53,572 bases of DNA from assembly GCF_001194135.2 (NCBI RefSeq), contig NC_068984.1, positions 1,247,789-1,301,360 on the forward strand. Reading direction: 5' to 3'. Numbering within the stretch: position 1 is the stretch's first letter; the number at the start of each line of letters is the position of its first letter. Positions 1-53,572 of the stretch are shown here, in pieces. The position numbers and the translations under genes were made by a program. This stretch comes from Octopus bimaculoides. Its lineage: Eukaryota. The notes under the pieces were generated by a model, which did not search any database, had not been told where the DNA came from, and saw nothing but the letters and a program-made list of their open reading frames with translations.

Positions 1-343
1 CTATCCCAAGTTTCCTCATTGACCACTAGATAAGGGATCGGGGGACCCTGTCAAAGGCTTTCTCCATGTCAACGAAAGCCAGGTACAGAGGTTTATCCTT
101 AGCTAGGTATTTCTCCTGCAACTGTCTCACTAGGAATAAGGCATCAGTAGTGCTTTTACCTGGCACGAACCCAAACTGCATCTCATCTAAATTGATTCGC
201 TCCCTAATTAGTTGGGCTATGACCCTCTCTGTAACTTTCATAACCTGATCTAACAGCTTGATGCCTCTGTAATTATTTGTATCTAAAGCATCCCCTTTAC
301 CTTTGTAGCAGTTGACTATGATGCTGCTACACCAGTCATAGGG
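1..343 (-). mobile_element. RTE-type LINE reverse transcriptase fragment (N-terminal RT motifs), runs off the window edge
   Basis: Encodes YKGKGDALDTNNYRGIKLLDQVMK...QFGFVPGKSTTDALF...AFVDMEKAFDRVP, with a stop just before WSMRKLGI. Confidence 0.92.
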
Positions 344-384
<41 letters not shown>

Positions 385-474
385 CCCTCTCTACTTTTAG
401 GCACAAGGCCTGGAATTTGTGGTGAGGGGACTAAGAAGATTACATTGACCCCAGTGTTCAACTGGTACTTATTT

Positions 475-1852
475 CATCATCGTTTAACGTCCGCTTTCCA
501 TGCTAGCATGGGTTGAACAGTTTGACTAAGGACTGGTGAACCAGATGGCTGCACCAGGCTCCAATCCGATCTGGCAATGTTTCTACAGCTGGGTGCCCTT
601 CCTAATGCCAACCACTCTGAGAGTGTAGTGGGTGCTTTTTACGTGCTGTTGGCACAAGGATCCAGTCAGGTGATTCTGGCAACAAACCATGCATGAATGG
701 TGCTTATTGCATGCCACCAGCATGGGAGCCAGTCAGGCAGCACTGGCATTGGCCACAGCTACAATTTCCATTTGATTGTGATTTGATTTGATTTTGATTT
801 ACTTGACTCAATAAGTCTCCTCAAGCACGGAATGTCACCCAACGATTCAAAGGTACCTTTTAAATGGGCTGGTTACGTGACACTGATTTAGGCTATGGCT
901 GTGATCTCACCCTCCTTGCCGGGTCTTCTCAATCAAAGCATATCTCGGTCTTTTGCCATTGCCTCTGTGAGGCCCAACATTCAGAGGTCATGCTTCATGT
1001 CTTCCTGGGTTTCCCTCTTCCACGGGGTCCATCCACTGTTAAGGAGTGACATTTCTTCACACAGCTCTTCTCATCCATATGCAACACATGACCATACCAG
1101 CACAGTCATCTCTTGCACGCCACATCTGACGCATGTCTTCAGCAGTCATGGTCCATGTTTTACTGCTGTGTAGCATGACAGTTTGCACACATGCATCATA
1201 CAATCTACCTTTCACGCTGAGCAAGAGGCCCTTTGTCACCAATAGGGGTAGAAGCTTTCTGAACTTTGCCCAGGCTATTCTTATTCTAGTGGCAATGCTC
1301 TCTGAGCATCTACCCCAATTACAGACTTGGCCACTTAGGTAGCAGAAGTTATCAACTACTTCTATTTTCTCCCTTCTGGTATGTGATGGAATCAGTCTTC
1401 TGAGCATCTGTGGTGTTTATTGCCCCTGTGCATCTGCACACAAAAGCTATCTTCCTGATTAACCTTCTTTTGATGTTGCTGCACCTCTTATGTGTCCATA
1501 GCTTACACTGGGTACATCTTATGGGGTTTCTACCTACACCTTTTCTACAGATTGAGCAGGGCCATCTACCTGAAGGGGTTTGTGATGTGTTCGCCTTCCT
1601 ACTTACTAGGACTTTGGATTTTGGAACATTGACTCTAAGGCCCTCCAATTCTAAACCTTGCTTCCACATCAGCATAGAGGAGCTCCCAGGGGCAGCCTGT
1701 CTTGAATTCTTCTGTTATTGCCTGAAGGACTTTGATGAATAAGAGGGAGCTGAGGGTTGATCCTTGGTGAATCCCTACTTCTACCCGGAAGTCTTTGCTA
1801 TACTCATTGTTAACCCTTACCTTACTAATGGCATCTACAGCTCTATACAGTT
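475..1852 (-). mobile_element. 5'-truncated RTE-type LINE: RT C-terminal half, 3' UTR and (GAT)n tail
   Basis: Disrupted frames give VGIHQGSTLS...TGCPWELLYAD, WPCSICRKGVG and GRLYDACVQTVMLHSSKTW. The 3' end has the CCATGCTAGCATGG hairpin and an ATG-type tail at 475. Confidence 0.9.
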
Positions 1853-1854
1853 CA

Positions 1855-1978
1855 TTAACCCCAAAAGGATGAAAGGCAAAGTCAACCTCAGCAGGATTTG
1901 AACTCAGAACATAAAGACAGATGAAAGATCACTAAGCATTTCGTCCAGCATGCTAACGATTCTGCCAGCTTGCCACCC
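1855..1978 (-). mobile_element. tRNA-derived SINE family A, 5' part
   Basis: Reverse complement shows A-box TGGCAGAATCGT, B-box GAGTTCAAATCC and the core GTTGACTTTGCCTTTCATCC shared with other copies. Confidence 0.85.
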
Positions 1979-2011
1979 TAATAATAATAGTAGTAGTAGT
2001 AGTAGTAGTCA

Positions 2012-2335
2012 ACATATCATGAAAGAAAGAGAAAAAGTGGATAAATATGGAGACCTGAGAATTGAGATCGCTAAGATGTGGCAGCTACAAGAGTCAAACA
2101 TAAAGGTTATCCCTATTGTCATCGGAGCATTGAGTTCAATACCACCCAATCTAGAAAGCTTAGAAATACCCTAAAAATCGACGTGTATTGCAAAAGTCAA
2201 CGTTACTTGGAATTGCACACATATTGCGTAAAGTACTGTCTGTCTGAGATCCTTGTTGTGACTTGACAAACAGTACAAACACCCCCGGTAGACACAATAT
2301 CTTCAATCAACATCACAATATTGTATACTGTGCGA
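2012..2335 (+). mobile_element. 3' end of a restriction-like-endonuclease (R4/NeSL-type) non-LTR retrotransposon
   Basis: KEREKVDKYGDLRIEIAKMWQL...KVIPIVIGALSSIP, then after a frameshift LQKSTLLGIAHILRKVLSV*. These are typical RLE C-terminal motifs. Confidence 0.82.
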
Positions 2336-2369
2336 CATCTATAATAACAACAAGAACAACAACAACAAC

Positions 2370-2402
<33 letters not shown>

Positions 2403-2406
<4 letters not shown>

Positions 2407-2870
2407 TCTACTGAAGACACAAGGTCTGAAATTTGGGGGAAAGGGACTAGTCGATTACATCGACCCCTGTGCTCAACTGGTACTTATTTTATTGACCCTG
2501 AAAGGATAAAAGACAAAGTTGACCTTAGCAAGATATGAACTCAGAATGTTAAGACGGACAAAATACCACTAAACATTTTGCCCGGTGTACAAATGATTCT
2601 GTCAACTTGCCTTCATAATAATAATAATAATGATAATAATGATAATAATAATAATAATCCCTTCTACTGGAGGCACAAGGTCTCAAATTTGTCAGGAGCG
2701 GATTAGTCGCTTATATCGACCCCAGTTTTTCACTGGTACTTAATTCATTGACCCTGAAAGGATGAAAGGCAAAGTCGACCTCAATGGAATTCGAACTCAG
2801 AACATAGTGACGGGTGAAATACCACTAAGCATCTCGTCCAACATGCTAATGATTCTGCCAGCTCACCATC
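2403..2870 (-). mobile_element. Two tandem copies of tRNA SINE family A (about 2403-2612 and 2660-2870) with (AAT)n tails
   Basis: Each carries GAAAGGAT..AAG.CAAAGT.GACCT and ATTT/TTCGAACTCAGAAC (reverse B-box); each is preceded on + by an AAT microsatellite. Confidence 0.88.
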
Positions 2871-3915
2871 TTAATAACATCAACAACAACAACAATAATG
2901 TTTATTTATTTAGTGACCTATTCACTGATTTGCTAACTTGGCAGGAATATAACTGACCGAATCAACACTATTATATAACTGGTACTTAATTCTGAAGAGA
3001 TGATGGGCGAAAGGATGAAAATAATTCAAAGACTTTAGTGTGGCACTTCTACCATTTCTGTCACTGTTTTCATGGCTACAACACCAACTACTACTACTAC
3101 TACTACCATTGCTGTTGTTAGAATTACTTAAAACTCTCCAATAAGAACTCAAAGACAATTGAGATGGCTATGCAACAATTATTGATGCTATTCTCTGAGT
3201 ACATTATAACTCTTACAATATATTTCTAATCAAATAAACTGGCTACATGCTGAAATTAAATTTGAAAATACTCAAGATTTAGTCAAATAATTAACTTTTC
3301 CATTATTAATCAGGTGTTTGGAGAATAATTTAACAAAGATGTTCTTGCACAAAATTATAATGGGAAGTTTTAATTTAAATAGAAATAATTTTATGGGAAA
3401 TTTTTTTTTTCTTTTATCATAAAAAAAGATGGTGTTGAGCAGGTTGGTGCCAAAAGAATTAAGTATTGCAAATATTGTGAATTTATGTATGTGTAGGTGT
3501 GTGTGTGTGTGTGCTCTTCATCACCTGTGCATCATACTAAATGTATACACACCATTTAAAGGCATGATGCTGTAGAATTGTCTGTGATAAAATTCCTTCA
3601 TAGACTTTCATTGCTAAAAGCACAACATATATCAAAGCCAGACAAACATCATTGTTGCATTGAATCATGAGAACAACAGAGGCATTTTTGTTCTTCTTGA
3701 GGCTTGTCAATGCCGTGCACTCGATTGTCGTCTGCTTCAATGAATTTCATGCTTCAATATATGTAGGATATATTCTGCTGGCAATAGTTTCATCACCCTA
3801 TGTCAACTAGCAACGGTGAAATTTAATCAGTTGATTTAAAATGAAGGAAAAAACATTTAAGAAATGACATTCCATCCAACAGCGCTTTCCACAAGACTCA
3901 TGGAACATACAAAGT

Positions 3916-4345
3916 GGCGAACTGGCAGAAACGTTAGCACACTGGGCGAAATGCTTAGCGGTATTTCATCTGTCTTTACGTTCTGAGTTCAAGTTCCGCC
4001 AAAGTCGACTTTGCATTTCGCCTTTTCGGGGTTGATAAATTAAGTAACAGTTACGCACTGGAGTCAATGTAATCAACTTAACCTCTTTGTCTGTCCTTGT
4101 TTGTCCCCTCTATGTTTAGCCCCTTGTGGGCAATAAAGAAATAAGAAACGTTAGCACACTGGGAGAAATGTTTAGTGATATTTCATCTGTCTTTATGTTC
4201 TGAGTTCAAATTCCGCCGAAGTCGACTTTGCATTTTGTCTTTTCAGGGTCAATAAATTAAGTACCAGTTGCGTACTGGGAACGATCTAATTGACTGGCTT
4301 TCTCCCCCAAAATTTCAGGCCTTGTGCCTAGACTAGAAAAGAATA
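3916..4345 (+). mobile_element. Two tandem copies of tRNA SINE family A (about 3916-4145 and 4146-4345)
   Basis: GGCGAACTGGCAGAAACGTTAGCAC head, B-box GAGTTCAA(G/A)TTCC and core GTCGACTTTGC; the two copies end in different 3' tails. Confidence 0.9.
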
Positions 4346-5215
4346 TATGTAGGATATAATGAATAAAGAATTCACTGGTATTACAGAAGCTTGCCAGACA
4401 GTAGAAAAAAAATCTCTAAGTTGATAGCACTGAGAAGCCTCAAGGAATACGAAATGCATCTGTTGTTCTTGGTGAGGCATTGAAGCAATGATGTTCATCC
4501 CACTCCCACATATATATTGCGTTTTTTGGCAGAACGAGTCCATGAAGAGATTTTTATCTCAAGCAATTCCACAGCATCATTCCCTTTAATAGTGTGTATA
4601 CGTTTAGTATGATACACAGATGGCAATTTCATTTTATGTGGTTTCAATTGCATACACCAAATATAAACCCCCAGTAACTTCACTAGTACTTATTTTAGTG
4701 ACCCCATAAGGATGACCAGCAAAACTGACCTCAGCAGTATTTGAGTGAGTCAGAAGAAATGCTGCTAAGCCCTTTGTCCAATGTGCCAAAGATTCTGCCA
4801 GCTTGTGGACTTCTTTTATGGTTGAAACAATGCAAGACAAAAAAGGAAGTAAAGAGTGTGTGTCTGATGCAGGAAGAGAAAATGGGAAATGAAGAATTTT
4901 AAATATCATCATTAGCCATTGATGAAGGAAAGAAGAGCTGTGGGGTGTAGGGGGAGGAGGATATCAGAATAGAAAGAAGAAAGGATAGTGAGAAAGGAAG
5001 TTGAGAGAAGGAGACAGATAAAGCAGGAGGACAAAGAATTAGGGATTGAGAAAGGGGTGGGGTGGATAGCAAGAATAGTGTCACAAATGAAAGGAAAAAT
5101 TCCTCAATTGTTTCATCTGATCTATTGATTTCTCATTTGGTATCTTGTCCTCTGATTTACATAATGACACACATAAAACCCTCTTCCCCCACCACTATTG
5201 TTAACTTGCCATGAC

Positions 5216-5216
<1 letters not shown>

Positions 5217-5266
<50 letters not shown>
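5217..5266. repeat. (TAG)n microsatellite
   Basis: Pure TAG run visible in the sequence. Confidence 0.95.
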
Positions 5267-5267
<1 letters not shown>

Positions 5268-6218
5268 TGATGATGGAGGGATGAAAAAATGTGAACCAAT
5301 GAAACTGAGAGGAGGAGGAGGAGCCTGCAGAAGAGGAAGCAAGAAGAAAGTTAAGAGGAAGCAAGAAGAAAGTTAAGAAGAAGCAGTGATGTTTGATGTC
5401 ACAAAGATGGAATCCAAGAAGGACTACAACATGTGGTGAGATGCTCCATTAAATAGATGTCAATCACATGACAACATGGAAAGGTGAATGTAAAAACAAT
5501 GATGGCAACAACAATGGTGAATGAATGGTCCAATATTGAGAAGAAAGGAGAGTGACTACGATTGACTGATGCTATTGTAATGAGTGATGGTATAGTAATG
5601 AGTGATGGTATAGTAGATGACTGACGGCATGGCACATGAATGACATCACTGCATCCACCATTAGTTGGTGAGTCACCACCCCGGGTGGATGACACCTTTG
5701 CACCACTCAGGCCACAAGCCTCCAATCCATGGGTGTGTTTGGGGGTGGTCATTGCTGATGAGGGAATTTACAAGAGGTCAGAGTGCAAATCATACTTCAA
5801 CCCCTTTTGGTCACCTTTTACAACATACAAAGGAAACGTTGGATCAATTCTTTGACATGCTGGTCCCCACACAGCACCATTATTCTTTGAACTCCCTAAA
5901 GAATTATACAGAAGAGATAATGGAGCAGACGTACTTAAAACAGATTACAATGATGATGGTGTATCATCACCCTTAAAAGAAAATAATTACTTCGATTAAC
6001 ATTAGCATACTGTTTACTATTTGTCCATTAGTGTTACACCTGTTTTTTAGTCTGATTTCCTTATAAACACTTATGAAATTTATACATAAATATTTGCTTA
6101 AAATAACATATTTTAACATTTATTTATTTAACAGTATTTAACAAATAGGTTTATTGTCAATTAAAAGATTTCGATTAAAAAACATTATATAAAATCAAAT
6201 TGCCCATAAAAAGTATTT

Positions 6219-6290
6219 GCTGTCTACAGACCCCCAGTCTTGTCTTTGCGGACCCCCTGTGGTCCACGGACCACAGTTTGAAAACCCCTG
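6219..6290. mobile_element. One end of a hAT (Charlie/Buster-like) MITE
   Basis: GCGGACCCCCTGTGGTCCACGGACCACAGTTTGAAAACCCCTG, followed by ATCTAAAC (NNNTANNN). Related to the element at 21135; the other TIR was not found. Confidence 0.65.
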
Positions 6291-7699
6291 ATCTAAACAA
6301 TGTGACTCATTTCCAGTCTTCCGTGAAAAACATGTCTGGCGAAAGAAAAAAGTTATTTTGCTCGGAAACAGATAAGGGTTGATGACAGGCCGGGTATCCA
6401 GAGGCAGAATATTTTCCTGAATAAATTCTGTCTGACCCATACAAGCATGGAAAAGTAGACATTAAATAACAATGGTGATGATAATGAGAACAAAACTAAG
6501 ATCTATAAAGCATGAAATTAAATACTGAAAGTAATTAATCAGCCATTCCATATTTGTGGCAATTTCAATACATTTGAGTTTAAAAGAATTGTTAAAACCC
6601 AGAGAAATAATCACAGAATAAATGGTCGTGCTGAAGACTAGAAACACAGGTCTGAAACTATTGAAATTACTTTTAAAAATTTCCTTTCAGTATTTATCAG
6701 TCTAGAGAGATTTCTTTAACAATAAGTCTAGAAACATAAATCGTTAATTTAATTCAACTTATAATTTATTGTTGCTGCCTCAGCTTAATTACTGCTACAG
6801 AATAATGAGAATTTTTCAATGAAATATTGACGAACTTTAGGAACAATTGGTGGTAAATACTAAAACCATTAATGTGAACATCAAGTTCACGGTGTTTAGT
6901 TTCAGTCTTTGTAGTTCTTGGTTCAAATCTTGCCAGAATTTAGTTAAGATTTCATCTTTCAAAGGGCTTGAAAAATCAAAACCTCAAGCTGTCTCTGATT
7001 GGTCATCCATCATTTAATGTCCGTCTTCTGGTTTGGACAGTTCAAGAGGATTCAACAAACCAGATGACTACATCGAGCTCCACTTTCGGTTTCAGTTTTT
7101 ACAGCTGGATGCATTTCTTGAAGCCAACCATTTTACAAAGTGTGCTGTGTGCATTTTTCATGGCACTGACACTAGTGAGATCAGCAAGTAACTCACAAGA
7201 CAAAGGAAAAGACCAAGTGAATGGGGCTGTAGCAGAGGGGGTGGGGAGATGGCTTTATGCCAGGAGTTGAGAAGTTAATGCATGATCGAAGGACAGGGGC
7301 CTTGCGGTAGGAGAGATATATGGCTACCAGAGCTGGAAAGAGAGACTGTAGTTCTGATTATATCTGATAGCATCTCTAACTGAAATTCTTTACATAAAAC
7401 TGTTAAGGTTTCATGCCATCTGCTAAAAATAGTAGATAATATTGTTGACATTTTAGAATTTGATTTTTTAATCTTCAGAGATAATAATATCAGAGCTGTG
7501 GCCTAAATGACTTTTGAGACCAACAGACCAGCACTGTGAATTTATCAAGTTTTCTTGCCAACAAATAACTGAGTACCAAAGGATCTGTGGAGAGAGTACC
7601 CTAATTCTATAATCCTTTAATTAAACCATTTCTCTGATGCTGTGTTTAGTGATATTGTTTTATTGAAATATGTAAAGTAAATATATGAATGTGGCTTAC

Positions 7700-7730
7700 C
7701 TCGGTGGATCAGTGTCGAAGAACAAAAGAT
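7700..7730 (-). CDS. SNX14: SNX14 coding exon, PXC domain (last found in window)
   Basis: ctttcttccag| acceptor, |gtaagc donor, 31 nt, phase 1 to 2. Encodes (N)LLFFDTDPP(R/S) (human DAIFCENTEPR). The next exon was not found between 1 and 7699. Confidence 0.9.
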
Positions 7731-7879
7731 CTGGAAGAAAGGAAACATAGACATGTATCAATATAAACACATACGTACACACAACAAACAAACGAGACAG
7801 TGAAGCCCTTGGTACACCAAGATGTAACCTTTTATATTCTGGTGTTCAATAAATAATTTAACGAGGCAGGGCGAAAGAA

Positions 7880-8572
7880 AGTATTCATAAGATGCAATAC
7901 AATTCCTGTTACATTGGGTTAAACGCTCTCTGCCAATAGGTCACAGTGAACTGCTGCTTACCCTGGACTGTTGACAGTTCTTTCTTGCAAAAACAATATA
8001 CAATATCATTCAGAAAAAAAAACTGTCCTGGAATAAATACAGAGAATCCCCACTATTATTGGATATATACACAAATATCAGCACAAGGAATATTGGTCAA
8101 GTGTGAATATAACAGGTTGGATATTGTTGTTTGGGAAAGAGGAGGAAAAGTATGAACTGCCTTAGATGTCAGATGCCCAACTCATGTAAATATCTCTTTG
8201 AAAATGAAAGAGAAAGAGGACAACTATGGACAACTGTTTCAAAACCTCCAGTTTCTGTATCATCATCATCATCATCATCGTCGTTTAACATCTGCTTTCC
8301 ATGCTAGCATGGGTTGGATGATTTGACTGAGAACTGGCAAGCCAGAAGGCTGCACCAGGCTCCAATCTGATTTGGCAGTCCAGATTATAAATTCACATTT
8401 AAACCAATAATGATTGTTGTGCTTGGTTTTGTGAGCAAATGCCTCAGTGACAATCTGGATAAGCTTGGATCTTCAGGAAAAGGAAATCAGCCAACTAACT
8501 CACACATTACAAATACAATTTGTAAGTGGAACAGTAAATATATGCAAGACTTTTCTCAGGTTTAAAATGTGA
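7880..8572 (+). mobile_element. Degraded 3' end of a restriction-like-endonuclease LINE, split by an insertion at 8261-8379
   Basis: NRLDIVVWERGGKV*TALDVRCPTHVNISLKMKEKEDNYGQLFQNLQFLY / PDYKFTFKPIMIVVLGFVSKCLSDNLDKLG / LQIQFVSGTVNICKTFLRFKM*. Confidence 0.78.
8261..8379 (-). mobile_element. Short RTE 3'-tail insertion
   Basis: (CAT)n followed by GTTTAACATCTGCTTTCCATGCTAGCATGGGTTGG..., the same family as the 3' end at 475. Similar copies in both orientations occur near 6300, 7005, 10640, 11725, 12215, 13075, 14030, 15420, 15510, 16520, 17700, 18455, 20090, 20931, 23640, 31620, 33980, 37740, 44910, 50550 and 51023. Confidence 0.9.
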
Positions 8573-8667
8573 TGTTTTTGTTATCCCCATTCCAATGATG
8601 GAGCTTTATATCTTTGTTAGAAACCAGTTCCTTTCTCAAGGGAAGAATTAAGAAACTTAAAAACAAA

Positions 8668-8705
<38 letters not shown>

Positions 8706-9368
8706 CATGCATGTGCACAAGTGCACACAATTAACTAATCCTCTATGAAAGCAGGGAACCAGCATCGGCAGAACAAAGGTGTCCAATTCCTGGCTGTGAA
8801 TGTTGCAGGATATAAAAATAGTTCTTTTTTTAATTTCCCTGCAACATTTTGACCTTGGGTTTATTCAAAAGAAATTATCCAAATCATTTGAGAAGATTCC
8901 ATTAAGCCACAACAAACTACAGAAGTACACAGTAAGTTCCAAAGAGTGGAATGCCCCGCCCAGTGAGCTCTTTTGTTGGTTGTTCTGAAGTGGGGAGTAA
9001 GGGTCTGGTGTGGTGGAGATCAATGGAGATCAATGGAGATCAATGTTGTACTTAAAGAAGAAGAAGATGCAGCTAAGTGCCAATAATGGTAGAAAAGTGA
9101 CTTGTGTTCAGGCCAGAAGCAAACAACACCTTCCTCACTCGACCGTTACAATTCCTTTATATCTATCGACTACAATTACAAAATATATACACAGCTTCTT
9201 CTTCTTCTTCTTCTTCATCTTCTTCATACATAATATAGAAATGACAAGTCTAGTTTCTTATTTACCACATTCATTAGAGATAAGACTAAGTTGTCATTAA
9301 ATCTATCCATTTATATTGATTTCCTGCAGAAACCGAAGATGTTCTCGAAACAAAACTAATGGAAAGAA

Positions 9369-9404
<36 letters not shown>

Positions 9405-9582
9405 AAGAAAATGAAAACAATAAAAGATAAAAAGAAAAACAATAAACAAAAAAAATAATCCTAATAAATAAATATGGCTGCTATATTTCGAAACTTGATT
9501 AATACAATGGTATATAATTAAATAGTATATGAGAGAGTAATTTGACAATTTCTCTGTGTAAAACTGTAATCAATAGACCTAC

Positions 9583-9747
9583 TTTTAATAATGTTGATAT
9601 AATAAGCCAACCGATGCTCCTGACAGATCTGGAAACATTTCTGTTGAATATAATACTGTACATAACTCTCTATGGTGCGTTTCAACAGCATTCGGAACAT
9701 AATAAGTAGATGATGGAACCATTCTGGGATATGGTACACATAACGAG
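9583..9747 (-). CDS. SNX14: SNX14 coding exon, PXC domain
   Basis: tctttttag| acceptor, |gtaggt donor, 165 nt, phase 1 to 1. Encodes (A)RYVYHIPEWFHHLLIMFRMLLKRTIESYVQYYIQQKCFQICQEHRLAYYINIIK (human RVVFQVPDWLHHLL...LFQEHRLVSLITLLR). Confidence 0.96.
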
Positions 9748-10360
9748 CTAAAAAGACAAAAAAAAAAATTTAATAAATATAAAAAAAAAGATTATGTTAA
9801 AGTCAACTTTCTTTACTTTTACTAAATACATTTTACAAAGAGCATTTGCAGTGGTGGTGGAGGTGATCATGGTGGTAGAGGAGGTGGTCATTGTGGTAGA
9901 GGAGATGGTCATGGTGGAGGTGGTCATGGTGGTGGTGGCATAAATAACAGGTTCCTAATTAAACAAGGAAGCATCACAGAACAGAAATGGACCCCATGAC
10001 CTGGTTTTTATTCCTTGTTTCACTTGAACCTGTTTGATACTAACCTGCCCAAAGCCACCCCTAATTCTATGATACAAACTTCCTGTTTGAAAGGGATCAA
10101 TATTAAAAGTTCCCAGGAAAACCTGGGGTTCCTTTATGCTCCAGACACCAGCTTAAATAACGACAAAGGCATTTGATTCCATCCTTCATTATTTTTTAAA
10201 TAAACTGAAATAAAGAGGAAATATTTCAGCAGAAACATGGTAACAAAAAGGAGTAAGATTATTGGACAATCAACTGAGAGAGAACAGGACATCACATGAC
10301 ACAGCCCAGTCCATATGGCTGTAAATGGGTTGCACAAGGTAACAGCTTATTACTGTAACA

Positions 10361-10620
10361 ATGGGCACAGATGTGGCTGTGTGGTTAAGAAGTTTGCTTT
10401 CCAACCACAGGGTTCCAGGTTCAATCCCACTGTGTAGCACTTTGGCCAAGGGTCTTCTACTAGAGCGCAAAGCCTGATGAGTGGATTTGGTACAAGGGAA
10501 ACTAAAATGTGTGTGTGTGGGTGGGTGTGTGGGTGTGGGTGTGAGTGTCCCCTTGCCATGACATCATGTAAAATGGTTGTCACCATCATCTGAGCAATGT
10601 CATTTATCTCCAATATTCTG
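10361..10620 (+). mobile_element. tRNA-derived SINE family B (CORE-like)
   Basis: GTGGCTGTGTGGTTAAGAAG A-box, GGTTCAATCCC B-box and CORE-like GCACTTTGGCCAAGGGTCTTCTACT. Opposite-strand copies near 19630-19835, 35690-35760 and 41975-42232; degraded + copies near 13250 and 53360. Confidence 0.8.
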
Positions 10621-12587
10621 CACAGACCTATATGGCCATGGAGGGGAAATAGTGCCTTGATTGGAAACAGAAAAGGGAGTGTTGGTGACAGAAAGGACAT
10701 CCAACCATAGAAAAATCTGCCTCAATAAATCGTGTCGATCCTTTGCAAACACGGAAAAGTGGACATTAAAATGGTGAGCAGTAACATTTTATCTCTTCTA
10801 CTGGGTTTGTCTCCACTAGTGGGGAAAAAGCTGGAAGTGGAGACTGGGCTCCATCAGGCTGATTACCAAAAGTTCATCATGTGAAACTAGCATCTCTAAT
10901 AGTGACTCAATCTCAAAATAATACTTTGCATATATTCCATGTCTGCCTCAAGAACACAAATACCAACATTGCAAAATTTATTTCTAGTTAGCTAATTAAC
11001 ATAACATTATTATTTGGTAGCTAATTAATGTAACATTGTTATTAGTCAGTTAATTAATACAACACTATTTCTTGTTAGCTTTGTATAATCACTGAATTAA
11101 ATATGTCGACACTAATTTAATTATAAAAGCAATCCATATGTAGACTTGTGAGAAAGTCAAACAAATCTTTGTCAGTGTCTCATGCTTTGCAAACTGATGG
11201 GATTTGCTGTTAGCAGCAATTTTTTCACAATAAACACAACCACCATCTCAGACATTTGGCAAAGAGCAATCCTGAAGAGAAACAAATGGGCTGAAATAGG
11301 CAGGAAATGGATTTGCTACTGCAATTCAGACAGTGTCCAATGAAACCCATCTCAGTGGTTCTGCTCAACCTGGCTTCTTGTTCTTGTTCTCAACATTCTG
11401 AGTTCAAATCTCTCCAAGGTCAACACTGCCTTACATCCTCCCAAAAACAATGTATAAGGTACCAGTGAAATACTGAGGGTCACTATCTCCTTATCTCAGA
11501 ACTAACTGCACCATACCTTGAAGGGGCCATAAAAGGTCACACCCAATGTCCCTTTCTTCCAGACAATAGAGAAGGAATCAGTAATGAAGTGTAAATTGGT
11601 CTGGGAAAATGCCAAATGGTGTGACATAGATCTGGTGAAGTGGTATGAAGCAGTGTCGTGTGATGTAGTTTAGTATAATACATTTTATTAGAGTGGTGTA
11701 GTGAAGTGTTATACAGTGTGAGACAATGGATGGAACCTGCTGTGGCCCCTGGCCCTGCCAGCTCTGGTCAAACCATCCAACCCATGGAAAATGGACAGAT
11801 GATGACGATGACATATGCAATGTGGTGCCATTCAGTCTGTTGTCATACAGTGTAGGGCCACAGTGTATAGCAGAGTGCAGCAAGGTATTTCCAGTGGAAT
11901 GGAATGTACTTCAGTAACAGTTTTGTAAAGTAGAGTACAGTATGTGGTGCAGTACTCTTATTAGATTTGATATACTTCTGGTAGATGTCACTGTAGTCTT
12001 CAGTCACACACACCATTACTACTCTGTGTTAACAATTAGAAGGAATTAATGTCTGTAGCAGTCTAGTCCTTCCATCTGGCACAATGCAAAGGTAAGCACA
12101 CTGCTTCTGTTGGTGATGGTGGTGGTAGTGGTGTGAATGATGATACTGAGGATCAATGGGAGCAGCAGCAGCAGCAGCAGCAGCAAAGATAACATTTATT
12201 GCGTGGAAGAGCCATTCTAGCAATTTTGCAACATGCCAAAACGGACAAGTGGAGCCTGGGGCAGCTCTCAGACTTGCTAGCTCCTGTCAAACTGTCCAAC
12301 CCATGCCAGCATGGAAAACAGATGTTAAATGATGATGGTGATGATGATGATATATTTAAATCTAAAGTGTCTTTAAGAGTTTTATATGTTATTAAATGGC
12401 TGAAATGGTTCTTCCATGATGCAGTTTGCTCAGGGTTAATCCAAGATCTCAGATCAAGTCACTTGCAAGACAAATACAAAAACCGGAAGAAAAAACAAAC
12501 AAACAAACAAAACAAAAGACAACTTTGATAGTTGAAGAGTTAAAGAAATATTGTAATACAATGTAATAAAATGTATGAAAGTCTTAC

Positions 12588-12708
12588 CAATATAAATAAA
12601 CATATTGAAAATGCCATGGATGCTACCAACTGGCAGATTATCGGAGACAGCAGGTAACGGGTAAGAATTCTCACAATTGAAATTGTTCTCAAACAATGGA
12701 CTAGAAAA
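12588..12708 (-). CDS. SNX14: SNX14 coding exon, entry into PXC region
   Basis: tgtttcag| acceptor, |gtaaga donor, 121 nt, phase 0 to 1. Encodes FSSPLFENNFNCENS...GSIHGIFNMFIYI (human LFKNNAN...VEGVYDYLMYV). Confidence 0.9.
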
Positions 12709-14337
12709 CTGAAACACAAAAAAATTCAAAAAAAGACGTTTTTAACTTATTTGTTTGTTTATTCTTTTATTTAGAAAATCAATTTTCTGATGGCTGTCTG
12801 CGATTATTTGTACAGGTGTGAAGTTGGAGGTTTTAAAATCAGAAAAATAGATACTATGAAAGCCAAGTCATTTCTTTCACAAGGACATTAACATCAAACA
12901 AGAAATGGGTTTATGACACTATACAGAGACAAGCAAGACATCAAAGCGATTCCAAGTTCAATCCCAGTGGGTGCCATTGGGGTCAAGGGTTTCTATCATA
13001 AAAACCCTATCAAGTTGAAGAAAACCTTGGCAGTGAAATTTGGTTGACAAAGTATACAGAAGCCTGTCAACCTCTCTAGTGCTGGCACCACAAGAAAATG
13101 CAGCCATACCACTCTGTAAAGTGGTTGGTGATAGGAAGGGCATCTGGTCATAGGAACTATGCCAAAACAGACATGTAAAAGTCCCAGTCTATGAGAATAG
13201 TGGCTCTCAAAAGGAACTGACTTGGACTGTAAGTTCTTACTTCAGGATAAAGGAACATAGGTTTTGTGGTTAGAGTGTTAAGCTTACAATCCTAAGATTG
13301 CAGGTTCAATTCCTCGACTGGTAATATGTTGTATCCTTGATGAAGACAATGTTATGATAAGGTAAGATCCTTAAGACGTGGTGGTGGCGAGAACTGAAGA
13401 ACTAAGTGGTGTGGCCAGTAGGATAAAGATAAAATGGTGGAATTGTGATGAAGGAGTCGTTTCTGTAGATTTTCCACAAACATAACCAATAACAGAAAGT
13501 GACCTCACTGTGGCTGGATGGTAGGGACAGAAATTGGTCAGGAAAATACACTGTAACCTCCAAGACTGCACAGACTCTTGTGGTAATATGTCAGGAGTAA
13601 AAAATTAGGTGGGAGGAAATAGAGGAAGGATTGGACTGAGTGGTTTGTGAAGTGGGACAGAGCAGAAGAGATGAGTACTTGAGGTTGGCTTAGGAGGTGT
13701 TAATTCTGAGCAACAGAGGTCATTGTAGTAGATATAGAACAGGCAGTGAGAGGACACAGTGTGTGGGGAGTAAGAGATTCTGCTGAGAGATACTTTGTTG
13801 GTCTTCAGTCACATGACCTTCATTAGTAACCAAAATGATGATGAAGAAACTTGAAAATGAGGAGGAAGATTGCAAATATCAATGAAAGACTGAAAGATCT
13901 GGATGGAGTTATGGGAAAAAAAAAGAGAAAATCATTAATCCACTATTAATCCATTATGGATAACAGAAGATTACAGAATGGCCAATGAAAGGTGGAAACT
14001 AAAGATGTTAATAAAAGGTTCAGACTGATCGTCGTCTTCATTTAGCGTCCGTTTTTCCATGCTGAAATGGAGTGGATGGTTTGACCAGAGCTGGTAAAGG
14101 CCAGGGGCAGCACCAGGCTCCATTGCCTATTCTGGCTTGGTTTCCACAGCTGGAACGCCCTTCCTAACATCAGCCACTCTACAGACTGTATTGGATGCTT
14201 TTTTGTATGGCACCAGCACCAGTGCATTCTATGTGACATCAACAGACGAAGATAACATGTGTGTAATATTGATATAGTGAAGAGTGGGGGGAGGGTACTA
14301 TACTGGGGGGAGAGGAAGGGAAGAAGGCTTAGGAAGT

Positions 14338-14535
14338 TAGGCAGGCAGACAGACAGACAGACAGGTGGAGAGGTAGACAGAGACGGAAAGACAGACAGGC
14401 AGCCAGAGAGACAGACAGACAGGCGGGAGACAGGTAGAGAGGCAGATAAAGAGACAGAAAGACAAGCAGCAGATAGGCAGATGGACAGAGAGGCAACCAG
14501 ACAAGCAAGCAGACAGACATTCAGGCAAGCAGACT
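14338..14535. repeat. Degenerate (AGAC)n microsatellite
   Basis: Visible AGAC/AGGC runs; these produce the spurious RQTD/CLSV ORFs. Confidence 0.9.
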
Positions 14536-14689
14536 GCTATGCATGCCTGCATGAGTTTGCAACATTGGCCAAGCTATGCAAAATTTCTCATTTCCTGTCA
14601 TCAATTGGATTGGAAGCAGGCTATGAACTGTTTCACAAGCTATGATTGACCATTGACCAACACCATTCAATTTTTTTTCTCGTGTTTTT

Positions 14690-14834
14690 CTCCTTGTCTC
14701 CGTATTCTTTCTGTTGAAGAGCATAGCTCGAAACGTTAAAGACTTTCCGTATTCCCGAGCGTCATACTAATACATCCTTTTGTTGTTTACACCACCTGTC
14801 CTCGTCTGTTGTTGTTTTTTTTCGTACGTTCTCC

Positions 14835-14835
<1 letters not shown>
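14690..14835 (+). mobile_element. Short Penelope-like terminal-repeat element (family P1) with a minimal hammerhead-like motif at 14706-14742
   Basis: TCTTT-CTGTTGA-A-GAGC-ata-GCTC-GAAAC-GT-T-AAAGA. Related copies at 31165-31315 (-) and 31425-31545 (+). Confidence 0.65.
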
Positions 14836-14837
<2 letters not shown>

Positions 14838-14868
<31 letters not shown>

Positions 14869-14980
14869 CATATATACATACATATATACATACATATATA
14901 CATACATATATACATACATATATACATACATATATACATACATATATACATACATATGTATGTATGTATGTATGTATAGA
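14838..14980. repeat. Compound (ATAC)n / 12-bp CATATATACATA microsatellite
   Basis: Visible periodicity; gives YTYI/MYV repeat ORFs. Confidence 0.92.
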
Positions 14981-16479
14981 TGATGGACTTCAATAGTGAT
15001 GTTGGATAGATTAAAGAGTTTATTCATCAAAAATGGATCATCCCAATAATAGTAAATTAGTCAAGTAGCAAGAAGCTGAAGCTAATACAGACCCTTACAA
15101 CTTACAACCTTCTTCAATGCCACATCTCATAAACTTTCTCCTCAGTGTCACATCTCAACACAACAAAATGATTTCCTAACAGAAATATTTTATTGTTTTT
15201 CATTTATTGTTGTTTGATGTTTATTGATTCTCTAAATGGTTTTTTTGTCAAAGTAAGCTTTTGCATGTCGTCAGAGCAAGTACGTTGTTCAAGATGAAAC
15301 AGCCATCCTGTTGTTAATCATTCCATTTTGAAGCAACAAGGTTGGGTTTATTTATTTTGCAATTACATAAACTATGAAGCAAAGAGTGAAATGTGCTTTT
15401 GTTTTGAACACACCTGAAGCTGGAATTATGATCATCGTCATTTAATATCCATGTTCCATGCTGACGTGGGTTGAATGGTTTGATGGGATCAAATGGCTCC
15501 AGGGGCTGCATTCATCATCATTATCATCGTTTAACGTCCGTTTTCCATGCTAGCATGAGTTGGATGGTTTGACTGAGGTCTGGAGAGCCAGAAGGCTGCA
15601 CCAGGCTCCAATCTGATCTGGCAGTGTTTCTACAGCTGGTTACCCTTCCTAACGCCAACCACTCCAAGAGTGTAGTGGGTGCTAGACTACAAACCCCAAG
15701 AGAGGCAACTTTATGTTAGGAAATAAGGCATTAAAGTATAAAAGAAGGGGCCAAAGCAGAACAAGTTTCTTGCTGTAGAGAGGCTACATGGCTTCTAAGA
15801 TTTTGAAGGGAGGGTAGGGATGATCAGGGTGGAGGAGGGATGAGATAAAAATCGTAGGGATGAGGTGTCTGGGTGAAACCTCATGAGACAGGTGGAGTAG
15901 AAATGAATAAGTGGAGACAAAGAGAACTGCAAGTGTAAGTGGGTAGAGGTTAGAAGAGTAGTGAATATGGGAGGGTGAGAGATGGGGAATGGGTGAAAGG
16001 TATGAGTATAAAGAATGAAGAACAGGCATTTAGTGGATGATGAATAAAGAATGTAGGGAAGAGTAGGTGACAATTGTAAAGATTGGGCTGGGCTGAGGAG
16101 TGGATGTAGTAGTGAATAGTAGATGAGGGGTAGGGGGAACTAATGAGGCACAGTTATTAAATAAAGAAACAAAAAAAAGAGACTGATGATGCTGATGGCT
16201 ATTTGTGTTGGCAAAATAAATAATGGAGTGAAGTTGTTGAATTAGGATCAATTTGAGGGTTGTATGAAGAAAGGGAACTTAAGCAAAGATGAAGAGAGAG
16301 AAATAAAACACCCAAGTCTTAGGCTTGCTGTAAAAAACTTACAAAAACTTTACTCTGTAGTTCAACACCAGACATTACAGCTCCACAACTACACAAGCTT
16401 TTCCTTAAATAATCTATAATCTATATATTTGTTTTGCAAGTTCCCTGATGTGAAATTGTGTGTGTGTGTGTGTGTGTGC

Positions 16480-16519
<40 letters not shown>

Positions 16520-17524
16520 TCATCGTCATCATTTAACATCCGTTTTCAATGCTGACATGGCTTGGATGGTTTGACTGAAAACTGATAAGCTAGATCATAA
16601 ATATATTTTGGGTTAGAGATCCCTACATCAACATAAAGAAATAAATTCTCAAACTATCATTTACATTCGTGTCCACTTTTCCCTGAAACTGGTGGACTTG
16701 TGTACATGTCTACATGTTTTACAGTTAGCAAAAGATGAAATGTGGGCACAATAAGGTTTTCATGATTAAGCTAGAAATTTGAGTGATGGAGACTTACATC
16801 CAGACACAGATATTTTGCAAAGATAAAATTTGCACACAAATGCATTTTTCTGTGCACACCTACAGCAACAATATTTAGAGGAAGGAACATTTTGTCTGAC
16901 GCCCTGACAGATATACCACCACACATCTCATTTTATAACTGGGACCCCGAGTTCATTGGTAGTCCTCTATTATGGTTTTGATCATGATTTTGGAAGGACA
17001 TCAACTGTTCATCCTTTCATGAGTTGATTCCCAGATGAGGATTTGATAGACAGGTAAATTTGCAGGCATCAAACATAGAAATATTGATGGTAATGACAAT
17101 GGTGTTTATTACAAAGGAGACGCTTTTTTTGAAAATTTATACATTTGTATTGTATCGGAAAAGGTTTCTTTGTGAAATACTCAGTGAAGTAGGAAGTAAA
17201 TCTGCTGCTGTTAGAGTTTCACAAACCAGGTAAGGCAACCAGAGTTATGCACCTTGTATACAGCTCTCTTCCACGGGCTGTGAGTTAGTTTCAACTCATA
17301 AACTTATTATAATCAGCATGCCAACAATTTAACTGCACAATCCCTGAATCTCTCCAGCAAATTGCAAAATTTACAATTGACTGATAACTTTCCAGTCAAA
17401 ACATTGATTTGTTAATCAAAGCAATGTTGCCATCGTTAAAATATTACTTTTTTAAAATAATAATTGAACATTGACCATCTTTGTACAACTTTCACAGTTC
17501 TCCAAATAAAGTTTGGATATTTAT

Positions 17525-17576
<52 letters not shown>

Positions 17577-17662
17577 TACATACATACACAACATACATAC
17601 ATGCATGAATGAATGCACACACACATACACGTGTGTGTAGGGTGTATGTGTGTGTGTGTGTG

Positions 17663-17693
<31 letters not shown>

Positions 17694-18649
17694 GTTATCA
17701 GCATCATCCTTTAACACGTCTGTTCCATGTTAGCATGGGTAGAGAGATTAAGAAGGGGATCCAATAGGTCTGAGGACTACGTCCTGCTTACCATCAGCTT
17801 TGGAATGGTTTCTATGGCTGGATGACCCTCCAAAAGCCAACCACTTTCATTACAGAGTGGACTGGGTGCTTTTTTGTCTTTTATGATGCCAGCACTAGTG
17901 GGGTCAGCATGCAACTTGCAAGACTAAGATCCTGTTTGACTGAATGGGTTCGCAGCAGAGAGGGAGGTGGGTTTCTGCTGGAACAGAATTATGGAAGGAA
18001 ACAGGTTTCTTGCTGTATAGAAGAGAAGGAGAGAGAGTGAGTGGGGTGGAGCTGGAAAGAGGTGAAATAATGAGTGATGAGGTGTCAGAGTGGGCAGTGA
18101 AGGTATGAGGTGAGTAAAAGTGATGGGGAGAGGAGAACAGGGGGAGTTGGTAGAAAGAGGGTGGTTGTAAGTGAATGGGAGGGAGTATGTGTATGTACAC
18201 ACACACACACACACACACACACCATTGCTCTGATCTCATCTTCTCTAACTCATTCTCGTTTCCCTTCCAACCAGAGTAGCCATGTCTCTGCAGCAAGACC
18301 CCTGTCTCTGTCCTTCTGCACCTTTAATCTCTCAACTAGCACAAAGCAACCCCCACCCTGCCATACTTCTCCCCACTTCCAATTGAGAGGGTGTTTGCCT
18401 TTTTTCTTGCAAACCACTTGGTGACTCTGTTGGTGCCGCTGCTACATAAAAAACTCCCTTTCTACACTCTGTAAAGTGGTTGGCATTAAGAAGGGCAACT
18501 AGCCATGGAAATCACGCCAAAACGGACAATTGAAGCCTGGTGCAGCTCCCAGTCTTTGCCAGCGCCTGTCAAACCATCCAACCCATGCCAGCATAGAAAA
18601 CAGAGCATAAATGACAATAATGAATGGTGATGATGATGATGGTGTGTGT

Positions 18650-18726
18650 GAGAGAAAGAGAGAGGGGGAGAAAGAGAGAGAGGGGGAGGGAGAAAGAGAG
18701 AGAGAGAGAAAGAGAGAGAGGGAGAA

Positions 18727-18789
<63 letters not shown>

Positions 18790-19130
18790 NNNNNNNNNNN
18801 NNNNNNNNNNNNNNNNNNNNNNNNNNNNNNNNNNNNNNNNNNNNNNNNNNNNNNNNNNNNNNNNNNNNNNNNNNNNNNNNNNNNNNNNNNNNNNNNNNNN
18901 NNNNNNNNNNNNNNNNNNNNNNNNNNNNNNNNNNNNNNNNNNNNNNNNNNNNNNNNNNNNNNNNNNNNNNNNNNNNNNNNNNNNNNNNNNNNNNNNNNNN
19001 NNNNNNNNNNNNNNNNNNNNNNNNNNNNNNNNNNNNNNNNNNNNNNNNNNNNNNNNNNNNNNNNNNNNNNNNNNNNNNNNNNNNNNNNNNNNNNNNNNNN
19101 NNNNNNNNNNNNNNNNNNNNNNNNNNNNNN

Positions 19131-19205
<75 letters not shown>
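18650..19205. repeat. (GA)n microsatellite spanning an assembly gap (N 18790-19130)
   Basis: GA runs on both sides of the N block. Confidence 0.95.
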
Positions 19206-19206
<1 letters not shown>

Positions 19207-19931
19207 TTGATACTATACTTTCATTATCTATTTTAAAACAAACCAAGAATATATTCTTCATATTTAATCAAATAAGTTTAGAATGGGTTTGGTAGGGTTA
19301 AGTAAAGGAATATTTCATGGACATGGCAAACAGATCATTAAATTATCTCGTTAACACTTTAGATAAGCTAATCAATGTTAAAAGAATATCTGACTGGCTA
19401 CATAAAAATCATTAAAAAAATTAATATTTTAAAATCAAATTTTTATACTCTTTTTAAAAATGGCCATTCAGAATGACTTGTCTCTGCAAACTGGTGCCCA
19501 ATCACATATTGATGACTGTTTGCTTAAAGAGTTAACAAATTCAATGATCCTTTAACATGTGAGTCAGAAGTGGGGTGAACGCAACACCGTGCAATGTCAC
19601 AACAATCTATGAAGAAGATTTTACATAGAATCTCCTCCAACACCAGTTGCCAAACGGCGGTGGAGGACAAAGACAGACAGACACAGAAAAACACACACAT
19701 ATTTATACAATGGGCTTCTTTCAGCTTCCATCTACCGAATCCAGTCACAAGGCTTTGGTTGTCCCAAAAGCTATAGTGGAGACACTTGCTCAAGATGTCA
19801 CATAGTGGAACTGAACCTAGCACCATGTGGTTGAAACTAATAAAGAGTGTCTGAAAATCCCTGAGCCCAGATTTAATAAGTCAATGACATTTATGAAATG
19901 AAGGATAAAAAAAATTAAAAAATCACCTCAC

Positions 19932-19986
19932 CTTTTCACTGCTAACTGATTTGAGGGAAGTGTCGGAGCCTTTCCTCTCCAGCCGA
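19932..19986 (-). CDS. SNX14: SNX14 coding exon, Ser/Lys-rich linker
   Basis: Long pyrimidine tract with ttttcag|, |gtgagg donor, 55 nt, phase 2 to 0. Encodes (C)RLERKGSDTSLKSVSSEK. Weak similarity to human, but it supplies the phase change needed between neighbours. Confidence 0.85.
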
Positions 19987-20900
19987 CTGAAAATAGAAGA
20001 GAGAGAGATAAAGAAGTAAACAGGAATTACTGGTACATAGTGTTGATGTGCAGAGGTTTTGGCATGACTTACTAATAACTGAGAGTTCCTCATCATTATT
20101 CAACACCCGTTTCTGGTGCTGGCATCCGTTGTATGGCTGGCGTAGGCTGGACAGCTGCTCCTGGCTCCGATTGTCCATTTTGACACAGTTCCTATGGCTG
20201 GACGCCCTTCCTAATGCCAACCACTTTACAGAGTGTGCAGGGGTGTTCTTTTACATGGCACCAGCACCAGTGGGATTGCAAAACAAAGACCTTTCAGCTG
20301 AGAGGAGGGAGTGGAAGGGAAGGAGGTGGCTGTGTGCCAAGTGAAAGGTTAGAGTATAATAGAAGGGAGTGTAAGAATTGTTTGGAGGTACCTAATATAT
20401 GCACACATAAAATAAGCCATTATGTTATGGAAACATTAGAAAGAAAGAAAACCAATATAATAAAAACAAAACCCTATTCAGGATTATAAGAAAAAAATGG
20501 AAGTTCATTATTTGTTTTAATTTACTTAAATCGAATTCCAATAGTTTGTGTAAAGCATTTACTTAAACTTCTTAAAAGTCTATTTAGATGCATGAACACA
20601 TCTTTAAGTGCATTCTTGTTGATGGTTTATCAGATTAAATTTTGAGGTAAAAATTTGGCATATTTCCTCAATAAAAATTCACAATGTTTGCTTCCTCTGC
20701 AGTTTAGCTCTACTAATTATTTCCCAGCTAATTGTGCATTCTCTATTATCTTTTAGCAACCAAATTAATTTATTTAAGTAAATTTTCACTAACTCGAGTT
20801 TCACCAATATTCGTTGTGGCTAGCCAGCATTGAGAACCAATCTAAGAGTTAACACGGTAACTGCCAGGATTATATATCCATCAAAACCATTTTTGGATAC

Positions 20901-20931
<31 letters not shown>

Positions 20932-21134
20932 ATCATCATCATCATCATCGTTTAACGTCCGCTTTCCATGCTAGCATGGGTTATATATATGTGTATAAAG
21001 ATTCGGTTGAATTTGGTACTCAAATTCAGGTACCTCATTAGGTCAGAATAATATACACACACAACAATATTATGTAAATATCAAACTTGATACATAAGTA
21101 CTGACCGAATGATATTCCTGCAGTGTATGTAGAC

Positions 21135-21299
21135 CAGTGGTTCCCAGCCTGTGGTCCACGGACCCCTGGTGGTCTGCAAAGGTAGCATTAGGGGTCCATT
21201 AGCATGTTAAGCTGACAGACCTTGCAATATCCTAGGGCCCATGGGAAAACTCATTTAAATAAAAGGAGCCCTTGGTACTGCAAAGGTTGGGAACCACTG
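21135..21299. mobile_element. Complete 165-bp hAT (Charlie/Buster-like) MITE
   Basis: TIRs CAGTGGTTCCCAGCCT / AGGTTGGGAACCACTG, with a perfect 8-bp TSD ATGTAGAC at 21127-21134 and 21300-21307. Confidence 0.95.
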
Positions 21300-21984
21300 A
21301 TGTAGACAATTAGACCCAACTGAGTGAAGAAATCCACTCTTGAGCTATTCAGACATGTACTTTATATTAAATATACGGTCCATAATATATTTACAAAGGT
21401 CAGATTCCGAGGCAGGTGAATAAAATATGAGTAACAATAGGGGTGTAGATGTTAATCCATTACAGCCATTTCTAACGAGTCCTTTAATTGATTAATGGAA
21501 ACATTACATCATTGCAAAGAAACCGTTTACATCAGATGAATTCATGAACTTCAAAATAAAGGACATTCAAAATGATTTAACAGAGTTTATAATCCAAGGA
21601 ACAAAGAAATTTACAGTGATTCTGCTACTATTTCAGTTGACAGAATGGATTTACCAGAGTAGTGTATATATATGATTAGAAAAGAGAAATTTAGAAGTTT
21701 TTAGGATGGAGAAAAAATAATTGACTGCCGTGACCCAATTATCTTTACTTCTAACAAAGGAGGAGAGCGTGGCTAAATTAGTTTAGGTTTATTTATTAAG
21801 GAATTGTTTAATGTCTACTGGTCAGTGGTAAGAAAATGGTTTGTGGCCAGGTCAACCTATTAAATTATCAAAGTAACTGATAATTTTGTAGTGTGAACAT
21901 ACCTACACACAAGCAGGCATAGGTACGGACTTTGATCATTGTTAGTTTTACTGAGTACAAAATACTTTGTTGATAAGGTATGAT

Positions 21985-22015
<31 letters not shown>

Positions 22016-22085
22016 CGTATATATACGTATATATACGTATATACGTATATATACGTATATACGTATATATATATANNNNNNNNNN

Positions 22086-22124
<39 letters not shown>

Positions 22125-23131
22125 AAAAGAAAGAATGAACAAGTAAAACATGTGGAATCACTTTTGAGTATGTAATTTATAATTCAGACATAATTGCAGA
22201 GTTGTTAGAGTAAGATAATATGAATATCTCAAAAATTATCTTCCACCAAAAATTATAGATTTTGCAATGTCATAGAAACTGATATGAATATTTCAAATTT
22301 GAAAGCAAACATTTTCTTAAAATAAGGAATGAAGCCCTAGTACAGTTACTGTGACAATCAGGATAACATTAATTAAAGAAGGTTATATCCATATACGAGA
22401 GAGAGAGGTAAACATCCATGAACAACAGTTATAATTTATCAATATGTTGGAATATATTACCATATTTGTAGATTTAGATCATAGATTCACTGTTAAATTA
22501 ATCACCATAACAACAGACAGATATACTGAAACACTATTAAATGCCGTCACATTCCTCATTGATCTTTCATATTGTGTCAAATAGAAACAAGGTCAATTGA
22601 GTTAGATGACCTGTCGTATTCACAATGTCATTTTCATATTGGAATGCTTCAGAGAAGACACCAAGTGCTGCCTCAGTTAAAAAGGGAGCTTTTGGTAAAA
22701 AAAAGAGCCAATGGATGTTGCTGCTGCTGTCGTTGTTGTTTAGCTATGTGTGTTCAGCCTGATCTACGATCATGGCTATTCCAGTTATGACCTTCACCTC
22801 TTATTTATAGTCAGCGTATCTAGGACTGCACTGTCCAAGATGAGTTTTTTTGTTTTATTTTAGAATGTGAGAATGCTACACAAAGGGTATTTGCCTGCTG
22901 TTTCTAACAGCTTGAGAAAGCAAATCCAAACACCTAGTCTTCAGCAACAGAAAAAAAACAAGATATATAGCATGAACAAAATAAATTATATTTTAAGTTC
23001 TGAACTGAAATCCGAGTTCTTGACCTATAGATTATAGATTTGTAACCTAATGTAACTGACCATTATCACAGCAATAAGAATTTCAAACTTGAAGATATGA
23101 TTCAGGAAAATGGTTTGCAAGTTCAACTTAC

Positions 23132-23202
23132 CAAGGCCGGGGCTTTGGGGCTTCTGTTGATTGAAGAAACGATTGTAGAAATGGATCAATATGCTGTCCT
23201 CG
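23132..23202 (-). CDS. SNX14: SNX14 coding exon
   Basis: cttctttaaag| acceptor, |gtaagt donor, 71 nt, phase 0 to 2. Encodes RGQHIDPFLQSFLQSTEAPKPRP (human [23 protein letters not shown]). Confidence 0.96.
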
Positions 23203-23424
23203 CTTTAAAGAAGCAGAAATACAGGGGTTAACAAATGCAAATGGATATTTAAATACACACACAAATTTATAGATAGATTGAGAGAAACAAACACACACAT
23301 TAATGTTTGGTTTTATTTTATAATAAAAACAATTTTACATTTAACTGAAAGATTGCCTAATACTTTTGGTAGTATACAAATTTATTATTCTCGAACAAGA
23401 CTAGTGTGTGTGTATATATATATA

Positions 23425-23625
23425 TATATGTAACCACAAGAGTATCGTTGGCAATTTTCTTCCTCCGTCTCCCCTTCTTTTGGACTTTCCTCTATTTCTG
23501 AAGAAGGGCTTTGCTCGAATCAAAAATCCTCTTTCTTTCCTTTCCTGAGCATCTAATAATACCATACTTGCACCATGTCCTCGCATTATTGTTTTTTTCT
23601 TGTTTGTTCTTCTTTGTTTGGATTC
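23425..23625 (+). mobile_element. Short Penelope-like terminal-repeat element (family P2) with a degenerate hammerhead motif at 23494-23527
   Basis: ATTT-CTGAAGA-A-GGGC-ttt-GCTC-GAA-TC-AAAAAT, bounded by AT microsatellites. Confidence 0.55.
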
Positions 23626-24100
23626 ACTATATATATATCATCATCATCATCATCGTTTAACATCCGTTTTCCATGCTGGCATGGGTTGGATGGTTCAATT
23701 GGGGTCTAGGAAGCCAGGAGGCTGCACCAGGTTCTAGTCTGGCAGTGTTTCTACAGCTGGATGCCTTTCCTAACGCCAACCACTCCAAGAGTGTAGTGGG
23801 TGCTTTTTACATACCACTGGCACAGGGAGCCAGAGGAGCTGGTATGTGTGTGTGTGTATATATACATGTATGTATATATGCATGTGTATGTATATATATA
23901 TGTATGTATGCATGTGTATATATAGTGTCTGACGAGCTGTCCACAAAGCTTTGGTTTTCGTGGACACAAAACCCTTGGTAAGTCTATGACAAGACATTAA
24001 ATGTTTGTTTTAATAACCACTACTCTATTCTTTAGCATGTGCCTCTTTTCTGATATGTGTCTTACTGTGTGTGTGTGTGTGTTAGTTTCTTTCTTTCTTT

Positions 24101-24200
24101 NNNNNNNNNNNNNNNNNNNNNNNNNNNNNNNNNNNNNNNNNNNNNNNNNNNNNNNNNNNNNNNNNNNNNNNNNNNNNNNNNNNNNNNNNNNNNNNNNNNN
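24101..24200. other. Assembly gap (100 N); other gaps at 18790-19130, about 22076-22085, 25152-25716 and 35178-35187
   Basis: N runs, each inside or next to a tandem repeat. Confidence 0.98.
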
Positions 24201-24894
24201 ATATGTATGTATAAATGTATATATATATGAATAAAGATATATATATATGTATATATAATATGTGTATGTATGTGTGTATGTATATATATGTGTGTATGTG
24301 TGTATGTATGTATATATATATATATATTTACGTGTGTGCATGTATATGTGTGTGTGCATGTATATGTGTGTGGGAGTGTGTGTGTGTGTGTTCCTTTCTT
24401 TCTTCAATGCTATTTTACATATCAGTGTGTTATCAATGTTAAGAAACAAAGTTAAATGTCATCTTTTGTACAGTTTGTGACAAAGCTCATTGCTGGAGAA
24501 AAGTGCTTTACATTTTAATCTGAAAGTTGATATCAGGAAGAATAAATAGGCAAGAAACTCTACATCCTTCAGATAGACAAGAGGAACTCTTACACTAACA
24601 GAGAGAGTTGATTAAAAATAAACTAAAGCAAAAGACAAACAACAACAACAATGTTGTTAGTCAACAACTGTGCATAGTAAGGATTTGAATGTCACATATC
24701 TTAATGTAAACATAACTGGGTGATCTTATCGGATGGACAAGTGTGATATTAAGCTGTCTTTATCAAAGGCCATAACCAGAAAATCAGGGGACCTCAAGGA
24801 AACTTGCTCTTAATTCACGCATGAAATGTTACAAAGAGAAAATAAAAGTTCATTTCACATATTTTTCCAGCTTCTTTCTTCATATTATAGACAT

Positions 24895-26162
24895 GGTCAC
24901 AAGAGATGTCCTATATAAAGTCGCAAGAGATGTCCTATGTAAGGTCACAAGAGATGTCCTATATAAGATCGCAAGAGATGTCCTATATAAAGCCACAAGA
25001 GATGTCCTAATATAAGGTCGCAAGAGATGTCCTATATAAGGTCGCAAGAGATGTCCTATATAAGGTCGCAAAGAGATGTCCTATGTAAGGTCACAAGAGA
25101 TGTCCTATATAAGATCGCAAGAGATGTCCTATATAAAGCCACAAGAGATGTNNNNNNNNNNNNNNNNNNNNNNNNNNNNNNNNNNNNNNNNNNNNNNNNN
25201 NNNNNNNNNNNNNNNNNNNNNNNNNNNNNNNNNNNNNNNNNNNNNNNNNNNNNNNNNNNNNNNNNNNNNNNNNNNNNNNNNNNNNNNNNNNNNNNNNNNN
25301 NNNNNNNNNNNNNNNNNNNNNNNNNNNNNNNNNNNNNNNNNNNNNNNNNNNNNNNNNNNNNNNNNNNNNNNNNNNNNNNNNNNNNNNNNNNNNNNNNNNN
25401 NNNNNNNNNNNNNNNNNNNNNNNNNNNNNNNNNNNNNNNNNNNNNNNNNNNNNNNNNNNNNNNNNNNNNNNNNNNNNNNNNNNNNNNNNNNNNNNNNNNN
25501 NNNNNNNNNNNNNNNNNNNNNNNNNNNNNNNNNNNNNNNNNNNNNNNNNNNNNNNNNNNNNNNNNNNNNNNNNNNNNNNNNNNNNNNNNNNNNNNNNNNN
25601 NNNNNNNNNNNNNNNNNNNNNNNNNNNNNNNNNNNNNNNNNNNNNNNNNNNNNNNNNNNNNNNNNNNNNNNNNNNNNNNNNNNNNNNNNNNNNNNNNNNN
25701 NNNNNNNNNNNNNNNNAAGATCGCAAGAGATGTCCTATATAAGATCGCAAGAGATGTCCTATATAAGGTCGCAAGAGATGTCCTATATAAGGTCGCAAGA
25801 GATGTCCTATATAAGGTCGCAAGAGATGTCCTATATAAGGTCGCAAGAGATGTCCTATATAAAGCCACAAGAGATGTCCTACATAAGTTTGCAAGAGATG
25901 TCCTATATAAGGTCGCAAAGTGATGTCCTATATAAGATCGCAAGAGATGTCCTATATATAGCCACAAGAGATGTCTTATGTAAGGTCGCAAGAGATGTCC
26001 TATATAAGGTTGCAAGAGATGTCCTATATAAGGTCGCAAGAGATGTCCTATATAAGGTCGCAAGAGATGTCCTATATAAGGTTGCAAGAGATGTCCTATA
26101 TGAGGTCACAAGAGATGTCTTATGTAAGGTCGCAAGAGATGTCTTATGTAAGGTCGCAAGAG
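24895..26162. repeat. 24-bp minisatellite, unit GCAAGAGATGTCCTATATAAGGTC, with a gap (N 25152-25716)
   Basis: Unit read directly; it translates as (YKVARDVL)n. Decayed relics occur near 26180 and 26800-26930. Confidence 0.97.
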
Positions 26163-27039
26163 ATATATATATATAATTTCAAAAGATGTCATAAGATTAT
26201 GAAATGTTTCTACTCAAAATTACCCAAAGTAAGACTAATCAGCCACTTCCCAGTAAAGGGTTAGACAAAAGGAGAAAGTGGCCTTAATGTTCTTAAAACA
26301 ATGTACATGCATTTTTAAGAAAGCAAATAAAAGACGTCTAATATAATACTTGATAAAAGATTTAAAATGAAATACAGTGAGAAGGCAATAAAAAAAAAAA
26401 CCTGATGATTATAAAATATGTAATATGACATGACAGTAAAGTAGCCAATAAAACAAGGTGGTAATAAAAGAATGATAACGGAACTGAAAGCAATAGAATC
26501 TGTTCTTTGAGATGCTAAATAAATGATATAAAGAACTAATAAAAATATTAAAAGGAAAGAAAATAGCAGAGATTAAGCAAGGTACTTTGCTAACCCAGAA
26601 TTTAAAGAGATTAAGATTATATTCTACAGGAAAATAATGGAGAGAGAAAGAGTGAGAGAGTTATTTCACAATTCAGCTGTTCTGAGAGAGAAAATGGTTT
26701 GGGCATGAAACTTGCAGTGTGTCTATGAGATATCAAAGAAGCACAGATGTGATTTGTTGAATTTGATAAACCAAATTTAGATGAGAAAACTGTCGTATAT
26801 AAATCACAAGAAATGCCATATAAAAGTGACATTGTATGTCACAAAAGATCTCAAGAGGAGTCATATACATCACAAGGAGATGTCATATCTACATAGGTCA
26901 TAAGAGATGGTCATATGTAAACAGTGCAGCACTCATTATATTAGCATGCAGGTGACTGAGTATTCTACAGACATGAGTATTCTTAATGTGATACTTAGCA
27001 TAACACAGTATGTGACAAGATTGCAGTTGGAGTCCATCC

Positions 27040-27420
27040 AATGAGCTTTTATGTTGTTTCATTTACACTTCTCTGAATAACCAACCACAATCAGTTTCTT
27101 AATGAAGCATAGAACAACATCTGATGAAGTTTTGAGTTTTCTAATCACAACTTGGAACAGGAAACATTCTGATCCACAACTGACCATCTCTGGGTACCAA
27201 GTATAATGGTTTATTTGCATTCATTCTCCATATTTAGTAACCTTGCACAGTGACTCTGCCATGCTTCTTTCTCATCCACATCACTAACCCTAACCCATTA
27301 TCCACCCACATACACTTCTCTCCCACAAAATCTCAGTTCTCTCTGGCACACTATTTTGCAATCCAGAACACCTCAAGTCTTTGATCTTTACGCTGCAAGA
27401 CATTGGCAAACCTCTTCAGA
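27040..27420 (-). mobile_element. Old degraded RTE LINE fragment (pre-RT region)
   Basis: The reverse strand gives FANVLQRKDQRLEVFWIAK*CAREN-like text. Confidence 0.65.
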
Positions 27421-27559
27421 TTTTATTCTCACTCGGAAACTGAATAAACAAGCAGCTGTGAAGAACTTCCGTGGAAGATCCAGATGATACATAAGAGAAT
27501 CTAGGTCTGGAAGTTAAATGATTTCTTGGTTTAATATGGGTTCAAATATTAGCAGAAAC

Positions 27560-28990
27560 ATATGAGGAAAAGGCAGAGGAAGAAAATATGGAGAGTCTAA
27601 CATGGAAGACAACTAGAAGTGTCTTTAAGATAACTTGCTGCAATTCACAAACAAGACCTGTTGATTGAGAAAGGATTCAGCTAGATAAAACGTGGTGATG
27701 GAAGGGAATGGTAGACAGTGCCATAAAAGCTAAGAGACAGTCTGGGAAGATTAATGGAAATAGAGAAGCAAGGAACAATATCAGAAGGCTAGAAATAGAA
27801 GCTAGATATCAGGTGTATGTAGCAAGAGGAACAGCAGCATGAGGTGTTCTGGATTGCAAAACAGATGTTGCTAGGGATGTGTAGAGAATAAAAACAATAC
27901 ACTTGCCCTGACTAAAAAGAAAGAGACGTGGAAATATCACAATGAAAGGTTATTGAATGGTAGAGAAAGGATGTGCATTGATAGGCACAGCAGAAAGAGA
28001 GAAAGACCAGCTTTTGGTTGGAGATGATTGGTTGAAAGTGTGATTAAAAATATAAAGGTAGGGAAAGCAGCTGAGTCATTGGGGATAGGAGCTGAGACAG
28101 TAAAAGAAACTGATGAAGTAGGACACCTGCTAATTACTTTGACAGTCAGTAAGGTAGCATGAGGAGGTGTCTATGGCTGTGATAACAGTATCACCACCAA
28201 CTGCAAAAAGAGCAAAAGAAATGGTCTAGAAAATAACAACTACAAGCAACTAAAAGACTAAGTGAAGAAAATAACAGAATTATAGCACAACAGATTAAGA
28301 AGAGAATTTGTTTAGATGAGGTGCTATTTGCAGTTTGTACAAGGATACAGTTCCACCAATATTCTAATCTAGTGAATCAACTATGGAAGTTCTTGGCTAA
28401 AAACAAACCACTATTGCCAGCATCAGTGAATCTGGAGAAAGCTTTGACAGATATATTCTGTTGTCTTGTGGCTTCTAAGAAAACTAAATGTAGTTGACTG
28501 GCTTGTGGGAGCTGTGCCAGCTGTGAATGGAGATGCAATGAGCAAGGTAAAAGCAATGAGTTCTGAGAGGAATTTTAAGGTTCAGTTCTCAACCCTGTTT
28601 ATTATAGTTCTCCAAACCATAATAGAAGAGTTTAAGACTGGCTGTCCGTGGGAACTCCTGTGTACCAATGAGTGAGTTCCTATAGCTAAAAGTCATCAAA
28701 GATTTACAGAAAAATTCCAAGTATGGAATCAAAACTTAAAATCAAAGTAAAGCAAGCAAACAAACGATTTTTAGCCAGCAGCAAACACTCTGCAACCCTC
28801 TTGGCAGGAACCATCCTTGATATGTAGCAGAAAATAAGAAAAACATCCAGTCTACCCAATGTAAATTGTGGGTGCATAAGATACGTAGTGAGATCACAGA
28901 GAAGATAGAAGGAATTACCATGAAGGTCGTACAAGAAATAAATTCCTTTAAGTGCTCAGAAGGTTGAATAGAAGAGTATCTGGTAGTTTT
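27560..28990 (+). mobile_element. Old degraded RTE LINE fragment (pre-RT region through RT)
   Basis: Remnants such as VNLEKA(F)D, WLLRKLNVVDWLV, IIEEFKTGCPWELL and QCKLWVH; homologous to 475-1852 and 1-343. Confidence 0.8.
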
Positions 28991-30353
28991 GGTTCTCCAG
29001 CTGACATATTTGACAGTTGTGGTGTGTGTCCCAAAAGTATAAAATGACCAAAACAAAGAACAAGGTGGATAAAACTCAATTATCTCTGCTATTTAAAAAG
29101 GATTTTTGTTTTTCTGTGATTGTAAGGTAGATCGTATATGGAGTGTGTTGGTGCATCGTAGATTGTGTATGGGCGTTGACTGTAGAGGATATGAGAAGAT
29201 TAGAAAGAGATGAGATGCAATGAGCTTCCTCCATTGGATGTGTATTGTATGAACAACAACGTACAAATGAGCTGAGAAAAAACAAAGTAAAAAATATTTT
29301 TTTAAAAAGTCAGATGTCGTATACACGAGAGAAGATTATGGACATGAAATGCATGTAAAGAATTACAGTTTGGATAAAGAATTGGCAAGCAATTCATGTA
29401 AAAGGAGCCTGCAGAGAAGAAGACTGTGAAAGACATAAATGTTAAAGACCAACCTCAAGAAGCCAAACAATACAAAAGAAATGTCTGCAGAGCAGAAGTA
29501 AAGTTAAGTCAAATGGATGCAACAACGATGAAGACAACAACAACACTTATGAAAACAAAGAGGATGTCTTTGAAAGTTGAATTCAAATCTAAAGAGGAAA
29601 CCAAACAAACAAAGATTTGGCTAAGTTTCTAAAATGCCAAATCCATAATTTTATTCATTTATCTGATGGCCAGTTAACCATTCTTACAATCCAGTTGTTC
29701 TCTTGTAGTATATGTTCTTCAATTTAACAATTTGCTAAAAGAAGAGGCAGTAAATAGAAAGAGAATCAGACGAGTGGACATCTTTCTAAACCATCAAACG
29801 CTATTGACGGCAGACACACACAGCTCTTGTAATGACATGCAAAACAATATCAGTCTTTCATCTGATACTCAACTATCTGATCAAGTCTACCATTTGTCAC
29901 TGAGAGTTAATTAAATAACAGTCACTTTATTAATTAATACTCCTCTTTGATTGTTTTGAAGTTTAATTTATTTTAATAAATAAAATAAAAATTGCTTTTT
30001 GTTTAAGTTGCAACAGTTTTTGTTTATAGTAATTGATAAACTGTTTCATTTAGTTACTTAATAAAAAAAATATATTTAAAATTAAGACTCAGAATTTTCC
30101 AACTTTAATCTTCATTTTTCATGCCAAATAACCCATCATATATTTTCATTCAAAATTAAATTATTTTAATAACAAAACATCTAAAAAATTCAAATCTACA
30201 AAATACTTTTACTCTATCATTATTTCAAAGTGATAATGAAAATGATTTACATTCATCAGTTTTGTAAAGTAGTTTTGTGGTAGCTTTGTAAACTACAGTT
30301 AGTATAGCAATAAATGAAATGTCTTTTGATCTTGATAATGCATCAGGTCTTAC

Positions 30354-30394
30354 CTCTTTCAGTAGTTTCATTGGAACAGACTTGACAATTTTCC
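30354..30394 (-). CDS. SNX14: SNX14 coding exon
   Basis: gcttgcag| acceptor, |gtaaga donor, 41 nt, phase 1 to 0. Encodes (G)KIVKSVPMKLLKE (human GKIIKSVPGKLMKE). Confidence 0.96.
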
Positions 30395-31122
30395 CTGCAA
30401 GCAATAAAATAGAAACTCAGCAAACAAGGGAGTTAATCAAACAACAACAAATGGCTTCTTTGTGGCCTTTTTTTTCTCGCAGCAAAAATTTCTTTCATAA
30501 CAAATAAAGCTGGATACTCAACTTAACATCTAATTAACTGTATATTTTTGTCTGCACAGGTAAATAACATCCCCATTATTACCAGCCAGGTGTTGCATTT
30601 ATATCTACAGCCAATGCTAGTGTTCTAAGAGTTGGACTATTTTCCCAAATGATAAATGCTGCTGATCGTTTCTCAGACATAGAATGTTTAGTTTTAAACT
30701 GGAATAAGTCCTAAAAGTGTTTCTAACTAACAAAGAACATGTTTTATACAGAAAATAACCAGCTGACAAACAAGATGTGATATTCCTTTTTGTTAAAAGA
30801 CAACAAATTTGAGATAATAAAATTAAATTTTCCAATGGGAATATGTTAAAATATTTCAAACTGATGTCTATTGAAAAGCTTCTCCCTTATTTTACTGCAA
30901 TTCACTTCATACAATACAAGACTTCCTTATGATGTTGGATTTCAATATTAACTTCATGGAAGACGAGATTTTCTTGTATTGTTGGTGATTTTAACAACTG
31001 GACCAACAGAAGAACCCATCAACATTTTGCTTTCATTCACATTGAACTTGGGACAAATCAGACTTCCATCTCTGAGCTATACTTATTGTATGATTTGAGT
31101 TCCAGACATCATGTAATGTCAC

Positions 31123-31160
<38 letters not shown>

Positions 31161-31318
31161 GTGGGAGAATTTACAAAAAAAAACAACAGACAAAGACAGG
31201 TGGTGTAAACAACAAATGGATGTATTGGTATAACGCTCGGGAATAGAGAAAGTCTTTGACGTTTCAAGCTACGCTCTTCAACTGAAAGGAACACAGAAAG
31301 AAATAAGGAGAGAAACAA

Positions 31319-31367
<49 letters not shown>

Positions 31368-31549
31368 TACACACACATATGCATATAACTGGTAATCTCT
31401 CCACATTTTTTTCCTCTCTCCATTTTTTCTCTCATGCCGTTCTGTCAAAGAGTATAGGCTCAAAACATCAAAGACTTTTCCATCCTTCTCGAGTATCAAA
31501 CTAATACACCTCCATGTTGTTCTTTCACCTGGTTTCTGTAAATTTGAAC

Positions 31550-31612
<63 letters not shown>

Positions 31613-31810
31613 CACCAACATCATCATATAATATCCACTTTCCATGCTGGCATGGGTTGGACAGTTTGAGTGAAGACTGGCAGGCATGGTAGCTGTACTG
31701 GGCTCCAATCTGATTTGGCAAGGTTTCTACAGCTGGATGCCCAACCACTTCGAGAGTGTAGTGGGTGCTTTTTATGTGCCACTAGCACAGGAGCCAGTCT
31801 GGCAGCACAC

Positions 31811-31851
<41 letters not shown>

Positions 31852-33250
31852 ACTCCTAGTGACGTCAGTGTACTGTATCTATATATGGTCATCCTTTATA
31901 GATAACTGGACTGCACCATTGGAGTCAGTAGCATCAGCCATTCACAACAACTATGGTGACATATGGAATGTTAAACTTAACGGCCAGCACATTATCACCT
32001 TTTACTAAATGGGGATCTTTCTTGATAGTAACTGACATGAGCACAAAATATTTCAACTGAAGTTTTGAAAAAGATGTTATCGTTACCAGTTTTCATTTGC
32101 TTGCCATAAATTACAAAAATCTTCAAAGTCCAAATCCATTTCTTTCACAAACTCATATTCATCCATGTTATTTCAGTTTGGTTTCTATGACCGGATGTCC
32201 ATTCTATTGCCAACTACTTTAGAATGCACTAGATGTATTTTCCTTATGGCACCAGCACTAGAGGGGCCAACATGTCTTCAGGAAGACAAGACTAAAGTGA
32301 CCTTTCAACCTTTTGTCTTTTTTCTGATTTATTTGCCAACCACTTTCGAGTGAGTACTGGGTACATTTTTAAAGGTACCAGCACAAGAGATGTTGTCAAG
32401 TCCTTTATGATGCAACACTAAAGACACCTAACAAAGCAATTTGTTTCTACGTTACTATATTCACTGCCTCTGCACAACACCTTGGACAAGTGACTTCCAC
32501 AGAAGCCTTCATTGATAAATGCCTTGTATCTGTGTGTAAATCTTTTAACTTCACAATATTTGATCTACACTGAGTTACAAATACTCCCTTGTCATTCTCA
32601 CCATGAGAAAATCATTTAACCAGGGATCAAAGCATCAGAAACTTGTGAACAAACAGTGATGTAGAATAAAACTGAATAAAAAGATAAATGATATGTCTCT
32701 GGTAATTCCGCCTCAAATGAACAAAACTGAGACACCATTAAATGTCTGTTGGAAGATAAAACTTCTCTAAACTATCAAATGAAAACTAATAAACAATAAA
32801 ATATTATTAGCTGGGGGGAAAAAAACAGAGCAGAATGTACCAGAAAATCACCAATTTAGACAGCACAAAGTAACATATATTTTTAGTATTCCATATTGAT
32901 TTTCTGGTTTCTAAAGTAAATTTAGTGATGTAGGAAACATCAGACAAATAGAATAAATGATCCTCTTCAAAGTGGAGGTCATGGATTTCTGGCTCACATT
33001 GTTGTTTTTGTTAGTGTTACTGGTTGGTTGCAACCAGTGTTTGTCAATCAGACATTTTCCCCTCAGTGTCTACTAGACATGGTGTAAATGTAGAATATTC
33101 TGTTAAAGATATCAAAACATGCAACAATCCAAACCAAAGGGAAATCAAATACAATGGTTCATTATTTCCAAAGACATTTGCAGTACACACACACACACAC
33201 ACACATACATATACACATACCTACATATATACACACCTATACACAGACAT

Positions 33251-33336
<86 letters not shown>

Positions 33337-33699
33337 GAATAATAAAAAGAAAGTTCTTGGTATAGTATCACATATTCGAAAAAATGAGTAGAGATGGCTT
33401 TTTTTAGATATATTTGCATTTTAATAATAATGTTGTTTTAATATAAATATTACGGTGATGTACTTGCATAGCAAGTGACTTGATCTGAGATCTTGTGCTG
33501 GAACGAAAACAATTGCAGCGTGGAAGGTGTTTATAAGCCATTTAAGAAACACACAAAAACCGTTAGATTCACTTCAACATTTAAATTTAATTTGCCCGTG
33601 CTGCATCTGATCACTGACAAAATTCTGTGCTGCATCTGTGTGTATGGATAAAAATATTATTTCGATAATAATAATAATAATGTTGTTAGAAACACAACT

Positions 33700-33835
33700 T
33701 GCAGTACAACTTTCAAAGAGAAAATTCAAAATATTCTCTGTCTTCAAACTTTGGACTGAAAATGAACATTTTCGTAAGACCAAGGAAGAATACTTTATTC
33801 GAAAATACCAACCAAAACTGAACAAGAAAATAATA
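33700..33835 (+). mobile_element. Penelope-like element GIY-YIG endonuclease C-terminal remnant
   Basis: FKIFSVFKLWTENEHFRKTKEEYFIRKYQPKLN fits the terminal E-x-x-(F/W)I-x4-P-x-LN helix of PLE endonucleases (from memory). Confidence 0.6.
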
Positions 33836-34326
33836 CCAAACCCATTGGGACTACCATCCCAACAATCCACAGAAAGACACCAACCAAACACTGCCTAAAC
33901 ACTCCATAGAAGTTTTATGTACTCTTTTATGTACTCTTTTTAAGCACCCAAAATGTTATATGTGGATGTTTTTTTCTCAGTATCATCATCATCGTTTAAT
34001 GTCCGTTTTCCATGTTGGAATGGGTTGAACAGTTTGACTGAAGCTATAGAAGAAATCACTTGCCCAAGGTGTCACACAGTGGGACTGAACCCAAAACCAT
34101 GTAGTTTCAAAGTGAGCTGTTTAGCAACACAGCCATGTTCAGCAGCAGCAGCAGCAGAATCATGCAGTAGATAGGATAGTGATGGAGGGCTAGAGGTTGC
34201 AAGAGGTGGGAGAGAGGGAAAGACGGGTACCAATAAGAGAATTAAGTTTACTAGTGGTAAAAATGAGGAATGGGTACACATAGGAAGGGGCAGGTATCAG
34301 AGTGAGGGGAAGAATAAAAAAACAAA

Positions 34327-34358
<32 letters not shown>

Positions 34359-35814
34359 CATACATACACACTCACACAAAAGCAGGCATAGTGTAAATAT
34401 GACAAAAAAAGACTACACAGGAGAAGGAAATTTTCCTAAGTATATTGTTCAGTGCTTAACCTTTTAGTATTCAGCTTATTCGGTCAAATGTGAGGCTTAT
34501 ATAATCAAATTGTTTTGAATTAATCATGCAAAGACATTGTAGTATAGAAATTTTGAGGATGTGATTGCTTATTCTTAGAATGACATTGTAGGATAAGTGT
34601 GCAAAGCCAGATCTGGCCAGTTTGAACATAGAACAGTGAGAATATTTGGGCCGGATGTGGCCGGTTTAAATGCAAAAAGGATTAATGAAAAGAGAAAGTG
34701 TCTTGGCATTTTGAACATTAGTCATTCATCAGAAAAGAAAAGCATAAGAGGAGTGACAAAGGCAGATAACCAGTGAGAAGAAAAAAGGAAAGCAGGTGAG
34801 AATACTATTCTATGAGAGGAAGTGAAAAGAAAAGAAGGGTGTAGTGTAAGGCTAGTCTCAGAACTTTGAACCATGTGGAAGAAATGACGAGGATGACTAG
34901 CAATATGTGGTACTCAAGAAGAACTAACAATCAAGTTCTCATGTCGTGTTTGGCTGGATGCCTTTCCAAACACCAACCAGGGGAAGGTGATGGTGATAAG
35001 GGGAGAGGGGAAGAATGAAGAAGGGACAGAGGGAGAGAGAGAAGGAAGAGGGGAATGGAGAGGAAGAGAGGGGAAGAGAGTGAGAGAGAGAGAGAATGGG
35101 GGAGAGAGTGGGAGAGAGAGAGTGGGAGAGAGAGAGAGTGGGAGGGAGAGAGAGTGGGAGAGAGAGAGAGTGGGAGANNNNNNNNNNCTTTCCAGCTGAT
35201 TTGCAGGGGTCGTCAGATGGTGTGCACTCAGTGAGGCAGGTTTCTTACAGGTGAATGCCCTCCCTGTTGCCAACCCTCACCTGTGTCAAAGGAAGGTAAT
35301 ATTTTGCCCATGGCCAGATATGTTTTCATGGAAGAAGATTGGGAATGAAAGACACTGCTTGTATGACAGGGACACTCATTTACAACTGTTACATGATGTG
35401 AAGACAAAGAAACTCACACACAATGGGCTTCTTTTTGGGGCAAGTCAAGCACAGGCAAAGCCAAGAAAACCAATGCCATCAAATTCCCAACTACCACCAT
35501 CATTCTGTCTCCACACTGCAAGAGAATATTCTGAGGGGAGGCAGTTTGGTCGGATCACTCACCCACAGTACTCAGCCCCACCCCCAAGATGACTAGATGG
35601 TCCTCATCATTCCAACAGATGAACACTAAATCCAAACATAGTGGCTTTGGTCAGCCTGGACTTGTAATACATGATGCATGCATAAGATACTATGCTGTGG
35701 GACTGAACCCGGAACCATGTGGCTGGAAAGCAAACTTCTTACCACACAGCCACGCCTGCACTGAAATGCCTTTTTTTTTAAATTTTATTTTCATTGTTAA
35801 TTAAAATATTTTCC

Positions 35815-36025
35815 ATTTCTACTCTAGGCACAAGGCCTGAAACTTTTGGGGAGTGGGGTGCCAGTCGATTAGAATGACCCCAGTATGCAACTGGTACTTA
35901 ATTTATCGACTCCGAAAAGATGAAAGGCAAAGTCGACCTTGGCAGAATTTGAACTCAGAACGTAAAGAGAGACAAAATACTGCTCAGCATTTCGCCCGGT
36001 GTGCTAACATTTCTGCCAGCTTGTT
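35815..36025 (-). mobile_element. tRNA SINE family A, near full length, about 100 nt from an SNX14 5' splice site
   Basis: GATGAAAGGCAAAGTCGACCTTGGCAGAATTTGAACTCAGAACG; a degraded + copy lies at about 52655-52800. Confidence 0.88.
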
Positions 36026-36123
36026 GCTTTATTGTTAATTAAAATATTACATGAAAAATGTGTTAGAGTGAATCATTTTATAATTAAATAAACTGAGTGA
36101 AAATAAAAGAAAGTTATGTTTAC

Positions 36124-36226
36124 CAATATTTATGTCTGGTAGAAAACTTGAGGTTAGCTCATCTTTTGAGGTCAAAAAGTTGTAAAGTAACTCACTTCCT
36201 CGCAACTGGGGGATGGCAACGAGTTT
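36124..36226 (-). CDS. SNX14: SNX14 coding exon, end of PX domain
   Basis: ttcctgcag| acceptor, |gtaaac donor, 103 nt, phase 0 to 1. Encodes KLVAIPQLRGSELLYNFLTSKDELTSSFLPDINI(G) (human KLLQHPELSNSQLLADFL...LPDVNLG). Confidence 0.94.
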
Positions 36227-37475
36227 CTGCAGGAAAAAGAAAATAGAAACATTTGAAGGAAATTCAGCAGATTGGAATAAAAGAAAATAAGATTTAGAAG
36301 GGAAAAAGACATTGTAAGGGAAAGAATTCAGTTATTAATATTTCAGTGGGAATTTCTCATCTTGTAATCACTTCAATGGAACTAAATCCATTGGGGGGAT
36401 GGGGGAGGGGGGTCTTAAGGGTCCCCTTATGGAACTCATTCACATAATATATTCCACCAACCACTCTCGTTCTATGGTCCTGGATCAGCTCTGACTGGAG
36501 AGAGACATATAATCAAAGACATTCCATCCATGACTGTCCCTTTTCTCAACCATTGTCTTTCTCGGACTACATTTTTCAATGTATTCCACACTTTTCCAAA
36601 AAGTGCTATAATATGCAGCAGATTTTTCTCATAACAACTCAGGTTTTATTATACGGAATATACATCTTATCTTAGAAATTGAATTCCACAAAGAAAGACA
36701 ACAAAGCATTGTTGGCAAAACAAGTGTCCCCTGGTGTTCATGAGTTCAAACTAAGCTCAGGATACTTTTATCTGATTGGTTCATCTTAGCTTCACAACTA
36801 AAAGAGAATGGCTCAACCACATCACAGCTGAGAGGCTGACAATAGCAATGGTATTTTGCTGGAATTTCATCCATAAATATCAACATTTACAGAGCTATCA
36901 CACCCATAGAGTATAGGCCAATATGTGGTGTTTGCCAGCCAGTTTAACCCCAACACTGACCCCTAACTTTGTTGTAAACATTTGAAACGGAGTCTGTCAT
37001 CTGTGAACAGCTCCCTCCCCTCCTCCCATCAAGATCCTCTCTGACTGAGTGGGGCTGCAGGAGAGAGGAAGGCAGTTTTATGGTAAGGGATGGAGGGAAT
37101 TAAAGGGTGAGAAAGAAGGGGCTAGAACAGAACATAATATGTTGTCTCTAACCGTCCGTAGCCATCACTTGCAAGCGAGTATGACCTGGGAGCTTGTACT
37201 ATCCTCTTGTTAATTGGTTTAGATGCTTGTCATAAACAGTCACAAATATTCTCTCAGCCTCCATCCCTTTGATCCAACAGAACATCCAAGAGGGGATGAG
37301 TAGATGAGGGCCAAGAGGATGTTAATGTCTGTTTGCAACTACACAAAAGGCATCTTAAGCAACTAGCAAAAGCATGATAATATGCTAGCAGCTGATACTC
37401 ACTTACAAGTGATGGCTGAGCAAGCTTTATGCAGCGTGTGTGTGAGTGAGTGAGTGAGTGAGTGAGAGAGAGAGA

Positions 37476-37521
<46 letters not shown>

Positions 37522-37563
37522 GAAGCTTTAGCACCAAATACATACACATCATCTGTTACTTAC

Positions 37564-37664
37564 TTGTAGATACTGTTCAAATTGTTCCTTTTTACTCTCC
37601 ATGAAATCTTGGTTTTTGGTACCAAAAGATTTCTTTGGCGGTAACTGACATGCAGAGAAGCCAC
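37564..37664 (-). CDS. SNX14: SNX14 coding exon, PX proline-rich loop
   Basis: ctgcag| acceptor, |gtaagt donor, 101 nt, phase 1 to 0. Encodes (G)GFSACQLPPKKSFGTKNQDFMESKKEQFEQYLQ (human [33 protein letters not shown]). Confidence 0.96.
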
Positions 37665-38086
37665 CTGCAGATTTAGAAAACAGATATAAATATCAACATT
37701 ACAATAAATAGCATCATCATCACCACTATCACCACCATTTTATGTCAGCTTTCCCTGCTGTTAAGAGTCACGCAGGTCATCAGAATTACTGCCCCTCTAA
37801 AGGAATTTGGGAGACAAAATCTCATTCAGACATTCTTTTCTTATGTGATTTCTATGACTGGATGCCTTTCCTAACCCCAACAACTTTACTGGATTATACT
37901 TTTGTGGCACCAGCACATGAGGGGCTGCGGTGTCCCCAGCAGGTCAAGAGAAAAGGGTTTTCTCATTGAGTATAAGGTGCAGTTTATTATGGCACCAACA
38001 CTGCTGACAAAAGGTGCTGACTGCCCTACATTTACAGTAAGATGACCAACAGAATGAGTAAAAGAGAAAGCAATTGTGATGGCAGT

Positions 38087-38181
<95 letters not shown>

Positions 38182-38187
38182 GAGAGT

Positions 38188-38273
<86 letters not shown>

Positions 38274-38375
38274 AAGAGAGAGAGAGAAAGAGAGAGAGAG
38301 AAAGAGAGAGAGAGAAAGAAAGAGAGAAAGAGAGAGAAAGAGAGAGAAAGAGAGAGAGAAAAAGAGAGAGAGAAG
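38087..38375. repeat. (GA)n / GAGAGAGAAA microsatellite
   Basis: Visible in the sequence; source of the SLSL/ERER ORFs. Other GA, CA and AT tracts lie near 33180-33330, 35070-35177, 37440-37515 and 39190-39280. Confidence 0.96.
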
Positions 38376-39188
38376 CACCTATGGCAGCTACATTTTGGCT
38401 GGTAAGAAAGTGAGAAGAAAGAATAACATGGATGCCAGCTGAAGATGAACAGACACACACCCACACACGTGTGTGTGTGTGGGTGTGTGTGTGTAGCAAG
38501 AGATAGTATCACATTGTATCTATCCCTATTCAATTTCCACCTCTTACCAACACCCATTCTTCACAGTTACCCTTCACTCTCTCTCTCTCTCTCTCTCTCC
38601 CTCTGATTATTCTGTCTTTACCAACACTCTCTCACTTCCACTACTCCCTCTCCTCCTCCTATCACTCCCTCTACTATCACCATATTACTTAAGCTGTTTC
38701 TATTTAACCTCCTTACCAACAATCAACATGTAGCTCTCCTTCTCCCTCCCTCCCTCTCTCTCTCACCCTCTTCTACCTTCCACTCTGGCTTCTCACATCA
38801 CTAATCCTTCAATCCACCCCACCTCTATTTCTCTGACCATCTTCCATTACACACACACACTCTCTCTCTCTCTCTCGTAAATAAACACAGAAACAATAGA
38901 GAAGAGACGACTTCATTTTACCGACCACCTCTCTAGTTCTGGGGCCACAAAAGACTGTATTGAAGACTTCCTGTACAGTGAGTGGTTGGCAAGTGAAATG
39001 AGTCAACATGGCACAGAGAGAAGTCTTTAGTTTTCCAATTTGGGTGGCACTCTGTAAAAAGGAAGAGGATGTCCAAAAGGAGATCCAGCTGTAAAAACTG
39101 AAATGGAATGGATGCGAGAAACGTAGGTTTTGATCCATCCAAGAGGACAGTAAATCTAAATAAGAACCAATGAGAACTATCATGGCCC

Positions 39189-39234
<46 letters not shown>

Positions 39235-40255
39235 AGAGAGAGAGAGGGAGAGAGAGATAGAGAGAGAGAAGGAGAGGGAAAATAACAATGCAGGAGACAT
39301 TGATGGCACCAGTCTGGAAAAGCTGTTGAATTCCATAGCATCACCTTTCTTCGACTTACTAATTAGCAAAAGGTAAATACCAAAATAGTAACAGCCTTCA
39401 ACATCTCACTTCTTGTTATAATGTCCCTCTTTTCCTGTGAGGTATTAGCTGGATAGTGAAACCATATTGACATTCAGCCCAATCTTTGATGCCAATTATC
39501 TTCATATCTGACCACTACTTCTAGTCTTCTCTGCCATAATTACCTTCCAGTGTTTCTCCCACCTCCCCACCCAATCATTCACATAACATGTTTCAACACA
39601 ATCGTCTCTCTTCTACCAATGAACTGATGCCTCCAGTGCCTAGCACTCTTTTTCAAGCAATATTGCATTCCACATAAAACAGATCAAGTTTATTTTACTT
39701 CTCGGTTCTGTTCCACATTCAATGACCATATCTCACTGTCATGCAGTAGCACAAACCTTACACAGAATTCATACAATGAAGATTAACTATCTTCATCTCT
39801 CTTCCTAGCTAAATCACTGTTCTTTTTTAATTGTTCTGAGATTGTTTCCACATAAACCTTTTTCTAGAACCCTTCTGGACTTCCAAAGTCTCACATTCTT
39901 GCTCCATTGTATGTTGATTTTATCATACCACATGAAATGCTCAGCTAAGTTTAAGAAATTTCTCTAGCTTTTAATCACTCATCATTCTCTTCTTGTAATA
40001 CAAACATACTTACGTGTGACGCTAATGTGTATTTTGAGCTAAAATAACTTTATGGCTTATAATTCTTTAAATTTTTCAATTTGACCACTTCCATACTTTG
40101 CTATGATCCTCACCTCTCTAAAGGCCTCAAGTCCCTCTCTATCTCTTTCTATATCTTTCTATCTCTTGTGTGTGGTCATTGCTTGTTTGAGATGCACCCA
40201 CCCATTCCCACACCCACCACCAATATCAGAAACACTGACAGGGCTCTGCCTCACT

Positions 40256-41039
40256 TCTGTACCAGAAGACTTGCTACATGGCAGTGAAACATGGGTCGTG
40301 ACAGCCAAGGACATGTGTAGGCTTGGAAGAAATGAAGCCAGTATGTTTCATTGGATGTGTAATGTCAGTGTGCATGTATGACAGAGTGTAAATGTCTTGA
40401 GAGAACAGTTGGGCATAAAAAGCATCAGATGTGGTGTGCAAGAGAGACAACTGTGTTGGTATGGTCATGTGATGCGTATGGACGAGGACAGCTGTGTAAA
40501 GAAGTACTGATCTCTGTGGAGGGGAACCCATGGTAGAGGTAGGCCCAGAAAGACATGGGACGAAGTGGTGAAGCGTGATCTTCGAACTTTGAGCCTCAGA
40601 GGCAATGACTAGTAACCGATACTTTTGGCAATGTGCTGTGCTTGAGAGGACCCATCAAGCCAAGTGCACTCGTGCTGGTGACATGTAATGAACACCTTTT
40701 GAGCATTGGGCCTCATGGAGGCAAAGTGGCCTATCTCCTTTCAAGTGTTGGACCTCACGGAGGCAATGACCAAGACCTTTGGCATTACGTCATGCTTGAG
40801 AAGAAGACCCATCAAGCCAAGCAAAATCGCAGTCATGGCAGACACAGGTGTCATGCTGGCGGCACGTAAAAGACACCCATTACACTCTCAGAGTGGTTGG
40901 CATTAGGAAGGGCATCCAGCCATAGAGATCATGCCAAATCAGACTGGAGTCTGGTGCAGCCTCCCAGTGTACCATCCCAGTCAAACCATCCAACCCATGC
41001 CAGCATGGACAATGGACATTAAGCGATGATGATGATGAT
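40256..41039 (+). mobile_element. 5'-truncated RTE LINE 3' end with UTR and (GAT)n tail
   Basis: LLHGSETWVVTAKDMCRLGRNEASMFHWMCNVSVHV...YGHVMRMDED...GRGRPRKTWDEVVK, then the UTR ending ACATTAAGCGATGATGATGATG. Confidence 0.92.
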
Positions 41040-41148
41040 AATGATATAACCCTAACTCCCCTCAGGAAATTTGAACTCAAAACCTTTACACACAAGACTT
41101 TCACAACATTCTCATTCACAAGGACAAAGTCTATATTCAATGACTTAC

Positions 41149-41198
41149 CATGGAACTCAGTCAGTCTTTGTTCTAGAACATAAAACTCTTGATAGCGC
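41149..41198 (-). CDS. SNX14: SNX14 coding exon, PX RRY motif
   Basis: ttttgcag| acceptor, |gtaagt donor, 50 nt. Encodes (R)RYQEFYVLEQRLTEFH(G), nearly identical to human RRYLEFYVLESKLTEFHG. Confidence 0.97.
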
Positions 41199-41780
41199 CT
41201 GCAAAAGAGTTGCAAGATGTAAGAGAGAATGAAACAACAAACACAACCTTTAAATTGGTTCTTCCAGAACACAATTTCAGAAATGCTGCTTAAACATAAA
41301 AGACACATCAACAGCCATTTTTAAAAGAAATGAAGAAAATTAGAATTAAAACTAAAATAAGTTGATAAACTTTGTGAAATTTAATTCTATTCTTTTAAAA
41401 TTCTTTTATTTCACACAAATCTAAGATATTTCAAGGCTAAGTCTTTGCAAAAATAAAGAAAAAAAGATTATTTAAATGAGTGGCTGATAATAATTGATCT
41501 TAACCAGAAAACAGAGTTAAGGGAAAATAAAATGGAAATTCATAATTTCAATCCATTTTAGAAAAGTTTTCAAAGAATAAATGAAACTTCCACAACTTCA
41601 TTCTCTAAGAACTTCCTGCAGCATTTTGAGTTCCATATAAAAGTGATAAAGAATTAAAAAAACAGCCAAACCAAATGCATGACCTGTTACTACCCTCTTT
41701 TAAAAAAGTTTTTGTTTTAATAAACATTGTATTAAGATTTTCTTTTAATAAATGATTCTGAATATAATGAAAGCACATAC

Positions 41781-41814
41781 CTAGCAACAGTCCAACTTGC
41801 CTTTTGAGATCCAT
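41781..41814 (-). CDS. SNX14: SNX14 coding exon, PX domain
   Basis: tttccag| acceptor, |gtatgt donor, 34 nt, phase 1 to 2. Encodes (D)GSQKASWTVA(R) (human EHWSVYR). Confidence 0.93.
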
Positions 41815-43010
41815 CTGGAAATTAAAATAGCAATTTACTAATTACTTGTGGATTCAAAGTAGTTTTATTAATTATCTTTCACTTGTTTCAGTCATTATAC
41901 TGTGGCCATGCTGGGGCATCACCTTGAAGAATTATAGTCAAATGAATCAACCCCAAGACTGTTTTTTTTTTTTTAACCGTGGCACTTATTCTATCAGTCT
42001 CTTAGGCCAAACTGCTAAGTTACAGGGACATAAACACACCAGCAACTGTTATCAAGCAGGGGTGGGGGGACAAACACAGACATAAAGACACACACAGAAA
42101 TATATATATACGACGGGCTTCTTTCAGTTTCCATCTACTAAATCCAATCATAAGGCTTTGGTGGGCCTAAGGCTATAGTAGAAGACATTTGCACAAGGTA
42201 CCATACAGTGGGATTGAACCCAGAATCATGTGTGCATTAAGTTCATATAGCATATTTACATTACATTTTGTACAATACAGAAATTTCCTTTTCTAAATAT
42301 ATTTCAGAGACACAAACCACACAACCACACACATAGATAGATAGATTTTAGAAACATTTAGATATTACATATGATATGTGTGAGAAATAAAAGATTTCCA
42401 TATGATGTCTAAATATTTGCCTGAGAAGACACTTTTGGTGAAATCTCTCCAATGTTTGGATGTGCCATTGATAGAGACTTCATGTCTTGGATGAGTGTGG
42501 TAGGCAGGGCCAGCTCAAGGTACCGGCAACTCTGGCAGTTGCCCAGGGAACCATGAGCTAGGAGGCACCAAGGAGGGCATGACGAAGACAGGGAAATTTC
42601 AACAACCATCAGCTTGCACCTGCCAAAGTTCAGCTTGCCTGGGGTACCGGCAAACCTGGTGGCAAGGATGGAATGATGTTAGCGTTAAAAACGCAAACCT
42701 TAGCGGACAATTGTAAATCCCTGTTTGCATATACACAACTTTTATTGTAAATGTATTCTTTTATTAAATGATGTTCAAATATATTTTGTCTCAGTTTTTA
42801 GAGTAAATGTTTGTAAGATATCCAAATATTACTGGAGATATTCAGAAGACTTCAAGAGAAGTCTTCTGAATATCTCAAAATAACACTTTAATATAAATAA
42901 TTGGGATTCAGATGAATCAGGTACTTAAGTTGAAACACCAAAAATTAGTGCGGTATTATTTGTACACTTTCAAAATAAGGTGAATAAAATCAAAATAAGC
43001 AACAGGATAT

Positions 43011-43575
43011 CCAGAGGTGATGTAGTACGACCGTTTCAAGCAGCTCCATTTAATTGAACAATGCAATCATTACATCAATTTAAATGCAGAGCAATCCTCA
43101 ACTGCATAAATAAACAGAATTTTTTTAATCGGTTGGAGACATTTGTATAATTTTACTTAAATCCTCTAATAGGGTAGGAAGATAGACAAAGTCCATGCTG
43201 TTGTCAGTGACAACAACATGGACTTTGTCTGTCTGTCTTCTTATCCTCTTAGAGGATAAAGACAAAAAACAGTTTATGTTGTCAGGGTCTGGTCATCCTC
43301 CAATGCATGGAATGATAATTCTCCATGTCTTCCCCTATTAGGGGATTTACGTTATTAGAGGACTTAGTCGTCTTACCCTATTAGAGGATGCACTCTGTCT
43401 GTCTTCTTATCCTATTAGAGGATTTTTTTAATCAGTCAGACACATTTGTTTGACGGATTAAAAAAATTCTATTTATTTATGCAGCTGAGGATAGCCCTGC
43501 ATTTAAATTGATGTAATGATTGCATTGTTCAATTAAATGGAACCACTTGAAACGGTCGTACAGCATCACCTGTGG
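43011..43575. mobile_element. Fold-back / MITE-like element with about 180-bp imperfect inverted arms and an internal copy of SNX14 exon sequence
   Basis: The left arm CCAGAGGTGATGTAGTACGACCGTTTCAAG...TTTAAATGCAG matches the reverse complement of the right arm ending CGTACAGCATCACCTGTGG. No clear TSD. Confidence 0.85.
43259..43328 (-). pseudogene. Duplicated, inactivated fragment of the SNX14 PX-start exon (source 43688-43761)
   Basis: 70 nt vs 74 nt, with one 4-nt deletion and four transitions; codon CGG has become TGA. Confidence 0.93.
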
Positions 43576-43649
43576 CTTTAATATAAATATTTTAAAACAT
43601 TTTATTTATTTCCAATTTAATTAAAATTAATTTGCAAAAGTCAACTGAC

Positions 43650-43848
43650 CTTCTGATGAAACATCAACTCTATGAACATCAATGATGAAGACAAAAAACA
43701 GTTTCTTTATGTTGTCAGGGTCTGGCCGTCCTCCAATGCGTGGAATGGTAATTCTCCATGTACTCAAGTCATGGAGAGGACATTCCCAATTTGATGACCA
43801 ATCATAAAAGTTTTCATATGAAATTTCATCTTCAAGAGAACTACAAGA
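43650..43848 (-). CDS. SNX14: SNX14 coding exon, start of PX domain
   Basis: tttttctcag| acceptor, |gtcagt donor, 199 nt, phase 0 to 1. Encodes SCSSLEDE...LHDLSTWRITIPRIGGRPDPDNIKKLFFVFIIDVHRVDVSSE (human NLAAWKISIP...VFCIDVERND). Confidence 0.95.
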
Positions 43849-44707
43849 CTGAGAAAAATACGTCCGTTAGTGACATTCCATACCTTTTGGTCTTTTTATA
43901 TTTTGAACACATTTATAAACAATCACACGTTTGATTTGTATCATCACTCTGCTACATCAACTGCTCCGAAAACAGTCTCTACTCCATTGATTTTGTGAAC
44001 TCTATAATAACCCTAGAGCAATCCAATGTGCCACCTCCTCCTGTCTCCATCCACCACCTCACCACTGACACCTACCTCCCCCACCCCAAAATTATCAACA
44101 CTGATCAATCTTCTTTCCAACAACCACAAACAACAATCATATTAAATGACTAATTAGAGATGATTAACTTTTTAAAATATCAATGATATTTCTAGAAGCA
44201 CTAACTTCATATGTAACTCCAGAAACAATGAACATGCGTTAATTAGCATTCAAAACTAATCCAATAAAACAATTAATGAAACAATACACTAAGACAACCC
44301 CTTGAATCCATGGTTTTATTTGGGTAATATTTTCGAAACCTGTCTGACTCACATTGATACCCTTCTTACACTCTTTTGAATTGATTTTCCCCTGACAAAC
44401 AACGGGGATTAGTGAAGAAATAATTCCCAACCAGAACTTGTCATATTTGCCAAGGTTAATACACAGTAAAACCATTTTTTTGTCATTGAAACAATCAGGG
44501 TTTTTTGCCTGAATCTCATCTCTCACTTTCCTATCATCATCATCATCATCATCATTAATAAATATAAAACAAACTGGAAAATAATGAGAAGAGAAATAAT
44601 TTATGAATGGAGTGGCAGGGGGAGGTGGGCTAACAAGGTATTTATTAATCAAAATATAAAAGATACAAACTTTCAAAAAGTGTTTTGAGATTTTGAATAA
44701 TGTTTAG

Positions 44708-45690
44708 AAGATACTAAACTGCTCTGTGTTAACCGAAAATATTAAACTGTTTTGTGGTAGTAGAAGATATTAAACAGTTTTGTGTTTACAAAAGTTGAAC
44801 AACTCTATGTTAAAAGACATTAAACAATTTTGTGCTAACAGGACATATCAAACTGTCAACAGAAGATATTAAACTGATGTGTTAACAGGAGATATTAAAC
44901 AAAAGATCAGCATCAACGTTTAATGTCTGTCTTCCATGCATGCATGGGTAAGACTGTTGATGGAGCCAGCCAGGTAATATACTACCCCAGGTTATTGTGT
45001 CTGTTTTGGCAGGATTTTTACGGTTGGATGCCCTTCTTAACACCAACCTCTCTGCAGAGTGGACTCAGTGCTTTTTACATGGCACTAGCACAGGTGAGGT
45101 GAGGTCTTGGCATTTTTACAGCTGGATGGCCTTCCAAATGCCAATCACTCTGCAGAGTGGACTCAGTGCTTTTTACATGGCCTTCCAAATGCCAACCATG
45201 TTAGTGTGGACTGGATGCTTTTTACGTGACCCCCAGCACTGGCAGGGTCACCGAGTAACCCACAAGATAAGGAATTATGAGAGAGGCAGGGGCATTTGAG
45301 GAGGGGAATTTGAGTCAGAGGATGAAAGGTTAGAATATGACAGAGAGACAGAAACAGGTGTCTTGCTATAACAGAGGGGGAATTGGAGGAGGTGATCCAG
45401 TATCAAATGATGAAAGTCTAGAGTGTAACAGAGAAATAGAGAGGCAGACACAGAGGAGGTACATGGTTACCGAGCGAGAGAGAGAGAGAGGGGGGAAGGA
45501 AACAGAGAGGGAAAGAGAGGAAAGGAAACAAAGAGAGGAAGGGAGGAAGAAACAAGAAAGAGGACAGAAATAGATATTAAACTATTTTCCCTTAACAGAA
45601 GATATTAAACTGTTTTTGTTTTGTTTTTTCCTTTTTTGTTTTTTTTGAGATTTTAAACTGTTTTGTGTTTACAGAAGATGTGAAACTTTT
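44708..45690. repeat. Degenerate about 27-bp minisatellite (AGAAGATATTAAACTGTTTTGTGTTTAC-like), split by an RTE-tail element at about 44905-45550
   Basis: GATATTAAAC recurs at 44708-44900 and again at 45553-45690. Confidence 0.75.
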
Positions 45691-45696
45691 ACATAC

Positions 45697-45755
45697 GGCA
45701 ATGGTAACTGTGTCAGCATCATCCGTGTTTTCAACTTCAGGAAGTTTGCCTTCAA
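45697..45755 (-). CDS. SNX14: SNX14 coding exon, linker
   Basis: ttacag| acceptor, |gtatgt donor, 59 nt, phase 1 to 0. Encodes (I)EGKLPEVENTDDADTVTIA (human MEGAMLP region); phases fit both neighbours. Confidence 0.88.
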
Positions 45756-45911
45756 CTGTAAGAGAAAATATCAGAAACATAGGATCTAATATTTTTATAT
45801 TCAAAATAACAATGTAATCCTAGATATGCCATAGCCAAGGGAAGGTATGATTATGTCTGCTCAGATAGAGATAAGCTGGGTAAAACACTTGGAGAAAGAG
45901 GACCGGAGGTA

Positions 45912-46543
45912 CAGGGGTGCAATGGGTAAATTGTTGCCATTTTATACATTGTTAATTTCACGCATGTGCATTGTTTGTTTTTGATTTTGTCAACTACATA
46001 GTATAATAGGGTCAGCTGGGCACCATCTGTGAGAAAAACAGCACCATAACACAATTCACTCTGCCAGAAATTTGGAAACGACATGCTGTACCTCCAATAC
46101 AAACATTTCAGAATGTCTGGGTGTTAATCTGAGGACAGTGCAGAGGATTTGGAAAGAGTTGGATGAGTCTAATGGGGATTACGAAGGGACGGCAGCTCGG
46201 AAAACTCCTTCTGATCATTCTGATATGAAAAGAACTCCTGAATTTATTGGTAAGATCCAAGCCATAATTGACAATGATCCTTCCAAGTCAATCAAGTCCA
46301 TTTCCAGGGACATGGGAGTGTCTGAATTTCTTATCAGGCAGGTGGTGCATGAACACATTCTGTATTCCTCATACAAGATGAGAAAGGGCTAATTTTTACC
46401 CCAAGCCATCAAGGGCAAGAGGAAAGACTGTGCTACGAAGCTTTCGAACAAACTCAAGCATCTTCTCCAACCGAACATGCTTTGGTTTTCCTCCGACAAG
46501 AAAAATTTCTGCCAGGATCAGATGGTGAACACACAGAACAACT
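45912..46543 (+). mobile_element. Truncated Tc1/mariner-superfamily transposon (possibly maT/DD37D-like): 5' end, HTH and start of the catalytic domain
   Basis: TA|CAGGGGTG start; ISECLGVNLRTVQRIWKEL...SIKSISRDMGVSEFLIRQVVHE...*...NKLKHLLQPNMLWFSSDKKNFCQDQ. Confidence 0.8.
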
Positions 46544-47137
46544 ATAATTTAGATGACAATTTATTCACTGCATTCTGTATTTATAAGCTTTCTTTGAAAG
46601 CCATCAAGGATCTCATAAGATATACACAATTAATTAACTCAGGATAGCCTTTAAAACACAACCTCCTAATTAATACTGAGTCAATATACAACCTTTTATG
46701 GTTGCACAACTGAACAGCAACTGAACCATCCACTAACTATGTCGCTGACTGGTCAGGTGTGACTGACTTTTATGAACATGAAGATTCTGTTGAAGCTGTA
46801 ATGTCTAACCATCATCGGCCTCACTTGGGAATCAAACCAGATCAATAACTAATGGTTGACAGTGGATTCTGCCACCACAAACCTCACAGGAATATAAACT
46901 GTATAATAATGCTGGGTGGAGGGATAAAGATCGTTTCCTTCAACTGTCATCTACCCAGGTAGATTTCCTTTTCAAACAGAGATAATTACCAAAACATACA
47001 CTCAAGTGTGTCTAAACCAATTTTCCATCAACTGGCACCAAATTTTTCTGTTGAGATAAAATGGTGTCTACAAAGATACAAAGATCTGGCAGCAAAGAGG
47101 TTTCAAACCAACATGATCAGCAATATAACTGACTTAC

Positions 47138-47211
47138 TTGAAGAACTTTTAAATACTTCTTTGATTTTGTTACCAAAGTTAGAGAAACCAAATTCTTTCT
47201 TTTTCTGGGGC
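47138..47211 (-). CDS. SNX14: SNX14 coding exon (first found in window), post-RGS linker
   Basis: Poly-T tract with aaag| acceptor, |gtaagt donor, 74 nt, phase 2 to 1. Encodes PQKKKEFGFSNFGNKIKEVFKSSS, like recalled human SNX14 [24 protein letters not shown]. Confidence 0.93.
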
Positions 47212-48220
47212 CTTTTAAAAGAAAAAAAAAAAGGAAAAATTAATAAAATTAAAATAAAAATAAAAATACAATATTCCACTGCTGTTTACAAAATATGACA
47301 CATTTTTGAACAATTTTCTTTTTTTTAACTTTAATAATGGTTTCTCATAAATATGAAATCTGAGATTTTTTTAAAAAAGAAGGAAAATGAAAATTGAGAG
47401 TTGTTTCTCAAGAAAACTCACATCTGTGATACATGTGAAGTGGAAAGGCTCTTATTAGGAATTAAAACTGAGTTGTGGACTCAGACCCCTAAAGTTCTTA
47501 AATAAAAGACTATGCTAATATATGATACACATTAGTTAAATTAAATTAAATTAAAAACCATTCTGACCCAAATCATTAGTAATACTATGTGCTATTAATA
47601 TTTATAATTTGGGTAAATAGTTTTTAAATTAATTCAATTATGCATCATAATCATATAATTATAATTTAATGACATTTATCCTAATGAAACAACTGTGGAA
47701 CACAAATTATGACTTATATGTGAAATTCATGCTTTTCTGCTTTTAAAAATATTTCATAAAGCCTTGAGATGACATAAGGTCACTGTGGAAGAATTGAAAA
47801 CTTTCACAAGTGTTCAAACCATTTTACTCAAGTTATTTCCACTGCTCTGGGCTTCTCCCATAGTTCATTACTGGTATCCATATTTCCAGACTGAAACCTT
47901 CTAAACCAATTCCCATTGTTGTGGTCTTCTCTCTAGACACTGTGTCAAGGCTTACAGCAGCATTTGTGCTCAAATTTACTTTCCTGTTTGGAAATTAGTC
48001 TCAGTTCTTTGAGCCATCACTGCTAGCAGATCAAGAACTTATAATAATAATTATTATTATTATTATTATTATAGCTTCATTTAAATTAAATCTGAATAAT
48101 TAAGATATAAATATACTAGTAATCATTCATAATGAGCAGCATTTGTCATGATATAAGAGAAAAACTTAATACTGATTATTTTAACATTATATGAATGTAA
48201 CATCAAGTTGTTTGTGTGTG

Positions 48221-48262
<42 letters not shown>

Positions 48263-48744
48263 GGTGTGTGTGTATGAGAATTATTAATTTCATTTCAACA
48301 GCTTGAAACAAAATGGTATAGTTAATGAAATCAATGAACTTGTTAATTAAATTGATTAATTCAAAAAAGCATGAAATGCCAAACAAACATTTAACGAAAA
48401 TCCCTAAAACCCTTAATTGGTTTGGTACAATACTTTTTTGACCAACTCTGGTCACATAACAAACACAACAGTTGTTATATAAAGACAAACACAAATTAAT
48501 TAACATTAAATGATTATCGTTATTTCTTATAAACAGTTGCAAAAGAGCTAAAGGTTATGCCTCAAAGGGCCAAATCGATGATCTAAGTTCAATTTCAGAA
48601 TGAAAGCCACCAAATCACTTACACTGTTAATAAGTTTCAGCAATAAGCATCACACAATCTCTAATGCTCAATATCTTGTGTAAAGCCAGAAATCAATAGT
48701 GTGTGTGTGTGTGTGTGTACACATACACACACATACATCCATAT

Positions 48745-49082
48745 ATACTCTTTACTATACAAATCATTAGAAAAAAATTCCTCATCCACCTTATTCTCCC
48801 GACCCTGCTCCTTCAGACTAGCATTTGTTTTGTAGTTTACAGAATCATTTGGGACACATAACTTTCGCAAGCTTGGAGGAGGTCGAAACTGACATTTCAG
48901 AGTTCTTCGCTTTGAAATCAAAAGAGTTTTACATTGATGGGATTAAAAAACTTGTAAATAGATGGAAGAAAGTCATAGATAATCAGGGAAAGTACATTGA
49001 TGATTAAATTTCAATTAAATATAACATTTGATCACTTGTTTTCTTTATTCAAAATTCGGAAAGAACTTATGAGATGACCTGA
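48745..49082 (+). mobile_element. mariner transposon 3' remnant with right TIR
   Basis: HPPYSPDPAPSD*HLFCSLQNHL...FYIDGIKKLVNRWKKVIDNQGKYIDD*, then TIR-like ...GAACTTATGAGATGACCTGA|TA. Confidence 0.9.
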
Positions 49083-49223
49083 TACATTATTTACATTTGA
49101 TGGATATTTGTCCTCATCTTCTTGTTTGTTGTTAACACATTTCGGCTGATATACCCTCTAGCCTTCATCAGGTATCTTAGGGAAATTTCAAACCTGGGTT
49201 CTCATTCCTAAGGCATTTTTCGA

Positions 49224-49261
<38 letters not shown>

Positions 49262-49272
49262 TCACTGCCTGG
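49083..49272 (-). mobile_element. 5'-truncated copy of the tRNA-head / hammerhead-tail element
   Basis: Reverse complement reads TCCAGGCAGTGACCTGAA(TAA)n...GAATGAGAACCCAGG...CCTGATGAAGGCTAGAGGGTATATCAGCCGAAATGTGTTAAC. Confidence 0.88.
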
Positions 49273-49283
49273 ACATATGCCCA

Positions 49284-49533
49284 TGGGCATATGGCATAGT
49301 AGTTAAGAGCACAGGCTACTAACCCCAAGCTTCCGAGTTCAATTCCAAGCAGTGACCTGAATAATAACAACAACAACAACAATATCAAAAAAATCTTAGG
49401 AATGAGAACCCAGATTCGAAATTTCCCCAAGACACCTGATGAAGGCTGGAGGGTATATCAGCCGAAACTTTGTGTTAACAACAAACAAGATGAGGACAAA
49501 TATCCGTCAATTGCAAATAATGTAAATAATGTC
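49284..49533 (+). mobile_element. SINE-like element: tRNA-derived Pol III head, (CAA)n linker and Penelope-like tail
   Basis: A-box TGGCATAGTAG (49292-49302), B-box GAGTTCAATTCC (49335-49346); the tail contains a hammerhead core. Confidence 0.8.
49431..49476 (+). ncRNA. Minimal type I hammerhead ribozyme motif (this copy probably degenerate)
   Basis: Stem I GACAC/GTGTT, core CTGATGA, extra A, stem II GGCTG/CAGCC, GAAAC, then TTT where CGT-H is expected. Confidence 0.7.
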
Positions 49534-51677
49534 ACTCTCACATTTAGCCTACAATGTCACTCTAAATATACACAATCACATCGTCCAAATTTCAAAACTC
49601 CAAGATAATCCATGATTAATTCAAAACAATGTGAAAAAAATAAGGATTACATTTTGACAAAGCAATCAGAATGCTAAAAGGGTTAAAAGTTTACTCAAAG
49701 ACAAATTTGTACAAGAATTTTAACTGAATTCAAAGACATTCAAAGCCAATCTTATGTAAAAGAAAATTCCAAAATGGATTTCCATTCTGGATGCATGGAA
49801 TATGATAGCAATGTCATGGAAGCAAAAATCTCAGAGAGGAATGTTCAAAATTGCAGCAAAAAAAGAAGAAAAGAAAAAGCCAATTACAGAGAACTTTTGA
49901 CAAACGACAATTCTTGAAACAATATCCAGACAAAAGCATTTGGAAATTGGTTGGCTATGAATAATAAAGGTGAAGCAGGAGGGAGATACAATGAGAGAAA
50001 TACTTCAAGTTGGTTTTGATGGTGACACTAAATTAGAAGAAGAGAATTAACCAAAAACTAAAAGAAATGTCAGCTCTTCTAACCAAAATGCAGAAAGCAA
50101 GAACATCTCAAAGCATTTCATCATGCAACACAGATTGCTAGAATTTCAAAAGCAATATGTGTGTGTGAGTGACATTATATAAATGTAAAGAACATCGGAT
50201 GAGATTTTAAGTAAATAATAATAAAAATAGGAATTTAATCAATAACACTAACATGCTCTTCATATTCCCTCTCTCATCATCTCTCCCCCATACACTCTTG
50301 CAACTTCTCCCCACCCACATTCCCTCTTCTCACTCCACCCTCACAACTCATCCCCATCATTTTTATCTCTCCACTTCCACCCCAATCAACCCCATCATCT
50401 CTTCTATCATGTGAGTAACCAAGTGGTACCTCTACAGCTACAAACCTCTTCTGTCCTGACTCACCCCCCCCCTCTCTCTCTCTCTCTCATTTTACCCACT
50501 CATCTCTTAGCATAAAGCCACCTCCCTCCCTCTCCCCCACCAAAGGGGATTTTAGTCCTGCGGGCTGCATGGCAACCTCATCCAATGCAAATAATAACAT
50601 GGTTGACATTAAGAAGGCTATCCATCCATAAAACGCATGCCAAACGAAACACATGGTACAATCTTTGAACACTTCAGATCTTGTCAAACTGTCCAGGCCA
50701 TTCCAATATGGAAATGGACATTGAATGATATTTTCATTTCAATAATAGAAATTGTATAATATTTTTGTAAGGATGATTTAGATAATATATAAAAATTTTA
50801 AATAAATAATTTAACATGTTTGAACTGTTTTACAGAATATACAACATATTCGTTCTCACAGTAGAATCCTGATAAATATTGTATATTGAAAATGCTTACT
50901 GATCTAGAGACATATGTAGTGAAGTATTAGTTTAACACAATACAGTTTATAAGTTTTCATTTGAACATTAGCTAACGAGGCACTTGTTTATTTAAATGTG
51001 AATCTAAATATGTTATTACACCTTCGTTTAACGTCTGCTTTCCATGCTAGCATGGGTTAGGGTTAGGGTTAGGTACTAAACAACAGGAAGTCAGAATCTG
51101 CGATAAAGTTCTTTTAAATAAAAGTCTGGAAAACCTCTCAGCACAAATATAAATTATTGAGGTTTTGTTTAGGGTTACTCAAAGGTGAGAGGTCACCACA
51201 TTCTAAGTTCCTAGATTGCAGATTATTATACTTATAAAAACAATTATTCAATGAAATAAACCTAAGGATGGAGTGTCACCCTATTTTCAAAATTACATAG
51301 TAAAATACCCAAGTATTGTACTACAGTATCCCATCCAACCAGGACCTCTACTAAATATTTAAGACAACCCTATTTCTTCAGAACACCAAAGTTCCCACTA
51401 CAACATTAGACATGGCAATAGTTGAGCCATAAGACCAACTGCATCAATATCAGTTATTCCCACCACCACCACCATCCCTGCTACAAATTCTAGAAGTTGT
51501 TATGGCTTTGGTCACTCCCCCAGGGACCAATATAAACAAACAATGACCGCAATGGCTGTGTAACCATTTCAATCAATCATGACCTACATATTGACTTCTT
51601 CATGAAGAGTGCACTTGAACTAACTTTCCTTCAGTGGGAAGCAAATGCATTTTGAAATTTGAAATGAGGAAGTTTTA

Positions 51678-51711
<34 letters not shown>

Positions 51712-51989
51712 TGTCTGTGTGTGATATAGAACCAGTGGAATCTCATCAAGCATTCAAATGAATAAAATTGAATTTCTTTATAATCACTTTCGATATGACA
51801 GCAATAGAGAGATTAAGAGTCTTGTAGAAAAGGGGTAGCAGAAAAAAGAAAATGGTAAAAACAATGGAATAAATAAAAATCAATAGACTCAATGGAAGAT
51901 CTTCACCAGTGATTTATGAGGAGTTCTTTTATAGAATTTAAATTGGTCTAAACCGATTGGTTCTTGTCTTCAGACATTGTAATGCAGAA

Positions 51990-52390
51990 TCTTTAAGACA
52001 GAGTATAGCATAATAGCAACGTAACAAGAGTAAATGTCATATAAAGAGTAACAGAGTAAATCCTATCGGAGCAGAAAACTTGATAGCAACATGGCTTGAG
52101 TGACCGACAGGCTTAGAGTGGCAAATATTGTACAACATAAAACATGATGGCCACATGACTATACTGAAAGTATATCACAAAATATAATAGCAACAGAAAG
52201 CATGATAGCAATATGGTTATCGTAAATGTATGATACAAAATATGATAGTAACTTAAGAGATGATAGCAACACAAAGCAAAATAGCAATAGAAAGCAAGAT
52301 AGGAGCGCAAAGCATGATTGCAACATGGCTATAATAAATGTAGAACAGAGGCCATGAGAGCAACATAAGGAACAATAACAATATAACTAC
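51990..52390. repeat. Highly degenerate short tandem repeat built on (A)AAGCATGATAGCAAC
   Basis: ATAGCAAC/ATAGCAAT recurs many times at irregular spacing. Confidence 0.7.
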
Positions 52391-53572
52391 AGTAAATGTT
52401 GTGACAGAAAAGAGTTGAATCAAAACTTTCTCAATTTTCATTTTGATGTTTTTGGTTTGGATGTGTTCTTCAGATCAACAAAGATCATTAGATATTTTCG
52501 TTCCAGAAATTTGAAGACATTCATCAATATCTTCTTCTTGGATGCAAATAGGGAAATGTTTTTACCCCATTCTTCGTCAAATCAATGATCTCTTTTGTAT
52601 AATATTGAATTTCAAATAAACTTCCACAACATGTGACCTCATTCTTCGTCTTGTTAAGCTGGCAGAATGGTCAGCATGCCAGGCAAAAGGCTTAGCAGCA
52701 TTTCTGCTGGCTCTTTACATTCTGAGTTCAAATTCCACCGAGGTCAGCTTTGCCTTTCATTTTTTCGAGGTCAATGAAATAAGTAGCATTTGAGCATCAC
52801 AATTCATGCAAATGACTTACTATTGCTGGCCTTCTGCCAAAATTACAAACAATTATTATTATTATTATTACATAGCATGTGTCTCTTCAGTGTATCAAGT
52901 TTTTAACTAATAGACAGGTTTAAATGCTGATTTTCTTGCAGGATACCCTGTCTATAGTTAGCTAAGATAAAAATGAATTCAAAGCATTTCTAATTGTGAA
53001 ATGCTTTAAAAGGTGACAGCAACACAGCAAGAGCAACCAAAAGAAATGTTTAACGTTGACAAACAAATACTGAACACATACTACAACATCGATAACAACA
53101 TCATTTAAAGATGAAAATATTACCGGTGATTATTAACAATTGGAGGCTTGGGAACAGCTATGACACTGCATGGAGAGATGACATTTAATTATTACTCAAT
53201 TCACTTGAATAACTGAAACAGCAGCACAGCTTGCATTAGTTAACATTCAACAAAACATTTCACTGAAATATGCTTCAAAAGAAACCAATAACTCAAATGA
53301 AAAATTTATTTTAATCATTTTTAAATCAGCCTCCCCTCACTTTTCAACCAAGAGGTTTCAGATTCAGTCCCAGCATGGGATACCCTTATCAAGCATTTTC
53401 TATAGCAGGCTTCGACCAACCAAAGCATTGGCAGTTAGCATGACAAACAGAAACTTTATGAAGCTATCCACCTGCCCATTTGTGTGAGTGATTACAAATT
53501 GAATTCTTTTGACACTCCCTGCTAGGCAAAGCATCATGCAGAATTGTGCCCAAAGAAAGAAAGAAAGAAAGA

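What the first reader, a model, noticed from the sequence alone, without database searches (positions are those of the whole stretch)
43011..43575. Fold-back element that has captured a piece of the adjacent SNX14 exon
Seen: about 180-bp inverted arms enclose 43259-43328, a same-orientation copy of 43688-43761 from the PX-start exon, whose boundary lies only 74 nt beyond the element. The copy differs by a 4-nt deletion and four transitions (two at CpG), and one codon has become TGA, so it is the decaying derivative. Junctions show microhomology (GAT[G/A]AAGAC on the left, TGT on the right). Established: gene-fragment capture is known for Pack-MULEs, CACTA elements and Helitrons, and templated insertions arise in microhomology-mediated repair. 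Inference: this may be an early stage of exon capture, with donor and capturing element still side by side. In the pre-mRNA the exon copy would sit in the loop of a long dsRNA stem next to a 5' splice site. The copy is sense, so it cannot itself pair with the exon.
Basis: partly seen in the sequence, partly recalled or inferred. Interest (0 to 1): 0.8.

Follow-up and report, generated by a model that had tools for sequence, protein, structure and literature searches.

The report
Exon snippet copied into intronic fold-back
A 74-base piece of a sorting-nexin-14 exon was copied by an error of DNA repair or replication into the core of a hairpin-forming inverted repeat 430 bases away in the next intron. 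It is now a decaying, non-coding scar of a kind already catalogued in animal genomes.

Summary
Arms of about 190 nt (43011-43199 and 43385-43575, 84% complementary) enclose 43255-43328. That stretch is a same-orientation copy of exon bases 43684-43761, differing by five transitions and a 4-nt deletion and carrying a TGA. The gene lies on the minus strand, and the exon (43650-43848) encodes the start of an SNX14-type PX domain. An outgroup contig shows the exon is the donor.

The piece replaces about 12 nt of one 34-nt unit in an irregular tandem array, with 3-nt microhomology (GAT, TGT) at each junction. The core around it is a mosaic of snap-back and slippage scars. This matches the single-copy "Pack-TIR" events that Tan et al. 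2021 attribute to transposition-independent gap filling: nearby donor, microhomology, small internal gap.

I found no evidence that the fold-back is a mobile transposon.
- It has no 2-9 bp target-site duplication.
- The window holds no second fold-back copy.
- The one old relative (21401-21524) stays homologous at least 33 nt past the left arm's outer end.

Genome-wide copy number could not be tested with these tools. A 17-nt direct repeat flanking 42903-43575 is unexplained. Verdict: a new member of a known kind, of modest interest.

The parts
43011..43199 (.). Left arm of the fold-back. The outer 136 nt (43011-43146) are well conserved. The inner end (43161-43199) is one 34-nt unit in reverse orientation.
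   Evidence: 191 columns, 84% complementary to 43385-43575; 29 mismatches (16 transitions, 13 transversions), K2P 0.17.
43385..43575 (.). Right arm of the fold-back, in register with the left arm. It holds its own small hairpin, 43419-43442 / 43447-43470.
   Evidence: 12 of the 29 arm mismatches cluster at 43131-43158, opposite this secondary hairpin (I5). That is the signature of a short-range template switch.
43180..43234 (.). Near-perfect central palindrome with its centre at 43207 (27-nt arms, 93%, 1-nt spacer).
   Evidence: I3, I4.
43224..43257 (+). Unit U1 of the ~34-nt repeat (..TGTCTGTCTTCTTATCCTCTTAGAGGAT). It is the left border of the inserted exon piece, and its last three bases (GAT) are the left microhomology.
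   Evidence: (D2, D3).
43255..43328 (-). Copy of exon bases 43684-43761, in the sense orientation of the minus-strand gene. It carries a frameshifting 4-nt deletion and an in-frame TGA, so it is non-coding.
   Evidence: E=2e-23. Against the outgroup, 3 changes are derived in the copy (all C>T on the sense strand, 2 of them at CpG) and 2 are synonymous changes derived in the exon.
43326..43423 (+). Irregular array of units: U2' (5'-truncated, about 12 nt replaced by the exon piece; its first three bases TGT are the right microhomology), U3' (3' half only), U4 (joined to U3' through a shared GGA) and U5 (complete).
   Evidence: The unit motif occurs 6 times, all inside the element, against 0.09 expected by chance.
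43684..43761 (-). Donor segment inside the exon. It encodes TWRITIPRIGGRPDPDNIKKLFFVFI, the start of the PX domain.
43650..43848 (-). SNX14-like exon (199 nt) that begins the PX domain. Its 5' splice site is at 43649/43650, 74 nt from the element.
42886..42902 (+). 17-mer CTTTAATATAAATAATT. It is a direct repeat (16/17) of 43576-43592, which directly abuts the right arm.
   Evidence: (D8). It is the only match with 1 mismatch or fewer in the window. Even at 2 mismatches only 0.11 matches are expected in the whole window.
43576..43592 (+). Second copy of the 17-mer, directly after the right arm's end.
42903..43010 (+). 108-nt segment between the first 17-mer and the left arm. Its right third (42965-43010) is homologous, contiguously with the arm, to the relic at 21401-21524.
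21401..21524 (+). Old, solitary relative of 42965-43096 (about 70% identity). It runs through the arm's outer boundary and has no inverted partner nearby.
   Evidence: Smith-Waterman (SW) score 25 against 17.1 +/- 1.5 for whole-window shuffles; nhmmer E=3.5e-4; exact 13-mer AGGTGAATAAAAT, colinear within 1 nt; no inverted partner.
42835..42876 (.). Perfect 19-bp hairpin with a 4-nt loop, 135 nt left of the fold-back. It is the only non-simple perfect hairpin (stem >=12, loop <=12) in the whole window.
   Evidence: (I8).

Best explanation
The structure is an in-situ templated insertion (gap filling, or replication template switch) into the unstable core of an intronic inverted repeat. It is not a transposon caught in the act of exon capture.

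The ~565-bp fold-back can extrude a hairpin or cruciform. Such structures stall forks and break. During repair or restart, a nascent plus-strand 3' end finishing a 34-nt unit (...AGAGGAT) paired through GAT with the exon 429 nt downstream. It copied 74 nt (AAAGAC...CCATGT), then returned through TGT to the next unit (TGT|CTTC...). About 12 nt of that unit were replaced.

The same core carries other scars of the same process:
- an irregular tandem array with microhomology joints;
- a second snap-back copy of the inner unit around 43207;
- a stretch of the right arm converted into its own hairpin.

Since then the copy has decayed neutrally, acquiring CpG transitions, a frameshift and a stop. It has no splice sites and lies in sense orientation, so it neither codes nor pairs with the exon. 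The fold-back is most likely an immobile inverted duplication of part of an older repeat, or a dead relic of one.

Shown: the anatomy, the donor polarity, the microhomologies, the absence of a target-site duplication (TSD), and the relic that crosses the arm boundary.
Inferred: the break or fork-stall trigger, the order of events, and the immobility.
For: - Donor polarity. The exon is orthologous to a relative's exon and to human SNX14 PX. Three of the five differences are derived in the copy, and the two derived in the exon are synonymous.
- Junctions. There is 3-nt microhomology on each side, and only about 12 nt of a unit are replaced.
- Mosaic core. The unit motif occurs 6 times inside the element against 0.09 expected. 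The U3'/U4 joint shares GGA. There are secondary hairpins I3 and I5. 12 of the 29 arm mismatches cluster opposite I5.
- Hairpin potential. z=-25.8 as RNA and -24.6 as DNA.
- Against mobility. There is no TSD and no inverted similarity beyond the arm ends. The window holds no other fold-back copy. The relic is colinear at least 33 nt past the arm end, with an exact 13-mer.
- Local tendency. The only perfect non-simple hairpin in the window lies 135 nt away.
- Literature. Single-copy animal Pack-TIRs arise by transposition-independent gap filling, with cis bias, microhomology (median 2 bp), internal breakpoints and small gaps (PMC8277862).
- Dating. The ages are compatible: K2P is 0.07 for copy versus exon and 0.11-0.17 between the arms.
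Against: - Genome-wide copy number of the arms is unknown. No eukaryotic genome collection was available, and the negative external searches are uninformative.
- The arm termini read CAGAGGTG / CACCTGTG, which from memory resembles hAT-type ends.
- A second, unrelated fold-back of similar size and arm divergence lies in the same window (49084-49532). This could mean the genome hosts fold-back transposon families.
- The 17-nt direct repeat flanking 42903-43575 looks like a long target-site duplication. It would make the whole block an insertion from elsewhere, which this explanation does not account for.
- The relic evidence rests on one locus.
Confidence: 0.6

Rival explanations
1. The fold-back is a genuine non-autonomous TIR or Foldback-type transposon (MITE-like) of a multicopy family. 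It picked up the exon piece by gap repair after excision, or by fork switching, and could still carry it elsewhere. That would make it a true Pack-TIR in statu nascendi.
For: - Long arms with inner tandem subrepeats are typical of fold-back elements and MITEs.
- The size is under 600 bp.
- The termini are hAT-like (CAGAGGTG; from memory, not tested).
- A diverged relative of the arm exists in the window.
- A second fold-back lies in the same window.
- Tan et al. describe one Foldback family (Ssk-FB4) that did amplify after capture (PMC8277862).
Against: - No TSD of 2-9 bp at the arm ends.
- The relative's homology continues at least 33 nt beyond the supposed terminus, and it has no inverted partner.
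- The window holds no other copy.
- The donor lies 429 nt away, which points to capture in situ with no later movement.
- Only 1.4% of animal Pack-TIRs were multicopy.
Confidence: 0.22
2. The whole 673-bp block 42903-43575 is one insertion bounded by a 17-nt target duplication. It could be a retroposed copy of an older repeat whose first-strand cDNA snapped back at 43207 and copied itself, or a multi-switch MMBIR event. In either case the inverted arm, the unit array and the exon piece were laid down in a single episode of serial template switching.
For: - A 16/17 direct repeat flanks exactly 42903-43575, the second copy abutting the arm end. About 0.11 matches are expected in the whole window even at 2 mismatches.
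- The relic is colinear across the boundary between the 108-nt segment and the arm, as expected if segment plus left arm is the original unit and the right arm is its inverted copy.
- The divergences of the arms (about 0.055-0.085 per lineage), the inner duplicates and the exon copy (3/74 derived) are statistically indistinguishable.
Against: - The 17-mer is AT-rich and was noticed post hoc.
- Neither end has a poly(A) or simple-repeat tail.
- The left 60 nt of the 108-nt segment show no significant similarity to the relic.
- The second fold-back at 49084-49532 has no such flanking repeat.
- No hammerhead or tRNA-like signal is found.
Confidence: 0.12
3. The hairpin is maintained for a function in the pre-mRNA, for example as a long intronic dsRNA that recruits ADAR to the neighbouring exon or that modulates use of the 5' splice site 74 nt away. 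The exon-derived loop would be incidental or a decoy.
For: - The predicted RNA stem is very stable.
- It lies 74 nt downstream of a 5' splice site on the transcribed strand.
Against: - There is no sign of selection for pairing. The 16 transitions between the arms split 8:8 between those that keep G.U on the sense RNA and those that break it, and there are 13 transversions as well.
- The arms are decaying at roughly the neutral rate.
- The relative with an available contig (L001) has no such hairpin in the 370 nt after its exon.
- There is no Rfam match.
Confidence: 0.05
4. The structure is an assembly artefact: a chimeric join or collapsed repeat.
For: The window is a draft with five N runs.
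Against: - The nearest N run is more than 7 kb away.
- The exon copy differs from the donor by 5 substitutions plus an indel, and the arms differ at 29 sites. Artefactual duplications are normally identical.
Confidence: 0.02

Closest known systems
Single-copy Pack-TIRs of animals formed by transposition-independent gap filling (Tan et al. 2021, Nat Commun 12:4280, PMC8277862)
   Same: A host gene fragment sits between inverted arms. The parent sequence is on the same chromosome and very close (429 nt here; most of their cases within 5 kb). Microhomology is short at both breakpoints (3 nt here; their median 2 bp). The breakpoints are internal and the replaced gap is small (about 12 nt, roughly 2% of the element; their median 4.6%). 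The result is a single copy that is not coding.
   Different: Their cases are defined by arms that match a catalogued TIR transposon consensus. Here the arms could not be assigned to any family, lack a TSD, and their homologue runs past the arm end. The recipient may therefore not be a transposon at all.
Foldback (FB) elements of Drosophila, including the Ssk-FB4 Pack-TIR family
   Same: Long inverted arms whose inner parts are built of short tandem units, with a foreign gene fragment between the arms.
   Different: FB elements are multicopy and make a 9-bp TSD (from memory). Ssk-FB4 is amplified, expressed and coding. Here there is no TSD, one tandem-unit copy in the left arm against 4-5 in the right, no evidence of amplification, and a dead copy.
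Filler DNA from abortive gap repair at Ac/Ds and P elements; Pack-MULE, Pack-CACTA and Helitron gene capture
   Same: Template switching during repair synthesis puts nearby host sequence inside an element. Microhomology is found at the joints.
   Different: Those systems depend on transposase-made breaks and often go on to transpose the chimera. Nothing here shows excision or later movement, and no MULE, CACTA or Helitron hallmarks were seen.
Short-range template-switch mutations, and fold-back or MMBIR/FoSTeS rearrangements (e.g. Walker et al. 2021, PMC7954356; PMC11724301)
   Same: There are local inverted copies that create or perfect hairpins, serial switches with microhomology, and templated insertions drawn from within a few hundred bases.
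   Different: The events described in those papers are mostly tens of bases or kilobase-to-megabase in size. Here a 190-nt inverted duplication and a 74-nt direct templated insertion sit together.

Membership tests
Pack-TIR (gene fragment inside a TIR transposon) | Internal sequence is derived from an identifiable parental host locus | tested here: met
   43255-43328 is a copy of exon bases 43684-43761, E=2e-23. Polarity is fixed by the outgroup.
Pack-TIR (gene fragment inside a TIR transposon) | Flanking arms match a known TIR transposon family or consensus | not testable with these tools
   No eukaryotic repeat library or genome was available. The ORF-based and DNA scans returned nothing relevant.
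Pack-TIR (gene fragment inside a TIR transposon) | Target-site duplication next to the TIR ends | tested here: not met
   The flanks AGGATATC / GCTTTAAT (and shifted registers) share no 2-9 bp repeat. The only flanking repeat is a 17-mer, whose left copy lies 108 nt outside the arm.
Pack-TIR, gap-filling subtype (transposition-independent) | Parent in cis and close, microhomology at the breakpoints, internal breakpoints with a small gap, single copy | tested here: met
   The distance is 429 nt. Microhomology is GAT and TGT. About 12 nt of one inner unit are replaced. The piece is single copy within the window; the genome-wide count was not tested.
MITE / Foldback transposon | Terminal inverted repeats, small size, no coding capacity | tested here: met
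   The arms are 190 nt and the element 565 bp. No stop-free stretch in the element exceeds 55 codons and no ORF with a start codon exceeds 48 aa, and none found a real homologue.
MITE / Foldback transposon | Many dispersed copies sharing the same termini | tested here: inconclusive
   One relic in 53.6 kb (21401-21524). It does not stop at the terminus but continues at least 33 nt beyond it, and it has no inverted partner. Genome-wide copy number is untested.
hAT superfamily (non-autonomous) | 8-bp TSD and short conserved termini (YARNG) | tested here: not met
   The termini CAGAG.. / CACAG.. fit YARNG, but the 8-bp flanks do not match (0-2 of 8).
Helitron / Helentron | 5'-TC ... CTRR-3' ends, a 3' subterminal hairpin, insertion into AT or TT without TSD | tested here: not met
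   There is no CTRR 10-12 nt after the hairpin 42835-42876 on either strand, and the element ends do not fit.
Retroposon (SINE, or LINE-mobilised) | Variable-length TSD of about 7-20 bp plus a 3' tail, with a tRNA/7SL/5S head or LINE-related tail | tested here: inconclusive
   A 17-nt TSD-like repeat is present. There is no A-rich or simple-repeat tail at either end and no tRNA or Rfam match.
hpRNA / endo-siRNA hairpin targeting its parent gene | The arms themselves are derived from the target gene, so the dsRNA contains gene sequence | tested here: not met
   The gene-derived piece is present once, in sense orientation, in the loop. The arms have no similarity to the gene's exons.

The most novel reading that the evidence does not exclude
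The 673-bp block 42903-43575, bounded by a 17-nt direct repeat, was created in one episode. A copy of an older repeat was inserted, by target-primed reverse transcription or break-induced synthesis. The nascent strand then snapped back at 43207 to copy itself as the right arm, stuttered through the 34-nt units, and made an excursion into the neighbouring exon. If this genome makes fold-backs this way as a rule (a second TSD-less fold-back lies at 49084-49532), it would be a transposase-independent route to 'MITE-like' hairpins that sample local exons.
Probability: 0.12. Interest if true: 0.5.

Novelty: new member of a known kind. Interest (0 to 1): 0.3.

Why it matters
The locus is a clean natural example, readable base by base, of how hairpin-prone DNA draws in nearby sequence. 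Donor, recipient, both microhomology joints and several companion template-switch scars all sit within 900 bp.

It shows that an inverted repeat holding a gene fragment need not be a transposon capture. This matters for annotation pipelines that call Pack-type elements from structure alone.

It does not create a new exon, a new gene or an antisense regulator. The copy lacks splice sites, is frameshifted and stopped, and lies in sense orientation.

The practical consequence for the gene is limited to a roughly 190-bp dsRNA stem 74 nt from a 5' splice site. Whether that stem is edited, diced or affects splicing is an open empirical question.

Tried and rejected
1. Other copies of the arms outside the window.
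- Exact 22-mer and 28-specified-base patterns in JGI metagenomes gave 0 hits.
- GTDB genomes gave two Bacteroidales MAG hits that are bare 22-mers in a bacterial gene, so chance.
- The core ORF against 1.84 billion representatives gave one spurious satellite ORF.
- None of these collections is known to hold this organism's genome, so these negatives say little.

2. Independent assemblies of the locus. Exact look-up of two ORFs in or next to the element found nothing on record.

3. Orthologous intron.
- The relative behind P0001 (L001-L003, 84% exon identity) has 370 nt of intron after the exon, but it is too diverged to align and has no hairpin.
- A closer relative (L006/L007, introns 72-80% identical) was found only for a different exon.

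4. Selection on the RNA stem. An apparent excess of G.U-preserving transitions in the outer arm (5 of 6) vanished over the whole arms (8:8), so this was rejected.

5. The 9-mer TGTTGTCAG, shared by the palindrome centre and the exon piece, as a possible invasion anchor. About 0.5 such matches are expected by chance, so this was rejected.

6. Extension of the inverted repeat beyond 43011/43575, and homology of the left 60 nt of 42903-43010 to the relic. Neither was significant.

7. More relics, searched with a 3-sequence profile: none found.

8. Rfam and tRNA scans gave nothing above threshold. The weak miRNA-model hits only reflect hairpin shape.

9. Identifying the organism from run accessions in the literature gave no hits. 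A SINE in the window reminds me of cephalopod repeats, but this is unverified and nothing rests on it.

Full report
**What is there**

The window is AT-rich (36% GC), full of microsatellites and dispersed repeats, and has five N runs, none within 7 kb of the finding. A gene on the minus strand has a 199-nt exon at 43650-43848. Its acceptor reads TTTTTCTCAG|TCT and its donor CAGAAG|GTCAGT. A Logan contig from a related species (L001, 84% identical over 218 aligned nt centred on the exon) has the same exon with the same boundaries. I joined this exon to two downstream exon candidates (in the stop-free stretches 40883-41320 and 37552-37692). The best solved-structure match of the joined peptide is the PX domain of human SNX14 (E=8e-16; the next best, nischarin, scores 8e-4), and Pfam PX scores 2.6e-9.

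**The observation**

- 43011-43199 and 43385-43575 are inverted copies: 191 columns, 83.8%, E=2.5e-54. The outer 136 nt are 88% complementary.
- The 591-nt stretch folds at -305.6 kcal/mol as RNA, against -125 +/- 7 for shuffles (z=-25.8). As DNA z=-24.6.
- Inside, 43255-43328 is a direct-orientation copy of 43684-43761 (E=2e-23), with a 4-nt deletion and five transitions.
- In the exon's frame the copy reads TWRIIIPCIGG* and is then frameshifted. The exon reads TWRITIPRIGGRPDPDNIKKLFFVFI.
- Against the outgroup, three differences are derived in the copy. All three are C>T on the sense strand, two at CpG, and one of them turns the ancestral CGA into TGA.
- The other two differences are derived in the exon and are synonymous: CGA>CGG and TTT>TTC. 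That base therefore belongs to the copied tract.
- The exon is the donor and the copy is decaying. The mutual divergence of the copies also argues against an assembly artefact.

**Anatomy of the core**

The inner end of the left arm is one copy, in reverse orientation, of a ~34-nt unit (..TGTCTGTCTTCTTATCCTATTAGAGGAT). The right half carries four to five copies in tandem. The motif occurs six times, all inside the element, against 0.09 expected.

The array is irregular:
- U1 (43224-43257) is complete.
- The exon piece follows.
- U2' (43326-43346) lacks its first ~12 nt.
- U3' is only a 3' half.
- U4 is joined to U3' through a shared GGA.
- U5 is complete and in register with the left arm.

A near-perfect palindrome is centred at 43207 (27-nt arms, 93%). 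In the right arm, 43419-43442 / 43447-43470 has become its own hairpin. 12 of the 29 arm mismatches cluster opposite it, at 43131-43158, as a short-range template switch would produce.

The exon piece is joined on the left through GAT (unit ...GAGGAT; ancestral exon ...AATGAT|AAAGAC). It is joined on the right through TGT (exon ...CCATGT; unit ...TCTGT|CTTC). That is 3 nt of microhomology on each side and a replaced gap of about 12 nt.

**Is the fold-back a transposon?**

- There is no target-site duplication of 2-9 bp at the arm ends in any register, and no inverted similarity beyond them.
- Within the window, the arms' exact 28-mer core occurs only in the two arms, even allowing 3 mismatches.
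- A sensitive search finds one old relative at 21401-21524. It scores SW 25 against 17.1 +/- 1.5 for whole-window shuffles, and nhmmer gives E=3.5e-4.
- That relative has no inverted partner. Its homology does not stop at the arm's outer end. It continues at least 33 nt to the left and includes an exact 13-mer (AGGTGAATAAAAT) colinear within 1 nt.
- A terminus at 43011 is therefore unlikely. The left arm plus its left flank looks like older contiguous sequence, and the right arm looks like its inverted copy.
- A profile built from both arms and the relic finds nothing more.
- Searches outside the window were negative or spurious. The collections searched are not known to contain this organism's genome, so the genome-wide copy number remains untested.

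**An unexplained feature**

The 17-mer CTTTAATATAAATA[A/T]TT occurs at 42886-42902 and again at 43576-43592, directly abutting the right arm. No other match with one mismatch or fewer exists in the window, and only 0.11 matches are expected even at two mismatches. It would bound a 673-bp block: a 108-nt segment plus the fold-back. That is what an insertion with a long target duplication would look like, for instance a retroposed repeat whose cDNA snapped back, or a multi-switch break-induced event. Neither end has a tail. The left 60 nt of the block show no homology to the relic. No RNA-family signal is found. I keep this reading as a minority rival.

**Dating**

The arms differ by K2P 0.14-0.17, or about 0.11 without the clustered template-switch patch. 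The copy differs from the exon by 0.07, with 3 of 74 sites derived on the copy's side. With such small counts the ages cannot be separated, so a single episode and successive events in the same period are both possible. Introns of the closer relative (L006/L007) are only 72-80% identical to the window. The structure is therefore probably younger than that split, and that species would be a good outgroup.

**Mechanism**

The best-supported reading is in-situ microhomology-mediated templated synthesis at a fragile, hairpin-forming site. A nascent end left one 34-nt unit, copied 74 nt from the exon 429 nt downstream on the same strand, and came back one unit further on. The irregular array, the central snap-back and the arm-internal hairpin are sister scars. 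The only perfect non-simple hairpin in the whole window (42835-42876) lies 135 nt away, which fits a locally error-prone context.

The steps shown are the junction sequences, the polarity and the mosaic structure. The trigger (fork stall or break) and the order of events are inferred.

**Comparison with what is known**

Tan et al. 2021 (PMC8277862) found 370 Pack-TIRs in 100 animal genomes, nearly all single-copy.
- 57% lie within 15 kb of the parent, most within 5 kb.
- Microhomology is found at 68% of cases, with a median of 2 bp.
- Breakpoints are internal and the gaps have a median of 4.6% of the element.

They attribute these to transposition-independent gap filling at fragile sites inside dead elements. 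The present case matches every one of those process features. A donor next to the recipient is thus the normal outcome, not an early stage.

What cannot be shown is the family criterion, namely arms that match a TIR transposon. One criterion that could be tested, the TSD, is not met. I therefore file it as working like a gap-filling Pack-TIR, with membership in a transposon family unproven and, on present evidence, somewhat unlikely.

**Function**

The copy lacks splice sites (it comes from the exon's interior), is frameshifted and stopped, and is in sense orientation in the loop. It cannot code, and it cannot form dsRNA with the exon.

The arms show no sign of selection for RNA pairing. Transitions that keep G.U on the sense strand and those that break it are 8:8, and there are 13 transversions as well.

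A ~190-bp stem 74 nt from a 5' splice site could still be an ADAR or Dicer substrate or affect splicing. That can only be tested with expression data.

**Verdict**

This is a new member of a known kind. Interest is modest (0.3): it is a tidy textbook example and a caution for structure-based "Pack" calls, not a new mechanism.

Noticed in passing
window 49084-49532: A second fold-back unrelated in sequence. Its arms are about 190 nt (49083-49273 / 49344-49532, 78-85% complementary) and their inner ends are microsatellites, (ATT)n opposite (AAC)n. The 70-nt loop holds a perfect 20-nt palindrome (CATATGCCCATGGGCATATG) and a tRNA-like-looking stretch. It has no TSD, no flanking direct repeat and no other copy in the window.
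   Followed up: partly
window 42835-42876: A perfect 19-bp stem with a 4-nt loop (GAGATATTCAGAAGACTTC aaga GAAGTCTTCTGAATATCTC). It is the only non-simple perfect hairpin with stem >=12 in the 53.6-kb window. It lies 10 nt before the 17-mer and 135 nt before the fold-back, and looks like a young snap-back duplication.
   Followed up: partly
window 42886-42902 and 43576-43592: A 17-nt direct repeat (16/17) bounds 42903-43575, the second copy abutting the right arm. It looks like a long target-site duplication, and its origin is unexplained.
   Followed up: partly
window 21401-21524: A solitary old relative (about 70% identity) of 42965-43096 in another intron of the same gene. It crosses the fold-back's arm boundary and has no inverted partner.
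   Followed up: yes
window 29-1928 (minus strand): Several stop-free stretches on the minus strand look by eye like a degraded non-LTR retrotransposon reverse transcriptase with a zinc-knuckle-like region. No family search was run on them.
   Followed up: no
window ~345-640, 2360-2880, 3910-4350, 8278-8472, 14030-14200, 15514-15715, 18430-18620, 20136-20270: Many copies, on both strands, of one dispersed SINE-like repeat 75-89% identical to one another, often ending in trinucleotide runs. Their translations share the motif ..WLALGR..RN.A.SDWSLVQPSG..Q..QPMLAWK.DVKR. From memory it resembles a cephalopod repeat, which is unverified.
   Followed up: no
window 24895-26193 (interrupted by N run 25152-25716): A tandem array with copies 87-97% identical and alignment offsets in multiples of about 24 nt, spanning an assembly gap. 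It looks like a minisatellite or satellite block inside the gene's intron.
   Followed up: no
L006/L007 (Logan SRR11869391, SRR11869394): Contigs from a related species. Their introns align to window 36636-37872 at 72-80%, and a downstream PX exon (LPPKKSFGTKNQDFMESKKEQFEQYLQ) is 100% identical in protein. This is the most useful outgroup found for the orthologous-intron test.
   Followed up: partly
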